DNA of 64,000 nt from sequence record PP434423.1; one strand, written 5' to 3'. The stretch comes from Escherichia phage 236Ecol005PP. Under the pieces are notes generated by a model. The model had not been told where the DNA came from. It made no database searches and saw only the letters and a program-made list of their open reading frames with translations. The first letter of the stretch is position 1, and each line of letters opens with the position of its first letter. This document shows positions 1-64,000 of this stretch, piece by piece. The translations under genes were made by a program, and so were the position numbers.

Positions 1-923
1 TTATCTTTAATTTTAGAAACAACTTTATCACCGGAACTTAATTGTGACAAACAGGTTGGACATAATCCACCTTCGTGATACATATTAATGACTTTATTAT
101 ACGAATCAATTTTTGATTTAATTAAAAATGCTTCTTGACCGATTTTATTAAATGCATCAGTCGGGTCTTCATCCAAAACAATATTAACTAATCTTTCATT
201 AGCTTCTTCTATTTCCGATTTTAACGTTTTAGCTTCTTTCGCCAAATCATCATACATATTCTGCAGACGAGTAAGGTTATCACCAGTTAATTTTTTCTGG
301 CGTTCAACGTTATCATTATATATTTTAATTTGTTGGATAATACTATCTTTTTTAACATCAAGCACTTGGTTTTGTGAATTTAATTCACGTATTAGTGCTT
401 TATTAAGCTTATCCATTTCAGCTAATGTTCCTACCTCAAGCAGGTCTTCCACAAGCTTTCTTCGCGCAGGGGTCGACAAACCCATGAAAGGGGTATACCC
501 TGCTGTACCAAGGACAACAATCTGCTTGAAACTGGCATATGACATTCCGATAAGCTGTTCAAATTCTGCTTGGAAATCTTTACTGCTGGCAGATTCATTA
601 AGACGTGTACCGTTAACGGTGATTTCGAAAACGTTTGGTTTTTGTCCTCTTTTGATATAGTACTTTTTCTCATCATATTCCATCCACAGTTCAACTAAAA
701 GTTCTTTCTTATTTGTGCTGTTTATTAATTGACCTTTCTTTACATCACGAAATGGCTTGCCAAAAAGCCCAAATGTGATGGCTTCTAACATAGTAGACTT
801 ACCACCGCCATTTCGTCCAGTAATAAGAGTTTTTTGAACCTTATCTAGTTGAATGTCAATAGGATTTCCACCTACTGACATTATATTTTGATACCTAACT
901 CGGTTTAGTTTAAAATTCTTCAC
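1..923 (-). CDS. 46: Recombination endonuclease subunit gp46 (Rad50/SbcC-like ATPase), N-terminal ~307 aa; 3' end lies beyond window start
   Basis: Minus frame open from GTG at 921-923 (AGGAA 7 nt upstream) to the window edge; Walker A GRNGGGKST; absent from ORF track because no stop in window. Confidence 0.85.
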   Translation of the reverse strand, partial: MKNFKLNRVRYQNIMSVGGNPIDIQLDKVQKTLITGRNGGGKSTMLEAITFGLFGKPFRDVKKGQLINSTNKKELLVELWMEYDEKKYYIKRGQKPNVFEITVNGTRLNESASSKDFQAEFEQLIGMSYASFKQIVVLGTAGYTPFMGLSTPARRKLVEDLLEVGTLAEMDKLNKALIRELNSQNQVLDVKKDSIIQQIKIYNDNVERQKKLTGDNLTRLQNMYDDLAKEAKTLKSEIEEANERLVNIVLDEDPTDAFNKIGQEAFLIKSKIDSYNKVINMYHEGGLCPTCLSQLSSGDKVVSKIKD

Positions 924-1183
924 AAAAGATTCCTTTTAATGTATCTTTTAGACCATTCTATCATATCATCATAATCTAAAAAGTATTCATCAAATTCAGC
1001 CATGCAAACAACACCTTGCGCTGCTTTTGATGTGATATAAATTATTCCAACATATCTAGAATCTTCTTCGGTGTAATCAATATTTGCTATGAATTCATCA
1101 TTAATGTCAAATGTCGAAAACTTCACAGTATGCATCCTTAATACAAGATACAGCCATATCTTGTAATGATTTAGGTGTGTCAT
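920..1183 (-). CDS. small hypothetical protein between genes 47 and 46 (true start may be internal Met at 1135)
   Basis: ORF track; packed between gp47 and gp46 on same strand; no motif recognised. Confidence 0.4.
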   Translation of the reverse strand: MTHLNHYKIWLYLVLRMHTVKFSTFDINDEFIANIDYTEEDSRYVGIIYITSKAAQGVVCMAEFDEYFLDYDDMIEWSKRYIKRNLL

Positions 1184-1370
1184 TATCTAAAATGTTGAAG
1201 TTAAAAGATACAGCCCAGTCAGTGCAGACCGTAACCTTTTTAATACAATTATCTTCAACTTCTAGCGGTTCAAACCAATATTCAATAATTTCTTTATGCC
1301 CAATATCATCTTTTACTTCGCATTCAAAATGCTGACTCATCATATCATTTTTAAATTCATCAAAAGTCAT
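1107..1370 (-). CDS. small hypothetical protein
   Basis: ORF track; start overlaps gp47 stop (1367-1370); no motif recognised. Confidence 0.45.
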   Translation of the reverse strand: MTFDEFKNDMMSQHFECEVKDDIGHKEIIEYWFEPLEVEDNCIKKVTVCTDWAVSFNFNILDNDTPKSLQDMAVSCIKDAYCEVFDI

Positions 1371-2386
1371 TGTGTTGCCTCTACATATAGCTGATTTGCA
1401 TATTGAATAAGTGCTTCGCGGTCAGAATCAGTGATGTCTGGAATTGCATTAATGTATTCTTCCATCAACGTCTGAAGAGATTGAACTTCAACTTCTTCAC
1501 TATCATCTGACTCGACAGAGTTATCAATCTTTGACACAACTCGTAATGAATGCACAACTTTTTCTAGTTCAGATTCGAACTTCGTTAGATTTTTGTCTAC
1601 TTCAGTTACTATAACACGTACTGATAGATTTGTAAAATCTTTATAGTCAATTTTTCCCTTAAATGGATATTGAATTCGACGATGCCAGGTAGTGTTGTTT
1701 GGAATAAATTCCATTCGTTCTGTTTCTGTATCAAACATCCAGAACCCGCGAGGGTCATTCTCGTCACCTGCAGTTAGTGTCCATGGTGTCCCAATATATC
1801 TGACGTTAGCAGCCTCAGAGATAGTATGGAAGTGACCAGACCACACCTCTTTATAAGTCTTAAGGAAATCAGGTTCAAGACCGTGAGATTTCATTCCTTT
1901 ATAAAAATAAAATCCATTCAGCTCCCAGTGACCAACACAAAAAGAAGCAGATGAAGTTTTGATGTGTTCAAGAATTTCACCAGTATTTTCTTCGCACATC
2001 CAAGGAATTAAATCAATCAAACATCCGTCAAAATCTACTGTAGTAGGCTTATCATATACTTTAACATTAGGATATTTAGCCAAAAGCTCAGTAGAAGCAT
2101 TTGGATGCATTACATTTTTATAGTGGAGATCGTGATTTCCTACAATAGTATGTAATGTGATTCCAGCGGCATCAAGCATTTGAACTATTTCACGAGCAAA
2201 CTCCATAGTTTTATGCGTGATCGCTTTTCGTACATCAAAAATATCACCGTATTGAATCCATGTAGTAATTCCATTTTTCTTAGAATATTCTATCGCTTGT
2301 TTAATTCCATCAATTTGAATACCGCGAATCCATTCATCATCAGCTTTAACGCCTAAATGCCAATCACCCAAGTTTAGTATTTTCAT
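1367..2386 (-). CDS. 47: Recombination nuclease subunit gp47 (Mre11/SbcD-like phosphoesterase)
   Basis: 339 aa; N-terminal LNLGDWHLG phosphoesterase motif I, GNHD motif; paired with Rad50-like gp46 downstream. Confidence 0.9.
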   Translation of the reverse strand: MKILNLGDWHLGVKADDEWIRGIQIDGIKQAIEYSKKNGITTWIQYGDIFDVRKAITHKTMEFAREIVQMLDAAGITLHTIVGNHDLHYKNVMHPNASTELLAKYPNVKVYDKPTTVDFDGCLIDLIPWMCEENTGEILEHIKTSSASFCVGHWELNGFYFYKGMKSHGLEPDFLKTYKEVWSGHFHTISEAANVRYIGTPWTLTAGDENDPRGFWMFDTETERMEFIPNNTTWHRRIQYPFKGKIDYKDFTNLSVRVIVTEVDKNLTKFESELEKVVHSLRVVSKIDNSVESDDSEEVEVQSLQTLMEEYINAIPDITDSDREALIQYANQLYVEATQ

Positions 2387-2987
2387 GGTGTCTTTTCCAT
2401 CCTAATTTAGCTGCTTTTGAAACTAGTTCTTTAATTTTTCCTTTTGTCCATTCAGGACCAGGAGGTTCATGACATAACATTTGCTTAACTCCGTTATTAT
2501 ACCATTTTTTACCTTTATTATGTGATGAAGCTTTAAATTTATTTGACCTTCCTTTTACATAACCTTCTGGAATATACGGTAAAAAGGCAGATTTTCCTGT
2601 TAATGGGTCATGTGAATGTATGTTTCCTTTACAATTATGAGAACCATATAATGGATGATTTTGTCCTTTAATATCTCTTCCAAATGAACCTTTTGGAGCA
2701 GCATATGACATATTAAAGAATAATGGATTTTTAACCGCATTATGCAAACGTTGATAATATAGCTCGCATTTAATAGCTTCTTCGCGCGTATCAAATTCAT
2801 CTAAAATGCATGAATCAAATAAATGTGGGTTATTTGAAAGTTCTTCATTATAAATTTTCTTATACTTTTTAGATAAAACTGATCCATGATAGCCGGCTAA
2901 ATGCCTATCTAAAGATGTAGATCCAATATAAAAAGGAGGAAGTTTATCTCCACTATATATTGTTAAATAAGTTATATATTTTTTCAT
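2364..2987 (-). CDS. putative GIY-YIG homing endonuclease (Seg-like)
   Basis: 207 aa; N-terminal TIY-x9-YIG (LTIYSGDKLPPFYIGSTS), downstream conserved R/E/N positions, basic C-terminal half; 3' end overlaps gene 47 start by 23 nt. Confidence 0.55.
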   Translation of the reverse strand: MKKYITYLTIYSGDKLPPFYIGSTSLDRHLAGYHGSVLSKKYKKIYNEELSNNPHLFDSCILDEFDTREEAIKCELYYQRLHNAVKNPLFFNMSYAAPKGSFGRDIKGQNHPLYGSHNCKGNIHSHDPLTGKSAFLPYIPEGYVKGRSNKFKASSHNKGKKWYNNGVKQMLCHEPPGPEWTKGKIKELVSKAAKLGWKRHHENTKLG

Positions 2988-3145
2988 ATATCAAGAACCG
3001 TCATTGAAATGCAAAATAAAATTATTGAAATAAATCCATCTGGAGTACTAAAGAACCCAATCCAACATGCTCTAGCAAATAGATAAAATGCAAGAAAAAG
3101 TATCACATATCCAAGAAATATCATTATATCAAACTCCATATAAAG

Positions 3146-3163
3146 CTAAAGGGCCGAAGCCCT
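3146..3163 (-). terminator. GC-rich tetraloop hairpin immediately 3' of a-gt stop
   Basis: plus aaagggccgaagcccttt = minus GGGC-UUCG-GCCC stem-loop abutting stop codon at 3164-3166. Confidence 0.4.
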
Positions 3164-4366
3164 TTATTTTGTAATAATGTCAAACTGTTCTTTAAAGCAG
3201 AAGCTTGAATCTTGGTGCTGATACAAAAATTCATAAGCTTTTTCACGTTCACGGTCATAAAGAGCTCGGTCAGATGACAGTTCTTTAATACGTTCGAGTG
3301 TCGATTCCATGTCATTTTCATCAAACCAAATGATACCGCTATCATGCGAGGTCAAAGGAGTATTATCAACACGGAATTTCAAATTATCACCCGTTGATTT
3401 CCAGAAAACAGGAATTGTACCACAAGCACCTAATTCAAGATGAGTATATTCGAGTGAGCGTTGTAAGTATTTCTGGTTAAGTTTACTCAACTGATATCCA
3501 AAGCCAGATTTACTCATTCGTTCAAGCATTTCACTATTAATATAACAATCTAGGATTTGTGCCGGTTGATTCGGCGCGAGATTCATTTTATCAATCTCAC
3601 GATTACCGTAATATTCATGCGGAATACCTTTTTCCTTAATTGCAATAAAAGCAGGGGAACGTTCAAGACCTTCCATTACAGTGGATTTACCAGCAGGTTT
3701 TAAGAATTTTTCATGAAAATCAAACATCTGATAAAAACCTTTCCATGTAGTCGTACGACCAATCCAACGGTTGATGTTCATGTTAATTTCAGAAACATCT
3801 TTCCAATAAGTTGACCGAACCTTCGCAATATCCATAGGAGGCTGAAAATTATATACTGTTGGTGCTTCTTCAATATCATCAAACAGAGAAACAGTTTCTG
3901 GATACCATTCTTTCATCAGAACTTTATTAAAATCACCATTATCAGAATGGCTAAAAATAACATCAGCTCGACGAACAGTTTCTTCTAATCCCAAATTTCG
4001 ACGCAAAGAAAGCACAGAATGATCATGCTGATAAACTACAACACGAATAGAAGGTTTAATATTATCTAAGAGTTTTTTATAGTTATTAATCGTAGCTTCT
4101 TGAACGGAAGTAGCAGGAACAGAATTAATAATTAGAATATCACAATCATTAATCAATTTAAGTGCTTTATCGTATTCTTTAGCTAAAATAACTGGAATTG
4201 AAAATGATTTGTGGTCATGAGAACTTGTACGAGTAAATGATTTATCTTTAGCATAAACCAGAGTTACTTCATGACCATTTTTAATGAACCAATCACGTTG
4301 CTCAAGAGAAAATTTAGTTACGCCGCAACCTTCAAGACCCCGAGCCATAAAAATGCATACTTTCAT
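3164..4366 (-). CDS. a-gt: DNA alpha-glucosyltransferase (HMC-DNA glucosylation)
   Basis: 400 aa, N-terminus MKVCIFMARGLEGCGVTKFSLEQRDWF matches my recollection of T4 a-gt; T4-like position between 47 and 55. Confidence 0.85.
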   Translation of the reverse strand: MKVCIFMARGLEGCGVTKFSLEQRDWFIKNGHEVTLVYAKDKSFTRTSSHDHKSFSIPVILAKEYDKALKLINDCDILIINSVPATSVQEATINNYKKLLDNIKPSIRVVVYQHDHSVLSLRRNLGLEETVRRADVIFSHSDNGDFNKVLMKEWYPETVSLFDDIEEAPTVYNFQPPMDIAKVRSTYWKDVSEINMNINRWIGRTTTWKGFYQMFDFHEKFLKPAGKSTVMEGLERSPAFIAIKEKGIPHEYYGNREIDKMNLAPNQPAQILDCYINSEMLERMSKSGFGYQLSKLNQKYLQRSLEYTHLELGACGTIPVFWKSTGDNLKFRVDNTPLTSHDSGIIWFDENDMESTLERIKELSSDRALYDREREKAYEFLYQHQDSSFCFKEQFDIITK

Positions 4367-4390
4367 TTAATATCCTCATTGTTTTGGTTT

Positions 4391-4414
4391 ATTTTACAAA
4401 AAATTTATAAAGCA
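4391..4414 (-). promoter_or_regulatory. candidate MotA-type middle promoter upstream of a-gt
   Basis: minus strand TTGCTTTA (MotA-box-like) followed 11 nt later by TAAAAT, ~25 nt upstream of a-gt ATG. Confidence 0.3.
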
Positions 4415-4609
4415 ATATAGGAGCAGAAGCTCCTATCCGCATAATACACCATACAGAGGCTCATTAGAGCTTCTAAATTTTATACGTTTATATGTTATAG
4501 TTCCTTCCGCTTTAGCTTTATCATGAGCCTCTTTAAAGCGTCTCATCATTTCCTCTTTAGAGGAACGAATTTTATTATAATCTATTTCAGAAGTCTGGAT
4601 GTTCATCTT

Positions 4610-4816
4610 TCACAGTTGCCACCATTTTTTGACTTGATAAGAATCAACCCACACTTTCATATTAGGGTCTGCTCTTACAATAGGAGGATTAACTTCTTTA
4701 ATTGAACTATCATGGTATTCTTTTTCAGAAATTTTCACACAAAGATGACCATTCAAAGATTCAGTAAATCCTGCATTAATTTTAAGACGCTTGAATTTTA
4801 CGTGTGTAAGCATCAA
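4610..4816 (-). CDS. small hypothetical protein
   Basis: ORF track; tandem minus-strand packing. Confidence 0.4.
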   Translation of the reverse strand: MMLTHVKFKRLKINAGFTESLNGHLCVKISEKEYHDSSIKEVNPPIVRADPNMKVWVDSYQVKKWWQL

Positions 4817-5099
4817 TCATATCCTCAATCTGCGATCTAGTAGTCTTCCAAAGAATACTAATGAGTTCATCGTTATATGGCTGTTTTAGAATATCCCGAC
4901 TTTTCTTGATAGCATATTCGTATTGAGCAAAATTATTGTTTTCAGCTGCAATCTGAGCGTGTTTATAAAGACGGTTCAGTTCGCGCTTATTTTTAGACAA
5001 TAACTTATTTGCTTTTCTTTCTGCTTCAAGACGGTTCTTTTCTTCAATAGAAGAAATAAGCTTTTCCACTTCATCATTAATTTCGGGTTTATCAGTCAT
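4782..5099 (-). CDS. small hypothetical protein (charged, helical)
   Basis: ORF track; 105 aa. Confidence 0.45.
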   Translation of the reverse strand: MTDKPEINDEVEKLISSIEEKNRLEAERKANKLLSKNKRELNRLYKHAQIAAENNNFAQYEYAIKKSRDILKQPYNDELISILWKTTRSQIEDMIDAYTRKIQAS

Positions 5100-5100
5100 A

Positions 5101-5319
5101 TTATTTCTCTAATATAAAATAAAAATCATCATCTGTTAAATGATACCGATAGTTTAATTCTACACCATTAGATTTAAAAGCGGTATCATACGGATTTTCT
5201 GGATCAATATCAATGTCAAGAGCTAAAACTTCCCTGAGATACATTTTAAGTAAATAGGGAATAGCTTCAACTTCAGGTATTTCTTCCAAGAATCCGGAGA
5301 GGTTAATCGTTAGCCTCAT
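5101..5319 (-). CDS. small hypothetical acidic protein
   Basis: ORF track; 72 aa; abuts gene 55 stop. Confidence 0.45.
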
Positions 5320-5860
5320 ATAAAAAATCCAAACTAGGAGAATCGTCTACAACACTTTTCTTTTCAGCCCCTGGTGTTCTATAGGTTGATTCTTCGTAAT
5401 GCGTCATTTTATCGTAGATGTCTTGAATAAAAGTTTCATCTACTAACGCAACCATATCGTCGTCACGACTGTCATAGACATTGTGAACGAAGTAACTATA
5501 TTTCTTTGCAACTTCCTTACGTTCTTTTTTAATACGTTGGACGAATGCATTAAAACAAGCTTGAGTTATATATGCATGCGGGTTTTTATATTTCGTTTCA
5601 TCAAAATTATGAAGCCCCTTAATAGAAGCTTCTATACCATCTGCAATCATTTCTTGTTTCCAAGACTGGGTGTATCCTGAAAAGTTGAAACGTTTAGATA
5701 AGCCTTCTGCAATAAGCATAATGGCTAATCCGATAGTATCATTCTGACGAACTACTTTATTTGGGTCTTTATTATTTGCTAATTCTGTTTTCCAATCAAT
5801 AATAGCTTGTAAAAGCTCTTTATTGTTTACGTAATTATATTTAGGCTTAGTTTCTGACAT
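5303..5860 (-). CDS. 55: Late-transcription sigma factor gp55
   Basis: 185 aa from Met-3 of ORF ([20 protein letters not shown]...), matches T4 gp55 length and N-terminus as recalled. Confidence 0.9.
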
Positions 5861-5938
5861 TTTCACCTCTTAGCTCAATTCATAGATCTATTATATCATA
5901 ATATTTGAAGATCTATCTTAAAGCATAGAGGATATCAG

Positions 5939-6208
5939 TTATCTAAGTAAACAGTATGCTTGGAATACTTTCTCCATCATCTTTTTAAATTCATGAATAT
6001 CTATATAATGATCATTAATATCAGCACGATATAAAAAGTCTAAAAACTTTTTATGGGTGTTAGAATATTTACTTCCAGTTAATTCAGAAACATGGCTTTC
6101 CCAATATCCAACACCAGTCTTATTTGGGAAAAATGAAATTTTCATATATTGGTCAACATAGAAAATACCAAAATTTTCAATAGCAATAGAAATATTAATT
6201 AATTTCAT
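5939..6208 (-). CDS. small hypothetical protein
   Basis: ORF track; 89 aa. Confidence 0.45.
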   Translation of the reverse strand: MKLINISIAIENFGIFYVDQYMKISFFPNKTGVGYWESHVSELTGSKYSNTHKKFLDFLYRADINDHYIDIHEFKKMMEKVFQAYCLLR

Positions 6209-6426
6209 GCATTCATCAACTTAGCCGCTTCAAGAGCTGCATCTAGTGAATCAAATTGGTCAACGTATTCAATCAATTCGCCGTAATTAACATATAACCA
6301 CCATTGGCTAAATTCATACTCAAGGATGAATCCATTTCCTTCAATTTGAGTTAAACCAATGCCATTTGTATTTACTTCATATCCGGCAAGACGCAAATCG
6401 TTAATAAGAGCTTCATTCATATTCAT
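6205..6426 (-). CDS. small hypothetical acidic protein
   Basis: ORF track; 73 aa; start/stop overlaps with neighbours. Confidence 0.45.
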   Translation of the reverse strand: MNMNEALINDLRLAGYEVNTNGIGLTQIEGNGFILEYEFSQWWLYVNYGELIEYVDQFDSLDAALEAAKLMNA

Positions 6427-6749
6427 ACCTTAGTAATTTTCAGATCAGCAAATTTTTTCTTGCGTTGATTTTTCATACGACGAATAGTTTTATCAGAAAT
6501 TTCATGCTTTTGATAAGCTTTAGATTCTACACCAAAAGCTTTAACATCAAATTCTGACAAGATATATTGAACCATCAATTCACGGACAGTATTTCGTCCA
6601 ATCTTCTGATCATTCTGTTTCATCGTCTGATGAAGCTCTTTTTCCCATTTATCCAAAATTTGAGGAGTTACAATATCGCCTTTTTCTAGCAAAGAAACTA
6701 CTTTATCATATGCATAAGAATTGATGGCGTTTTTAATTTGAATAGTCAT
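6423..6749 (-). CDS. small hypothetical basic protein
   Basis: ORF track; 108 aa. Confidence 0.45.
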   Translation of the reverse strand: MTIQIKNAINSYAYDKVVSLLEKGDIVTPQILDKWEKELHQTMKQNDQKIGRNTVRELMVQYILSEFDVKAFGVESKAYQKHEISDKTIRRMKNQRKKKFADLKITKV

Positions 6750-6787
6750 ACATTATCCTCAATTACATTAAAATTTTATTATCCAAA

Positions 6788-6803
6788 AAGGGCCGAAGCC
6801 CTT
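6788..6803 (-). terminator. tetraloop hairpin (GGGC-UUCG-GCCC)
   Basis: plus aagggccgaagccctt overlapping stop of 6802..7002 ORF. Confidence 0.35.
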
Positions 6804-7002
6804 AGCTAAACTTTTTGGCACCCTTCCAGCCTTCGTACATCATTGCGGCTGACATTAATATTGCTCCTGAGCAACTTGAATATTTGTGATTCCAAAACCA
6901 ATTTAGAAAAACTTCGTCATCAATACCTTGAGCTATCATATTTTCAAAGAACTGACGACGAGCTTCAGCAATTCGTTGTGATAATTTAGATTCAGGATTC
7001 AT
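6802..7002 (-). CDS. small hypothetical protein
   Basis: ORF track; 66 aa. Confidence 0.4.
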   Translation of the reverse strand: MNPESKLSQRIAEARRQFFENMIAQGIDDEVFLNWFWNHKYSSCSGAILMSAAMMYEGWKGAKKFS

Positions 7003-7134
7003 TTAAATTTTCCAGTTACCGTTTTCATCAATGAATTTAATCCAGTCATTTACTGACCACTTGGTCGTATCGCCTTTTGGAGCAACATTTAAAGTGTATA
7101 ATCCTTGTTTAAAAAGCATACGTTTGATATTCAT
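7003..7134 (-). CDS. small hypothetical protein (ORF track 7003..7218, trimmed to internal Met to avoid 77-nt overlap)
   Basis: ORF track; start choice uncertain. Confidence 0.3.
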   Translation of the reverse strand: MNIKRMLFKQGLYTLNVAPKGDTTKWSVNDWIKFIDENGNWKI

Positions 7135-7141
7135 ATTTTCC

Positions 7142-7480
7142 TCAGCTGTAACGATAACACTCGTTTGATTTACGTTTAGCAACTCGTTGAGAAGTATTGT
7201 AATCAAAATCATCGTCAATGTAAACTGATTTTTTCAACTTTCTTACTTCACTACGTAATTGACGATTTAGCTCATCTTTAACTTCTGAATCAATGCCTTT
7301 CATTCTACGCCATTTATCAGAGCGAAAAATGTTTTCAACCATATCTTTATGACTTACACCATCAGGAGCTTTACGCTTTCCGAAATAGTCATAATCACGT
7401 ACTTTTAAATCTTTACGACGATACGTTTTACCCATGGAGTTTAATTTCCTTAGCAACTGAACTAAATACAGCACGGTCAC
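7142..7480 (-). CDS. hypothetical basic protein
   Basis: ORF track; 112 aa, Lys/Arg-rich. Confidence 0.45.
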   Translation of the reverse strand: MTVLYLVQLLRKLNSMGKTYRRKDLKVRDYDYFGKRKAPDGVSHKDMVENIFRSDKWRRMKGIDSEVKDELNRQLRSEVRKLKKSVYIDDDFDYNTSQRVAKRKSNECYRYS

Positions 7481-7603
7481 AAATCATGCGTTTGTTCCAT
7501 TTAAGTACAGTATAATGAACATCTAGATCATCTACTGCTGTAACAATAACAATATGTCCGTTAACACGATAATACTGGTCCCTTTTAATCTCTTTATCAA
7601 CCA
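7427..7603 (-). CDS. small hypothetical protein (58 aa, below ORF-track cutoff)
   Basis: ATG at 7601-7603 preceded by GAGGAA SD; sits just downstream of an early promoter. Confidence 0.35.
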
Positions 7604-7634
7604 TATCAATTCCTCAAAGGCAATTCATATGTTA

Positions 7635-7664
7635 ATAATACCACAGTTTGAACTTCTTGTAAAC
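7635..7664 (-). promoter_or_regulatory. T4-type early promoter
   Basis: minus strand GTTTACA -35, 17-nt spacer, TATTAT -10. Confidence 0.45.
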
Positions 7665-7745
7665 AACTTTGTGAAAATTATTTTAGGGAATGATAAGAAG
7701 GGAACGATAGCTTAGAATGGTAATATACAGAATGTGAGAAAGAAA

Positions 7746-7758
7746 GGCCCAGAGGGCC
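7746..7758 (-). terminator. short GC hairpin 3' of nrdH
   Basis: GGCCC-AGA-GGGCC immediately after nrdH stop (7763-7765). Confidence 0.3.
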
Positions 7759-7762
7759 CGTC

Positions 7763-8086
7763 TTAGTCTTCTATGATATCTCTATCATATCCAAGTGAAA
7801 TGAGAGTTTCTTTGAAGTGTTTAATGTTCTTTTGTCTAGAATCATTGATGAAAATGACTGGATAACGAATGTTAAGAGATGTGAATCCAGCTCGTTTAGC
7901 AAGAGATACAATCAGTGGGCGATCATACTCAATCTTACCATTATTTGTAAGAACTTTATAGAAAGTAAAAGGAGCATTGAGCTCCTTTAGAAGTTTTGTA
8001 ACTGATTGACATCCAGGACAACGACCTACTTCATCTGGAATTCCATAGACTTCAATCTTATTCTTTAAGTTCGAGTTTTGTTCCAC
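7763..8086 (-). CDS. nrdH: Glutaredoxin-like protein NrdH
   Basis: CPGC redox motif, KIEVYG beta-1 strand; start assigned to GTG 8084-8086 with AGGAA SD (ORF track 7763..8215 begins at a far-upstream Met overlapping next gene). Confidence 0.65.
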   Translation of the reverse strand: MEQNSNLKNKIEVYGIPDEVGRCPGCQSVTKLLKELNAPFTFYKVLTNNGKIEYDRPLIVSLAKRAGFTSLNIRYPVIFINDSRQKNIKHFKETLISLGYDRDIIED

Positions 8087-8369
8087 GAGAAATAATTCCT
8101 TGATAAGCCCAGTATGGCGGGTTAACAGAATCATCGCCAGAATTTTCTTCAGGAAAATAAACCTGGATAACAAATCCAGATGCATCAAAGGTAAAATAAA
8201 CCGTAGGTAATTCACCTAACAATTCAGCACGGTTATTAATTTCTTCAAGTTCTCGTTCTCGTCCAGCCCAAAAACTAGGATTTAGACTACATTCATAGAA
8301 ATAATAGTCATTACCGAACATATCAAAACCCTTCCAACTCTCTACCACGTACCGCTCAAAACTAATCAT
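8058..8369 (-). CDS. hypothetical protein
   Basis: ORF track; 103 aa. Confidence 0.45.
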   Translation of the reverse strand: MISFERYVVESWKGFDMFGNDYYFYECSLNPSFWAGRERELEEINNRAELLGELPTVYFTFDASGFVIQVYFPEENSGDDSVNPPYWAYQGIISRGTKLELKE

Positions 8370-8371
8370 AA

Positions 8372-8611
8372 TTAAGCCTTTTTATCAAGAACAGCATTCA
8401 GTTTGTTAGTAATTTTATCCAGACGCTCATTAAACTCGCTAGAAGATAAGCCTTTTTCTGGAGAAATTAAGCTAATCACGAAAAATATAGCAATAAAAGG
8501 AATAAGGAAAATAGCTCCAACTGCCATAAACAAAAAGAATGTTACGGTTGTAAGAAAATCAGCTAAACCTTTACGAAATTTATACATATTTACCCTTAAT
8601 TGATTAACCAA
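8372..8611 (-). CDS. small membrane protein (one long hydrophobic helix)
   Basis: ORF track; FLFMAVGAIFLIPFIAIFFVISLI segment. Confidence 0.45.
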   Translation of the reverse strand: MVNQLRVNMYKFRKGLADFLTTVTFFLFMAVGAIFLIPFIAIFFVISLISPEKGLSSSEFNERLDKITNKLNAVLDKKA

Positions 8612-8701
8612 GCATTGATAAGCACTAAACTATACTGCGAATAAAATTCTGGACCAAAATGAAAAATCATATCATTTATAGTGTCCATAATATAATTCAA
8701 T

Positions 8702-9172
8702 TTAATCATGTTTCCACACCCCATCGGTATTTGACCAAAGTCGCTGATTATCTGAACCTCGCCACAGCTTTTTGGTCGGAAGATTTTTCTCATACTTCCC
8801 ATCAATAATAACATCAACATATTTAAGCATTTCTAGTTGTTTAATATCTTCAAACTTATATCCTGTCCACAACCAAATGCTTTTATTCGGATAAAGATTT
8901 TTTACTGTTTGAACAATGCAATGAACAACATCTCGGTTATCAGGATAAAGAGGGTCACCTCCAGTTATAGTTAATCCTTCTATATAATCATTATTCAAAC
9001 ATTCAATTAATTGTTCTAGTGTTTCACCAGTGAATGGAACGCCATTTCTAGCATTCCAAGTACTACGATTATAACAACCTTCACATTTATGCAAACAACC
9101 TGTAACGAAAAGAACGACCCTGCATCCAGGGCCATTCACAAAATCGCAAGGATAAAATCTATCATAATTCAT
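8702..9172 (-). CDS. nrdG: Anaerobic ribonucleotide reductase activating protein (radical SAM)
   Basis: 156 aa; CxxxCxxC radical-SAM cluster motif (GCLHKCEGCYN); directly downstream of nrdD with 4-nt overlap. Confidence 0.9.
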   Translation of the reverse strand: MNYDRFYPCDFVNGPGCRVVLFVTGCLHKCEGCYNRSTWNARNGVPFTGETLEQLIECLNNDYIEGLTITGGDPLYPDNRDVVHCIVQTVKNLYPNKSIWLWTGYKFEDIKQLEMLKYVDVIIDGKYEKNLPTKKLWRGSDNQRLWSNTDGVWKHD

Positions 9173-10460
9173 TGGTGTTTAACCCTATGCATGATTTCTT
9201 TATTTTTGCCGAGATTAAATCCACGTTCGTTCGGATTTCCCAAATAACCACAAGTTCTTCTTATTGTGTTCATCTTTTTAGGATCAGTTTCTCCACAAAT
9301 AGAACAAACAAATCCGTTTTCAGTAGGAGTCATTTCATGAGTGCTTCCACACGTAAAACATTTATCTACTGGCATGTTAACACCAAAATAATCTAAATGT
9401 TGTGCAGCATAATCCCATACAGCCTCAAGACCTTTTAGGTTATTTTTCATATCAGGAAGTTCAACATAAGAAATGTGACCGCCTGTTGCAATGAAATGAT
9501 ACGGGGCTTCGCGAGAAATCTTTTCAAACGGAGTAATATTTTCTTCTACTGAAACGTGGAAACTGTTAGTGTACCAGCCTTTATCAGTAACATCCTTTAC
9601 ACTTCCATATTTTTCTGTATCAAGTTTACAGAAGCGATAGCAAAGGTTTTCAGCAGGAGTAGAATACAAGCTAAAAGCAAAACCGGTTCTTTCAGTCCAC
9701 TGCTTAAGACGAGCATTCATTTTAGTTAAAATTTCCTGTCCAATATCACGACCGACAAGAATATTCAATTCGTGAATACCAATGTATCCTAGGGACACTG
9801 AACTTCTACCGTTTTTAAATAACTCAATTATGTCGTCATCAGGTTTAAGACGAACCCCGAATGCACCTTCTTGGTAAAGAATAGGAGCAACAGTCGCTTT
9901 AACTCCTTTTAAGGAACTAATTCTACACATCAATGCTTCAAAACACAAATCCATTCGTTCATTGAACAATTCGGCAAATTTCTGTTCATTGAACTGTGTT
10001 CCAATATAAGAATCTAATGCAATACGAGGAAGATTCAGTGTTACAACACCAAGATTATTACGTCCATCAAGAATTTCATTACCAGTCGAATCTTTCCATA
10101 CGCCCAAGAAACTACGGCAACCCATTGGAGAAACAGGAATAGATGAACCAGTGATAGCTTTATTGTTCTTAGCTGAAATAATATCAGGATACATTCTTTT
10201 ACTTGCACACTCTAGAGCAAGCTGCTTAATATCATAGTTCGGATCGTCTTTATAAAGATTAACACCTTCTTCAACGAACATAACAAGTTTAGGGAAAATA
10301 GGAGTTATCCCATCACGACCAAGACCTTTAATACGATTTTTCAGAATTGCTTTCTGAATCATTCGTTCAGTCCAGTCAGTTCCCGTACCAAATGTAATTG
10401 TTACAAAAGGCGTTTGTCCGTTAGAGCTGAAAAGTGTATTTACTTCATCATTATATTCAG
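9169..10460 (-). CDS. nrdD: Anaerobic ribonucleotide reductase NrdD, exon 2 (C-terminal part incl. Zn-ribbon CxxC...CxxC)
   Basis: Frame continuous with exon 1 after removal of ~1 kb intron; ORF-track start at 10500 is a TTG inside intron; splice junction placed by U.G/terminal-G rule, +/- a few nt. Confidence 0.8.
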
Positions 10461-10474
10461 CATGAGTCGCAAAT

Positions 10475-10867
10475 TCATGCCCGTTTATATGAAACAACAA
10501 AATTTGGATAGTCCATAGATATGCAACGTTCTTTTATAGTGCTAGGATGAAAATTTAGCGCTTTAGCTGCTTCTATATAAGACGTATACTTAATACCGTC
10601 AACAACCACATATTCAGGAACTTTATGAATAGTAGCCTTAATACTCAAAACAAGAGGATGAGTTTCGACTTCACTTTCAGTGCAATTTAAATATTCCGCT
10701 GCTTTTTTAAAACTTCTAAAAGTTTTATTTTTAAGCTTTATCGATACTTGTTTTTTACTTTTTCGACTATTGATATTATTTTGCACATGTTCCTTAGATC
10801 TTCCGTTTTTAGCATAATATTCAGCTACAGAAGATTTTATATTGTTTTTATGAGATTCGGATAACAC
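10475..10867 (-). CDS. intron ORF, C-terminal part of homing-endonuclease-like protein (DNA-binding tail)
   Basis: 130 aa (GTG start); C-terminal IKYTSYIEAAKALNFHPSTIKERC helix-turn-helix-like motif typical of intron endonucleases; different frame from upstream ORF. Confidence 0.45.
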   Translation of the reverse strand: MLSESHKNNIKSSVAEYYAKNGRSKEHVQNNINSRKSKKQVSIKLKNKTFRSFKKAAEYLNCTESEVETHPLVLSIKATIHKVPEYVVVDGIKYTSYIEAAKALNFHPSTIKERCISMDYPNFVVSYKRA

Positions 10868-10874
10868 TTTACCC

Positions 10875-11246
10875 TTATGAGCATCTCTTAATTTTTGAAT
10901 ATGTTCCTTCAGTATCCGGATGCTTATAAAACTTTTTACCGCCTATGGATTTATTTAAACATTTTTTGCTATAAAAATATTTACGTATGACCTCTTCTTC
11001 ATGTTTTAATGCATCTTTATAACTATCAAATGTTTTTAAAATTATCCATTTAGTAGGTGTATCAGTTTTTAAGCGTTCATTTATATACTTAGATGACGTT
11101 GTGTAAGTTTTCCAGTTTGTGGGCTTGTTTTTAATTGTTCTAAATTTTTTATAACCGATATAAATGTCGCCATTAGAAAACTTAACTAAGTATGTAAATG
11201 CGTCTTTATCTTTTATTTTAGTACAACGTCTTTTTATCCATTTCAT
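10875..11246 (-). CDS. intron ORF, N-terminal part of homing-endonuclease-like protein (GIY-YIG-like)
   Basis: 123 aa; TYL-x8-YIG motif (FTYLVKFSNGDIYIGY); stops 8 nt before next ORF in another frame, suggesting a frameshifted single gene. Confidence 0.45.
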   Translation of the reverse strand: MKWIKRRCTKIKDKDAFTYLVKFSNGDIYIGYKKFRTIKNKPTNWKTYTTSSKYINERLKTDTPTKWIILKTFDSYKDALKHEEEVIRKYFYSKKCLNKSIGGKKFYKHPDTEGTYSKIKRCS

Positions 11247-11494
11247 TGTTTCACCTCGTATTCATAAGATAATCTTATTTATACAAGATGACTGCTGCAT
11301 GTCGCCATGCAGATTAGACTATATCTTCATCTTTCGATGCCGGCCGTTTCGAATAGCATTAGCTTCTATTCTACACCGCTACATTCATCACGGTTAGTCG
11401 TTAGGCATTTAGTTCAAAAGAACATTTAGCACGGGATTGTCTACTAGAGAGGTTCCCCGTTTAGACCGGTTTTACATGAGCCTGAATTAAATTA

Positions 11495-12032
11495 ACTCAT
11501 ACGCCTGGAATGCATCGTATACATCTTTTTCTGTTTTAGATTGGGCATAATTCAATGCATCTGCGATTTGCCATTTTTCCGCGTCCTCAATATGTTTCGC
11601 ATAGGTGCGTTTAACATAAGGAGAAAGTACTTTATCTACATTCGCAAAAGTCGTTCCGCCATATTGATGAGAAGCAACCTGTGCAGTAATTTGTGCCATA
11701 ATTGCAGTAGCAACGCCGATTGATTTAGGGGTTTCAATCTGTGCATTACCGAGCTTAAATCCGTTCTCAAGCATTCCTTTTAAATCTACTAAACAACAAT
11801 TAGTAAATGGAAGAGCAGGGGAATAATCAATATCGTGGAAATGGATAATTCCGCTTTCATGCGCTTTCATAATAAAAGACGGGACCATATTTTTGGCAAT
11901 GTGTTTAGACACAATACCAGCCATAAGGTCCCGTTGAGTTGGAAAAACACGAGAATCTTTATTAGCATTCTCGTTTAAAAGGTCTTTATTAGTTTTATGA
12001 ATCAATCCTTCAATTTCTTTTTCAATTGTCAT
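11495..12032 (-). CDS. nrdD: Anaerobic ribonucleotide reductase NrdD, exon 1
   Basis: 179 codons from ATG 12030-12032; in-frame stop 6 nt into intron. Confidence 0.8.
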
Positions 12033-12502
12033 TTTAAACTCTTTCTAAGCTGCTTCTTAAATGAAGCTATTAATTGTGTTTTAGTGTCAGATTCATTATA
12101 TTCAAATCCTCTTTGAAGCATCTCAGCCATCATTTCCTCTTTTCCTAAACGAGAAAATTCCTTTGATTTATCTCCAACAAAGTTAGGGTGAATATTATTT
12201 TGGGTGTAATCGGATTTTAAATAAGTAAGTAAATTTTCTAACCATTCAAGATAATCAACACCTTGTCCCTTTAAGCCAGAACGATTGAATTTATGCTTCA
12301 TTTGACCTTCTGCAGCATTACAGAGATTACATAGCAACCCACGTACCTTTCCTGCTTTTGGTCCATTTAATTCATGGTCATGGTCAAGGTGATTAGCTTG
12401 AACATCAGGATTTAGTTCTCGTTGGCAAATTAAGCATTTACCGTTTTGTGCATTATAAAATTTTTGTTTTTCTTCTTTGTATAATTTGCCAGTCAATAAC
12501 AT
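12029..12502 (-). CDS. 49: Endonuclease VII (Holliday junction resolvase)
   Basis: 157 aa; CLICQRELNPDVQANHLDHDHELNGPKAGKVRGLLCNLCN Zn-binding/HNH-like core as in T4 gp49. Confidence 0.9.
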   Translation of the reverse strand: MLLTGKLYKEEKQKFYNAQNGKCLICQRELNPDVQANHLDHDHELNGPKAGKVRGLLCNLCNAAEGQMKHKFNRSGLKGQGVDYLEWLENLLTYLKSDYTQNNIHPNFVGDKSKEFSRLGKEEMMAEMLQRGFEYNESDTKTQLIASFKKQLRKSLK

Positions 12503-12546
12503 AATAAAACCCTTACCTTAAATAGATAAGGGTATTTATTATTTTC

Positions 12547-12720
12547 AAGTATTGTAAAACATTCGATGCAATCGCTTATATTGTCGAATCATCTTTTTAG
12601 TAGGACGAGAATAAGTTCCTACACAAGTAGTCATATTAGGGTCTGTAGAATTTCCTTTAATAAAAAGTTTCCAAACCTTACTACCATTTAGCTTTTCAGT
12701 ATAAATCAATTCAGTTTTCA
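12547..12720 (-). CDS. small hypothetical protein (57 aa)
   Basis: ATG 12718-12720 directly after stop of upstream ORF; below ORF-track cutoff. Confidence 0.3.
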
Positions 12721-13182
12721 TTAAAATGCTCGGTCAGAAAAAGAAATTTGAGTTTCAAGCCATTCAATATATTCTGCCGCAGCTTGCATCAAATTTCCTT
12801 CATAACCATCGTTGTTTTCTTGTGCAGCTAATTTAGCTAATGCATATGAAATGCGTTCACCTTGAAAAGCGGCTTTAGGTTTATGAATAGCTTGAACTCG
12901 TTCTACGACTTCTTCAATTTCGCCATTTTCTACTGATTCAGTATTCCACAAGCACCAATACGTAATTGGCTTATCGTAAATGTTAATAATCTTTCCATCA
13001 GAAAGTTCAATTTCAATAATTCCAGTATCAGGTTCTATATCATCTTCACATTCTTTTACAAGTTCACGAACTTTAAAGACAGTACCTGCACTAAGTTCAG
13101 GCCAGTAATTACACAGCCCTTTATCAGCACGATTAATTCTAAACCACTTATCTACTGTAATCATGTCCCATCTCCATATCAA
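12721..13182 (-). CDS. hypothetical protein (153 aa)
   Basis: ORF track; occupies the region where T4 has pin, but identity not established. Confidence 0.45.
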   Translation of the reverse strand: MIWRWDMITVDKWFRINRADKGLCNYWPELSAGTVFKVRELVKECEDDIEPDTGIIEIELSDGKIINIYDKPITYWCLWNTESVENGEIEEVVERVQAIHKPKAAFQGERISYALAKLAAQENNDGYEGNLMQAAAEYIEWLETQISFSDRAF

Positions 13183-13287
13183 TTATGTCATTTATTGTAG
13201 GTTCATTATATACTGTTTCTTCATCAGTGTAAACCGGTTCTTCCGGCTCTGGCTCTACTGTTTCCCATCTAGCCGCCCACCAGGGTT

Positions 13288-13608
13288 TTATAGCGTAATC
13301 CATTCTCGTATTGTCTGAGTTACTACACGTTCACGGGGCTCGACTAATTCAACAGTCGGAACTGCATAATACCAGTCAGAATGGTAAGAACCTGAACGAG
13401 ATTCATTTACGGAAACATGTACGTTATGTTTTGGACTAAAATAAACACACTGCCGATATTGGCATTTGCCGTCTTGCACCCAGTCTTCTATTTCGACAGG
13501 TTTAAGATAATCGGAAAAATCGAAATCATAGTTTTCTGAAAATGCATCATGGTCTTCGATGATTTCACTCAGAACTGCATCAACATCTAATTTATTTTCA
13601 ATAGTCAT
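13288..13608 (-). CDS. hypothetical acidic protein
   Basis: ORF track; 106 aa. Confidence 0.45.
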   Translation of the reverse strand: MTIENKLDVDAVLSEIIEDHDAFSENYDFDFSDYLKPVEIEDWVQDGKCQYRQCVYFSPKHNVHVSVNESRSGSYHSDWYYAVPTVELVEPRERVVTQTIREWITL

Positions 13609-13618
13609 TTGTCACCAC

Positions 13619-13789
13619 TTAATTTCGCAATTTATTAAGTTCTTCATAATCAATCCAGGATTCTAATCCTGATGGCAAATCAGATTCAATTTCCCAAAGA
13701 AGCTCTTCAATTTTCTGAAGACGATCTAATTCTTCAGCTGGAATAGTAACCATTGACGGAGTTCTTGATACACTAATATCATAAATCAT
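13619..13789 (-). CDS. small hypothetical protein (56 aa)
   Basis: ATG 13787-13789; fills gap between flanking ORFs; below ORF-track cutoff. Confidence 0.3.
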   Translation of the reverse strand: MIYDISVSRTPSMVTIPAEELDRLQKIEELLWEIESDLPSGLESWIDYEELNKLRN

Positions 13790-13791
13790 AT

Positions 13792-14007
13792 TTACCCCAG
13801 TTTAACCATGCAATCGCCATATTTCCATTTAGAAATAGACTTTTCACCGTTAGAATAATAAACTTCGAGTTTAGCGCGGCCATTTTTAATTTGAATAACC
13901 TTTGCTGTCATCAAAGTTCCATACCCGTAATAAACTGCAACCTCATCACCTACATATACCGCGCTTCCGCGGTAGTCATGGATATAATCAGTTCCTTCAA
14001 GCATCAT
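13792..14007 (-). CDS. small hypothetical protein
   Basis: ORF track; ATG overlaps nrdC stop. Confidence 0.45.
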   Translation of the reverse strand: MMLEGTDYIHDYRGSAVYVGDEVAVYYGYGTLMTAKVIQIKNGRAKLEVYYSNGEKSISKWKYGDCMVKLG

Positions 14008-14267
14008 TTAAAGTATTCCCGCAATTGGTCAAATCCACCAATATGACTTCCATCAGGAGCAAATACCTGAGGCATCGTCAATCCGGTTTGAGTATCACGA
14101 CCTAGTTTAGTCAGAAGCTCAGCGATTTTCTCATCATCAAAAACACCTTTTTCCGGCATAATATTGATAAATTCAAACGGATGTTTTTTCACAGTCAAGA
14201 GACGTTTTGCATTATCGCAATACACACATTTATGGATGTTGCTATCATAACCATATACTTTAAACAT
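14004..14267 (-). CDS. nrdC: Thioredoxin/glutaredoxin NrdC
   Basis: 87 aa; MFKVYGYDSNIHKCVYCDNAK... with CVYC redox site, near-identical to T4 thioredoxin as recalled. Confidence 0.9.
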   Translation of the reverse strand: MFKVYGYDSNIHKCVYCDNAKRLLTVKKHPFEFINIMPEKGVFDDEKIAELLTKLGRDTQTGLTMPQVFAPDGSHIGGFDQLREYFK

Positions 14268-14268
14268 A

Positions 14269-14511
14269 TTATTCCTTAATTCCTAGTACTTGTTTAAAAG
14301 TCTCGTCGTAATCAAGACTTTGACCTGTTTGTTCTTTATGTTTGTATATAATATCACTTACTTCTGATAGCATATTTTTATATGAACGAGTTAAAGCAGA
14401 TTTAAGCACGCTATATCTATCAGGAAATTTACCGTGTTCATTATAATACGCTATTGCTAATTCACGGACTGCCTTTTCAGCAGTCTCCATATATTCTTTA
14501 CGCTTGGTCAT
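14269..14511 (-). CDS. small hypothetical protein (80 aa from internal Met)
   Basis: ORF track 14269..14670 trimmed to Met avoiding long overlap. Confidence 0.4.
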
Positions 14512-14794
14512 TTTCTTCTCGGTTAAATCGGTGTTTGCAATGACGGCATTTATAACGAAGATTACTAGTCTGCCAATGGACCAATTGAACCTGTTCAGTA
14601 CCGCATTCAGGACAATTAGGAACGTTTTTAGAAGCCCTTTCGCGACGTTCAACCATAGCCATAATAGCATCCCAAGCAGGAGGTTTAAAGTCTAGATCGT
14701 CAGTAACTAGCAGTCCTTTATCAAACCCAGCGCATGGAGTCCATTCAGGAAAATCTGAAGCTTCGGCAATATCTTCTAATAAACGCTTTTTCAT
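14498..14794 (-). CDS. small zinc-ribbon protein
   Basis: 98 aa; CPECG-x17-CRHC four-Cys ribbon at C-terminus. Confidence 0.5.
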
Positions 14795-15717
14795 TTCAGC
14801 ACCTCAATAGCATCACGTAAACCATTTGCTTTGGCGGTTAAAGCCTTAATAACTTTAGTATGCTCTTCAATCTGTTTTTCAACTTCAATCAAACGGGCAC
14901 TGAGATATTCGCGTTCTTCTTTCATAGTATCATTTCCATGATTAGGCTTTGGCGTAGGTTTAAATTTACTAGGGTCCTTTAACTTAATAACAACTTTAGT
15001 TTCAAACAGTGAAAGACCATAATTCGTATTATCATCAAAGGATTCAACTACGTCCATTTTAGACAATAACGTACGAAGATTATAAGTCAAAGAGCGAATC
15101 GTTTTATTATGTTTATTAGCTTCACGCGGTTTCATATATGGAAGATTTTTATATATTTCGTGTGGAGCACAAACAATAATTGACAATTCAAATGGTCCAT
15201 TCTGTGATGATGGAACGAATTTAGCCGTAACCCAATCTTTTACATTTACATTAATAGTACGGTCATCGCCATGACAAAACAGTCTACGAGAATGCTTAAA
15301 AAGCATATTCACATTATTATTAAATTCATGTGAAAACTCACTAGCAAATTTTTCTTTACTATTTTTAGAAAACCATTCTTCTAAATAAGTTCTTTTCACG
15401 TCATTAATAATATTAAATGTAACAACATTAGCATTTGATACATTAGTCTCAATGTAGCTTGGATACATAAATTTTTTAACATTATTAACAGCTATCACAG
15501 AAGATAGTAATCGAGAACGTTTGAACCACTCTAGCAAAGAACCAAGAGAATGTGAATACGCATTTTGTGTATCTTTACAAATATGGTTTTCCCATCCAAT
15601 ATAGTCTAAAAAATCACGAAGAATATTATTGATTACTGCTCTATGTCCTATCTGATAATTACGATGTTTAGTAATAAGACTGTCAAAATAATCAATATAA
15701 TGTTTACGAGTTTTCAT
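14791..15717 (-). CDS. hypothetical protein with C-terminal coiled coil (paralog array member a)
   Basis: 308 aa; MKTR N-terminus; last ~45 aa heptad-like ([42 protein letters not shown]). Confidence 0.55.
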   Translation of the reverse strand: MKTRKHYIDYFDSLITKHRNYQIGHRAVINNILRDFLDYIGWENHICKDTQNAYSHSLGSLLEWFKRSRLLSSVIAVNNVKKFMYPSYIETNVSNANVVTFNIINDVKRTYLEEWFSKNSKEKFASEFSHEFNNNVNMLFKHSRRLFCHGDDRTINVNVKDWVTAKFVPSSQNGPFELSIIVCAPHEIYKNLPYMKPREANKHNKTIRSLTYNLRTLLSKMDVVESFDDNTNYGLSLFETKVVIKLKDPSKFKPTPKPNHGNDTMKEEREYLSARLIEVEKQIEEHTKVIKALTAKANGLRDAIEVLK

Positions 15718-15769
15718 GTTCTTCTCACTTGGTTAATGATTTATACTCCGAGCCATCCTTGGCTTTAAA

Positions 15770-16771
15770 TTACTTAATTAACTGTAAAGCTTGTTCAAGA
15801 CGATCCAGACGATTAACAGATTCTTCCCAAATCCTTTTAGCCTGCTCATATTCTTTCTGTGCTTTATTAGAAATTTCTAGAGCTTCTTTATAAGCTTTTT
15901 CTAATGCAATAACTTCTGGACGAATTTCTACCGGTTCAGGCGAATCATCAAGATTATCCATTAGTTCCTCAAGTGTAGTTTCTTCTTTAGGAGTATTCAC
16001 AATTTCATCACATTTTTGTTGGTAAATTTCTTTATCAGTCGGTGAATAAGCACATTTCACTTCACGAAGACTAACTACAATTTTATATCCTTCCCAACCG
16101 CATATATTCTTAAAAGGATACGTATGAATATTTTCTACTGTTTCCATACAAAGTAATGCGGTTTCTAATTGACGAGTTATAGTGCTAGCAATTGAGAAAA
16201 ATTTATTAATGTTCTTTTGGCTAGTTTCTGGTGTAAAAAATCCATAATTCACAAAAATAGATACTTTATTTTTATCAAGTTCATATTCTTTTATGATAAT
16301 CATATCAGAAGCCAAAGGATGAATTTGACGATAATCACCATAGCATAATTTAGAAGCTGATTTTAGAATTTGCTTTTTGAAAAGTCTGAAATTACTAATC
16401 CAACGACGAGTAAAAATATTCTCAGGGTCTTCTTTATTATTAAGATGATAAGAATTAACATCACCGAACCAATTATATCCTACTACATCTTTGGTTCGTT
16501 TAATTTCTTTCCCAAAATTACCAAGAATATCCCGATTAACCAAATATGAAAGAAGACGAGACTCTTTAAAGGTTTTCTTGATAACATCTTTATCTACACG
16601 ACTAGAAATTTTACGAATTTCATGAATAAATTTAGTAGAAGAAACAATACCTGCATCAACACTATTGAGCCATTGATTGATAATAGAAATAACGCTATTT
16701 TGACCAAACATCGGTATAGCTTTATCATCAATAACACTATTGAATGATTTGATATATTCGTTACGAGTCAT
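15770..16771 (-). CDS. hypothetical protein with C-terminal coiled coil (paralog array member b)
   Basis: ~333 aa from Met-18; RRWISNFRLFKKQILKSASKL motif shared with member c; coiled-coil tail. Confidence 0.55.
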   Translation of the reverse strand: MTRNEYIKSFNSVIDDKAIPMFGQNSVISIINQWLNSVDAGIVSSTKFIHEIRKISSRVDKDVIKKTFKESRLLSYLVNRDILGNFGKEIKRTKDVVGYNWFGDVNSYHLNNKEDPENIFTRRWISNFRLFKKQILKSASKLCYGDYRQIHPLASDMIIIKEYELDKNKVSIFVNYGFFTPETSQKNINKFFSIASTITRQLETALLCMETVENIHTYPFKNICGWEGYKIVVSLREVKCAYSPTDKEIYQQKCDEIVNTPKEETTLEELMDNLDDSPEPVEIRPEVIALEKAYKEALEISNKAQKEYEQAKRIWEESVNRLDRLEQALQLIK

Positions 16772-16828
16772 ATTAATCTCCTCAGTAGAAAGTAAGAACA
16801 TTATACCACATCCTTGTGGCAAAGTAAA

Positions 16829-17857
16829 CTAGTTCAGTGCATTTAGTGCATTGTTCAGTTTAGAACGTTGCTTTGTCAGATTTTGAACCCTTGACTGAGC
16901 TTGTTCTAGCATCTTTTCAGCTTCTAGCACTTCATTAGTTGCTTTAACGAGTTCATCATCTACTGCCTTAAGAGACTTCTCAATCGCATCAGCATGCCAT
17001 TTTTCAACAGGTTTAAGACTCGGATTTTCAGTAGGAAGAAAACTCACTTTATTAAGTTTACATGCATCTATATTGCTTGAGCTATACATCCAAAATTTAG
17101 GATCGTTTGATGAGTAATTGGATAAATTTAAATTTAAGTTATCTTGCACTTCCTGCTTTTTCTCTTGCGTGACTTCGTCCTTTCTCAAAAAATCGTATTT
17201 AAATGAAACGATCATATCAAGTTCATATGTTGTTGTGTCTAATTTAAATCGTTCGAAATGTTGTGAAATCTTAGACTGAACAGCGGCAACAACATCCATA
17301 TACTTAAATGCTTCTGTCAACTGCGATTTAAGGCATTCGCAAATTGAAAGAGAATTTTTTGTATTAGGTTTAAAGCTAATTCGTGCAGTTCTGTTATTTT
17401 CTTTTAATGGTCTTACTTCCATCTGAAGAGTATAACCATCAAATTTCAAGTTCTTTAAGTTAATATCAGAACCTTTTAATCGACTCGCAGTTGATAAAAT
17501 TTGCTTTAATTGTCTACGGAACAGAGCAATAAATCTCCATTCAATACGATAATGATTTGGATTGAAAAATCCAGATGATAAATCGACCTTACTTTGACCA
17601 ACGCCTTGAACAAATAGAGGATTTTTATAATCAATAGTTTTACAGAAATCGGTGAGCTGCTCACGAGCCGTCATTTGTGTAATATACCCTGCTTTATTAA
17701 AATTACGCACCCATTCACTGCTATTCGTATACTTAAAGTGATGAATAACACGATTAACTTTATCAGGGTCTAAATTATTTTCACACAAAAATGTCATAAC
17801 ATCACGAGTATAACTGGCATTACGAACCATATCTTCAATTTGAGAACGAGTTTTCAT
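16829..17857 (-). CDS. hypothetical protein with C-terminal coiled coil (paralog array member c)
   Basis: 342 aa; MKTR N-terminus; EWRFIALFRRQLKQILSTASRL motif; coiled-coil tail. Confidence 0.55.
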   Translation of the reverse strand: MKTRSQIEDMVRNASYTRDVMTFLCENNLDPDKVNRVIHHFKYTNSSEWVRNFNKAGYITQMTAREQLTDFCKTIDYKNPLFVQGVGQSKVDLSSGFFNPNHYRIEWRFIALFRRQLKQILSTASRLKGSDINLKNLKFDGYTLQMEVRPLKENNRTARISFKPNTKNSLSICECLKSQLTEAFKYMDVVAAVQSKISQHFERFKLDTTTYELDMIVSFKYDFLRKDEVTQEKKQEVQDNLNLNLSNYSSNDPKFWMYSSSNIDACKLNKVSFLPTENPSLKPVEKWHADAIEKSLKAVDDELVKATNEVLEAEKMLEQAQSRVQNLTKQRSKLNNALNALN

Positions 17858-17865
17858 GGTGTTCC

Positions 17866-18792
17866 TTAAGATTTAAGTAAATCAACAATTTTAATTAACT
17901 TTTCACGCTCAGATTTAGCTTTACTACTCAATCCAGATAGTCTGAAAATTTCATCGTCATATTGTTGAATAGAAATATTCAGCTCTTCAATCTGCTTATT
18001 AAAATAATCAATTTGTTCAGAATGTTTTTCGTTACTACGAACTGGTACAGGTTTCGTAGGCAATGTAGTTGAACTGGATTCATTCGGGCGATAAATTAAA
18101 ATACAACTTGAACCAATAGGGCATTTTGCACCAGATGAATATTCTAATGTTCCAGCTTCTTTTAAAACTTCAAAAGCTAAACAGAGATGATGCCCCATAT
18201 TAACATAATCTGTAGAGCGAGCTCTGATGTAATAATCATCTCCACGAATACTAAATTTAAAGCATTTAAGGTCTTCTGTATTATTGGTCTTAAAAATCAT
18301 TTGTTTATCTAGACCTTTAGCTAATCGAGCACCTAATGCTAATAATCGTCGTTGATTTTCCCACAAATCCGTTATCATTTGATCGAATGATAATTTTGGC
18401 ATTAGTCGACCATAAAGGTCATATCCTTTATTATAATTACGAAGGATTTCGCTCGCATTAATACGAGACAACGCTCCAATTTTATTAAGGGCTTTCATAA
18501 TGCGATTAGATAAACTCATTCCAGACCCGGTTGTTCGCTGCAAATGTTTTTCTAATCCAAATCCAATATCAACTTTAAACTTATCTAAAATTTCTGCATG
18601 AACATCTTTGTCGATAACATTCAAATCCAAAGTTGGGTTAAATCTATGAAAAAATTTATCTGGCTCTCCACGGCGAAGTACAGTCCATTCATTCATCATT
18701 TTTTTATTAACTAATGATTTAATTACTGCATTGACATTATTAATTACTACTGACATATTTTCCTCACTCAATTTCAATTTTACTAAATACAC
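17866..18792 (-). CDS. hypothetical protein with C-terminal coiled coil (paralog array member d; start may be internal Met ~18756)
   Basis: 308 aa; WENQRRLLALGARLAKGL motif; coiled-coil tail. Confidence 0.5.
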   Translation of the reverse strand: MYLVKLKLSEENMSVVINNVNAVIKSLVNKKMMNEWTVLRRGEPDKFFHRFNPTLDLNVIDKDVHAEILDKFKVDIGFGLEKHLQRTTGSGMSLSNRIMKALNKIGALSRINASEILRNYNKGYDLYGRLMPKLSFDQMITDLWENQRRLLALGARLAKGLDKQMIFKTNNTEDLKCFKFSIRGDDYYIRARSTDYVNMGHHLCLAFEVLKEAGTLEYSSGAKCPIGSSCILIYRPNESSSTTLPTKPVPVRSNEKHSEQIDYFNKQIEELNISIQQYDDEIFRLSGLSSKAKSEREKLIKIVDLLKS

Positions 18793-19171
18793 AGAATATG
18801 ATTGAACAGACTACATAAGCGCCACACACGGATTGAACTAATACCATTCCAAAGAACCAAACAATATTATCAAACAGTGTCTGTTTTACGTCGAAAGGAC
18901 GTAAACTTACAGTAATATTATCACCCTTTTCTATTGAAGAATACATCTCTGGGGAAATATATTCACTAAATCTATAACCGTCTTTGAGTTCATATACGGC
19001 AATAAACGATAAACTAGACCCTTTTCCTTGTGTTCCTGTAATGGTATTAACTACAGTAACATCATAATCTTTATAATGCATATAATCATTAATTGCGTAA
19101 TAACCGTATGCAACTACTACACATAAACAGCATATCAATAAATTCAATCTTTTAATTATCAACTGTTTCAT
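18764..19171 (-). CDS. membrane protein (N- and C-terminal TM helices)
   Basis: 135 aa; LLICCLCVVVAYGYYAI and IVWFFGMVLVQSVCGAYVVCSIIFCVF hydrophobic segments. Confidence 0.5.
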   Translation of the reverse strand: MKQLIIKRLNLLICCLCVVVAYGYYAINDYMHYKDYDVTVVNTITGTQGKGSSLSFIAVYELKDGYRFSEYISPEMYSSIEKGDNITVSLRPFDVKQTLFDNIVWFFGMVLVQSVCGAYVVCSIIFCVFSKIEIE

Positions 19172-19232
19172 AATAATAATAATCTCAATTAAAAGGGCTT
19201 AGAACCATTATACCATCCTTGGTATAAAGCGG

Positions 19233-19760
19233 TTATGCGAGTACCGTCTTTAACCGTTCTTCAAACTTCCGAAGAGTATTTTGGCGTTCAGCTCTTTGCT
19301 TTTTGTAAGTTTCAATACGCTCTGAAATGAGAGTGTATCGTTCATTTACTGATTCTTTCATAAAATCAGGAATTTCACGAGAAGCTTTAATCTCATCAAA
19401 TTTATCAATAACAGCTTGCTCTTCAGCAATTAAGTTATCATACATTAAAATATCTTTCTTGATGAACTCAATATCTTCTTGAGTTACACGAGATAATTTA
19501 GATGCTTTATCCTTTTTGTACTGTTCGTTAGTATCACGAGACCAGTGTAATGTACGATTTTTATTCGTATTCTTGTAAATTTCTACAATACCAATTTCAT
19601 CAATAATAACGATCCAATTCCAACGGGATTTGTAAATTTGTCCTCCATCAACTGTGATTTCACCTCCGATTGAGATGTCGTTAAAGAACTTACTCTGTGC
19701 TTCAGATTTAAATTTACCATCGTTGTAATTTACCAAGTTGAAAATATCTTTAGCGTTCAT
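19233..19760 (-). CDS. hypothetical protein
   Basis: 175 aa; GGAGG SD before ATG; first gene after an early promoter. Confidence 0.5.
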   Translation of the reverse strand: MNAKDIFNLVNYNDGKFKSEAQSKFFNDISIGGEITVDGGQIYKSRWNWIVIIDEIGIVEIYKNTNKNRTLHWSRDTNEQYKKDKASKLSRVTQEDIEFIKKDILMYDNLIAEEQAVIDKFDEIKASREIPDFMKESVNERYTLISERIETYKKQRAERQNTLRKFEERLKTVLA

Positions 19761-19806
19761 TTTGTGTTCCTCCGTAGTTGATAGTTGTATAGTACCACAG
19801 AGGAAC

Positions 19807-19839
19807 AGTCTTGTAAACCACTAAAAGAAACTTCTTTCA
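19807..19839 (-). promoter_or_regulatory. T4-type early promoter
   Basis: minus GTTTACA / 17 nt / TACTATAC followed by conserved leader AACTATCAACTA. Confidence 0.5.
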
Positions 19840-20120
19840 CAATTTTTTCCACTGAACCATGCGCTTACCGCTTTCTTAGTCTTGGGAGCAGTGTTATCCA
19901 TAAACCATTCAAAGGCAGCCTTTTTATGATTCTGGAGGGCTTCTCGGGCTTTAATCTGCTCACGGTCTATTAACACTAACATATGAGCCTTTCTTGTCAC
20001 CATGGGCTTCTTATGATTTTTTGAATACTCCCAGTCATTTGTCCATCGCATTGTTGTTGCGAATTGAAATACAGCTTCTTTAATTTTAGTTTCGTAAATT
20101 TCACGAGCCTTTGAGTATAA
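19821..20120 (-). CDS. hypothetical protein
   Basis: ORF track 19821..20135, start trimmed to Met-6. Confidence 0.4.
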   Translation of the reverse strand, partial: LYSKAREIYETKIKEAVFQFATTMRWTNDWEYSKNHKKPMVTRKAHMLVLIDREQIKAREALQNHKKAAFEWFMDNTAPKTKKAVSAWFSGKNCERSFF

Positions 20121-20206
20121 CATCACTACCTCCATTCACCAGTTTAATTCTAGTCATCTTTTTGATGGCAGTCCATATAATCTATTTCTGAACTGCCTTT
20201 TTTGTC

Positions 20207-20926
20207 TTAGGATTCTTCTAAATGTCTTTTCTGAAAAGTTGATACCATACTACGATACGGTTCATTTGGATATCCGTGTTTTATAGCTTCCTTTGTAAAT
20301 TTTCTCCATCCATATTTAGTTTCTTTCCAAAGCTCGAATAATTCATCTTCATACTGCCATATAGTTAAATGAGAACGCTTTGCAGCTTTAATTCCATTAA
20401 TATGCTTTTCTTTTACTGCAGGATTGCTTAGTTTCTTTTTAATAATATTACTAACTTTTCTAACAAAAACTGGGTCCTTATATCGTTGCGAAGTTTTTAT
20501 TGAAGTGTTTAATTTAACTTCCGGCGTGGATGTAACCTCTTTCATCTTTTTCTTCATATGCTGTATATGATTAGGATTTTTCCATAAATTTATAGAATGC
20601 TTTTTGCATTTTATCCTAGTTTCATCTGCAACCTTTCCTCCTTCACCCCCGTATGACAGGTTAACACAGTTTTTTCCATATTTCAATTTACCTGCCATGA
20701 TATATAATATTTCAGCTTGTACCATTTTATCATAATTATCAAAAACTTCTAAAACCGTTTTTGATAATATGTGGTCATTTGACACTTTTACACGTTCTAT
20801 ATAATTTCCACTACCAACATACGAATCATTGATGTTATTAGTTATATGTCGACCATAATAGTATTTCTTAATACCTGTCTTTAAATTTAATATTTCAGTT
20901 TTATAGATAGTAAAATATTTTTTCAT
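20207..20926 (-). CDS. putative GIY-YIG homing endonuclease (at the slot T4 uses for mobD)
   Basis: 239 aa; N-terminal TIYK-x12-YYYG, YGKNCVN, Lys-rich C-terminal half. Confidence 0.5.
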   Translation of the reverse strand: MKKYFTIYKTEILNLKTGIKKYYYGRHITNNINDSYVGSGNYIERVKVSNDHILSKTVLEVFDNYDKMVQAEILYIMAGKLKYGKNCVNLSYGGEGGKVADETRIKCKKHSINLWKNPNHIQHMKKKMKEVTSTPEVKLNTSIKTSQRYKDPVFVRKVSNIIKKKLSNPAVKEKHINGIKAAKRSHLTIWQYEDELFELWKETKYGWRKFTKEAIKHGYPNEPYRSMVSTFQKRHLEES

Positions 20927-21891
20927 TTTAATAATACCGTTTCAGCAATTTCTTCCCAACCGTTTTTGTCGGTCATAATAAAGTCAGCAAGATAAAGAGC
21001 AGTACGCAGTGAAACATTGCGTAAACGATTAACATTGACTTTCATCCATGATAATGCTTTATAAGTTTCTTCATCAGAAAGACCGCGCTTTTGCATCATG
21101 TCGGTTGAAAGAATAACATCTTCAACCCTGACCATAATTTCTTCATTAGTGTGAACACCCAAATCCAAATAAACTGAGCGGGACACTAATGCTTGTAAGT
21201 GTGGGGCAAGTTTAGTACCACGGTCTAATTCGCGGTCAATGTCAACGTTTGTGATAAAAACAATCGTTCCTTTAAATTCAAACTCACGGTCAATGCCTTT
21301 TTCTTCTAAGTAAGAAGATGCAGTGCTCCAGCAGACTTTACGGGTCTCTCCAGTGTCCAGAGCAGCTTTTAGAAGATTAAGAATGTCCATATCAGAGAAA
21401 ACATCCACATCATCAATCAAAAGGACAGAATTCTCTTCACGATTATTCCAAAGCTGCTCATAAAGACCAATACCAGAGATTTTACCATTAATGCTTTTAT
21501 ATTCAATGTATCCAATATCATTTGCTTTATTTAAAGCTTTATCTAAAGAATACGTTTTACCAATACCTGCTGCGCCAGAGATAATTAATGAACGAATATT
21601 TCCATTAATAATACCATTCGTCATCATTCCCATAACATTAAATCTTTTATTAATGCGGGTTTTCATATCTTCATATGATTCTTTAACTTCTTCAACTTTT
21701 ACACCATCATATGAAATATCTGATTTGTAAACCCAAACACCGCGACGTTTACCGTCAATTTCAACAAAAACTTTACCATCTCCTTGTGCATCTACCGGAG
21801 CATTATCTGGGAACCATTCGCCTAAGAGCTCAAAAGTTCCAGAGATTTCTTTACCGAAGTAGATACCCTTATTGATAGTTACAGTTTTCAT
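20923..21891 (-). CDS. AAA+/P-loop ATPase
   Basis: 322 aa from ATG 21889-21891 (GGAG SD); Walker A LIISGAAGIGKTYSL, Walker B SVLLIDDVD, sensor-like FITN. Confidence 0.6.
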   Translation of the reverse strand: MKTVTINKGIYFGKEISGTFELLGEWFPDNAPVDAQGDGKVFVEIDGKRRGVWVYKSDISYDGVKVEEVKESYEDMKTRINKRFNVMGMMTNGIINGNIRSLIISGAAGIGKTYSLDKALNKANDIGYIEYKSINGKISGIGLYEQLWNNREENSVLLIDDVDVFSDMDILNLLKAALDTGETRKVCWSTASSYLEEKGIDREFEFKGTIVFITNVDIDRELDRGTKLAPHLQALVSRSVYLDLGVHTNEEIMVRVEDVILSTDMMQKRGLSDEETYKALSWMKVNVNRLRNVSLRTALYLADFIMTDKNGWEEIAETVLLK

Positions 21892-21923
21892 TTTATTCTC
21901 CAAATCCGTATCAGTTGATAGTT

Positions 21924-21955
21924 GTATAGTACCATAAAGCTTTATGCTTGTAAAC
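21924..21955 (-). promoter_or_regulatory. T4-type early promoter
   Basis: minus GTTTACA / 17 nt / TACTATAC, same leader as 19807 promoter. Confidence 0.5.
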
Positions 21956-21987
21956 CGTTTTGTGAAAAAATTTTTGAAATAAAAAAA

Positions 21988-22005
21988 GGGAGCCCGAAGG
22001 CTCCC
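21988..22005 (-). terminator. tetraloop hairpin 3' of nucleotidyltransferase gene
   Basis: GGGAGCC-UUCG-GGCUCCC on minus strand, 3 nt after stop. Confidence 0.4.
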
Positions 22006-22007
22006 TA

Positions 22008-23021
22008 TCATTTATAATAACTTCGGTGGTTTTCAAGATAAACCCTCTCAAGGAAGTCATCCCAGAAACCCATGTCTACTTTTTGCTGCATACCGTTCTT
22101 AGAAGCTTCAATGGATGCTGCTTCTACTTGATCGACCACATCTTCCAAAAACTCTTGAACAGTTTTAAATGGGTGTTTACCCAGCTTCACGTCGAGAATA
22201 AATGGAGCGTCTTGAAGTGGATAGACTAAGTCACCAGTTTTGTAAATTTCCAATAGTTGGAGTCCACCACGACAAGCATGACTCAGAGCTTTCCAATCAA
22301 TGCCTTCATTAGCTTCAGCTTTACGAGCACGTTCACCATATTCAGCATCAAGTTTATTCAAAGACTGCTTAAGCTCAATAAGAGAAAGTGTTGTCTGATA
22401 TTTACGACCCAACACAGTGTAGAACGTTTGTGGGCCTGTTTTCTCATGATTATGGAATACCCATTCACAGAATTCGTTTTCTGGAAGACGGTGTTTAATA
22501 TCTTCAACTTTAGTGCGACGTTGTCCTTGTGTTCCATCTTCTCGGTAATCAACCCACTGGTCAGGGATTTGATTAACTACTTTCAATACATCACGTAATG
22601 CGGCCAAACGAGAACCCTTGACACCGTATTTAGAAGCTTGCTTGCGAACATATCCTAAATAGGATTTCATGTTAGTCGTATAAAAACGAGAACGATTGTC
22701 TTGAATAAACTTCCATACATCAGGCAAATCAGATTTAACTACCAGTTCAGGTGGAGTGTGGAGCATATCCAATGCTACAGTTTCACCATCTGCTGCTAAT
22801 TTAAAGAAATACTTAAGACTGTATAGTTCATGGTCAATATCATCTTTAGTGTTTTTAGATGATGTGTTATTAGTGTTTTTACTCATATGCTCTTTAACAT
22901 TTCCGATAAGAATATCGCGAGCAGGAGGAACAAAGATTTCTTTAAAATCTACATCAGATTCTGGAGTAGAAGTTCCATAAAGATGACTACCAAAATAGCT
23001 TTTCATTACTGTTTTCATCAT
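22008..23021 (-). CDS. Pol-beta-superfamily nucleotidyltransferase-fold protein
   Basis: 337 aa; N-terminal FGSHLYGTSTPESDVDF = hG[GS]-x10-DxD signature. Confidence 0.6.
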   Translation of the reverse strand: MMKTVMKSYFGSHLYGTSTPESDVDFKEIFVPPARDILIGNVKEHMSKNTNNTSSKNTKDDIDHELYSLKYFFKLAADGETVALDMLHTPPELVVKSDLPDVWKFIQDNRSRFYTTNMKSYLGYVRKQASKYGVKGSRLAALRDVLKVVNQIPDQWVDYREDGTQGQRRTKVEDIKHRLPENEFCEWVFHNHEKTGPQTFYTVLGRKYQTTLSLIELKQSLNKLDAEYGERARKAEANEGIDWKALSHACRGGLQLLEIYKTGDLVYPLQDAPFILDVKLGKHPFKTVQEFLEDVVDQVEAASIEASKNGMQQKVDMGFWDDFLERVYLENHRSYYK

Positions 23022-23479
23022 TCAGCCTTATATTCAATAACAGGACATACTTTAGCTTTACGCGCTTTTAAAAATTCGACGATAATAGATTTCTTGGGTT
23101 GAATAGGAGGTAAACCTTTATACGCCCTATCAATATTTTCTACATGTAAAGCATAATCCTTTTTCCATTTATAATCTTTATATTTTTCATGCAATTGTGC
23201 AGGAATAACAAATGAACCAATAATAAGTAAAACAAGCAAAATAGCAAGTATAAATGCTGATGGAATAAGAGTCCATAAACTACCAAAAATAAGCCATTTC
23301 TGTATGATTTCTGCACAGATGATAGTTAGACCTGCGAGTATAGTACATCCGAAAAAAGAAACGAAAAATGTAGGAATGACAATAGACCAAAAGTATGCAC
23401 ATAGTGTCTTAGGTCGTTTCCATTCATCATTAAACATTTTGAATAATTTATAGTGCCAAGAGCTTTCATTAATAATCAT
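23018..23479 (-). CDS. polytopic membrane protein
   Basis: 153 aa; three to four hydrophobic helices. Confidence 0.5.
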   Translation of the reverse strand: MIINESSWHYKLFKMFNDEWKRPKTLCAYFWSIVIPTFFVSFFGCTILAGLTIICAEIIQKWLIFGSLWTLIPSAFILAILLVLLIIGSFVIPAQLHEKYKDYKWKKDYALHVENIDRAYKGLPPIQPKKSIIVEFLKARKAKVCPVIEYKAE

Positions 23480-23481
23480 AA

Positions 23482-24003
23482 TTATCCTTTCATTGAAGGT
23501 GTAACAGTTGTTAAATACTTAATCATAGCTTCAGCTTCTGATTTTGATAATGAAATTTCTCCATTGTTTTGACGAATAGAAATAAAATCCGGATGACGGT
23601 CACCACCAGCTTTTAAAATACACATATAAGTATCAGTTTCATCTTCAATATCTGAAATGATTGAAGCAGTTCCGCATGAATGTGGTTTTTGATAAATCAA
23701 TGCAGCTTTTCTTCCACCGTTTGACTGTTCATAAACTTTTAACACATCAAACAAATCGCTTCTTTTATCAATAGCTAAGATGTTGTTTTCATCTTCAATG
23801 TTAAATCCTTCGGATACTTCATAAAGTGTCACCCATAAATCGCCAATATCAATGACAGCATTCACCTTTCCATGATTTTCAAGAGCATTACAAATTTTCT
23901 TGATTTCGTCATAACTCATTTTAATAATATCATCTCCTTGAATAAGGAAGATGTCATTTTTAAATTCAACACGAATTAAACCGCTTTCACTTGAAATAAA
24001 CAT
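23482..24003 (-). CDS. hypothetical protein (paralog of next gene)
   Basis: 173 aa; C-terminus ...SEAEAMIKYLTTVTPSMKG resembles 24010..24576 C-terminus. Confidence 0.5.
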   Translation of the reverse strand: MFISSESGLIRVEFKNDIFLIQGDDIIKMSYDEIKKICNALENHGKVNAVIDIGDLWVTLYEVSEGFNIEDENNILAIDKRSDLFDVLKVYEQSNGGRKAALIYQKPHSCGTASIISDIEDETDTYMCILKAGGDRHPDFISIRQNNGEISLSKSEAEAMIKYLTTVTPSMKG

Positions 24004-24009
24004 ATTTCC

Positions 24010-24576
24010 TCACTTTGAAATCATAGTTGGAATGACAGAATCAAGATAAGTCTTTAGCGCAATAGCTTCGTCTTTGGTAAATGTGACAATATGTGATCGA
24101 AAATCGTCAATTTGGCGAATAGTTAAGACATCTCCATCTTCATAACATTTTGATACGTTTAAAACAGTTTCATCATTCTGATCGCACTGATCGCAAGCGT
24201 TAGTAATAATAGCATTGCAATTTTTGAGCCATTTTAAACTATGTTTTCTTTCATTAGAATAATAAAAATATTTAATCTTAGCTATAAAACTATCCCAATG
24301 AATAACTGATAAACACATTGACTCACTTTTAATATTAAATCCTGGGCATGAAGAATAAAAATGAATTTTATGCTCATCATTGATGCTTACTATTTTATCA
24401 GTATAAGGATATTCAATTTGGGTTAAATGAATGATTTCACTAGGCGTAAAATACAGCATATCGTCTTCTTGCGTCAAACGATACATGTTATTTACTTTTT
24501 CTATAGCCAATTCACCAAAAAGCGGACTAACTTCTAATACTAATCGTTTCATATTGATTCTCTTCGACTCACTCAC
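24010..24576 (-). CDS. hypothetical Cys-rich protein (paralog of previous gene)
   Basis: 188 aa; C-terminus ...DEAIALKTYLDSVIPTMISK. Confidence 0.5.
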   Translation of the reverse strand: MSESKRINMKRLVLEVSPLFGELAIEKVNNMYRLTQEDDMLYFTPSEIIHLTQIEYPYTDKIVSINDEHKIHFYSSCPGFNIKSESMCLSVIHWDSFIAKIKYFYYSNERKHSLKWLKNCNAIITNACDQCDQNDETVLNVSKCYEDGDVLTIRQIDDFRSHIVTFTKDEAIALKTYLDSVIPTMISK

Positions 24577-24711
24577 AATTACATACTCCTTTGAATAATA
24601 TCAATAATGTTGTTCACTAGATTATAAGTAAACATTGGGTGATAATATTGAATCATCACATACACAACAAACAAAATTTTCATTCTCTTCTCCTTGGCAG
24701 TTGACAAGATT

Positions 24712-24740
24712 ACTATATCATAACCTTGCCAACTTGTAAA
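24712..24740 (-). promoter_or_regulatory. T4-type early promoter
   Basis: minus TTTACA / 17 nt / TATAGT. Confidence 0.4.
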
Positions 24741-24906
24741 CCATTAAATGACGTTTTCAATAAAATTCTGAAGCTTTGTGTGAGCATCAACCATGATTTT
24801 CATTTCTTCCTTTGCGAAAGCTGTACCTCTTTCACGAGAAGAATACTCATAGTCAGAAACTGCATTAGCGTATTCTTCAATTAGCTTCATTAAAAACATC
24901 TGCTTT

Positions 24907-25101
24907 TCAGTTTTCACTATTCCACCTAATCATTTCAAGATATTGAACTAACTTAGCTTTGGATTTATCCAAATCCTTTTTAGCTGCTTCTATACCATCG
25001 TACGAATATCCTTCACAATGCTCAACTGCCAATTGGTATGAATCTATTTCAATATCACGTGCTAATTTAATGATTTTTTCAAACTGTTCACGTGTTAGCA
25101 T
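24907..25101 (-). CDS. small hypothetical protein
   Basis: ORF track; 64 aa. Confidence 0.4.
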   Translation of the reverse strand: MLTREQFEKIIKLARDIEIDSYQLAVEHCEGYSYDGIEAAKKDLDKSKAKLVQYLEMIRWNSEN

Positions 25102-25103
25102 AC

Positions 25104-25307
25104 TTAAACTCTCGTATTATGATCGATAATTTCATCAAGAAACATATCTAAAGCTTCTACAGCATTATCAACTTTAGCTTCAAATTCTTCAATACCTTTA
25201 TTTGCAATGCCTGACGAAAACCAAGCAAAGTCACTAAGTTCCTCATCTGCTTTGCGAATTAAAGCTACCAATTCTTTAATTTTATCTGCTTGTTTTATAC
25301 TAATCAT
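25104..25307 (-). CDS. small hypothetical protein
   Basis: ORF track 25104..25343 trimmed to Met-13. Confidence 0.4.
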   Translation of the reverse strand: MISIKQADKIKELVALIRKADEELSDFAWFSSGIANKGIEEFEAKVDNAVEALDMFLDEIIDHNTRV

Positions 25308-25495
25308 TATTCCACCACATATGAAAGAGAGAATATTGCACACGCCATATGAATTGCAGCTTCATCACACATATCATAACGTTTCTTAAGAAGTTCTACA
25401 AGTTCTTCACTAGTAACTTCATCCATGTCGACGAAAAAATCACCATTAATGATGACGTAGATATTTCCTTCTTGATTAAGTGCTTCAATTTTCAT
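25307..25495 (-). CDS. small hypothetical acidic protein
   Basis: ATG 25493-25495 with GAGGAG SD, just downstream of early promoter. Confidence 0.45.
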
Positions 25496-25523
25496 GATGT
25501 TCTCCTCTTTATCCGATGGTTGT

Positions 25524-25553
25524 ATAGTATCACAGCTCAAATGGAAAGTAAAC
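25524..25553 (-). promoter_or_regulatory. T4-type early promoter
   Basis: minus TTTACT / 17 nt / TACTAT. Confidence 0.45.
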
Positions 25554-25569
25554 CGGTAAAATGAAAAAA

Positions 25570-25585
25570 GTCTCCCGAAGGAGAC
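25570..25585 (-). terminator. tetraloop hairpin
   Basis: GUCUCC-UUCG-GGAGAC 5 nt after stop of 25591..25977. Confidence 0.4.
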
Positions 25586-25590
25586 TAATG

Positions 25591-25977
25591 TTATTCGAGG
25601 GAAAGAAGATATTTACTTTGATAAAACATTCCAGTAATATCATCTATCGTGCTTTGAATGGCTGGAGGCATTTCTTTGTAAATGCTGTTAGATTGGTCTA
25701 GTATGCGATCAATCATTTTAATTGTGTCGGTAGGAAGTTTACTGGCATCTGGAATAGAAGGTGTGTATTTTCTACCAGAATACCCCAAATATTGCTCACC
25801 AAATTTATCAATCAAATCTGGCAACTCAGAGAAAATAAAATCGTATGCTTTGTGTCTAGCATAACTTTTAGTTTCAAAATGCGCAGAATGAAAATAAGCT
25901 TGTGCAGCCATTAATAAACCTAAGTATTCATCTGCCTTTGAAGGTTTTCCACTTTGTGAAAAGTCGCTGAATTTCAT
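25591..25977 (-). CDS. hypothetical protein downstream of rI
   Basis: 128 aa; start overlaps rI stop. Confidence 0.55.
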
Positions 25978-26267
25978 TCAGTCTCCAATTTAATGTTCAT
26001 AATTCTAGCGTATGATTGTGCCATCTCCGCGCCTCGTTCTATACATTCAAAATCGGAAGAGCACGGGTCATTTTTATAGGTCGTTCTCATAAAACTATAG
26101 AATTGTTCAGATGATTCTACGCTTTTATTTTCAAAAAGCATATAAACGTGTCTAATACCAGATTCCATAAATTTATCAAAATGAGGATCGACATTCGCTT
26201 CAATCGATGGAGATAAAACAAATGACAATCCTAGCATGGCAAATAGTGCCGTTGCTTTTAAGGCCAT
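25974..26267 (-). CDS. rI: Lysis inhibition regulator RI (antiholin)
   Basis: 97 aa; MALKATALFAMLGLSFVLSPSIEA signal-anchor then periplasmic domain; matches T4 RI as recalled. Confidence 0.9.
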   Translation of the reverse strand: MALKATALFAMLGLSFVLSPSIEANVDPHFDKFMESGIRHVYMLFENKSVESSEQFYSFMRTTYKNDPCSSDFECIERGAEMAQSYARIMNIKLETE

Positions 26268-26279
26268 AAAGGCCTCCTA

Positions 26280-26492
26280 TCATTTTTGCCCTGTATTTAC
26301 TTTATGCCGATGCACGGCCTTAACTTTATCAAGGTATTTTTCAAAATTTCGCAATCTAGTATAGTCTGCCGGAGATTGGTTGAGTGATACTTCTCGACGC
26401 AAAGCTGAAATGATATTTCCAACTTCCCTACGAATTTCATCTAATTGAAGAACAGTAAGATTGCGAAGTTGCTTTTCAGTTAATTGTAGCAT
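26280..26492 (-). CDS. small hypothetical protein
   Basis: ORF track; 70 aa. Confidence 0.45.
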
Positions 26493-26534
26493 ATATACCC
26501 CTTTAGTTAGATAAACCTATTTATAACTTTTGCA

Positions 26535-27116
26535 CTAACCGAGCTTTTTAGTTAATTCATTCCAATGTTTTCTACACAAAGAAACATAAATTTCATCACC
26601 AATACAGATTTGATTACCTTCTTTAACTGGTGTTCCATCTTCCATTAATCGAGCCGTCATAATAGCTTTTTTACCACAATGACAAACTGCTTTTAGTTCA
26701 ATAAGTTTATCTGCAATCGCTAAAAGTTCTTTAGAACCTTCAAATAATTTTCCAGCGAAATCAGTCCTTAGACCATAAGCCATAACAGGAACATTGTATG
26801 TATCGACAATTCGGCTTAATTGATGCACCTGTTCAGTTTTTAAAAACTGGGCTTCATCTACAAATACGCAATGAATATCTTTTTGTGCTTCAGCCCATTT
26901 ATAGAACTCGAAAATATCCATATCATCTGTAATAATATTCGCTTCCTGCTTAATTCCAATGCGAGAAACGACTTCACAGACAGAATCACGAGTATCAATA
27001 GCAGGCTTAAGAACTAATACACTCATTCCACGTTCTTTATAATTATGCGCAGCAGTCAAAAGAGAAGCAGATTTTCCAGCATTCATTGCTGCATAAGTAA
27101 AAATTAAACTCGCCAT
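26535..27116 (-). CDS. tk: Thymidine kinase
   Basis: 193 aa; P-loop AMNAGKS, Zn-ribbon CHCGKKA...C..H; matches T4 Tk. Confidence 0.9.
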   Translation of the reverse strand: MASLIFTYAAMNAGKSASLLTAAHNYKERGMSVLVLKPAIDTRDSVCEVVSRIGIKQEANIITDDMDIFEFYKWAEAQKDIHCVFVDEAQFLKTEQVHQLSRIVDTYNVPVMAYGLRTDFAGKLFEGSKELLAIADKLIELKAVCHCGKKAIMTARLMEDGTPVKEGNQICIGDEIYVSLCRKHWNELTKKLG

Positions 27117-27125
27117 ATCACCTTC

Positions 27126-27332
27126 TTAAAGCGTATTCACATAAGCTATTAATTCGTTTTCTTTCTTATCAAACCGGTCAGCAAATTCTTCTTGCTGTTC
27201 GGGAGATAGCGGGCCGTATTCATCATAAAAGGTGTTTGCTTCTGTATGCTCATCTAGAAGTTCATGGATAAGCTCAAACAATTTATCTTTTTGTTCTTTA
27301 CTCAGACTCATAACCATGTAACCTTTAAGCAA
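27126..27332 (-). CDS. small hypothetical acidic protein
   Basis: ORF track; 68 aa. Confidence 0.45.
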   Translation of the reverse strand: MLKGYMVMSLSKEQKDKLFELIHELLDEHTEANTFYDEYGPLSPEQQEEFADRFDKKENELIAYVNTL

Positions 27333-27520
27333 TATTCTTCTACATGTTGTTTACGACCTTTCTTATCAATAAAGGTATATTCAACGAATGTTCCAATGTA
27401 GTCTTTATCTACATCATGTGGACTATTAATTGGGCATTTAGTGCGGCAAATGCGTTCCCATTGACGAATAATTACTGCTTTGTTTTTAGGATCAAATGGA
27501 TGAGGGTAATGTACTTTCAT
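27308..27520 (-). CDS. small hypothetical protein
   Basis: ORF track; 70 aa. Confidence 0.45.
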   Translation of the reverse strand: MKVHYPHPFDPKNKAVIIRQWERICRTKCPINSPHDVDKDYIGTFVEYTFIDKKGRKQHVEEYCLKVTWL

Positions 27521-27971
27521 AATCCACCACTATTAAATCAATATCAGGAGTAAACATGTCGATTAATTTAGAAACCTTATCCCAATCACCGCCAGCAATA
27601 CCACAACCTATGCGTGGGATGTAAATTACTGGTTTAAACAAAAGGGTCTCTGCCTGTAGATTTAATTCTATCATGCAGTTTACTAAAGCACCATAATCAA
27701 GATTAGGACCTGGTTCGTATTGTGTATACAGATTATAGCATATACCAAATCCCGCAGGACTATGTTTAAAAACAATAGACATATCGCCTAATTTATCACG
27801 AGAACCATATTCAGTAGTGGTTTTATCTATTTCTAAAATTTTAGGATAGGCCCTTGCTAATTGACCCGCTACGCCTGAACCCATAGTATGAAAACAATTG
27901 CATCCATGCGCAATATTTTTACCTTCAGTGAAAAGGGCGACAATATCGCCCTTGATATATTTTACAATCAT
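27492..27971 (-). CDS. Macro-domain protein (ADP-ribose binding/processing fold)
   Basis: 159 aa; IKGDIV...NIAHGCNCFHTMGSGVAGQLARAYP and IGCGIAGGDWD match macro-domain nucleotide-binding loops. Confidence 0.6.
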   Translation of the reverse strand: MIVKYIKGDIVALFTEGKNIAHGCNCFHTMGSGVAGQLARAYPKILEIDKTTTEYGSRDKLGDMSIVFKHSPAGFGICYNLYTQYEPGPNLDYGALVNCMIELNLQAETLLFKPVIYIPRIGCGIAGGDWDKVSKLIDMFTPDIDLIVVDYESTLPSSI

Positions 27972-28309
27972 TTAGTACTCAATCCTCGATTATAAGAATC
28001 TACCAAACGGTCAACCATTGAATGACAAGCGGCTTTATCTTTCTCCTCCGCAACTGAACATTCTAAGGTATTCCACTTTTTAGCATATCGTTTTAATAAA
28101 GTATCGTTCTTGTATCTGCTTGATTTATCTCTTTCTCCGTCTTTATATGCATATATTAATTTCTGCGCAAATTCAGCTTGGCATGCTTTATTTTTCCCAC
28201 AGTAATCTGCCGCAGTGCGATTTACATATTCTCTAATTTCAGTATATGATGTATCTGCTAACGCAGAAAATGAAATTAATCCTATACATAAAACCAAAAT
28301 TTTAGTCAT
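27968..28309 (-). CDS. secreted/periplasmic Cys-containing protein
   Basis: 113 aa; N-terminal signal peptide MTKILVLCIGLISFSALA; four Cys. Confidence 0.5.
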   Translation of the reverse strand: MTKILVLCIGLISFSALADTSYTEIREYVNRTAADYCGKNKACQAEFAQKLIYAYKDGERDKSSRYKNDTLLKRYAKKWNTLECSVAEEKDKAACHSMVDRLVDSYNRGLSTK

Positions 28310-28847
28310 TTACTATTTCCAACAGTTTATTATTTTTAAGGTAGTTAGCCTTTTCTAGGACTTCAGAAGCATATTTAGAACCTGCTTTAACATTCCATCC
28401 CGAATTATAAGAGGATATTGCCTTTCTTATATCTCCCTTATGTATATTTAACCAATAAGAAAGTTCAATGTACGCCCAGGAAGCTGAATTGGACCGTTTA
28501 TTCAACATTCTTTTTATTTCGGCATCGGTCATATTATAACCAAGTTCCTTAACTCTTGCACGCATGGTCGGCAAATAGTTTTGGAACATTCCGTAGGCAT
28601 GATGCTTTGGTTTAGATTTTAAATTAACTCCGGCAGAGCTTTCTTGCCATAAAATAGCAGCCATTATATGACCTAATCCGCTCTTGTGGATATTTTTATG
28701 TGTTTTATATTTTCCATCCTTGGAAAATTGTTCCCCGAATTGATACGCGTAACGCATGTTATCGAGTTGGACATTACTGAAAGTATGCTCGGAGCTATGT
28801 GCCATCATTGAAATGGCCAATAGACCAGCGAGTAGTGCTTTTCTCAT
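28302..28847 (-). CDS. secreted lytic-transglycosylase-like protein (SLT-domain motifs)
   Basis: 181 aa; signal peptide MRKALLAGLLAISMMAHS; ILWQESS...YGMFQ...SSYNSG resembles SLT catalytic motifs. Confidence 0.5.
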   Translation of the reverse strand: MRKALLAGLLAISMMAHSSEHTFSNVQLDNMRYAYQFGEQFSKDGKYKTHKNIHKSGLGHIMAAILWQESSAGVNLKSKPKHHAYGMFQNYLPTMRARVKELGYNMTDAEIKRMLNKRSNSASWAYIELSYWLNIHKGDIRKAISSYNSGWNVKAGSKYASEVLEKANYLKNNKLLEIVND

Positions 28848-28854
28848 GCTTACC

Positions 28855-29316
28855 TCATTGAGTTTTAATTACTGCTTTAGAAGCCTTTCCTGGTAAACGA
28901 CGACTGTTGATAATTGCCATCCTACACTGAAGTGACGGGTCTTTGAACTTCGCATTAGGTTTACAAACTGTAAATCCAAGCCAAAGATTTCCATCTGTGA
29001 TTTCTAAACGTCCAGGACGATATTCAACCCCATCAATAAAATCCTCGTCAATGTCAGGACGCGGAGGCATACTCAGGAATTCATTAACTTCTAAAACATG
29101 GTCTTTTATTTTGTGGAATAATTCAAAAACATATGTCTCATCAATCTCCCGCTGAATTGCACGATCAAGAAGATGCTGAGAATATTTTAGATGAAACGAT
29201 GAGACTCCTGCTGCTTTTGATGCCTCACGAATCTCATTGTTAATTTGACGAAACTCCGACTCAAAGTGACGACGGAGCTTATTTCGACGGATAAAAACTT
29301 CTGTGTTGATAGTCAT
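28855..29316 (-). CDS. regB: Endoribonuclease RegB
   Basis: 153 aa; MTINTEVFIRRNKLRRHFESEF... matches T4 RegB as recalled. Confidence 0.9.
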   Translation of the reverse strand: MTINTEVFIRRNKLRRHFESEFRQINNEIREASKAAGVSSFHLKYSQHLLDRAIQREIDETYVFELFHKIKDHVLEVNEFLSMPPRPDIDEDFIDGVEYRPGRLEITDGNLWLGFTVCKPNAKFKDPSLQCRMAIINSRRLPGKASKAVIKTQ

Positions 29317-29375
29317 GTTATTCTCCTCTTAACTGATAGAAAAATTATACTACAGTCAAGAGGAAAAGTAAACAG

Positions 29376-29654
29376 TTATTCTTTAAATCTAATCAATTTA
29401 TTCATAGACTTTGTAACTTCTGCACGAACCTCATGTAGGTTTTTAAGCTGTTCAAGACGTTGCTCATAGTAAGCAATTTCATCTTCTTCGAGACAGTCCT
29501 GCGAATCTTCTTTAAGATAACGCGCATAGTCCTGGAAAGCTTTACGGACTACTTCCTGGAAGTCATCAAGACTTTGAATTTTCTTAGGAGCAACAGATAC
29601 ACGACGAGGGGCAGTATAATACTCATAACCAAACCCTGCGCTTAATTGAGCCAT
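29376..29654 (-). CDS. small hypothetical protein
   Basis: ORF track 29376..29696 trimmed to Met-15. Confidence 0.4.
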
Positions 29655-29920
29655 TAATATTTTTCCTCTGGTTGGAACACAGCACGACAAGCCCACATAC
29701 TGGCTTCTTTGAGTTTCGTTTTAGCAATAGTTAACTGATCAAGACTTTCAGCATAATTCTTCGCGAATTCACAGTCTTCACAATTATCTAGTGCTTCCCA
29801 GAATTCATCATATAAAGCATCAAAGATAAGTCCTAAACGAACTTCAGCATCTTTGATAGCATTCACTTTACCGATTTTCTCTTCAGTATGTGGCTTATAA
29901 CCCTTAATATCTTCAATCAT
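29654..29920 (-). CDS. small hypothetical acidic protein (second slot after regB)
   Basis: ORF track; 88 aa. Confidence 0.45.
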
Positions 29921-30134
29921 ATTTTACTTCCTCACCAGTACCTAAATCATATTCAACTAAACGAATAGGTTCATGAATGCCATATCCCTGAACAGAAATT
30001 TCTGTCGTAGGATAAATTCCATCAATATCACCCATATTCCATGCTTCATTAAATTGCTGTTCGCCTGAATTACTAAACCACTCGGCGAAAGCATTTAGCA
30101 CATCTTTAGAACCTTCAATAATTATCTTTGCCAT
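29913..30134 (-). CDS. small hypothetical acidic protein
   Basis: ORF track; 73 aa. Confidence 0.45.
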   Translation of the reverse strand: MAKIIIEGSKDVLNAFAEWFSNSGEQQFNEAWNMGDIDGIYPTTEISVQGYGIHEPIRLVEYDLGTGEEVKYD

Positions 30135-30508
30135 TACAGACTCTCAGTAAAGGTACGAGCGATAACGTCGCGCTGCTGTTCCGGAGTCAGAGAGTTAAAG
30201 CGAACTGCATAACCGGATACACGGATGGTCAGCTGCGGATATTTTTCCGGATGCTTAACTGCATCTTCCAGAGTTTCACGACGCAGAACATTAACGTTCA
30301 AGTGTTGACCACCTTCAATTTTAACTGTAGGTTGTGTTTCAATTTCAATTTCACGGGCATGCAAACCGTAGAAAATTTCTGGGTCTACAAAAGAGTCCTC
30401 TTTAAAGGTTTTAGAGACAATAATTCGTGCTTGAATACCGTCTTCAAAATAAATAGTACCTTTATGTGTGCCTTCAAGAATTTGATATGCTTTCATATAA
30501 CCTCTCAA
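30134..30508 (-). CDS. Autonomous glycyl-radical cofactor (GrcA/YfiD-like)
   Basis: 124 aa; C-terminal ...[29 protein letters not shown] glycyl-radical fingerprint (RVSGY). Confidence 0.85.
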
Positions 30509-30834
30509 TTAGAAAATAAATTTATCCAAGATTGCTCTTTAATTAAAAATGGCTCAGAATCATATGCCATTAAACTTTGGGTAATTAGTCCTTTAAAAGG
30601 CCCATCAATAAATTCCATGGTAAAATATGGAATTTTATTCATTAATCTTGCATTAGGAGCAGTGCACAAAACTCTGCATCCTTTGAATACGCCTTTTTGT
30701 AATTTGTATTGCTTAGGATAAAATTCGCTCAAGACGTTGTTATTTGCCAAAATTTCAAAATGATTCACCAATTTATTTTTAATAGTTTTTGGCGAAAAAT
30801 AAAGATATTCGAAAAGTTGCGTGTCTGTCATCAT
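30505..30834 (-). CDS. hypothetical protein
   Basis: ORF track 30505..30885 trimmed to Met-18. Confidence 0.4.
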
Positions 30835-31373
30835 TGCATTCCGATTACGAAAAACTGCGGACGAGTAATACCACCAATGCAACAATTACTATTGCAACAG
30901 TGGTGCACAGTTTCAATATGAATATCGTAAATTTTATCCATATCAGGAGATTTAACAGGCTCATCAATTATATACAAAATCCGCGAAAGCGATAAACCTC
31001 TGAACTTGCTACCTCTATTACCAACAAAACTACGGACAGAATCAGTAAATAAACGGAATCGAATATCATCGCCAGAATAACGAGAAAATTCTTTTTTAAT
31101 GTGGCCCGCAGAAATTTTAGCATAAGATGAAGTATTAGAAAGAACAATAACCGTTCCACCGTCATACAACCAATTAGCAGCAAAGTTAGTCACAGCAGTT
31201 GATTTACCTGATTGTCTGCCGCCATCTAAACGAAGTGTGCAGTATTCTTTAAATAAATGCGGCGAATCAGGTACATAAAATCCACTGTTACAAATTTCTT
31301 CTACTCTAGCATCAGAATGGTGTGTAAAAGCATTCATCAGGGATAGATAAGGACCAGTTAAAAATGTTCTCAT
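30831..31373 (-). CDS. small P-loop NTPase
   Basis: ~180 aa from Met-17; Walker A DGGRQSGKST, Walker B ILYIIDEP. Confidence 0.5.
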   Translation of the reverse strand: MRTFLTGPYLSLMNAFTHHSDARVEEICNSGFYVPDSPHLFKEYCTLRLDGGRQSGKSTAVTNFAANWLYDGGTVIVLSNTSSYAKISAGHIKKEFSRYSGDDIRFRLFTDSVRSFVGNRGSKFRGLSLSRILYIIDEPVKSPDMDKIYDIHIETVHHCCNSNCCIGGITRPQFFVIGMQ

Positions 31374-31530
31374 TTTATTCTCTCTAAATTTGGGCCATTC
31401 CATGGCGCATGAATTGTCCATTTCTGTATTTACCCATTACCGCACTTGGGCTCGACCTTATTACAGGTTGGCGGGAATCCCTCATAGAATCATGAGGTCC
31501 AGGTTGTTCCCATGTTATTTGAATGTAAAT

Positions 31531-31548
31531 AGGCCTAAGTATCGGCCT
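31531..31548 (-). terminator. hairpin 3' of internal-protein gene
   Basis: AGGCC-n8-GGCCU abutting stop at 31551. Confidence 0.3.
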
Positions 31549-31550
31549 TA

Positions 31551-32147
31551 TTAATTACCACGGGCTGCATTAGCAACGGCGTAAGCGTACTGAACATTAG
31601 CGTCTTTAAACGTACCTTTAGAGGTATCTAGTTCTGCCTTAAAGCCGCCTTTAGCCATAACATCGGCAAATTCTTTACGGAAAGCCATTGCATCAAGACC
31701 TTTCCATGATGATTTGTGCTTGGCGAATTCAAGACCAGCGTAGTTGACAGCCTTAGCTAATTTATTATCAATAACCCATTTACCAGCTTTAGGTACAAAT
31801 ACCGGGCCTTTCTGTTTAGAGAATAGTTTTAAATTCCAGCGACGAAGGTCACCGTCAGCTTTAACAAAAGCTGCGTCCAAGTTACTAGCAACAACATCTT
31901 GGATATGGGCAAATTTAAGCCCATCAGCTTCAATATTTAGGTCGTTACGCCAGCGAAGTCCTTCCCAGGCGAAAGCTTTAAAGTCAGAAGCCTTTGTAGC
32001 TAAATAGCGTTCAATAGGAGCTGTTTTAGCGTCAAAGCCGTTTCCTATGCGGTCAACGCCGTTTCCTCGGTAAGTCCACTCATCTTTATTAATGCCTTTA
32101 GCCTTTTCCACAGAAGCTTCAGCGATAAATTCTTTATACGTTTTCAT
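31551..32147 (-). CDS. Internal protein (capsid-targeted), IPIII-like size
   Basis: 198 aa; N-terminal MKTYKEFIAEA capsid-targeting sequence; Lys/Ala-rich body. Confidence 0.6.
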   Translation of the reverse strand: MKTYKEFIAEASVEKAKGINKDEWTYRGNGVDRIGNGFDAKTAPIERYLATKASDFKAFAWEGLRWRNDLNIEADGLKFAHIQDVVASNLDAAFVKADGDLRRWNLKLFSKQKGPVFVPKAGKWVIDNKLAKAVNYAGLEFAKHKSSWKGLDAMAFRKEFADVMAKGGFKAELDTSKGTFKDANVQYAYAVANAARGN

Positions 32148-32186
32148 GTGTTTCCTTGTTTGTTTTGATAGAATAATTATATCATA

Positions 32187-32468
32187 TTAATACTTAAGCG
32201 TAAACTGTTTAAGCTTTACCGCCAGAAATAATTCCGAAGTTGTTAAAATCATATCCAATATCGTCACATCTACTTTAGGGCTTGCTACAACATAAGCAAT
32301 TTCACTACGTTTTGCATAGGTGTTTATTTCTCTACCATCGCCGCCTAGGAAAGAATACCCATTACGTTTTAATGAGCCAAAATCTTCGGCATCACCAACG
32401 AAAGCTTTAACTTTAAATTTGGGGCCTTTGGCATCTGCTTCAGCGATAAATTCTTGATACATTTTCAT
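32187..32468 (-). CDS. Internal protein (capsid-targeted)
   Basis: 93 aa; N-terminal MKMYQEFIAEA capsid-targeting sequence. Confidence 0.55.
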   Translation of the reverse strand: MKMYQEFIAEADAKGPKFKVKAFVGDAEDFGSLKRNGYSFLGGDGREINTYAKRSEIAYVVASPKVDVTILDMILTTSELFLAVKLKQFTLKY

Positions 32469-32474
32469 TTTTCC

Positions 32475-32888
32475 TTAGTAAATTGATTTACCATAGTATT
32501 TGTACCAAGTAGGGCGTTGAGCAATTTTTTCATCTAAGCGAGCTTGACTTATCGCAATGGACGCTTCGGACGGGACATAATTATTACGAAATTCGACAGG
32601 GATGTCGGAAATATCCTGGACAGTCGTGTCCTTGATTTTGAAACCACGTTTCAAACATTCAGCGATTAGCTCGATTTGACGTAAACGTAAAAATTCGAGT
32701 TTGTCGTAAAAGAATGTTACGTGACCTGTGCCTAAGATAAATGTTGGAGAGATTTTAAAATCCTTTACACGTTTACCGTTTTGAACATGTTTACGGACTG
32801 CACCAAATACGCGTGGTAATTCACGATACTCAGCCATAAGATGTTGGTCGGTCAATTCAGAAACAAGTGTTAAATTGATACGGGTCAT
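32475..32888 (-). CDS. denV: Endonuclease V (pyrimidine-dimer DNA glycosylase)
   Basis: 137 aa from [12 protein letters not shown]...; matches T4 DenV as recalled. Confidence 0.9.
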
Positions 32889-32915
32889 AATTTCCTCCAA
32901 GTAGTCGATGAATGT

Positions 32916-32944
32916 ATAGTATCAAAACCCTTGGAGGAAGTAAA
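32916..32944 (-). promoter_or_regulatory. T4-type early promoter upstream of denV
   Basis: minus TTTACT / 17 nt / TACTAT. Confidence 0.45.
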
Positions 32945-32947
32945 CAA

Positions 32948-34188
<1,241 letters not shown>

Positions 34189-34207
<19 letters not shown>

Positions 34208-34551
34208 TCAATCACAAACTCTTTCATTGATTCATTTTCAATATAAGACATGTAGCTATTATATTCTTTTAATTGTATTTTGTAATCCTTTTTTCTTTGC
34301 CAATTTATTTTAAAATTATCATAATGAAAATATAGAATGATACAAAAGAATGAAAATAATGAAATAATTTTAGTATAGCGAAGTTCACTCCAAACTTCTA
34401 TTATATTTACTGTGCCATCGATGTTTAAAATAAGACAGTCAATTAACAATCCAAAAAGACTACCCGCAAGAGCTGCAGCCAACGCCACAGCAAAAATTAA
34501 AAATGACTCAGGAAGCGAATATTTGACTTTATTTAGTTTTGGCTTTTGCAT
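34189..34551 (-). CDS. small membrane protein
   Basis: 120 aa; two hydrophobic helices. Confidence 0.45.
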
Positions 34552-34946
34552 CGTGATTCCTTAACAAATTTCATAATTTCATCAAATTCATACGCAGCAA
34601 GTTTAAGCTGATATTCCTTTTTAATCTTTTTACACTGTGCTTTCCAATCACGTACGCGTTTACGATAATGCCTTCCTTGATACCAGTATCCTACCCAATT
34701 TACAGGTATTAATAAAAGCGGAATTATTAATGGAAGAATTAGCGTTGCTCCAAATATTACACCGGATTCAATATCAGTCATAACGTCTATAACCATTCCA
34801 GCAATTAGCAGAATCACAAATGATACAGCTACCACAGGACCCATTAATACATCAGTAGAAATTATCTGGCGCTTTAGTTCATACTTCACAGGTTTACTTG
34901 GAAGGTATAGTGATGGCTTTGACATATTCTCTACATTCCTTAACAA
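34533..34946 (-). CDS. small membrane protein
   Basis: 137 aa; two hydrophobic helices then basic tail. Confidence 0.45.
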   Translation of the reverse strand: MLRNVENMSKPSLYLPSKPVKYELKRQIISTDVLMGPVVAVSFVILLIAGMVIDVMTDIESGVIFGATLILPLIIPLLLIPVNWVGYWYQGRHYRKRVRDWKAQCKKIKKEYQLKLAAYEFDEIMKFVKESRCKSQN

Positions 34947-35502
34947 ATTTTTCTAATAATAAATCGCTTTCAAAATTAGGATTTTCTACGAATTTATCAA
35001 AAAGATCATCAATAATAGTCAAGATATTCTTTTTACTAAGAATACGCTTATTTTCATATTTTGTTTCAGAGTCAACTATAAGAGTAAAGAAATATTTCTT
35101 TCCCTGAAATTTTACTGTAGTATCAATATAAAATAAATTTGACTTTTGTAAATTACGTCTAAACCCCGCGTCACTTAAACTATAAATGCCAAGATAGTCA
35201 TAATCGTCGTTTAAATAGCATACCGTCCATTCAGGGGAAATGAAATCAGTAAATTCAACATCAAAATCACATGTCAATGAATGAATTGATTCAATACTGT
35301 TAATAAGTATTCCAGGACGTATTAAAGACTTTTTACCTCTATAAAATCTTCCAGAAAGACTTTCGTCAGTTTCATATGAAGACCCCCAATAGTAATTACG
35401 TCCTTCTGCCATACGTTTAAGAGCATTTAGTAATTGGTCTGGAACATCAACATGTCTTTGGAACTCTTCAAACATTGAATTGAAATCATTTTGCATTCTC
35501 AT
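34894..35502 (-). CDS. hypothetical protein
   Basis: ORF track; 202 aa. Confidence 0.5.
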   Translation of the reverse strand: MRMQNDFNSMFEEFQRHVDVPDQLLNALKRMAEGRNYYWGSSYETDESLSGRFYRGKKSLIRPGILINSIESIHSLTCDFDVEFTDFISPEWTVCYLNDDYDYLGIYSLSDAGFRRNLQKSNLFYIDTTVKFQGKKYFFTLIVDSETKYENKRILSKKNILTIIDDLFDKFVENPNFESDLLLEKFVKECREYVKAITIPSK

Positions 35503-35521
35503 TCCTATTTACTCCAGTAAT

Positions 35522-35537
35522 AGGGGCCGAAGCCCCT
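35522..35537 (-). terminator. tetraloop hairpin
   Basis: AGGGGC-UUCG-GCCCCU 5 nt after stop at 35543. Confidence 0.4.
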
Positions 35538-35542
35538 TATCA

Positions 35543-36136
35543 TTATTTCAGAGAATTAATGTATTCCTGAACATCGGCAGAAGTGGTTTCAACCCCAGAA
35601 ATATTACCGTTAAAGGTTTCAACTCGAGCAAGGGTATCTTCAATATCAACCTTAGTTAGCGCTGCGATTTCAACTACATCATCGGCAGTACTAATTCCAA
35701 GGGCATTTGCCGCTCGAGTTTCACGGATATATTCCAATTTAACTGCAAGTTCTTGGCGAGCATCATCTAACTCAACTACTTTCTTGGCGATTTCAATTCG
35801 CATTTCAGCATAACCATCAGCCTTAGTAGTCAACTGCTCAGCTGTTCGACGATATAATAAACCGAGTTTAGCATGCATTGTTACATCTTGACCTTCGGAA
35901 AGAAGCTTGCGAATTTCACGCTCTTTTGATTCGGCTTGTCGATTCTTTTCGATAACAAGTTCACGAATACGCTTTTCTTCATTAATAGATTTAACAGAAG
36001 CAGTTTTTAGATCTTTAATTTTATCAAGTAGTTTTGCTGCTGCAGCAGTATACTGTTCTTCGACAGATAGATTTTTAGCCATAGCAGAACCAAGTTTAGT
36101 GCGAATAAACTCAACAATTTTCTTCAGTGTGTTCAT
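35543..36136 (-). CDS. coiled-coil protein
   Basis: 197 aa; long heptad-rich helices. Confidence 0.5.
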
Positions 36137-36179
36137 AGTATTTCCTTAGGTTAATTGAGATTTAAAATCCATGGGAGTA

Positions 36180-36356
36180 TTATACTCCAAAGAGTTTATA
36201 AACTATTTTAACATCTCCTTTTGCTACTTTATAGCCTTCAGCCCAAGATACAACCGAGTTTTTATCTGAAGATTCAAAGTCAGGCATTGGACTTTCATCA
36301 ATGTTCACACAGTATGTTTCTTCATTTTCGTCAAACCAAATAGTTAAAGTAGTCAT
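36180..36356 (-). CDS. small hypothetical protein (58 aa)
   Basis: ATG 36354-36356 with GGAG SD 7 nt upstream; below ORF-track cutoff. Confidence 0.4.
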   Translation of the reverse strand: MTTLTIWFDENEETYCVNIDESPMPDFESSDKNSVVSWAEGYKVAKGDVKIVYKLFGV

Positions 36357-36424
36357 TTATTTCTCCGCTTCTGTGGTTGTTTTGATAAATCTATAATAAC
36401 ACCGTCCTTGGTGTTTGTATACAC

Positions 36425-36700
36425 TTATTTCATATTATTGAAATATTCTTCTGCGATTTCGTCGTTATCATGGTAAACTTTAGAAGACAGTTTAACATAA
36501 CCTTCAGCAGTGAACATGTTAATCACAACTTTTACAGTATACCACTGACCGTCTTCATTACCCATTACTGCGTAAGTTTCAAACATCGGATGGTCAGGAC
36601 CGATAACTTTAATATCATTCACTGTACGACCGAAATCTTCTGAAACGCATTTCATAAAGAAGTTGAACAGTTCGCCGTAATTATCCATTTCATTCTCCAA
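36425..36700 (-). CDS. small hypothetical acidic protein
   Basis: ORF track; 91 aa; downstream of early promoter. Confidence 0.45.
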   Translation of the reverse strand: MENEMDNYGELFNFFMKCVSEDFGRTVNDIKVIGPDHPMFETYAVMGNEDGQWYTVKVVINMFTAEGYVKLSSKVYHDNDEIAEEYFNNMK

Positions 36701-36731
36701 GTTGTTTTCTGTATCAGTAGTTGATATTGAT

Positions 36732-36760
36732 ATAGTACCATGGAAGAACAGGGATGTAAA
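36732..36760 (-). promoter_or_regulatory. T4-type early promoter
   Basis: minus TTTACA / 17 nt / TACTAT. Confidence 0.45.
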
Positions 36761-36895
36761 CCATTTTGTGAAAAAATTTTTTTAAAAGTTTTAGGGAATT
36801 CTAGGGCAGGGAGGGGCAATTAAAGGATAGGATAATATATTATAAAGGGTAGAAACTAAATGATGCCTAGAGAGGTCCAAAAAGGCCTAGATACT

Positions 36896-36922
36896 AAAAA
36901 GCCCCAACCTTTCGGCTGGGGC
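36896..36922 (-). terminator. strong rho-independent terminator ending the tRNA/small-RNA transcription unit
   Basis: minus GCCCCAGCC-GAAA-GGUUGGGGC followed by UUUUU. Confidence 0.65.
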
Positions 36923-36925
36923 TAA

Positions 36926-37205
36926 GCCTTGCGGCAACCTTGTCGGGGTTCCACCTGCTAAGGCAAGTGTTTGTACGAAACGCCGGGATTTGAACCCGGT
37001 TATTGAGCAGTTGACGCTACTCAATATTTTTAAAAGGCCATATCTCGACCATATCCGAACGTTCCGTCAAAAACGCTACTCGGCTTACGGCAAAGATATT
37101 TCCTCGAATCGATAATTCGGTGCGCCGTTTCTGCTGTGATGTAAGAGGGCATCAATAAACGCAAAGATTATTAACGCAATTCCTTACTCAGGGAACATCA
37201 GTCCG
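36926..37205 (-). ncRNA. candidate structured small RNA(s), tRNA-like (possible counterpart of T4 stable RNAs C/D)
   Basis: ~280 nt with no ORF in any minus frame; contains tRNA T-arm-like CCGGG-UUCAAAU-CCCGG flanked by pairable CGGAACG/CGUUUCG; bounded by terminator. Confidence 0.35.
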
Positions 37206-37210
37206 ACGAC

Positions 37211-37765
37211 TTACCGGTAGCGACCCGGTTTCTCATTTGGTATTTCAAATTGTGTAGATTTAGTATCTAATTTTTTAACTATGGAACTTATGTCATGAAA
37301 GAAAAACCATTCGCCATTTATATGGTCCTGATTATAAATGCTGTGCATATATTTTTCAAGTTCTACTGCATCCTGGGAATATCTAAATGATACTATTTTA
37401 AAACTTTTAAACGGTGAAAATGTATTTGCTGTTATAACTCTAACATCAGGTTCTATACTTCTTCCTATTTTATAATAATTAGGATTTGTAGTATCTACCA
37501 TTATGTATACGAAAGCCTGTCGATAGCTTTTTTCTATATCAAATTCATCTTTAAATTTCAAAAGATTTAGGGCGGCAGTCCTACAAAATACTTTCCATTT
37601 TGACAAGCGTTTGGCTTCAGTCATAGAAAAGAATTTTTTCTTATCTGTTATTTTAAGAAAAGCAACATTTTCAATTAGTTCTTGTGTTATTTCAAAATTA
37701 CCGCGGTATATTAATCCAGCTTTTATAGCCAAATTAATTTGGTCCCAGTCTACATCACTTCTCAT
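37211..37765 (-). CDS. T5orf172/GIY-YIG-like domain protein in tRNA region
   Basis: 184 aa; C-terminal FVYIMVD...NYYKIGRSIEPDVRV...E...H...GEWFFF pattern typical of T5orf172 (MUG113) domain. Confidence 0.5.
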   Translation of the reverse strand: MRSDVDWDQINLAIKAGLIYRGNFEITQELIENVAFLKITDKKKFFSMTEAKRLSKWKVFCRTAALNLLKFKDEFDIEKSYRQAFVYIMVDTTNPNYYKIGRSIEPDVRVITANTFSPFKSFKIVSFRYSQDAVELEKYMHSIYNQDHINGEWFFFHDISSIVKKLDTKSTQFEIPNEKPGRYR

Positions 37766-37785
37766 AATATTATTCTCTCAATAAT

Positions 37786-37862
37786 TTGGCCAGGGTGAAA
37801 GGATTCTAACCTTTAACCTGCGGTTTAGAGGACCGCTACTCTATACAATTGAGTTACACCCC
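37786..37862 (-). tRNA. tRNA-Arg (anticodon UCU), CCA encoded
   Basis: manual cloverleaf: acceptor CGGGGUG/CACCCUG, D ACUC/GAGU, anticodon stem GCGGU/ACCGC loop CCUCUAA, T-arm AAAGG-UUAGAAU-CCUUU. Confidence 0.75.
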
Positions 37863-37987
37863 GTAATTAGTTCACAGCAATACCTACTCCAACAATCAAG
37901 ATGTCTTCACACGAAATTAAGAGAAGAGTGATCAGTTCAACCACTATAATCGCGTCAAGTAGATATTAATGTGACAACTGTCACAAG

Positions 37988-38062
37988 TTTGGCGGACATG
38001 CATGGATTCGAACCATGGACCAATTGATTAACAGTCAACTGCTCTACCACTGAGCTACACAT
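37988..38062 (-). tRNA. tRNA-Asn (anticodon GUU), CCA encoded
   Basis: manual cloverleaf: acceptor GGAUGUG/CAUGUCC, D GCUC-AGUGGUA-GAGC, anticodon loop CUGUUAA, T-arm CAUGG-UUCGAAU-CCAUG. Confidence 0.75.
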
Positions 38063-38066
38063 CCAA

Positions 38067-38153
38067 ATTGGTGGGGAGTGATGGAGTCGAACCACCCGAG
38101 TCGCAATGACAATGGATTTACAGTCCACACCGCTACCTCTACGGGATAACTCC
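38067..38153 (-). tRNA. tRNA-Tyr (anticodon GUA), type II long variable arm, CCA encoded
   Basis: acceptor GGGGAGU/ACUCCCC, anticodon stem GUGGA/UCCAU loop CUGUAAA, variable arm, T-loop UUCGACU. Confidence 0.7.
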
Positions 38154-38165
38154 CCTAATTCGTAA

Positions 38166-38240
38166 TTTGGTGGCCCTGGGTGGAATTGAACCACCATCTG
38201 GCGATTATGAGTCGCTTGCTTGAACCTTCCAGCTACAGGG
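38166..38240 (-). tRNA. tRNA with CAU anticodon (Ile-lysidine type as in T4, or Met)
   Basis: acceptor GGCCCUG/CAGGGCC, anticodon loop CUCAUAA, T-arm GGUGG-UUCAAUU-CCACC. Confidence 0.7.
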
Positions 38241-38241
38241 C

Positions 38242-38317
38242 CTTGGTGCTGATTGACGGAATCGAACCGCCGACCTTCTCATTACAAGTGAGTTGCTCTA
38301 CCTACTGAGCTAAATCA
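38242..38317 (-). tRNA. tRNA-Thr (anticodon UGU)
   Basis: acceptor GCUGAUU/AAUCAGC, D GCUC-AGUAGGUA-GAGC, anticodon loop CUUGUAA, T-loop UUCGAUU; 1 nt from CAU tRNA (dimer). Confidence 0.75.
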
Positions 38318-38323
38318 GCAAAA

Positions 38324-38413
38324 ACTGGCGGAGGCGATAGGATTTGAACCTATGAGTCGCCGGAGCGACTGCCGGTTTTCAAGACCGGTGCATTAAACCA
38401 CTCTGCCACGCCT
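38324..38413 (-). tRNA. tRNA-Ser (anticodon UGA), type II
   Basis: acceptor GGAGGCG/CGCCUCC, anticodon stem CCGGU/ACCGG loop CUUGAAA, long variable arm, T-loop UUCAAAU. Confidence 0.75.
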
Positions 38414-38416
38414 CCA

Positions 38417-38489
38417 GTCTCCGCGGCAGGATTTGAACCTGCGACATTCTGCTCCCAAAGCAGACGCTCTACCAAACTGAGCTACACGG
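38417..38489 (-). tRNA. tRNA-Pro (anticodon UGG), CCA not encoded
   Basis: acceptor CUCCGUG/CGCGGAG, D GCUC-AGUUUGGUA-GAGC, anticodon loop UUUGGGA, T-loop UUCAAAU; 3 nt upstream of tRNA-Ser (dimer). Confidence 0.7.
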
Positions 38490-38499
38490 AGTAAATTAA

Positions 38500-38573
<74 letters not shown>

Positions 38574-38579
38574 GCAAAC

Positions 38580-38666
38580 TTTGGTACGAGAAGTGGGACT
38601 CGAACCCACAAGGAAATCATTCCGCAGCATTTTAAGTGCTGTGCCTTTACCAATTTGACCATTCTC
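38580..38666 (-). tRNA. tRNA-Leu (anticodon UAA), type II
   Basis: acceptor GCGAGAA/UUCUCGU, anticodon stem CAGCA/UGCUG loop CUUAAAA, long variable arm, T-arm GUGGG-UUCGAGU-CCCAC. Confidence 0.75.
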
Positions 38667-38667
38667 G

Positions 38668-38740
38668 CGCTGGGAATAAAGGACTCGAACCTTTGCATCT
38701 AGCAGTCAAAGTGCTATGCCTTATCAACTTGGCTAATTCC
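38668..38740 (-). tRNA. tRNA-Gln (anticodon UUG), CCA not encoded
   Basis: acceptor UGGGAAU/AUUCCCA, anticodon stem UAGCA/UGCUA loop CUUUGAC, T-arm AAAGG-UUCGAGU-CCUUU; 1 nt upstream of tRNA-Leu (dimer). Confidence 0.7.
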
Positions 38741-38839
38741 CAATTATTAACAAAGGCTCTCAAGCAAGAACCCTTGATGATAGAGGGTATTAATCAGTGC
38801 GATATGAGTTAATAATAACAAATAATTCTTAAAGCATAT

Positions 38840-39127
38840 TTACCATTTATGATAATACATGTTTACGATGCATTCAAGACCCAAAGGATTCTTGAAAATA
38901 TCATATTCAAGAGGACCTTTTTCTGTTTCAATAAAGAAATCAAAATTTACTGTATTAAATTTACGGTCTTCCTTCACTAATTTAACTTGAGAAGATGAAC
39001 GGTCAATGTAAACCTTTTCAACTTCAAAACATGTTAAAATGCCATAATCGTCAATCAAGGCTTTAGCCGCGTCTTGATCATATTTATATCCATTTTCAAT
39101 GGATGATACTTTCGCATAAAGAATCAT
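38840..39127 (-). CDS. hypothetical protein
   Basis: ORF track; 95 aa; first ORF upstream of tRNA array. Confidence 0.45.
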   Translation of the reverse strand: MILYAKVSSIENGYKYDQDAAKALIDDYGILTCFEVEKVYIDRSSSQVKLVKEDRKFNTVNFDFFIETEKGPLEYDIFKNPLGLECIVNMYYHKW

Positions 39128-39129
39128 TA

Positions 39130-39519
39130 TCAGCCTTCATCAACAATAGTATGCGTATTGGCATTTACGATTTGCCACCAATCAAAGCGATTAGAACCAT
39201 AATCTGGTTTGTTTTCATTTTCTTTGATAATGTCACGAAGTTCATCTTCAGTAGCGGCTTTCGCGATTAAATCAGCATATCCACCACGAGGATAATAATT
39301 ATCACCTGCAAAAAGTAAAAAGTTTGGTTTAATGTCATTGAACTCTTCAAGAGTAATAACTTTTCCTGACGGTTGAACAATCTCTACATATTTATACCCC
39401 AATTTTTGAGCAGCATCTACTGCTTCAAGCAAAGTATCATGAGCCCATCCAATTTGACAACCTGGCTTTTCAGATGGATTAGCCTGATAATCCGCATACA
39501 CTTTGTACATTCTATTCAC
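39130..39519 (-). CDS. hypothetical protein
   Basis: ORF track; 129 aa. Confidence 0.5.
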   Translation of the reverse strand: MNRMYKVYADYQANPSEKPGCQIGWAHDTLLEAVDAAQKLGYKYVEIVQPSGKVITLEEFNDIKPNFLLFAGDNYYPRGGYADLIAKAATEDELRDIIKENENKPDYGSNRFDWWQIVNANTHTIVDEG

Positions 39520-39697
39520 CTTTAGAAATTTTATCCATAACGATAGCGATTAAACCAATTAAAAATGCTACTACAAGTGAAAACACATTTTCTGCTGTAG
39601 TTAATAATCCGCATATAAATCCAACAAACATTGAAAAACTAAAAGCGGAAGCAGAAATTGCAATAGCAACATTTCGAATTAATTCACAACGTTTCAT
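39512..39697 (-). CDS. small membrane protein
   Basis: 61 aa; two hydrophobic segments. Confidence 0.45.
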   Translation of the reverse strand: MKRCELIRNVAIAISASAFSFSMFVGFICGLLTTAENVFSLVVAFLIGLIAIVMDKISKGE

Positions 39698-39725
39698 TTT
39701 ATTCTCCTCTGTAGTTGATAGGGTA

Positions 39726-39754
39726 ATAGTATCACTACCCTATCTAAAAGTAAA
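39726..39754 (-). promoter_or_regulatory. T4-type early promoter (33-nt module repeated at 40107)
   Basis: minus TTTACT / 17 nt / TACTAT; plus-strand string taatagtatcactaccctatctaaaagtaaact recurs. Confidence 0.5.
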
Positions 39755-39767
39755 CTGTTTTTATAAA

Positions 39768-40076
39768 CTATTTTATTCCGCGTGATGCAATTGTATTCTG
39801 TCGTTTAGCACCAGTTTGTTTAAAGTCATGATTGTCGATTTGATCGGTACGAGCAACTCCGAATGATGATTTAATCTTAGCTTTAGATCCTTTAGTTATA
39901 GAAATAAACATCTCGGAAGCCCCTTTCTTAAAGTCCGAAGCAATTACTTCAACACCGTTCTTAGCAAGTGACTTCAGAATTGCCTCCGCGTATTCATCGT
40001 CAAGACTCGCCTGAGTATTAATAACGAATGTCTTTGGCGCAGCCGCTTCATTGATAAATTCTTTAAATGTTTTCAT
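39768..40076 (-). CDS. Internal protein (capsid-targeted), second copy-slot next to ipI locus
   Basis: 102 aa; N-terminal MKTFKEFINEA capsid-targeting sequence; own early promoter. Confidence 0.55.
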   Translation of the reverse strand: MKTFKEFINEAAAPKTFVINTQASLDDEYAEAILKSLAKNGVEVIASDFKKGASEMFISITKGSKAKIKSSFGVARTDQIDNHDFKQTGAKRQNTIASRGIK

Positions 40077-40106
40077 TTTATTTTCCTAATTAATTTTGAT
40101 GAGATA

Positions 40107-40135
40107 ATAGTATCACTACCCTATCTAAAAGTAAA
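40107..40135 (-). promoter_or_regulatory. T4-type early promoter (repeat of 39726 module)
   Basis: identical 33-nt core to 39724-39756. Confidence 0.5.
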
Positions 40136-40136
40136 C

Positions 40137-40409
40137 TCATTTTAAATAAATTGCGTATTTTTTATAGCCACCAGGCTCGTGTCGAAGACCCCTATCATTA
40201 GCAAAACGCTCAATGTTGTTAATTTGATTCTGGTCAAGTTCAGAGATGTCAAACACGAAATAGTTACGTTTGTTACCAACTGTTACATAGTCAGTTAAAT
40301 CAATACCATATAGGTAATTGATGTCAGCAATCATAGTCTTGACAGCTTTGCTAATTTTTACTTTTTCGTTAAAAGTAGCTTCATTGATAAATTCTTTAAA
40401 TGTTTTCAT
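40137..40409 (-). CDS. Internal protein at the ipI position (capsid-targeted)
   Basis: 90 aa; MKTFKEFINEA capsid-targeting sequence; adjacent to 57B as ipI is in T4, but body sequence does not match what I recall of T4 IPI. Confidence 0.55.
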   Translation of the reverse strand: MKTFKEFINEATFNEKVKISKAVKTMIADINYLYGIDLTDYVTVGNKRNYFVFDISELDQNQINNIERFANDRGLRHEPGGYKKYAIYLK

Positions 40410-40442
40410 TTTATCCTATCACTCATTTGTTTTGATATGGTA

Positions 40443-40471
40443 ATAGTATCACAACTAAAACCCTGTGTAAA
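40443..40471 (-). promoter_or_regulatory. T4-type early promoter
   Basis: minus TTTACA / 17 nt / TACTAT(TA). Confidence 0.45.
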
Positions 40472-40484
40472 TAACTTTGTGAAA

Positions 40485-41181
<697 letters not shown>

Positions 41182-41182
<1 letters not shown>

Positions 41183-41907
41183 TATAGTACCTTTAGTGTA
41201 TTTTTAATTTTAGAAAAAAGTTCTTCAAGAGAACCATCGTTTGTAATTACTAAATCGCCATCACGAATTGGCAATCCAGCTTCTGTAATATGAGTATCAT
41301 TGGATTTTTGACCAGGACGAACTACATGAATTACTGTAGCACCCATCGCCCTAGCCGCATCCATTTCATGATCTTGACGAGTATCAGGAACGATATAATA
41401 ATCATAACCTGAGTTAAATTTATCAAGATAATCTAAAGCAAATAATTTTACCCAATACATGCGGTCGAAGTTATTAACAATCAAATCCGTACCTAGGGCT
41501 TGCATCAGACGACGGACTGACCATTGATCTTCAATATTATTTATAACGTCAGCAATCTTGTTAAATGCTACGAAAGTAACTGATTCTTTTCCTTCGTCAT
41601 CAAAAACAAACACGCCTTTAATTGGGCTTTTACTATTAAGATAGCAAAATGCTTGTTCCATAATCGTAATTACTTCTAATTTAGTCAGATTCAAATTAGT
41701 CTCACGATCATAGTCAATTCCTTCAAACTCTTTACGAGTTAAACAAGGATAGTCAGTGTTTGCTGCAAATACGCCCCATGCATAAGCCAATGCATCTTTA
41801 ATAGGACCAGCAAGTTGATATTTAACTGCAGAATAATTATTCATGATAAAATCTGCAGTAGTATCTTTTCCACTACGCTTTACACCGCTTAAAAAGATTA
41901 GTTTCAT
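41182..41907 (-). CDS. 1: Deoxynucleoside monophosphate kinase gp1
   Basis: 241 aa; P-loop GVKRSGKDT; T4 order 57A-1-3-2-4. Confidence 0.9.
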
Positions 41908-41956
41908 ATGTTTCTCCTCAAATTTAGTTAAGATTATAACACATGAAACTTAAGCA

Positions 41957-42487
41957 TTAAACTTCTGCTATAATTTTACCATCTTTTTCTACTTGAAAAT
42001 ACGTATAAGGAATCGTTGCTGTACATACTAAAGCTGGGTCTGAATCTTCTGTGTAGCTAAATTCTACTTCAGACAGGTCAGAAACCCAAGGCTTATAAAA
42101 ATTTATTGACATCACGATTTCAGTTTTACTATTATCTAAAATGTAAAGCGTAATGTATTCAGGACCTGTTTTTTGGGCAGTATTTTCGCCTGTAAGATAG
42201 TTACTAGTTCCTAACATCCATTCATACATTCCTATCCACGACTTAAGCTCTTCATCAACTATAAATCTCACGATGAGTGGGTCGTACTCAAATGTAACAC
42301 CTGGACGTTGTGCTCTGCCCAGTCCAAACGGCCCAGTCACGGTATCAGTAACAGGTATCCTAATTCCCGGAATAGGAACTGACTGAGCATTTAAAGTAAA
42401 AGCAGATGTAGTATTACTATGCGGTATTGATACTACAAAGTTAGTTGTATTTGCTTGGTTAAAAATTTGTTGTAGTGCTTGCGACAT
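41957..42487 (-). CDS. 3: Tail sheath stabiliser / tail completion protein gp3
   Basis: 176 aa from internal Met (MSQALQQIF...) matching T4 gp3 length; ORF track extends 27 codons upstream. Confidence 0.75.
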   Translation of the reverse strand: MSQALQQIFNQANTTNFVVSIPHSNTTSAFTLNAQSVPIPGIRIPVTDTVTGPFGLGRAQRPGVTFEYDPLIVRFIVDEELKSWIGMYEWMLGTSNYLTGENTAQKTGPEYITLYILDNSKTEIVMSINFYKPWVSDLSEVEFSYTEDSDPALVCTATIPYTYFQVEKDGKIIAEV

Positions 42488-42593
42488 ATATTCCTCATAA
42501 TGCTTCATAAATGTTGGTGGTATAATGGGTCTAAGTCCCTTCCATTCAATTCCAATTAGAACAAACAATAGAAAAGAATGGAAGATAATAGAA

Positions 42594-43418
42594 TTAGATA
42601 TTTGACCAGACTTTGTTTGCAGAGAAACGTTTTCCTTTTGAAACGAACTGCTGAAGTGGCATTAACACAACGTTCGCCCAGTCTTTCGGGGCGATTTCAA
42701 CAAGGCTACCCATAATATTACCAGGTATATATGCCTTAATCATTTGGTCTGCACCCCTAAATCCTTTCACTTGACTCCAATCAATTTTTAATTTCGTTTT
42801 ATTAGTAATAGTAGGTGTATTTGAATATTGCTTTAAAAGCTCTTCTAGAAATTGCTGACGAGCTTTAGGTGGAATATAGTGCAAGTTTAATCCGTACATT
42901 AAATTATGCTTACCTAAACCAAGGTAAATTATCAAAGGAAATTTATCCCAGTAAGGAAGAGTTTCTTTGTGTTTAGCATCGTAAGCAAAAGCATATATTC
43001 GTCCCGGCTGCGGGCGAACAACTTTATGTCCTTTTACTTGCTTAATAGTTTCAGCAAACCACTTTCTGGTTTTATTATTAATTGCTGCACCTTCATTACG
43101 AATTTTATCACGCAACGTTTGCCTGAATGAATTTATCATAAGCAGTTGTCTTTCTTGCTTATTGAGTTTATTCATTGGTTTTGATTCAAGCTTTTGAATC
43201 TTTTCAGCCGTTTTAATTCCTGAAGCATATTTTGACATTGCCGAAGTAAACGTAGAATATTTAATTCCTCTTTCTTCAGCAAATTGCTTTCCTGTCATTC
43301 CTTTTGCTTTGGCCTTTTTGTATTCAAGACCTATCTGAATCCATTTCTTTTCGTTTAATGATTGCTTAACCTTTGGAACTTGGGGAGTGCTTTCATTAAT
43401 TATTTGAAAAATAGCCAT
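42594..43418 (-). CDS. 2: DNA end-protector protein gp2
   Basis: 274 aa, T4 length and position. Confidence 0.85.
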
Positions 43419-43870
43419 TATGCCCCCTTAAAGCCAAGAGCTCGTAATCCATCTTCTGTTAGAATTCTAAATTTTATTCCACGCTTTTCAGCTAAAGCTT
43501 GAGCTGCTTTCCATTTATCAGTATTAACGGAATATGTATAAATTTCATTCATAAATCTTTTCTTCGCTGCAGTTGTTAGATGTGCCGGTTTAACTGGTGG
43601 TTGTGTTTCTTTTTTAGGTTTTATTTCAATAAAAAATTCTTGCCCAGAAGAATCTTTCATCCAAATATCCATGAAGTATCTACGTTTTTTCCCTTCTGCA
43701 TTACAAAAATAAGGAATTACTGCTGTTTCACTACCCCATGCAATAATTTCTGGATTTTTATCTAACCATTCAAAAAAGAATTTTTCCCAATTTGATCTAT
43801 ACGTAATTTTTTTAGGGTCACCTCTATATTTTGATATATTTTTAGGAACCCATTTTCCAGAATATGCCAT
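43418..43870 (-). CDS. 4: Head completion protein gp4
   Basis: 150 aa, T4 length and position; ATG overlaps gp2. Confidence 0.85.
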
Positions 43871-43881
43871 TGGATTCTCCT

Positions 43882-43889
43882 TATAAATA
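43882..43889 (+). promoter_or_regulatory. late promoter (TATAAATA) for gene 53
   Basis: exact TATAAATA 29 nt upstream of gene 53 ATG. Confidence 0.6.
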
Positions 43890-43896
43890 TATTATC

Positions 43897-43904
43897 TATT
43901 TATA
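43897..43904 (-). promoter_or_regulatory. late promoter (TATAAATA) for gene 4
   Basis: exact TATAAATA on minus strand 27 nt upstream of gene 4 ATG; divergent with previous. Confidence 0.55.
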
Positions 43905-43917
43905 AACAGGAGGGCCC

Positions 43918-44508
43918 ATGCTCTTTACATTTTTTGATCCGATTGAATATGCGGCCAAAACGGTGAATAAAAACGCGCCGACTATTCCTATGACAGATAT
44001 TTTTAGAAACTATAAAGACTATTTTAAACGCGCTCTTGCGGGATACCGCTTACGTACTTATTATATTAAAGGTTCACCACGCCCAGAAGAATTAGCAAAT
44101 GCTATATATGGAAATCCGCAGTTGTATTGGGTTTTATTGATGTGTAATGATAATTATGATCCGTATTATGGATGGATTACTTCGCAAGAAGCTGCTTATC
44201 AAGCATCTATACAAAAATACAAAAACGTAGGTGGAGACCAAATAGTATATCATGTAAATGAAAACGGTGAAAAATTTTATAATTTAATATCATACGATGA
44301 TAATCCATATGTTTGGTATGACAAAGGCGATAAAGCTAGAAAATATCCTCAATATGAAGGAGCACTTGCTGCGGTCGATACGTATGAAGCTGCTGTTCTT
44401 GAAAATGAAAAACTTCGTCAAATAAAAATAATAGCAAAATCAGACATCAATTCATTTATGAACGACCTTATACGTATAATGGAGAAATCTTATGGAAATG
44501 ATAAGTAA
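43918..44508 (+). CDS. 53: Baseplate wedge protein gp53
   Basis: 196 aa, T4 length/order. Confidence 0.9.
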   Translation: MLFTFFDPIEYAAKTVNKNAPTIPMTDIFRNYKDYFKRALAGYRLRTYYIKGSPRPEELANAIYGNPQLYWVLLMCNDNYDPYYGWITSQEAAYQASIQKYKNVGGDQIVYHVNENGEKFYNLISYDDNPYVWYDKGDKARKYPQYEGALAAVDTYEAAVLENEKLRQIKIIAKSDINSFMNDLIRIMEKSYGNDK

Positions 44509-46219
44509 TAACCTTAATTGGTTTGTTGGTGTTGTTGAAGATAGAATGGACCCATTAAAATTAGGTCGTGTTCGTGTTCGTGTGGTTGGTCTGCATCCAC
44601 CTCAAAGAGCGCAAGGCGACGTAATGGGTATTCCAACAGATAAATTACCATGGATGTCAGTTATTCAACCTATAACTTCTGCAGCAATGTCTGGAATTGG
44701 AGGCTCCGTTACTGGTCCGGTAGAAGGAACTAGAGTTTATGGTCATTTTTTAGACAAATGGAAAACTAATGGAATTGTCCTTGGCACGTATGGTGGAATA
44801 GTTCGCGAAAAGCCTAATAGACTTGAAGGATTTTCTGACCCGACTGGACAGTATCCTAGACGTCTAGGAAATGATACTAACGTATTAAACCAAGGCGGAG
44901 AAGTAGGATATGATTCGTCTTCTAATATTATCCAAGATAGTAATTTAGATACTGCGATAAATCCTGATGATAGACCACTATCAGAGATTCCAACTGATGA
45001 TAATCCAAATATGTCAATGGCTGAAATGCTTCGCCGTGATGAAGGATTAAGACTAAAAGTCTATTGGGATACAGAAGGATATCCGACAATTGGTATTGGT
45101 CATCTTATCATGAAGCAGCCAGTTCGTGATATGAACCAAATTAATAAAGTTTTATCAAAACAAGTTGGTCGTGAAATTACCGGAAATCCAGGTTCTATTA
45201 CAATGGAAGAAGCGGTAAATTTATTTGAACGCGATTTGGCTGATATGCAACGTGACATTAAATCACATTCTAAAGTTGGCCCAGTTTGGCAAGCAGTTAA
45301 TCGTTCTCGTCAAATGGCATTAGAAAATATGGCATTTCAGATGGGTGTTGGCGGTGTAGCTAAATTTAACACAATGTTAACTGCTATGTTAGCCGGAGAT
45401 TGGGAAAAGGCATATAAAGCTGGTCGTGATTCATTGTGGTATCAACAAACAAAAGGCCGTGCATCTCGTGTTACCATGATTATTCTTACAGGGAATTTGG
45501 AATCATACGGCATTGAAGTGAAAACACCGGCTAGGTCTTTGTCAGCAATGGCTGCTACTGTAGCAAAGTCTTCTGATCCAGCTGACCCTCCTATTCCGAA
45601 TGATTCGAGAATTTTATTCAAAGAACCTGTTTCTTCATATAAAGGTGAATATCCGTATGTTCACACAATGGAAACTGAAAGCGGTCATATTCAGGAATTT
45701 GACGATACCCCGGGACAAGAACGATACAGATTAGTTCATCCGACTGGAACATATGAGGAAGTATCACCGTCAGGAAGAAGAACAAGAAAAACTGTTGACA
45801 ATTTGTATGATATAACAAATGCTGATGGTAATTTTTTGGTAGCTGGCGATAAAAAGACTAACGTCGGTGGATCAGAAATTTATTACAACATGGATAATCG
45901 TCTCCACCAAATAGATGGAAGCAATACAATATTTGTGCGTGGCGATGAAACTAAGACGGTTGAAGGTAATGGAACTATCCTAGTCAAAGGTAATGTTACT
46001 ATTGTAGTTGAAGGTAATGCTGACATTACAGTTAAAGGGGATGCTACCACTTTAGTTGAAGGAAATCAGACTAATACAGTAAATGGAAATCTTTCTTGGA
46101 AAGTTGCTGGGACAGTTGATTGGGACGTTGGTGGTGATTGGACAGAAAAAATGGCATCTATGAGTTCTATTTCATCTGGTCAATACACAATTGATGGATC
46201 GAGGATTGACATTGGCTAA
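44492..46219 (+). CDS. 5: Baseplate hub/tail lysozyme gp5 (central spike)
   Basis: 575 aa; MEMISNNLNWFVGVVED...; internal lysozyme domain (RRDEGLRLKVYWDTEGYPTIGIGHL) and C-terminal VxGxxxxx beta-helix repeats. Confidence 0.95.
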   Translation: MEMISNNLNWFVGVVEDRMDPLKLGRVRVRVVGLHPPQRAQGDVMGIPTDKLPWMSVIQPITSAAMSGIGGSVTGPVEGTRVYGHFLDKWKTNGIVLGTYGGIVREKPNRLEGFSDPTGQYPRRLGNDTNVLNQGGEVGYDSSSNIIQDSNLDTAINPDDRPLSEIPTDDNPNMSMAEMLRRDEGLRLKVYWDTEGYPTIGIGHLIMKQPVRDMNQINKVLSKQVGREITGNPGSITMEEAVNLFERDLADMQRDIKSHSKVGPVWQAVNRSRQMALENMAFQMGVGGVAKFNTMLTAMLAGDWEKAYKAGRDSLWYQQTKGRASRVTMIILTGNLESYGIEVKTPARSLSAMAATVAKSSDPADPPIPNDSRILFKEPVSSYKGEYPYVHTMETESGHIQEFDDTPGQERYRLVHPTGTYEEVSPSGRRTRKTVDNLYDITNADGNFLVAGDKKTNVGGSEIYYNMDNRLHQIDGSNTIFVRGDETKTVEGNGTILVKGNVTIVVEGNADITVKGDATTLVEGNQTNTVNGNLSWKVAGTVDWDVGGDWTEKMASMSSISSGQYTIDGSRIDIG

Positions 46220-46748
46220 TATACTTCCAATGAGCGCTGATTTAGGAGAATCCATGGAAGGTTCTTCTATCGACGTCACCTTTACCGCTCAATTAGAAAC
46301 AGGTGAAACGTTAGTATCTATAAATATAACTAGTTACGAAGAAACTCCTGGGGTTTTAGTAGAAGAAAATCGTTTATATGGAACGTATGAATCTGTGTTT
46401 GGATTTGGAAATGATGCGTTGAAATATCGTTTAGATAATGAATTTAAAACCGCTGCTTCATGGGAAGACCTTCCAACTGATTCTAATACTCAGTTATATC
46501 TATGGAAAGCTCCTCAAAACCTCCAGAAGACATTCACTTACGAAGTAACATTAATATATGACTACCAAGAACAAGGTGAATCTGGAGGTTCTGGCAGTAA
46601 TTCTAGGTCATCTTTTGATACTACTGAACCAACGAATCCTCCAGCTCCAATAAGAAAAACTCTTGTTAAAAATTATACAAAAACTATAGTTGGAAATTGG
46701 AGTCGTTGGGCTAATAAATTGAGAAGCTACGTGTATGAGAGGCCATAA
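46191..46748 (+). CDS. 5.1: gp5.1-like protein (start uncertain)
   Basis: ORF track; position between 5 and PAAR gene; Gly/Ser-rich segment. Confidence 0.5.
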   Translation: MMDRGLTLANILPMSADLGESMEGSSIDVTFTAQLETGETLVSINITSYEETPGVLVEENRLYGTYESVFGFGNDALKYRLDNEFKTAASWEDLPTDSNTQLYLWKAPQNLQKTFTYEVTLIYDYQEQGESGGSGSNSRSSFDTTEPTNPPAPIRKTLVKNYTKTIVGNWSRWANKLRSYVYERP

Positions 46749-47042
46749 ATGTCAGGATTAAGTTATGATAAGTGTGTTACTGCCGGCCATGAAGCATGGC
46801 CTCCAACAGTTGTGAATGCTACACAAAGTAAAGTATTCACTGGAGGAATTGCTGTTCTCGTAGCAGGTGATCCAATTACAGAACATACAGAAATTAAAAA
46901 GCCATATGAAACACATGGCGGAGTGACACAACCTAGAACTTCTAAGGTATATGTCACTGGAAAGAAAGCTGTTCAAATGGCTGATACAATATCATGCGGT
47001 GATACAGTGGCTCAGGCATCATCTAAAGTATTCATTAAATAG
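46749..47042 (+). CDS. 5.4: PAAR-repeat spike tip protein gp5.4
   Basis: 97 aa; PAAR-like repeats. Confidence 0.8.
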
Positions 47043-47050
47043 GATTTAAA

Positions 47051-49033
47051 ATGGCAAATACCCCTGTAAATTATCAATTAACAAGAACAGCAAATGCTAT
47101 TCCCGAGATATTCGTCGGGGGTACATTTGCTGAAATAAAACAAAACCTCATTGAATGGCTTAATGGCCAAAATGAATTTTTGGATTATGATTTTGAAGGC
47201 TCAAGATTAAACGTTCTGTGCGACCTTTTGGCTTATAATACATTATACATTCAGCAGTTTGGTAATGCTGCCTTGTACGAAAGCTTTATGCGTACTGCTA
47301 ATTTGCGTAGTTCAGTAGTTCAAGCTGCACAAGATAATGGATATTTACCTACTTCAAAATCAGCTGCTCAAACTGAAATTATGCTAACTTGTACAGACGC
47401 ATTGAATAGAAATTACATTACTATTCCTCGTGGTACTCGCTTTTTAGCATATGCAAAAGATACTTCCGTTAATCCTTACAACTTTGTATCTACCGAAGAT
47501 GTTATTGCTATTCGCGATAAAAATAACCAATATTTTCCGCGTTTAAAATTAGCCCAGGGACGTATAGTAAGAACTGAAATCATTTATGATAAATTAACAC
47601 CTATTATCATTTATGACAAAAATATAGATAGAAACCAAGTTAAACTATACGTTGATGGAGCAGAATGGATTAACTGGACAAGAAAGTCAATGGTTCATGC
47701 TGGTTCTACATCAACAATTTACTACATGCGTGAAACTATTGATGGAAATACTGAGTTTTATTTTGGTGAAGGTGAGATTTCTGTTAATGCGGCAGAAGGA
47801 GCATTGACTGCTAATTATATTGGAGGTCTTAAACCTACTCAGAACTCTACGATTGTTATTGAGTACATCAGTACTAACGGTGCAGATGCGAATGGTGCAG
47901 TCGGATTTTCATATGCAGATACATTAACAAATATAACTGTCATCAACATTAATGAAAATCCAAACGATGACCCAGATTTTGTTGGGGCAGATGGCGGCGG
48001 CGATCCAGAAGATATTGAGCGTATTCGCGAATTGGGTACTATTAAACGCGAAACCCAGCAACGCTGCGTAACTGCAACTGACTATGATACATTCGTTTCA
48101 GAGAGATTTGGTTCTATTATTCAAGCAGTTCAGACGTTCACTGATTCTACTAAACCTGGTTATGCATTTATTGCTGCTAAACCTAAATCAGGTCTGTATT
48201 TAACTACCGTACAGCGCGAAGATATTAAAAATTATCTCAAAGACTATAATTTAGCTCCTATTACGCCATCAATTATTTCTCCTAATTATCTTTTTATTAA
48301 GACTAATTTAAAAGTCACATATGCTTTAAATAAGCTGCAAGAATCCGAACAGTGGCTCGAAGGTCAAATAATTGATAAAATTGATCGTTATTATACCGAA
48401 GATGTAGAAATTTTTAACTCGTCTTTCGCTAAATCTAAGATGTTGACATATGTAGATGATGCAGATCATTCTATCATTGGTTCATCAGCGACAATTCAAA
48501 TTGTTCGTGAAGTACAAAACTTCTATAAAACGCCTGAAGCAGGTATTAAATACAATAATCAAATAAAAGATCGTTCTATGGAATCTAATACGTTTTCATT
48601 TAATTCCGGACGAAAGGTTGTAAATCCTGATACTGGTTTAGAAGAAGATGTATTATATGACGTTCGCATAGTATCAACAGACCGAGATTCTAAAGGAATT
48701 GGTAAAGTTATTATTGGTCCATTTGCTTCTGGCGATGTTACAGAAAATGAAAACATTCAGCCGTATACAGGCAACGATTTTAACAAATTAGCAAATTCTG
48801 ATGGACGCGACAAATACTATGTTATCGGTGAAATAAATTATCCAGCTGATGTGATTTACTGGAATATCGCTAAAATTAATTTAACATCTGAAAAATTTGA
48901 AGTTCAGACCATTGAATTATATTCTGACCCAACAGATGATGTTATTTTTACTCGCGACGGTTCACTGATTGTATTTGAAAATGACTTACGTCCACAATAC
49001 TTAACTATCGATTTGGAGCCTATATCACAATGA
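47051..49033 (+). CDS. 6: Baseplate wedge protein gp6
   Basis: 660 aa, T4 length/order. Confidence 0.9.
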   Translation: MANTPVNYQLTRTANAIPEIFVGGTFAEIKQNLIEWLNGQNEFLDYDFEGSRLNVLCDLLAYNTLYIQQFGNAALYESFMRTANLRSSVVQAAQDNGYLPTSKSAAQTEIMLTCTDALNRNYITIPRGTRFLAYAKDTSVNPYNFVSTEDVIAIRDKNNQYFPRLKLAQGRIVRTEIIYDKLTPIIIYDKNIDRNQVKLYVDGAEWINWTRKSMVHAGSTSTIYYMRETIDGNTEFYFGEGEISVNAAEGALTANYIGGLKPTQNSTIVIEYISTNGADANGAVGFSYADTLTNITVININENPNDDPDFVGADGGGDPEDIERIRELGTIKRETQQRCVTATDYDTFVSERFGSIIQAVQTFTDSTKPGYAFIAAKPKSGLYLTTVQREDIKNYLKDYNLAPITPSIISPNYLFIKTNLKVTYALNKLQESEQWLEGQIIDKIDRYYTEDVEIFNSSFAKSKMLTYVDDADHSIIGSSATIQIVREVQNFYKTPEAGIKYNNQIKDRSMESNTFSFNSGRKVVNPDTGLEEDVLYDVRIVSTDRDSKGIGKVIIGPFASGDVTENENIQPYTGNDFNKLANSDGRDKYYVIGEINYPADVIYWNIAKINLTSEKFEVQTIELYSDPTDDVIFTRDGSLIVFENDLRPQYLTIDLEPISQ

Positions 49034-52000
49034 CAGTAAAAGCACCTTCAGTCACTAGTCTCAGAATTTCCAAGTTATCCGCAAATCAGGTGCAAGTACG
49101 CTGGGATGACGTTGGTGCTAATTTCTACTATTTTGTAGAAATCGCTGAGACAAAAACAAACTCGGGGGAAAATCTCCCGAGTAATCAATACAGATGGATT
49201 AACTTAGGATATACTGCAAATAACAGCTTCTTTTTTGATGATGCTGACCCATTGACATCATACGTTATTAGAGTAGCTACAGCTGCACAAGATTTTGAGC
49301 AGTCTGATTGGATTTATACCGAAGAGTTTGAAACTTTTGCTACAAATGCTTATACATTTCAAAACATGATTGAAATGCAATTAGCCAATAAATTCATTCA
49401 GGAAAAATTTACTCTTAATAATTCTGATTATGTCAATTTTAATAATGACACTATAATGGCTGCATTGATGAATGAATCATTTCAGTTCAGCCCGTCATAT
49501 GTTGATGTTTCATCAATAAGTAATTTTATTATTGGTGAAAATGAGTATCATGAAATACAAGGTTCTATTCAGCAAGTATGTAAGGATATTAACCGAGTTT
49601 ATTTGATGGAATCAGAAGGGATTCTATACCTTTTTGAGCGCTATCAACCTGTAGTTAAAGTATCCAATGATAAAGGACAAACTTGGAAAGCTGTAAAGCT
49701 CTTCAATGACCGCGTAGGATATCCTTTATCTAAGACAGTATATTACCAATCTGCTAACACAACATACGTTCTAGGATACGACAAGATTTTCTATGGCCGC
49801 AAATCGACTGATGTTAGATGGTCAGCTGATGATGTCAGATTTAGTTCTCAGGATATAACATTTGCTAAACTTGGCGACCAATTACATTTAGGATTTGATG
49901 TAGAAATTTTTGCCACTTACGCAACTTTACCAGCTAATGTATACCGTATTGCAGAAGCTATTACTTGCACCGATGATTACATTTACGTTGTCGCCAGAGA
50001 CAAAGTTAGATACATAAAAACGAGTAATGCACCTATAGATTCTGATCCATTATCTCCGACATATTCGGAAAGACTTTTTGAACCTGATACAATGACTATA
50101 ACCGGAAATCCTAAAGCAGTATGCTATAAAATGGATTCTGTCGGTGATAAAGTTTTTGCTCTTATTATTGGTGAAGTTGAAACATTAAATGCTAATCCTA
50201 GAACATCAAAAATAATTGATTCTGCTGATAAAGGAATATATGTTTTAAATCACGACACAAAAACGTGGAAAAGAGTTTTTGGCAATACTGAAGAAGAAAG
50301 AAGACGTATTCAACCAGGGTATGCGAATATGTCAACTGATGGCAAATTAGTTTCTCTATCATCGAGTAATTTTAAATTTTTAAGTGATAATGTTGTTAAT
50401 GACCCTGAAACTACAGCAAAATATCAGTTAATCGGTGCTGTTAAATATGAATTTCCTCGTGAATGGTTAGCTGATAAGCATTATCATATGATGGCATTTA
50501 TAGCAGATGAAAAGTCTGATTGGGAAACTTTTACTCCTCAGCCGATGAAATACTATGCAGAACCATTCTTTAACTGGTCTAAAAAATCTAACACACGTTG
50601 TTGGATAAACAACTCTGATAGGGTTGTAGTAGTTTATGCTGATTTAAAATACACTAAAGTTATAGAAAATATTCCGGAAACATCACCAGATAGATTAGTT
50701 CATGAATATTGGGATGATGGCGATTGTACTATAGTAATGCCAAATGTTAAATTCACTGGATTTAAAAAATATGCATCTGGGATGCTTTTCTATAAAGCCT
50801 CTGGCGAAATAATTTCTTACTATGATTTTAACTATCGTGTTAGAGACACTGTCGAAATTATTTGGAAGCCAACTGAAGTATTTTTAAAAGCATTTTTACA
50901 AAACCAAGAGCATGAAACCCCTTGGTCGCCTGAAGAAGAGCGTGGATTAGCTGACCCTGATTTAAGACCATTGATTGGCACAATGATGCCTGATTCTTAT
51001 TTGTTACAGGATTCGAATTTTGAGGCATTTTGCGAAGCATATATTCAGTATCTTTCTGATGGATATGGAACCCAGTATAATAATTTACGAAATTTAATTC
51101 GTAACAAATATCCACGAGAAGAGCATGCGTGGGAGTATTTGTGGTCAGAGATATATAAAAGAAACATTTATTTAAATGCTGACAAACGTGATGCTGTTGC
51201 AAGATTTTTCGAATCACGTAGCTATGATTTTTATTCTACTAAAGGAATTGAAGCATCATACAAATTTCTTTTTAAAGTTCTTTATAATGAAGAGGTTGAA
51301 ATTGAAATTGAATCTGGGGCTGGTACTGAATATGATATAATCGTTCAATCTGATTCTTTGACTGAAGACTTAGTAGGACAAACGATTTATACAGCTACAG
51401 GAAGATGTAATGTTACTTATATAGAAAGAAGCTATTCTAATGGTAAATTGCAATGGACCGTAACTATTCATAATCTTTTGGGAAGATTGATTGCTGGTCA
51501 AGAAGTTAAAGCAGAAAGACTTCCTAGTTTTGAAGGCGAAATTATTCGTGGGGTTAAAGGAAAGGATTTGCTTCAAAATAATATAGACTATATTAATAGA
51601 AGTCGATCATATTATGTAATGAAAATTAAATCCAATTTACCTTCTTCCCGCTGGAAATCTGACGTTATTCGTTTTGTTCATCCAGTAGGATTTGGATTTA
51701 TAGCAATTACCCTTTTAACGATGTTTATTAATGTTGGTTTAACTCTTAAACATACAGAGACCATAATTAATAAATACAAAAACTATAAATGGGATTCTGG
51801 ATTGCCTACTGAATATGCTGATAGAGTAGCTAAATTAACTCCAACCGGTGAAATTGAGCATGATTCGGTAACAGGCGAAGCAATTTATGAGCCTGGCCCA
51901 ATGGCTGGTGTAGAATATCCTCTTCCTGATGACTATAATGCTGAAAATAACAATTCAATATTTCAAGGTCAATTGCCGTCTGAACGACGCAAATTAATGA

Positions 52001-52128
52001 GTCCTCTATTTGACGCATCTGGAACAACATTTGCACAATTTAGGGATTTAGTTAATAAACGTCTAAAAGATAATATAGGAAATCCAAGAGACCCTGAAAA
52101 TCCAACACAGGTTAAAATAGATGAATGA
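49030..52128 (+). CDS. 7: Baseplate wedge protein gp7
   Basis: 1032 aa, T4 length/order. Confidence 0.9.
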   Translation: MTVKAPSVTSLRISKLSANQVQVRWDDVGANFYYFVEIAETKTNSGENLPSNQYRWINLGYTANNSFFFDDADPLTSYVIRVATAAQDFEQSDWIYTEEFETFATNAYTFQNMIEMQLANKFIQEKFTLNNSDYVNFNNDTIMAALMNESFQFSPSYVDVSSISNFIIGENEYHEIQGSIQQVCKDINRVYLMESEGILYLFERYQPVVKVSNDKGQTWKAVKLFNDRVGYPLSKTVYYQSANTTYVLGYDKIFYGRKSTDVRWSADDVRFSSQDITFAKLGDQLHLGFDVEIFATYATLPANVYRIAEAITCTDDYIYVVARDKVRYIKTSNAPIDSDPLSPTYSERLFEPDTMTITGNPKAVCYKMDSVGDKVFALIIGEVETLNANPRTSKIIDSADKGIYVLNHDTKTWKRVFGNTEEERRRIQPGYANMSTDGKLVSLSSSNFKFLSDNVVNDPETTAKYQLIGAVKYEFPREWLADKHYHMMAFIADEKSDWETFTPQPMKYYAEPFFNWSKKSNTRCWINNSDRVVVVYADLKYTKVIENIPETSPDRLVHEYWDDGDCTIVMPNVKFTGFKKYASGMLFYKASGEIISYYDFNYRVRDTVEIIWKPTEVFLKAFLQNQEHETPWSPEEERGLADPDLRPLIGTMMPDSYLLQDSNFEAFCEAYIQYLSDGYGTQYNNLRNLIRNKYPREEHAWEYLWSEIYKRNIYLNADKRDAVARFFESRSYDFYSTKGIEASYKFLFKVLYNEEVEIEIESGAGTEYDIIVQSDSLTEDLVGQTIYTATGRCNVTYIERSYSNGKLQWTVTIHNLLGRLIAGQEVKAERLPSFEGEIIRGVKGKDLLQNNIDYINRSRSYYVMKIKSNLPSSRWKSDVIRFVHPVGFGFIAITLLTMFINVGLTLKHTETIINKYKNYKWDSGLPTEYADRVAKLTPTGEIEHDSVTGEAIYEPGPMAGVEYPLPDDYNAENNNSIFQGQLPSERRKLMSPLFDASGTTFAQFRDLVNKRLKDNIGNPRDPENPTQVKIDE

Positions 52129-53125
52129 TTCAAGTGTTATCTATCGTGCGATAGTTACTTCAAAATTTAGAACAGAAAAAATGTTGAATTTTTATAATTC
52201 AATTGGAAGTGGTCCGGATAAAAACACTATCTTTATCACATTTGGAAGATCAGAACCGTGGTCATCAAATGAAAATGAGGTGGGCTTTGCTCCACCTTAT
52301 CCTACCGATTCCGTATTAGGTGTAACTGACATGTGGACTCATATGATGGGAACCGTAAAGGTTCTTCCATCTATGCTTGATGCAGTTATTCCTCGTAGAG
52401 ATTGGGGAGATACTAGATATCCGGATCCATACACATTTAGAATTAACGATATTGTAGTGTGTAACTCAGCTCCTTACAATGCTACTGAATCAGGCGCAGG
52501 CTGGTTAGTATATCGTTGTTTAGATGTTCCTGATACCGGAATGTGTTCAATAGCATCTTTAACTGATAAAGATGAATGCCTTAAGTTAGGTGGAAAATGG
52601 ACTCCTTCTGTTAGGTCAATGACTCCTCCTGAAGGTCGAGGAGACGCGGAAGGAACAATCGAACCCGGCGACGGATATGTTTGGGAATATCTTTTTGAGA
52701 TTCCGCCTGATGTATCTATAAATAGATGCACGAATGAATATATCGTGGTTCCTTGGCCTGAGGAATTAAAAGAAGACCCGGCTAGATGGGGGTATGAAGA
52801 TAATCTCACTTGGCAACAAGATGATTTTGGATTAATTTACCGTGTTAAGGCAAATACTATCCGTTTTAAAGCATATTTAGATTCAGTTTATTTTCCTGAG
52901 GCTGCATTGCCGGGAAATAAAGGATTTAGACAAATATCAATAATCACGAATCCTCTTGAAGCTAAAGCTCATCCAAATGACCCAAACGTTAAAGCTGAAA
53001 AGGATTATTATGATCCGGAAGATTTAATGAGGCATTCGGGCGAAATGATTTATATGGAAAATAGGCCACCTATTATCATGGCAATGGATCAAACAGAAGA
53101 AATCAATATTCTGTTTACATTTTAA
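52121..53125 (+). CDS. 8: Baseplate wedge protein gp8
   Basis: 334 aa, T4 length/order. Confidence 0.9.
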   Translation: MNDSSVIYRAIVTSKFRTEKMLNFYNSIGSGPDKNTIFITFGRSEPWSSNENEVGFAPPYPTDSVLGVTDMWTHMMGTVKVLPSMLDAVIPRRDWGDTRYPDPYTFRINDIVVCNSAPYNATESGAGWLVYRCLDVPDTGMCSIASLTDKDECLKLGGKWTPSVRSMTPPEGRGDAEGTIEPGDGYVWEYLFEIPPDVSINRCTNEYIVVPWPEELKEDPARWGYEDNLTWQQDDFGLIYRVKANTIRFKAYLDSVYFPEAALPGNKGFRQISIITNPLEAKAHPNDPNVKAEKDYYDPEDLMRHSGEMIYMENRPPIIMAMDQTEEINILFTF

Positions 53126-53130
53126 CTTAA

Positions 53131-53153
53131 GGGAGCCCATGGGCTCCCTTTTT
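53131..53153 (+). terminator. rho-independent terminator after gene 8
   Basis: GGGAGCC-CAUG-GGCUCCC followed by UUUUU. Confidence 0.65.
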
Positions 53154-53156
53154 CTT

Positions 53157-53164
53157 TATAAATA
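53157..53164 (+). promoter_or_regulatory. late promoter (TATAAATA) for gene 9
   Basis: exact TATAAATA 25 nt upstream of gene 9 ATG. Confidence 0.6.
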
Positions 53165-53188
53165 CTATAAACTCATAAGGAAACCGCT

Positions 53189-54055
53189 ATGTTCATTCAA
53201 GAACCAAAGAAATTGATTGATACCGGCGAAATTGGTAACGCTTCTACTGGTGATATCTTATTCGACGGTGGTAATAAAATTAATAGTGATTTTAACGCAA
53301 TTTATAATGCGTTTGGCGATCAACGTAAAATGGCAGTAGCAAATGGAACTGGAGCAGATGGCCAAATTATCCATGCTACTGGATATTATCAAAAACACTC
53401 TATTGCAGAGTACGCAACTCCAGTAAAAGTTGGCACTAGGCATGATATTGATACCTCTACTGTAGGTGTTAAAGTTATCATTGAAAGAGGCGAACTTGGT
53501 GACTGCGTTGAATTTATTAACTCAAATGGATCTATATCAGTTACTAATCCTTTAACGATTCAAGCAATTGATTCAATTAAAGGTGTTTCGGGTAATTTAG
53601 TAGTAACTAGCCCATACAGTAAAGTAACTTTACGCTGTATTTCATCTGATAATTCTACATCGGTTTGGAATTATTCTATTGAAAGCATGTTTGGACAAAA
53701 GGAATCACCAGCTGAAGGTACATGGAATATTTCTACATCCGGATCAGTTAATATTCCACTATTTCATCGCACTGAATACAATATGGCTAAATTGCTAGTT
53801 ACATGCCAATCAGTAGATGGAAGAAAAATTAAAACAGCAGAAATAAATATTCTTGTGGATACTGTTAATTCAGAGGTCATTTCTTCTGAATATGCTGTCA
53901 TGCGAGTTGGGAATGAAACCGAAGAAGACGAAATCGCTAATATTGCATTTAGTATTAAAGAAAATTATGTAACGGCGACTATAAGTTCTCCAACTGTCGG
54001 TATGAGAGCAGCAGTTAAAGTTATCGCTACGCAGAAAATCGGGGTGGCTCAATAA
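53189..54055 (+). CDS. 9: Baseplate wedge/long-tail-fibre socket protein gp9
   Basis: 288 aa, T4 length/order. Confidence 0.9.
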   Translation: MFIQEPKKLIDTGEIGNASTGDILFDGGNKINSDFNAIYNAFGDQRKMAVANGTGADGQIIHATGYYQKHSIAEYATPVKVGTRHDIDTSTVGVKVIIERGELGDCVEFINSNGSISVTNPLTIQAIDSIKGVSGNLVVTSPYSKVTLRCISSDNSTSVWNYSIESMFGQKESPAEGTWNISTSGSVNIPLFHRTEYNMAKLLVTCQSVDGRKIKTAEINILVDTVNSEVISSEYAVMRVGNETEEDEIANIAFSIKENYVTATISSPTVGMRAAVKVIATQKIGVAQ

Positions 54056-55863
54056 TGAAACAAAATATTAATATCGGTAATGTTGTTGATGATGGTACCG
54101 GTGACTACCTGCGTAAAGGTGGTATAAAAATAAATGAAAACTTTGATGAGCTTTATTATGAGCTCGGTGATGGAGATGTTCCATATTCAGCCGGTGCCTG
54201 GAAAACTTATGATGCTTCATCTGGCCAAACACTAAAAGCTGAGTGGGGAAAATCATACGCTATTAATACCTCTTCTGGAAGAGTAACTATAAATCTTCCA
54301 AAAGGAACTGTCAATGATTACAACAAGGTAATTAGAGCTAGAGACGTATTTGCTACATGGAACGTCAACCCAGTTACATTAGTAGCTGCTTCCGGCGATA
54401 CGATTAAAGGGTCTGCAGTACCAGTTGAAATTAATGTTCAATTCAGCGATTTGGAATTAGTGTATTGCGCCCCAGGACGTTGGGAATATGTCAAAAATAA
54501 GCAAATTGACAAAATTACCAGTTCAGACATTAGTAATGTAGCTCGTAAAGAATTTTTAGTCGAAGTCCAAGGACAAACAGACTTTTTAGATGTTTTCCGT
54601 GGAACTAGTTATAATGTAAATAACATCAGAGTAAAACATCGTGGTAACGAATTGTACTACGGCGATGTATTTAGTGAAAACAGCGATTTTGGCTCTCCGG
54701 GCGAAAACGAAGGTGAATTAGTTCCTCTTGATGGATTTAATATTCGATTAAGACAGCCTTGTAATATTGGTGATACTGTTCAAATTGAAACATTTATGGA
54801 TGGCGTATCACAGTGGAGAAGTTCATATACAAGACGTCAAATTAGAGTGTTAGATTCAAAATTAACGTCAAAAACTTCTTTAGAAGGAAGCATTTACGTT
54901 ACTGATTTATCAACAATGAAATCAATTCCGTTTTCAGCTTTTGGATTAATTCCAGGTGAACCTATTAATCCTAATTCTCTCGAGGTCCGTTTTAATGGAA
55001 TTTTACAAGAATTGGCTGGAACAGTTGGAATGCCATTATTTCATTGCGTTGGTGCCGATTCAGACGATGAAGTAGAATGCTCTGTTTTAGGTGGAACTTG
55101 GGAACAGTCTCATACCGACTATTCAGTTGAAACTGATGAAAACGGCATACCAGAAACATTGCACTTCGATAGAGTATTTGAGCACGGCGACATTATTAAT
55201 ATCACTTGGTTTAATAATGATTTAGGTACATTATTAACAAAAGATGAGATTATTGATGAAACTGATAATCTCTATGTATCGCAAGGACCAGGAGTAGATA
55301 TTTCCGGTGATGTAAATTTAACAGACTTCGATAAAATTGGTTGGCCAAATGTAGAAGCAGTTCAATCCTATCAACGTGAATTTAATGCTGTTTCAAATAT
55401 CTTTGATACGATTTATCCTATTGGAACTATATATGAAAACGCTGTTAATCCAAATAACCCTGTTACATATATGGGATTCGGCTCATGGAAATTATTTGGG
55501 CAAGGAAAAGTTTTAGTTGGATGGAATGAAGATATTTCGGACCCTAACTTTGCTTTAAATAACAACGATTTAGATTCGGGCGGAAATCCTTCACATACTG
55601 CAGGCGGAACAGGTGGTTCTACTTCTGTTACATTGGAAAATGCTAATCTTCCTGCAACTGAGACAGATGAAGAAGTTCTAATAGTTGATGAAAATGGATC
55701 AGTCATTGTTGGTGGATGTCAATACGATCCAGATGAATCTGGTCCAGTTTACACGAAATACCGTGAAGCTAAAGCATCTACTAACTCTACTCACACTCCG
55801 CCAACATCAATAACTAACATTCAACCATATATTACAGTTTATCGTTGGATAAGGATTGCATAA
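54055..55863 (+). CDS. 10: Baseplate wedge protein gp10
   Basis: 602 aa, T4 length/order. Confidence 0.9.
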
Positions 55864-56522
55864 TGAGTTTACTTAATAATAAAGCGGGAGTTATTTCCCG
55901 CTTAGCCGATTTTCTTGGTTTTAGACCTAAAACTGGCGACATCGATGTAATGAATCGTCAATCAGTTGGGTCAGTGACAATTTCTCAATTAGCGAAAGGA
56001 TTTTATGAACCAAACGTAGAATCAGCTATTAATGACGTTCATAATTTTTCTATAAAAGACGTTGGTACAATTATTACTAATAAAACTGGTGTTTCTCCTG
56101 AGGGTGTTTCTCAAACTGATTATTGGGCATTTTCGGGAACTGTAACAGATGATTCGCTTCCTCCTGGTTCTCCTGTTACTGTATTAGTATTCGGTCTTCC
56201 AGTTTCAGCAACAACCGGAATGACAGCTATTGAGTTTGTCGCCAAAGTTCGTGTTGCACTGCAAGAAGCTATTGCGTCATTTACTGCTATCAATTCATAT
56301 AAAGACCATCCAACCGATGGTAGTAAATTAGAAGTTACTTATTTAGATAATCAGAAACATGTATTAAGCACATATTCCACATATGGAATAACTATTTCCC
56401 AAGAAATTATTTCAGAATCTAAGCCTGGATATGGCACATGGAATTTGCTTGGTGCACAAACTGTAACTTTAGATAATCAGCAAACTCCGATAGTACTTTA
56501 TCATTTTGAGAGAACAGCATGA
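55863..56522 (+). CDS. 11: Baseplate wedge protein gp11 (short-fibre attachment)
   Basis: 219 aa from ATG overlapping gp10 stop (TAATG); ORF track begins 6 codons upstream. Confidence 0.85.
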
Positions 56523-58102
56523 GTAATAATACATACCAACACGTTTCTAATGAATCTCGCTATGTAAAATTTGATCCAACTGGCACAAATTTTCCAGCAG
56601 AGATTACTGATGTTCAGGCTGCTATAGCAGCCATTTCTCCTGCTGGTGTAAATGGAGTTCCTGACGCATCATCAACAACAAAGGGAATTTTATTTCTTGC
56701 CACTGAACAGGAAGTTATCGACGGAACTGATAATACCAAAGCAGTTACACCAGCAACGTTGGCAACAAGATTATCTTATCCAAACGCAACTGAAACTGTT
56801 TACGGATTAACAAGATATTCAACCAATGATGAAGCGATTGCTGGAGTTAATAATGAATCTTCTATAACTCCTGCTAAATTTACTGTTGCCCTTAATAATG
56901 CCTTTGAAACTCGTGTTTCAACTGAATCAAAGAATGGAGTTATTAAAATTTCATCTCTACCGCAAGCATTAGCTGGCGCAGATGATACTACTGCAATGAC
57001 TCCATTAAAAACGCAGCAGTTAGCTATTAAACTAATTGCGCAAATCGCTCCTTCTGAATCCACAGCTACCGAATCGGCCCAAGGTGTTGTTCAATTAGCG
57101 ACAGTAGCTCAAGTTCGTCAAGGAACTTTAAGAGAAGGCTATGCAATTTCTCCTTATACGCTAATGAATTCTACTGCTACTGAAGAATATAAAGGCGTAA
57201 TTAAATTAGGAACACAATCAGAAGTTAACTCGAATAATGCTTCTGTTGCGGTTACTGGTGCAACTCTTAATGGTCGTGGTTCTACAACGTCAATGAGAGG
57301 CGTAGTTAAATTAACTACAACCGCCGGCTCACAGAGTGGAGGTGATGCTTCATCAGCACTAGCTTGGAATGCTGACGTTATCCACCAAAGAGGTGGTCAA
57401 ACGATTAATGGAACACTTCGCATTAATAATACGCTTACAATAGCTTCAGGTGGAGCAAATATTACCGGAACAGTTAACATGACCGGTGGTTATATTCAGG
57501 GTAAGCGTGTTGTAACACAGAATGAAATAGATAGAACTATTCCTGTCGGAGCTATTATGATGTGGGCGGCTGATAGCCTTCCTAGTGATGCTTGGCGCTT
57601 TTGTCATGGCGGAACTGTTTCAGCGTCGGATTGCCCATTATATGCTTCTAGAATTGGAACAAGATACGGCGGAAGCTCATCAAATCCTGGATTACCTGAT
57701 ATGCGTGGCCTTTTTGTTCGCGGCTCTGGTCGCGGCTCTCACTTAACAAATCCAAATGTTAATGGTAATGACCAATTTGGTAAGCCTAGATTAGGTGTAG
57801 GTTGTACTGGTGGATATGTTGGCGAAGTGCAAAAACAGCAGATGTCTTATCATAAACACGCTGGCGGATTCGGCGAGTCAGATGATTCTGGAGCATTTGG
57901 TAATACCCGTAGATCAAATTTTGTTGGTACACGTAAAGGACTTGACTGGGATAACCATTCATACTTCACCAATGATGGATATGAAATCGACCCAGCATCA
58001 CAACGAAATTCCAAATATACACTAAATCGTCCTGAATTAATTGGAAATGAAACACGTCCATGGAACATTTCTTTAAACTACATAATTAAGGTAAAAGAAT
58101 GA
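56519..58102 (+). CDS. 12: Short tail fibre gp12
   Basis: 527 aa, T4 length/order. Confidence 0.9.
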
Positions 58103-59562
58103 CAGATATTGTACTGAATGACTTACCATTCGTTGACGGCCCTCCTGCAGAGGGCCAGAGCCGCATTTCCTGGATTAAAAACGGCGAAGAAATATTAGGA
58201 GCTGACACACAGTATGGAAGTGAAGGCTCAATGAATAGACCTACAGTTTCTGTACTAAGAAATGTTGAAGTTCTTGATAAAAACATTGGAATACTTAAAA
58301 CATCTTTAGAATCCGCGAATAGTGATATTAAAACAATTCAGGGCATCTTAGATGTATCTGGTGATATTGAAGCTTTGGCCCAAATAAGTATCAATAAAAA
58401 GGATATTTCTGACCTTAAAACGCTAACCAGTGAACATACAGAAATATTAAATGGAACTAATAGTACAGTTGACAGCATTCTTGCTGATATTGGTCCATTT
58501 AACTCCGAGGCTAACTCTGTATACAGAACGATCAGAAATGATTTACTGTGGATAAAGCGTGAACTTGGACAATACACAGGCCAAGATATTAATGGTCTTC
58601 CTGTTGTAGGAAATCCTAGCACAGGAATGAAGCATCGCATTATTAATAATACTGATGTCATCACTTCACAGGGAATACGTTTAAGCGAATTAGAAACAAA
58701 ATTTATTGAATCTGATGTAGGTTCTTTAACTATTGAAGTTGGTAATCTCCGTGAAGAGCTTGGACCTAAACCACCGTCATTTTCACAAAACGTTTACAGC
58801 CGCTTAAATGAAATTGACACTAAACAGACAACAGTTGAGTCTGACATTAGTGCTATTAAGACCTCAATAGGATATCCAGGAAATAATTCGATTATTACGA
58901 GTGTTAATACAAACACTGATAATATTGCATCTATTAATTTAGAGCTAAATCAAAGTGGAGGTATTAAACAGCGTTTAACCGTTATTGAAACTTCTATTGG
59001 TTCAGATGATATTCCTTCGAGTATTAAAGGCCAAATCAAAGATAATACAACTTCAATCGAAGCTCTAAATGGAATCGTCGGTGAAAACACTTCATCCGGT
59101 TTAAGAGCGAATGTTTCGTGGTTAAACCAAATTGTTGGAACTGATTCTAGCGGTGGACAACCTTCTCCTCCTGGGTCTCTTTTAAACCGAGTTTCTACAA
59201 TTGAAACTTCTGTTTCAAGCTTGAACAACGATGTTCAGAACCTACAAGTAGAGATTGGTAATAACAGCACAGGAATTAAAGGGCAAGTTGTAGCGTTAAA
59301 TACCTTAGTAAATGGAACTAATCCAAACGGTTCAACTGTCGAAGAACGTGGATTAACCAATTCAATAAAAGCTAACGAAACTAACATTGCATCAGTTACA
59401 CAAGAAGTGAATACAGCCAAAGGTAGTATATCTTCTCTGCAAGGTGATGTTCAAGCTCTACAAGAAGCAGGTTATATTCCTGAAGCTCCAAAAGATGGCC
59501 AAGCTTACGTTCGTAAAGACGGCGAATGGGTATTACTTTCTACCTTTTTATCACCAGCATAA
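58099..59562 (+). CDS. wac: Fibritin (whisker antigen control)
   Basis: 487 aa; long coiled-coil; C-terminal foldon [27 protein letters not shown]. Confidence 0.95.
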
Positions 59563-59565
59563 CAT

Positions 59566-59581
59566 GGGGCCGCAAGGCCCC
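59566..59581 (+). terminator. hairpin after wac
   Basis: GGGGCC-GCAA-GGCCCC 4 nt after wac stop; no U-run. Confidence 0.4.
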
Positions 59582-59594
59582 AAAGGATTTTTAA

Positions 59595-61296
<1,702 letters not shown>

Positions 61297-61337
61297 TAAA
61301 TATTATAAACTAATTAAAGCCCAGATTAGGAGAAATC

Positions 61338-64000
<2,663 letters not shown>

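What the first reader, a model, noticed from the sequence alone, without database searches (positions are those of the whole stretch)
37211..37765. T5orf172-type (GIY-YIG-like) domain protein embedded in the tRNA region
The C-terminal half of this 184-aa ORF follows the T5orf172/MUG113 pattern (hydrophobic core, YKIGRS, spaced R/E/H, GEWFFF). It lies between tRNA-Arg and the non-coding tRNA-like region, the region where T4 carries segB. It may be a mobile endonuclease that promotes inheritance of this tRNA block, or a DNA-binding regulator; the N-terminal 80 aa are unassigned.
Basis: partly seen in the sequence, partly recalled or inferred. Interest (0 to 1): 0.45.

Follow-up and report, generated by a model that had tools for sequence, protein, structure and literature searches.

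The report
Selfish nuclease gene among phage tRNAs
A real 184-residue gene in the tRNA cluster of a T4-like phage encodes a T5orf172-type (GIY-YIG superfamily) nuclease that looks like a mobile "homing endonuclease" travelling with its own tRNA-Arg gene. It is an ordinary kind of element, but its whole subfamily turns out to sit strictly between phage tRNA genes.

Summary

The window is a Tequatrovirus. The gene starts 21 nt after tRNA-Arg(UCU), and its last 26 nt run into rnaD. This is the other side of tRNA-Arg from T4 segB, and the protein shows no sequence similarity to SegB.

- **Sporadic distribution:** only about 10 distinct phages (15 records) among roughly 1000 related phage records carry it at >=90% identity.
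- **Alternative slot contents:** T4 has the slot empty, and 426 records hold an unrelated 116-aa ORF there.
- **Lateral exchange:** a 628-bp cassette (variant tRNA-Arg + ORF) is 95% identical to Gapriverviruses, where flanking genes are about 80%.
- **Family-wide placement:** all 15 relatives sampled, in T4-like and T5-like phages and probably including the founding T5 orf172, sit between tRNA genes.

Best reading: a free-standing homing endonuclease that targets tRNA-gene junctions (confidence 0.6; cleavage not shown). It is a new member of a known kind. The N-terminal 80 residues remain unassigned.

The parts
37211..37765 (-). 184-aa ORF, the T5orf172-family protein. It is a full-length member of PHROG 5032 and a homologue of T5 ORF065.
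37526..37765 (-). N-terminal ~80 aa. A four-helix module (H7-15, H28-37, H42-47, long basic helix H50-74 carrying the invariant W57 and CRTAALNxLK motif). It has a single Cys, so no zinc finger. Presumed to be the DNA-recognition part; fold unassigned.
37298..37513 (-). T5orf172 / MUG113 (GIY-YIG superfamily) domain, aa 85-156. Invariant across the wider family: Y87, K99, G101, R109, P118, E137, E152, W153.
37766..37786 (-). 21-nt spacer between tRNA-Arg and the start codon, carrying a GAGAG Shine-Dalgarno-like element. This spacer is conserved (AAATTxATGAGxATAAxAT) in carriers from six genera.
37787..37863 (-). tRNA-Arg(UCU), a variant allele (T-loop GGTTAGAATCC, D-loop without GG). It is linked to the ORF: copies at >=95% identity occur in 15 records, the same number as carry the ORF at >=90% protein identity.
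37237..37864 (-). The exchanged cassette (tRNA-Arg allele + spacer + ORF). It is 95% identical to Gaprivervirus VR26 while flanking coding DNA is about 80%. It is absent from T4 and from Aplg8.
37238..37243 (-). ATACCA. This equals the last 6 nt of the T4-type tRNA-Arg and here encodes Ile-Pro of the ORF tail. It marks the junction where homology to T4 ends.
37118..37236 (-). rnaD (species 2 RNA) homologue. The last 26 nt of the ORF, including the stop codon, lie inside it, and the tail residues NEKPGRYR are read from rnaD sequence.
36973..37111 (-). rnaC (species 1 RNA) homologue, downstream in the same transcription unit.
36900..36923 (-). Intrinsic-terminator-like hairpin followed by a T run, closing the tRNA / ORF / rnaD / rnaC unit.

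Best explanation
The ORF is a free-standing homing-endonuclease gene of the T5orf172 branch of the GIY-YIG superfamily, lodged in the tRNA cluster of a T4-like (Tequatrovirus) phage. It is co-transcribed with the tRNAs and translated from a Shine-Dalgarno-like site 21 nt after tRNA-Arg. The N-terminal four-helix module would recognise DNA, and the C-terminal T5orf172 domain (Y87, R109, E137/E152) would cut it. In a mixed infection with a relative that lacks the gene, the enzyme would cut at or near the junction between the 3' end of tRNA-Arg and the next RNA gene. Recombinational repair from the carrier genome would then copy the cassette (variant tRNA-Arg + ORF) into the recipient and displace what was there. 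Shown here: family membership, fold, conservation, purifying selection, sporadic distribution, cassette boundaries, empty and filled sites, and cross-genus exchange. Inferred only: nuclease activity, the target site, and preferential inheritance.
Confidence: 0.6

Rival explanations
1. The protein is a domesticated T5orf172 protein that no longer homes. It is kept because it helps the phage, for example by cutting the DNA of competing phages or satellites (as ICP1 Odn does), or by binding DNA as a regulator (as the PLE protein CapR does). Its place in the tRNA cluster would then be historical.
For: Purifying selection is steady (dN/dS 0.1-0.25) in both domains. The gene stays next to tRNA-Arg in six named genera plus an unclassified T4-like contig, despite saturated synonymous divergence. 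Odn and CapR are documented cases of T5orf172-related proteins put to other uses (PMC8263062, PMC10448857). There are weak PADLOC hits to the T5orf172 parts of defence candidates PDC-S57 and PD-Lambda-1.
Against: It does not explain why every sampled relative is wedged between tRNA genes in at least 8 different slots. It does not explain the exact empty/filled site pair. It does not explain why the cassette is 95% identical across genera whose flanks are 80% identical. The catalytic-type residues are intact, so a purely binding role is not indicated.
Confidence: 0.2
2. The protein acts on RNA rather than DNA. It would be a factor tied to the neighbouring tRNAs, for example in processing the tRNA precursor in which it is embedded, or in attacking or protecting tRNAs in the conflict with host anticodon nucleases.
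For: Adjacency to tRNA genes is strict (15 of 15 sampled), and the gene is co-transcribed with them. In T4-like phages it is linked to one particular tRNA, Arg(UCU), which here is an unusual allele. Phage tRNA clusters are known counter-defence loci (PMC13096335, PMC11464382).
Against: All the closest structural matches are DNA endonucleases. To my knowledge no GIY-YIG or T5orf172 protein acts on RNA. In T5-like and Aeromonas phages the neighbouring tRNAs differ (Cys, Asn, Lys, Glu, Tyr, Met), so there is no single tRNA partner. Presence/absence with precise junctions is the signature of a mobile DNA element.
Confidence: 0.08
3. The ORF is an inert or decaying remnant of a formerly mobile gene, with no present activity.
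For: Homing endonuclease genes commonly decay after fixation. One relative (Aeromonas phage phiAS4) is split by a frameshift. The ORF tail here is read-through into rnaD.
Against: The reading frame is intact in all enterobacterial-phage carriers examined. dN/dS is 0.1-0.25, and the motif residues are invariant.
Confidence: 0.05

Closest known systems
T5 ORF065 (172 aa; most likely the 'orf172' that gave Pfam PF10544 T5orf172 its name) and its copies in T5-like phages
   Same: The full-length architecture is the same: an N-terminal helical module followed by a C-terminal T5orf172 domain. tblastn gives 29% identity over 85% of the length, E 1e-7, and T5 ORF065 hits Pfam T5orf172 at E 2.5e-12. 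The placement is also the same. T5 ORF065 starts 21 nt after tRNA-Cys and ends 24 nt inside tRNA-Asn. The window ORF starts 21 nt after tRNA-Arg and ends 26 nt inside rnaD.
   Different: It belongs to a different phage family (Demerecviridae rather than Straboviridae), has different flanking tRNAs, and shares only about 29% identity. That ORF065 is the eponymous orf172 is my inference, from its length and from the VR7 annotation 'similar to BF23 ORF172c'.
T4 SegB (GIY-YIG free-standing homing endonuclease of the T4 tRNA cluster)
   Same: Both are free-standing GIY-YIG-superfamily genes inside the same tRNA cluster, next to tRNA-Arg, and co-transcribed with the tRNAs. SegB recognises the tRNA T-arm motif GGTTCRANTCC...CCAR, cuts at tRNA 3' ends, and drives inheritance of neighbouring tRNA genes (PMC2330249). 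That is the behaviour proposed here.
   Different: There is no detectable sequence relationship (hhalign probability 0.1%). The domain order is opposite: SegB has an N-terminal GIY-YIG domain and a C-terminal DNA-binding part, whereas here the nuclease is C-terminal. The slot differs too: segB lies between tRNA-Ile and tRNA-Arg, and this ORF lies between tRNA-Arg and rnaD. No close SegB homologue is encoded in these 64 kb; the best match is a 27%-identical seg-like ORF.
ICP1 T5orf172 homing-endonuclease genes and the Odn nuclease (gp88)
   Same: The nuclease domain family is the same. Odn is the experimental proof that a T5orf172 domain cuts DNA and needs the conserved Glu (PMC8263062). ICP1-type T5orf172 genes mark the boundaries of genetic exchange between phages (PMC10448857), as this cassette does.
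   Different: The ICP1-type proteins use CapR / DUF723 / DUF4397 zinc-finger or RepA_N DNA-binding domains and sit near essential protein-coding genes. This protein has a zinc-free four-helix module with one Cys and sits between RNA genes. That study states that T4 has no T5orf172 genes, and it does not discuss tRNA neighbourhoods.
GIY-YIG nucleases of known structure (SLX1, I-TevI catalytic domain)
   Different: Sequence identity is 12-17%, there is no sequence-level match to any PDB entry, and the generic Pfam GIY-YIG model is below threshold.

Membership tests
Pfam T5orf172 / MUG113 (clan GIY-YIG) | Profile match above the curated gathering score | tested here: met
   MUG113 scores 38.0 bits against a cut-off of 22.3 (E 2.6e-9). 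T5orf172 scores 27.9 bits against a cut-off of 20 (E 3.4e-6). All 12 database homologues carry both domains in precomputed annotation.
Pfam T5orf172 / MUG113 (clan GIY-YIG) | Conserved motif residues: Tyr of the first strand, xKIG, Arg in helix 1, and Glu of GEW | tested here: met
   Y87, K99, G101, R109, E137, E152 and W153 are invariant in 25 sequences. Y98 is variable in distant members.
Pfam T5orf172 / MUG113 (clan GIY-YIG) | GIY-YIG alpha/beta fold | tested here: met
Pfam T5orf172 / MUG113 (clan GIY-YIG) | Metal-dependent DNA endonuclease activity | not testable with these tools
   Only a precedent is available: Odn E180A (PMC8263062).
Free-standing homing endonuclease gene | Sporadic presence among close relatives, with the same locus empty or differently filled | tested here: met
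   15 carrier records (about 10 distinct phages) at >=90% identity among 1066 related records. T4 has the slot empty. A 116-aa ORF fills it in 426 records. In Jiaodavirus the slot is empty in phage 17-11.
Free-standing homing endonuclease gene | Discrete cassette with sharp boundaries that is more similar between lineages than its flanks are | tested here: met
   Cassette 37237-37864 is 95% identical to VR26, against about 80% for flanking coding DNA. This is not seen against Mosigvirus AV110, where both are about 80%.
Free-standing homing endonuclease gene | Cleavage of the cognate ORF-less site, with the carrier's own site protected | not testable with these tools
   The insertion splits the Arg|Thr (KpV477) or Arg|rnaD junction, which would protect carriers. 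This is inference only.
Free-standing homing endonuclease gene | Endonuclease-dependent preferential inheritance in mixed infection | not testable with these tools
   Requires phage crosses.
T4 Seg family (SegA-G, canonical GIY-YIG homing endonucleases) | Sequence homology to Seg proteins or the Pfam GIY-YIG domain, with that domain at the N-terminus | tested here: not met
   hhalign against T4 SegB gives probability 0.1%. Pfam GIY-YIG gives E 0.13 and 13 bits against a cut-off of 22.6. The nuclease domain is C-terminal.
ICP1-type T5orf172 homing endonucleases (CapR / DUF723 zinc-finger DNA-binding domains) | Zinc-finger (CxxC...CxC) DNA-binding repeats fused to T5orf172 | tested here: not met

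The most novel reading that the evidence does not exclude
The 'orf172 proper' subfamily (PHROG 5032 and relatives) may be a dedicated lineage of homing endonucleases. Its targets would be tRNA-gene junctions, and its cargo would be tRNA genes themselves. Members insert about 20 nt after one tRNA and borrow their stop codon from the next RNA gene. They would move tRNA alleles between genera, and possibly between phage families (Straboviridae and Demerecviridae). The linked tRNA-Arg(UCU) allele lacks the T-arm motif that SegB recognises. It could therefore be a cleavage-resistant or defence-evading variant that the nuclease helps to spread. On this reading, such elements would be a main driver of how phage tRNA repertoires are assembled.
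Probability: 0.3. Interest if true: 0.6.

Novelty: new member of a known kind. Interest (0 to 1): 0.38.

Why it matters
T5orf172 genes are already regarded as homing endonuclease genes, and the T4 tRNA cluster is already known to host one (SegB). The gene itself is therefore unsurprising. Three things add something.

- A published survey states that T4 has no T5orf172 genes, but some Tequatroviruses and five other T4-like genera do carry one.
- The mobile unit includes a tRNA gene, so the element directly reshuffles phage tRNA content. Recent work links that trait to escape from tRNA-cleaving host defences.
- Every sampled member of this subfamily, probably including the founding T5 orf172, sits between tRNA genes with a stereotyped geometry. 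I did not find this described in the papers I could search.

If the nuclease proves to cut tRNA-gene junctions, it would give a second, unrelated enzyme family with SegB-like biology. It would also be a convenient system for studying how tRNA clusters are exchanged between phages.

Tried and rejected
- **Relationship to T4 SegB:** a profile comparison found nothing. The 'segB-like' idea holds only by analogy.
- **Sequence search of solved structures** with the family profile: no hit at E <= 10.
- **NCBIfam:** no family.
- **PADLOC:** only weak hits to the T5orf172 part of defence candidates. A defence-system reading was not pursued.
- **Foldseek against AFDB:** the library was unavailable.
- **IMG/VR scan:** alignment A3 was too divergent to use. 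A2 recovered only three phages already known.
- **Is the variant T-loop of tRNA-Arg shared by all carriers?** No. Klebsiella and Serratia phage carriers have a canonical, T4-type tRNA-Arg.
- **Is the linked tRNA-Arg a pseudogene?** Rejected. It scores 59.3 bits on Rfam tRNA, within the range of its neighbours.

Full report
**What is there**

The window is a T4-like phage of genus Tequatrovirus. Its closest records are REP2, REP3, BCH953P2 and LF82-9, at about 97-98% identity over the tRNA region.

On the - strand lies the T-even tRNA cluster, in this order:
- Gln, Leu, Gly, Pro, Ser, Thr, Met(CAU), Tyr, Asn
- a 126-bp gap
- tRNA-Arg(UCU) at 37787-37863

Twenty-one nucleotides downstream of tRNA-Arg, the 184-codon ORF 37765-37211 begins with ATG after a GAGAG Shine-Dalgarno-like element.

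Alignment to T4 places the rnaD and rnaC homologues at about 37118-37236 and 36973-37111. A terminator hairpin follows at 36923-36900. The ORF therefore sits inside the tRNA/stable-RNA transcription unit. Its last 26 nt, including the stop codon, lie within rnaD. The first 33 nt of the reported interval are 100% identical to the T4 rnaD / tRNA-Arg junction.

**Is it a gene, and of what family?**

It is a gene, and it belongs to the T5orf172 family.
- Pfam MUG113 (E 2.6e-9, 38 bits) and T5orf172 (E 3.4e-6, 27.9 bits) both pass their curated cut-offs over aa 85-155. The generic GIY-YIG model does not (E 0.13).
- PHROG phrog_5032 ('unknown function') matches aa 1-176 at E 2.7e-59. NCBIfam has nothing.
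- Homologues at 53-99% identity conserve both halves, including an invariant W57 and CRTAALNxLK helix in the N-terminal part.
- Nei-Gojobori dN/dS is 0.1-0.25 in each half.
- An exhaustive profile search found 2273 clusters sharing the domain at E <= 0.001. Dozens of the 150 best-scoring clusters listed share the whole 160-190-aa architecture.
- Across 25 such sequences, down to 21% identity, Y87, K99, G101, R109, P118, E137, E152 and W153 are invariant.
- The AF2 model is confident (pLDDT 90.6, pTM 0.86). It shows four N-terminal helices followed by a beta-beta-alpha-beta-alpha-beta-alpha domain.

**Comparative anatomy of the locus**

Homology breaks off sharply against three comparison phages:
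- Against T4, homology runs through rnaC and rnaD and stops at 37243. That is six bases (ATACCA) into what in T4 is the 3' end of tRNA-Arg. It resumes only at 38223.
- In T4, tRNA-Arg abuts rnaD, and segB lies on the other side of tRNA-Arg, between tRNA-Ile and tRNA-Arg.
- Against Aplg8, homology breaks at 37234-37872. Aplg8 has there an unrelated, unannotated 116-aa ORF, its own tRNA-Arg and a tRNA-His. That 116-aa ORF occurs in 426 phage records.
- Against the Gapriverviruses VR26 and VR7, the segment 37237-37864 (exactly ORF + spacer + tRNA-Arg) is 95% (VR26) identical; in VR7 a longer block that also spans rnaC/rnaD is 93% identical. Neighbouring coding DNA is about 80% identical.

The tRNA-Arg in this cassette differs strongly from the T4 and Aplg8 alleles. 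It still scores as a good tRNA (59.3 bits). Copies at >=95% identity occur in 15 records, the same number as carry the ORF at >=90% protein identity. Every such record I could identify in the listings is an ORF carrier.

The unit that comes and goes is therefore a 628-bp cassette: tRNA-Arg allele + ORF.

**Distribution**

- 15 records carry the protein at >=90% identity. These are about 10 distinct phages: Tequatroviruses teqskov, REP2/3, LF82-9, UFV-AREG1, sutha, TB004 and BCH953P2, plus Gapriverviruses VR7, VR26 and ESCO10. By comparison, 1066 records match the surrounding region.
- More distant orthologues (53-80%) occur in Mosigvirus, Jiaodavirus, Winklervirus, Muldoonvirus and a T4-like metagenome contig.
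- In every one of these the ORF starts 15-21 nt after a tRNA-Arg(UCU), and the spacer is conserved.

Jiaodaviruses provide a clean empty/filled pair. Phage 17-11 has ...tRNA-Arg-AAATTTA|AATCAC-tRNA-Thr. KpV477 has the ORF inserted exactly there, with ATTTA at both junctions. Its stop codon is the TAG inside the 5' end of tRNA-Thr.

**A family-wide habit**

Relatives at 27-40% identity in T5-like phages and Aeromonas T4-like phages are also all wedged between tRNA genes:

| Phage | Upstream | Gap or overlap | Downstream |
|---|---|---|---|
| T5 ORF065 | tRNA-Cys | 21 nt before ORF; 24 nt overlap after | tRNA-Asn |
| S124 | tRNA-Arg(GCG) | 18 nt before ORF; 15 nt overlap after | tRNA-Glu |
| Riker | tRNA-Tyr | 16 nt before ORF; 10 nt overlap after | tRNA-Asn |
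| S132, SP_Thor | tRNA-Met | 175 nt before ORF; 10 nt overlap after | tRNA-Lys |
| Kenya-K36 | not determined | overlap after | tRNA-Arg |
| phiAS4, 44RR2.8t.2 | tRNA-Tyr | ORF between | tRNA-Lys |

Counting the T4-like cases, 15 of 15 sampled members occupy at least 8 different inter-tRNA slots. Some of those slots are empty in sister phages: Cys|Asn is contiguous in S124, and Tyr|Glu is contiguous in T5.

T5 ORF065 is 172 aa and matches the whole Pfam T5orf172 model. VR7's annotators called their copy 'similar to BF23 ORF172c'. I infer that ORF065 is the eponymous T5 orf172.

Other nuclease-like ORFs also occupy inter-tRNA slots. Phage 17-11 has an unannotated 218-aa RAP/REase_MTES_1575 ORF between tRNA-Leu and tRNA-Arg.

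**Mechanism**

The most economical reading is a free-standing homing endonuclease.
- A T5orf172 domain has been shown to cut DNA in ICP1 Odn, and this requires the conserved Glu (PMC8263062).
- T5orf172 genes are treated as homing endonuclease genes that mark recombination boundaries in ICP1 and T5-like phages (PMC10448857).
- SegB shows that tRNA genes are good homing targets. It recognises GGTTCRANTCC...CCAR and cuts at tRNA 3' ends (PMC2330249). A 2026 study ties SegB-driven amplification of the tRNA locus to escape from Septu (abstract of PMC13096335, seen in the search listing; the paper itself was not read).

I therefore propose that this enzyme cuts ORF-less genomes at or near the junction between the tRNA 3' end and the next RNA gene. 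Repair from the carrier would then copy in the cassette. In carriers the junction is split by the insertion, which would protect them.

Everything up to 'mobile cassette encoding a GIY-YIG-type nuclease' is shown here. Cleavage, target site and preferential inheritance are inferred. I give this reading 0.6.

Rivals:
- A domesticated nuclease or regulator, as with Odn or CapR (0.2). The steady purifying selection and the long-term linkage to tRNA-Arg fit this.
- An RNA-directed role tied to the tRNAs (0.08). There is no precedent in this fold.
- A dead remnant (0.05). The dN/dS values and intact motifs contradict it.

**Comparison with the known, and verdict**

The protein is a member of Pfam T5orf172/MUG113: profile, motifs and fold were all tested and met. 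It is not a Seg-family protein. hhalign to SegB gives probability 0.1%, the Pfam GIY-YIG model is below threshold, and the domain order is opposite. It also lacks the zinc-finger DNA-binding domains of ICP1-type T5orf172 genes.

It works like SegB by analogy only. In GenBank it is annotated as 'hypothetical protein' in the records examined, and no paper I could search discusses it.

The survey of T5orf172 genes says T4 has none, and it does not mention tRNA neighbourhoods.

The finding is a new member of a known kind. Its modest extra interest comes from the tRNA-carrying cassette and the subfamily's strict inter-tRNA placement.

Noticed in passing
window 37787-37863 (-): The tRNA-Arg(UCU) linked to the ORF has an unusual T-loop (GGTTAGAATCC, with A where C56 is expected) and a D-loop without the GG pair. 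It still scores 59.3 bits on Rfam tRNA. It lacks the SegB core recognition motif GGTTCRANTCC, which 8 of the 10 tRNAs in this cluster carry.
   Followed up: partly
window 37864-37989: The tRNA-His that Aplg8-type phages carry between tRNA-Asn and tRNA-Arg is absent here. Homology to Aplg8 resumes exactly at the 5' edge of its tRNA-His.
   Followed up: partly
window 37331-37359 (-): A near-consensus sigma-70-like promoter (TTGAAA, 17 nt, TATAAT; 11 of 12 matches) lies inside the ORF, about 95 nt upstream of rnaD. It could be chance in AT-rich coding sequence, or it could restore transcription of rnaD and rnaC.
   Followed up: no
window 20207-20926 (-): A 239-aa ORF shows 27% identity to T4 SegB over 167 aa (tblastn E 1.4e-9). 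It is probably another Seg-type GIY-YIG homing endonuclease gene elsewhere in the window.
   Followed up: no
window 36891-36926; L001 1726-2244; L002 1726-2244: REP2 and Aplg8 carry a ~520-bp insert between e.8 and rnaC that the window lacks. In REP2 it holds a 157-aa CDS with no Pfam hit. It is flanked by a 36-bp direct repeat that contains the terminator hairpin.
   Followed up: partly
L002 2587-2937 (-) (phage Aplg8): An unannotated 116-aa ORF fills the tRNA-Arg|rnaD slot in Aplg8 and is present in 426 phage records. It has no Pfam family. It is the common alternative occupant of the slot.
   Followed up: partly
L022 804-1460 (+) (Klebsiella phage 17-11): An unannotated 218-aa ORF lies between tRNA-Leu and tRNA-Arg. 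It has an N-terminal Cys/His cluster and RAP / REase_MTES_1575 (restriction-endonuclease-like) hits. It is another putative mobile nuclease in an inter-tRNA slot.
   Followed up: partly
L005 (phage T5, AY587007): The tRNA coordinates annotated in this record are offset by 68 nt from the ARAGORN predictions, while CDS coordinates agree with the tblastn match. With the ARAGORN positions, ORF065 starts 21 nt after tRNA-Cys.
   Followed up: partly
L017 1201-1721 (Aeromonas phage phiAS4): The family member between tRNA-Tyr and tRNA-Lys is annotated as two overlapping CDS (tblastn matches in two pieces). It appears to be a frameshifted, decaying copy.
   Followed up: no

Follow-up and report, generated by a model that had tools for sequence, protein, structure and literature searches.

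Two small neighbouring genes in this phage genome both begin by encoding MKTFKEFINEA and resemble each other nowhere else, and an exact 33-nt repeat lies on either side of one of them. How did genes so alike at their start and so unlike thereafter come to stand next to each other? Our analysis of the window, by which we mean the whole 64-kb stretch of DNA, indicates that this is very probably a hypervariable ipI locus of a Tequatrovirus that holds an Ip9 and an Ip7 cassette, exchanged by homologous recombination at conserved segments. Every gene in this part of the window is on the minus strand; in transcription order, gene 1 (dNMP kinase) and then 57A lie 5′ of 57B, and the features from there on are:

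40940..40485, minus strand: 57B, which forms the conserved left edge of the ipI locus, placed by synteny with RB32, HMD-9 and T4
40410..40484, minus strand: 57B/Ip9 intergenic region, an early-promoter-like element followed by a 5′UTR with a ribosome-binding site (RBS)
40409..40137, minus strand: Ip9 orthologue of 90 aa, the first of the two ORFs, with matches to phrog_7673 and RB15 Ip9
40077..40136, minus strand: Ip9/Ip7 intergenic region of 60 nt, a promoter and a UTR of the 'tatctcatcaaaattaattaggaaaataaa' type
40076..39768, minus strand: Ip7 orthologue of 102 aa, the second of the two ORFs, with matches to phrog_2667 and RB32 Ip7
39697..39512, minus strand: tRNA.4 homologue, a 61-aa hydrophobic protein and the conserved right border, recognised as an ORF, by synteny and by phrog_1692
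3′ of the tRNA.4 homologue, minus strand: two further small ORFs and then a block of ten tRNA genes

In a nucleotide database comparison, the 1-kb region was 98.5% identical to Escherichia phage HMD-9 and was matched in 782 phage records, nearly all from T4-like viruses of enterobacteria; the window belongs to a Tequatrovirus (T4-like phage). The two genes fall within one of the two internal-protein (IP) loci, the one between 57B and tRNA.4, the other being near e/denV. T4 has ipI alone in this slot, between its 57B and trna.4. In the RefSeq record of RB32, the corresponding genes are annotated as Ip9 and Ip7, 'internal head protein', and a third cassette, Ip5, adjoins 57B and according to the record 'replaces ipI'. 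The position between 57B and tRNA.4 and the order of Ip9 before Ip7 agree with those of the Ip7/Ip9 genes of RB15, K3, RB32 and T2. Unlike RB32, this phage has no Ip5 cassette next to 57B, and its ipI locus is without either an Ip5 or an ipI cassette.

The earlier note on this DNA had described two adjacent genes, at 39768..40076 and 40137..40409, that both start with MKTFKEFINEA and diverge completely afterwards, and had added that neither body is that of T4 IPI. The ORFs are as it described them, on the minus strand, and the alignment of Ip9 with Ip7 by BLASTP is restricted to residues 1–11, the MKTFKEFINEA leader. For the 102-aa protein, identity reaches 100% with RB32 Ip7 and 99% with a phage T2 protein, and relatives are encoded in 283 phage records; the 90-aa protein aligns along its entire length with RB15 Ip9 (UniProt Q38376) at 86% identity and shares 88% with an RB33 protein. 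Both matched PHROG families annotated 'internal head protein' (Ip7, phrog_2667, 2.1e-41; Ip9, phrog_7673, 2e-53). Identified by this homology, the 90-aa and 102-aa genes are the named Ip9 and Ip7 of the T-even phages. The similarity of T4 IPI to Ip9 and Ip7 in BLASTP is restricted to the leader, and the statement that neither body is IPI was therefore correct; the two genes do not belong with the IPI homologues, and the T4 ipI body clustered apart, in family c12, among the bodies of related loci. What T4 IPI does share with the genes of this phage is the locus, a similar N-terminus (MKTFKEF, the T4 record giving MKTFKEFTSTT...) and, in its 57B/ipI region, the 'tacctcatcaaaattaattaggaaaataaa' allele that here stands 5′ of Ip7. 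T4 IPI is a small, injected inhibitor of a GmrSD type IV restriction enzyme, and its mature region is unrelated to those of Ip7 and Ip9.

A Pfam scan of Ip7 and Ip9 matched no family, and a sequence search of the PDB returned no match for Ip9 and only a chance-level one for Ip7 (E = 0.02, a DARPin). AlphaFold2 models, computed for families of 14 (Ip7) and 17 (Ip9) clusters from shallow alignments (11 and 16 sequences, respectively, all at least 67% identical), had pLDDT values of 66.6 for Ip7 and 76.0 for Ip9 and predicted generic folds only; in Ip7, residues 12–72 were modelled confidently and the basic C-terminal 29 residues were predicted to be disordered. A literature search on the function of Ip7 and Ip9 found nothing specific to them.

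The shared leader has a known counterpart. According to the review in PMC9026906, the first 10 residues of T4 IPIII are a capsid targeting sequence (CTS; Mullaney & Black 1996) that alone suffices to send even foreign proteins into the prohead core; targeting hinges mainly on residues 4 and 7 and processing on residues 8 and 10, and the gp21 prohead protease cleaves after Glu in L/I-X-E. MKTFKEFINE heads both ORFs and agrees with the CTS motif MKT[Y/F]xEF[I/L]xE. Its Phe4, Phe7, Ile8 and Glu10, followed by Ala11, fit the CTS as a sequence match, with the same 10-residue N-terminal layout as in T4 IPIII: an aromatic residue at position 4, Phe7, Ile8, Glu10 and then Ala. The leader of T4 IPII reads MKTYQEFIAE against MKTFKEFINE here. 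A candidate gp21 site, I8-N9-E10 before Ala11, is present in both proteins as a sequence match only, and cleavage there would leave a predicted mature Ip9 of 80 aa with a pI of 8.9 and a predicted mature Ip7 of 92 aa with a pI of 9.65. By analogy with T4 IPI, IPII and IPIII, the leader would direct each protein into the prohead core, gp21 would cut it after Glu10, between E and A of the motif I-N-E-A, and the mature product, small and basic, would leave the head together with the DNA, most probably neutralising a host defence.

The T4 early promoter has a −35 element GTTTAC, a spacing of about 17–18 nt and an extended −10 element TGnTAnnnT. The corresponding pattern, GTTTAC-N14/15-TGnTAnnnT, had 11 matches on the minus strand of the window and 0 on the plus strand, with 0.1 expected from Markov simulations, and each of the 11 is followed some 25–35 nt on by an RBS and a start codon. 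We used this T4-specific pattern because a generic sigma-70 scan was uninformative (11 sites found, 11.0 expected); the same scan found no terminator-like sites. Around the two genes, three elements have this character:

40105..40137, minus strand: copy 2 of the exact 33-nt repeat, the Ip7 early promoter, with −35 GTTTAC at 40136..40131 and TGATACTAT at 40115..40107
39724..39756, minus strand: copy 1 of the exact 33-nt repeat, the tRNA.4 early promoter, with −35 GTTTAC at 39755..39750 and TGATACTAT at 39734..39726
40472..40467 and 40451..40443, minus strand: the Ip9 promoter-like element, −35 ATTTAC and TGATACTAT, respectively, in a degenerate third copy of the repeat

The identical 33-nt module that the earlier note had reported, TAATAGTATCACTACCCTATCTAAAAGTAAACT, is real, with exactly two occurrences in the 64 kb, at 39724–39756 and 40105–40137; the second had been placed at 40104–40136, one base off. 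Its identity on re-alignment had been set beforehand as a test, and the repeat came through it as exact, with an extra exact repeat of 37 nt found besides. A match to the 33-nt repeat, with up to 3 mismatches allowed, appeared in 0 of 100 dinucleotide-preserving shuffles. At 90% identity the repeat lengthens to 49 nt, and the degenerate third copy (65%) spans 40432–40480, upstream of Ip9. On the minus strand the module reads A-GTTTAC-TTTTAGATAGGGTAG-TGATACTAT-TA and is, judged from its sequence, a T4-type early promoter. The copy at 40105–40137 overlaps the TGA stop codon of Ip9 by one base, and the copy at 39724–39756 serves the tRNA.4 gene and not an internal-protein gene. Each of the two IP genes also appears to have an early promoter of its own, as had been claimed: that of Ip7 matches the GTTTAC pattern, and that of Ip9 is early-promoter-like, with ATTTAC here against GTTTAC in relatives. 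Head-core proteins are needed late in infection. The T4 late promoter TATAAATA was not found directly upstream of either Ip9 or Ip7, and its nearest minus-strand occurrence is inside gene 1, at 41538–41545.

The recurrence of promoter and leader could be explained by functional constraint only, with selection keeping promoter and CTS alike and the variation coming from illegitimate insertion, in the manner of 'morons'. Promoter hexamers and the CTS are indeed known to be constrained by function, and at many junctions in more distant loci the stop codon of one gene overlaps the start codon of the next or a promoter is lacking altogether. The two 33-nt copies, however, are also identical in the 17-nt spacer, a stretch that can vary freely. 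In the nine other early promoters of the window the spacers are unrelated, and the one common to these two therefore points to duplication, beyond mere promoter consensus. The leader is a second obstacle to this explanation. The exact 37-nt repeat, which is absent from the earlier note, covers the end of the RBS and the leader codons:

40378..40414, minus strand: Ip9 copy of the exact 37-nt leader repeat, 'ATAAA' and the first 32 coding bases
40045..40081, minus strand: Ip7 copy of the exact 37-nt leader repeat, 'ATAAA' and the first 32 coding bases

Ip9 of this phage thus bears an Ip7-type leader, identical over 37 nt, whereas Ip9 of RB32, RB15 and most other orthologues begins with MKTYQEFISEA, written in different codons. 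The identity extends to synonymous positions and to residues that differ in other Ip9 orthologues, and the Ip7-type leader on Ip9 reads as a direct footprint of an exchange within the leader. Ip7 lies between the two 33-nt repeats, at a distance of 381 bp from each other, and the body of Ip9 between the two 37-nt leader repeats, at a distance of 333 bp.

We assembled 36 related loci, 33 of them IMG/VR loci retrieved via the homologue of 57B and the others those of RB32, HMD-9 and T4, listed the leader-bearing ORFs between 57B and tRNA.4 in each, and clustered the bodies. Compared in this way across isolates, the slot holds 0–3 leader-bearing genes, whose bodies fall into at least 15 families with no relation to one another, and Ip9 and Ip7 are found in either order (L and c numbers are our labels for loci and body families). 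Among the combinations seen, Ip9 stands alone in L006 and Ip7 in L024, L025 and L030. The order Ip9→Ip7 is found in this window, HMD-9, L023 and L002, the reverse order Ip7→Ip9 in L004, and Ip5→Ip9→Ip7 in RB32; other combinations are c3→Ip9, c2→Ip7 and c14→Ip9→Ip7.

The DNA between the genes is mixed too. The UTR allele 'tacctcatcaaaattaattaggaaaataaa' stands 5′ of Ip5, ipI, Ip7 or Ip9, depending on the phage, and 'taccctatcaactactgaggagaataaa' stands 5′ of tRNA.4 in most close relatives and 5′ of Ip9 in RB32. The allele '...ccctatcaaaacaaatgagtgattggagaataaa' is 5′ of Ip9 in this phage and HMD-9 and 5′ of tRNA.4 in L006 and L010–L015, and the trailer 'gtttacttttaRatRgggtag' is 3′ of Ip9, Ip7 or a member of family c8. 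The switches between alleles are located at the conserved −10 core and at the leader. On these patterns, promoter, UTR and leader segments appear to re-assort independently of the gene bodies. The varied slot content and the mosaic intergenic DNA support the cassette array built by recombination that the earlier note had proposed, the recombination being inferred from the mosaic patterns. One and the same UTR or trailer allele can accompany one body in one phage and another body in the next, the switch falling at the conserved −10 core, and this too is hard to reconcile with functional constraint only, which we consider very unlikely as the explanation of the locus.

The same comparison bears on a local tandem duplication followed by divergence, in which Ip9 and Ip7 would be paralogues that kept a constrained leader and promoter as their bodies drifted. 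Such an origin would suit two adjacent genes of the same orientation and similar size, with an identical leader and promoter module. It would, however, have left bodies without any similarity, and with different topologies in the predicted structures, beside a flanking non-coding repeat that is 100% identical, and would thus require an impossibly uneven divergence. Moreover, related phages have one gene and lack the other, combine either of them with different partners, or carry the two in the opposite order, and Ip7 and Ip9 each have a conserved orthologue family of their own. We find this account hardly credible.

Cassettes also seem to have reached, or come from, the other IP locus of the genome:

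31551..33229, minus strand: second IP locus, with genes at 33229..32948, 32468..32187 and 32147..31551, interleaved with denV

The CTS motif heads all three genes of this e/denV locus. One of them is Ip5-like, with 48% identity to RB32 Ip5, which in RB32 adjoins 57B, and the 93-aa gene at 32468 has 42% identity to a family that adjoins 57B in three of the related loci (L020, L021 and L028). Going by these similarities, cassettes move between the two IP loci as well.

The −10 box of the early promoters is a further conserved segment, and at one of them it is enclosed by a perfect inverted repeat:

39717..39744, minus strand: −10 box of the tRNA.4 promoter between the arms of a perfect 9-bp inverted repeat, GATAGGGTA / TACCCTATC

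The hairpin at the tRNA.4 promoter had a DNA folding energy of −7.1 kcal/mol (z = −2.1), and the Ip7 and Ip9 promoter copies gave no stable fold (z = 0.09 and 0.20, respectively). At the Ip9/Ip7 junction, the 5′ arm ATAGGGTA is of one type and the 3′ arm TATCTCAT of another, which suggests that the junction is a hybrid element; mismatched arms and the lack of a fold are as expected after a crossover in the loop. Most elements in the related loci have an inverted repeat in the same register, with 0.59 of the positions paired against 0.27–0.41 in shifted registers, and the arms vary by element type yet stay complementary (GGGTA/TACCC, GGGCT/AGCCC, GGGTT/AACCC, GGGAT/ATCCC and GGACT/AGTCC). In the fixed register, covariation was weakly positive, with 0.59 paired against 0.55 for shuffled partners and 7 of 1000 shuffles reaching the observed value, because the element types have loops of unequal length and 3′ arms that are alike. 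The covariation of the hairpin arms is thus suggestive only.

The cassettes might instead be moved by a dedicated site-specific system, with the hairpin as the target of a homing endonuclease or of a recombinase like those of integrons. In favour are the inverted repeats found around the −10 box in most elements of the locus, with arms that vary yet remain complementary, and the stem-loop-binding protein about which PMC2839356 speculates for promoter-early stem-loops. The probability of such a system is slight in the extreme: no recombinase or homing-endonuclease gene was found in or beside the locus among the window ORFs and their PHROG and Pfam matches, the tRNA region has no ORF of the size of segB, which is present in T4 and RB32 (ORF sizes, not families, being compared), and the hairpin is absent or mismatched at the Ip9/Ip7 junction.

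Exchange by homologous recombination, the reading that we prefer, would operate on self-contained units. A cassette would consist of an early promoter, beginning at or just past the upstream stop codon, a 5′UTR with an RBS, about 33 nt of CTS codons and a body unrelated to that of the other cassette. Short homologies for the general homologous recombination of the phage would lie in two conserved segments, the −10 core together with the inverted repeat around it and the codons of the leader; recombination there could add, remove, reorder or trade cassettes, whether between two phages or between one IP locus and the other. The 33-nt and 37-nt repeat pairs would be footprints of past exchanges and possible substrates for the next. 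Recombination in T4 is said to need less than 50 bp of homology (Singer 1982, as cited in PMC2839356), and no special enzyme would therefore be required. Two additions to this scheme are conjectures that we put forward tentatively and consider rather unlikely: that the −10 inverted repeat is a preferred crossover point, the promoter doubling as a recombination site in a way comparable to the attC of integrons, and, separately, that Ip7 and Ip9 each inactivate some defence of the host, such as one specific GmrSD variant. If the first of these were correct, the Ip9/Ip7 junction would be a fossil of such an exchange.

The cassette interpretation of the IP loci has already been published, and the two genes have already been named, in the nomenclature of Repoila et al. 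1994. As represented in PMC12373910, PMC2839356 and PMC4122927, Repoila et al. 1994 reported the conserved leader and the conserved flanking transcription and translation signals and advanced the hypothesis of shuffling. By the account in PMC2839356, Repoila et al. found 'PeSL-like sequences' at two IP loci, with T4 early promoters and weaker, AT-rich stem-loops, and the same paper regards the elements of the IP loci as analogues, not homologues, of PeSLs. PeSLs, or promoter-early stem-loops, are mobile regulatory cassettes of RB49/phi1 and other T4-like phages (Arbiol 2010, PMC2839356; Comeau 2014, PMC4122927), for which a mechanistic model with excised mini-circles has been shown (PMC2839356). 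The elements in this window resemble them in part, in combining an early promoter and an RBS, at one copy with a stable inverted repeat, in their association with hyperplastic regions, and in that flanking copies could excise the gene that they enclose. Taken from stop codon to ATG as in the composite PeSL element, 3 of 3 junctions have the promoter and the RBS, and the perfect 9-bp stem is found only at the tRNA.4 copy. Unlike those of PeSLs, the stems here are AT-rich (GATAGGGTA/TACCCTATC) and accompany T4 early promoters, with no polyG/polyC, in place of a sigma-70-like promoter with a G–C-rich stem, and one of the two exact 33-nt copies is without a stable stem.

The IP loci show, in textbook fashion, how a phage can maintain a small stock of interchangeable anti-defence proteins for injection. 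The T4 proteins Ip1, Ip2 and Ip3 are injected, and each inhibits its own GmrSD type IV restriction enzyme, without cross-protection (PMC12373910); as that paper presents the field, these three are the only ones with known targets among the 'at least 10' IPs of Repoila et al. Since each of the three blocks a different GmrSD, an inventory of cassettes may help to predict host range. In this window, the practical value lies in correct annotation, with the two genes assigned to Ip9 and Ip7 and the product of 57B matching the Pfam family Acb1 (anti-CBASS; PF23474, 4.7e-60).

The features specific to this genome are minor, namely the lack of an Ip5 or ipI cassette, the converted leader of Ip9 and the placement of the exact repeats. 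The last can be set against RB32, in whose record Ip7 is described as 'similar to RB15 and K3 Ip7 ... flanked by 43 bp direct repeat, along with Ip9'. That 43-bp repeat consists of the −10 element, the UTR and ATGAAAC, is distinct from the 33-nt module and flanks the pair of Ip9 and Ip7, whereas here the longest exact flanking repeats enclose Ip7 alone (33 nt). The leader of Ip9 differs from that of RB32 in the same comparison (MKTFKEFINEA here, not MKTYQEFISEA), and the window adds a clean example of the homogenisation of leader and promoter.

The -10 box is bracketed by an inverted repeat in most promoters of the internal-protein locus across the window (the copy at 39717-39744) and the related 57B-tRNA.4 loci L001-L036, and the sequence of the arms varies by element type with complementarity between them kept. 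At the Ip9-Ip7 junction, the intergenic promoter region between the two genes, the arms are mismatched. Over the whole window, the T4 early-promoter pattern GTTTAC-N14/15-TGnTAnnnT gave 11 matches on the minus strand and none on the plus strand, against 0.1 expected, and several of the 11, such as those at 32945 and 19818, have a spacer complementary to the RBS region that follows. Upstream of Ip9, the promoter has ATTTAC as its -35 element (40467-40472, minus strand), whereas the same site is GTTTAC in HMD-9, RB32, T4 and other relatives; the substitution may mean that this phage expresses Ip9 more weakly at the early stage. Head-core proteins are required late. The late-promoter consensus TATAAATA was not found directly upstream of Ip9 or Ip7 (39698-40484, minus strand), the nearest upstream occurrence on that strand being at 41538-41545, within gene 1.

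Two cases among the relatives bear marks of rearrangement. The 77-aa protein P0014 of Escherichia phage OLB35, annotated as 'ip7 protein', has no leader and is a fusion in which the middle of Ip7 (approximately residues 29-72) is followed by the C-terminal third of Ip9 (approximately residues 58-90); it looks like the product of a deletion that joined an Ip7->Ip9 pair. In the related locus L016, the segment of the Ip9-Ip7 junction (5174-5251) comprising the -10 box and the 3' arm is tandemly duplicated, with two copies of gatactattacctcatcaa, a further rearrangement footprint within a promoter.

The following features lie elsewhere in the window or beside the cassettes.

31551-33714, minus strand: second internal-protein locus, with e, an Ip5-like gene (93 aa), denV, a 93-aa internal-protein gene and ipIII, in that order
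32187-32468, minus strand: 93-aa leader-bearing ORF of the second internal-protein locus
37787-38742, minus strand: ten tRNA genes (Arg, Asn, Tyr, Met-CAT, Thr, Ser, Pro, Gly, Leu, Gln)
40485-40940, minus strand: gene 57B, left neighbour of the cassettes, Pfam PF23474 'Anti-CBASS protein Acb1'

The gene order of the second locus differs from that of T4, which is e, ipIII, ipII and denV. The Ip5-like product shows 48% identity to Ip5 of RB32, where the gene occupies the other internal-protein locus rather than the e/denV region. The 93-aa ORF at 32187-32468 was ruled out as T4 ipII, as the alignment is confined to the leader, and it shares 42% identity with a family adjoining 57B in three of the related loci (L020, L021 and L028). 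Its homology and PHROG match end at approximately residue 60-66, and its C-terminus extends into the ipIII promoter (GTTTAC); the ORF may have undergone truncation or a frameshift.

The ten tRNA genes compare with eight in T4. In T4 and RB32, the homing-endonuclease gene segB lies between tRNA-Arg and the remaining tRNAs, whereas none was seen there in the window in the list of ORFs of the tRNA region, judged by ORF size alone. Gene 57B, labelled 'RNA ligase' in most phage records, matched Acb1 over its full length in a Pfam scan (4.7e-60), so that, on this match, an anti-defence gene directly adjoins the cassettes of proteins predicted to be injected.
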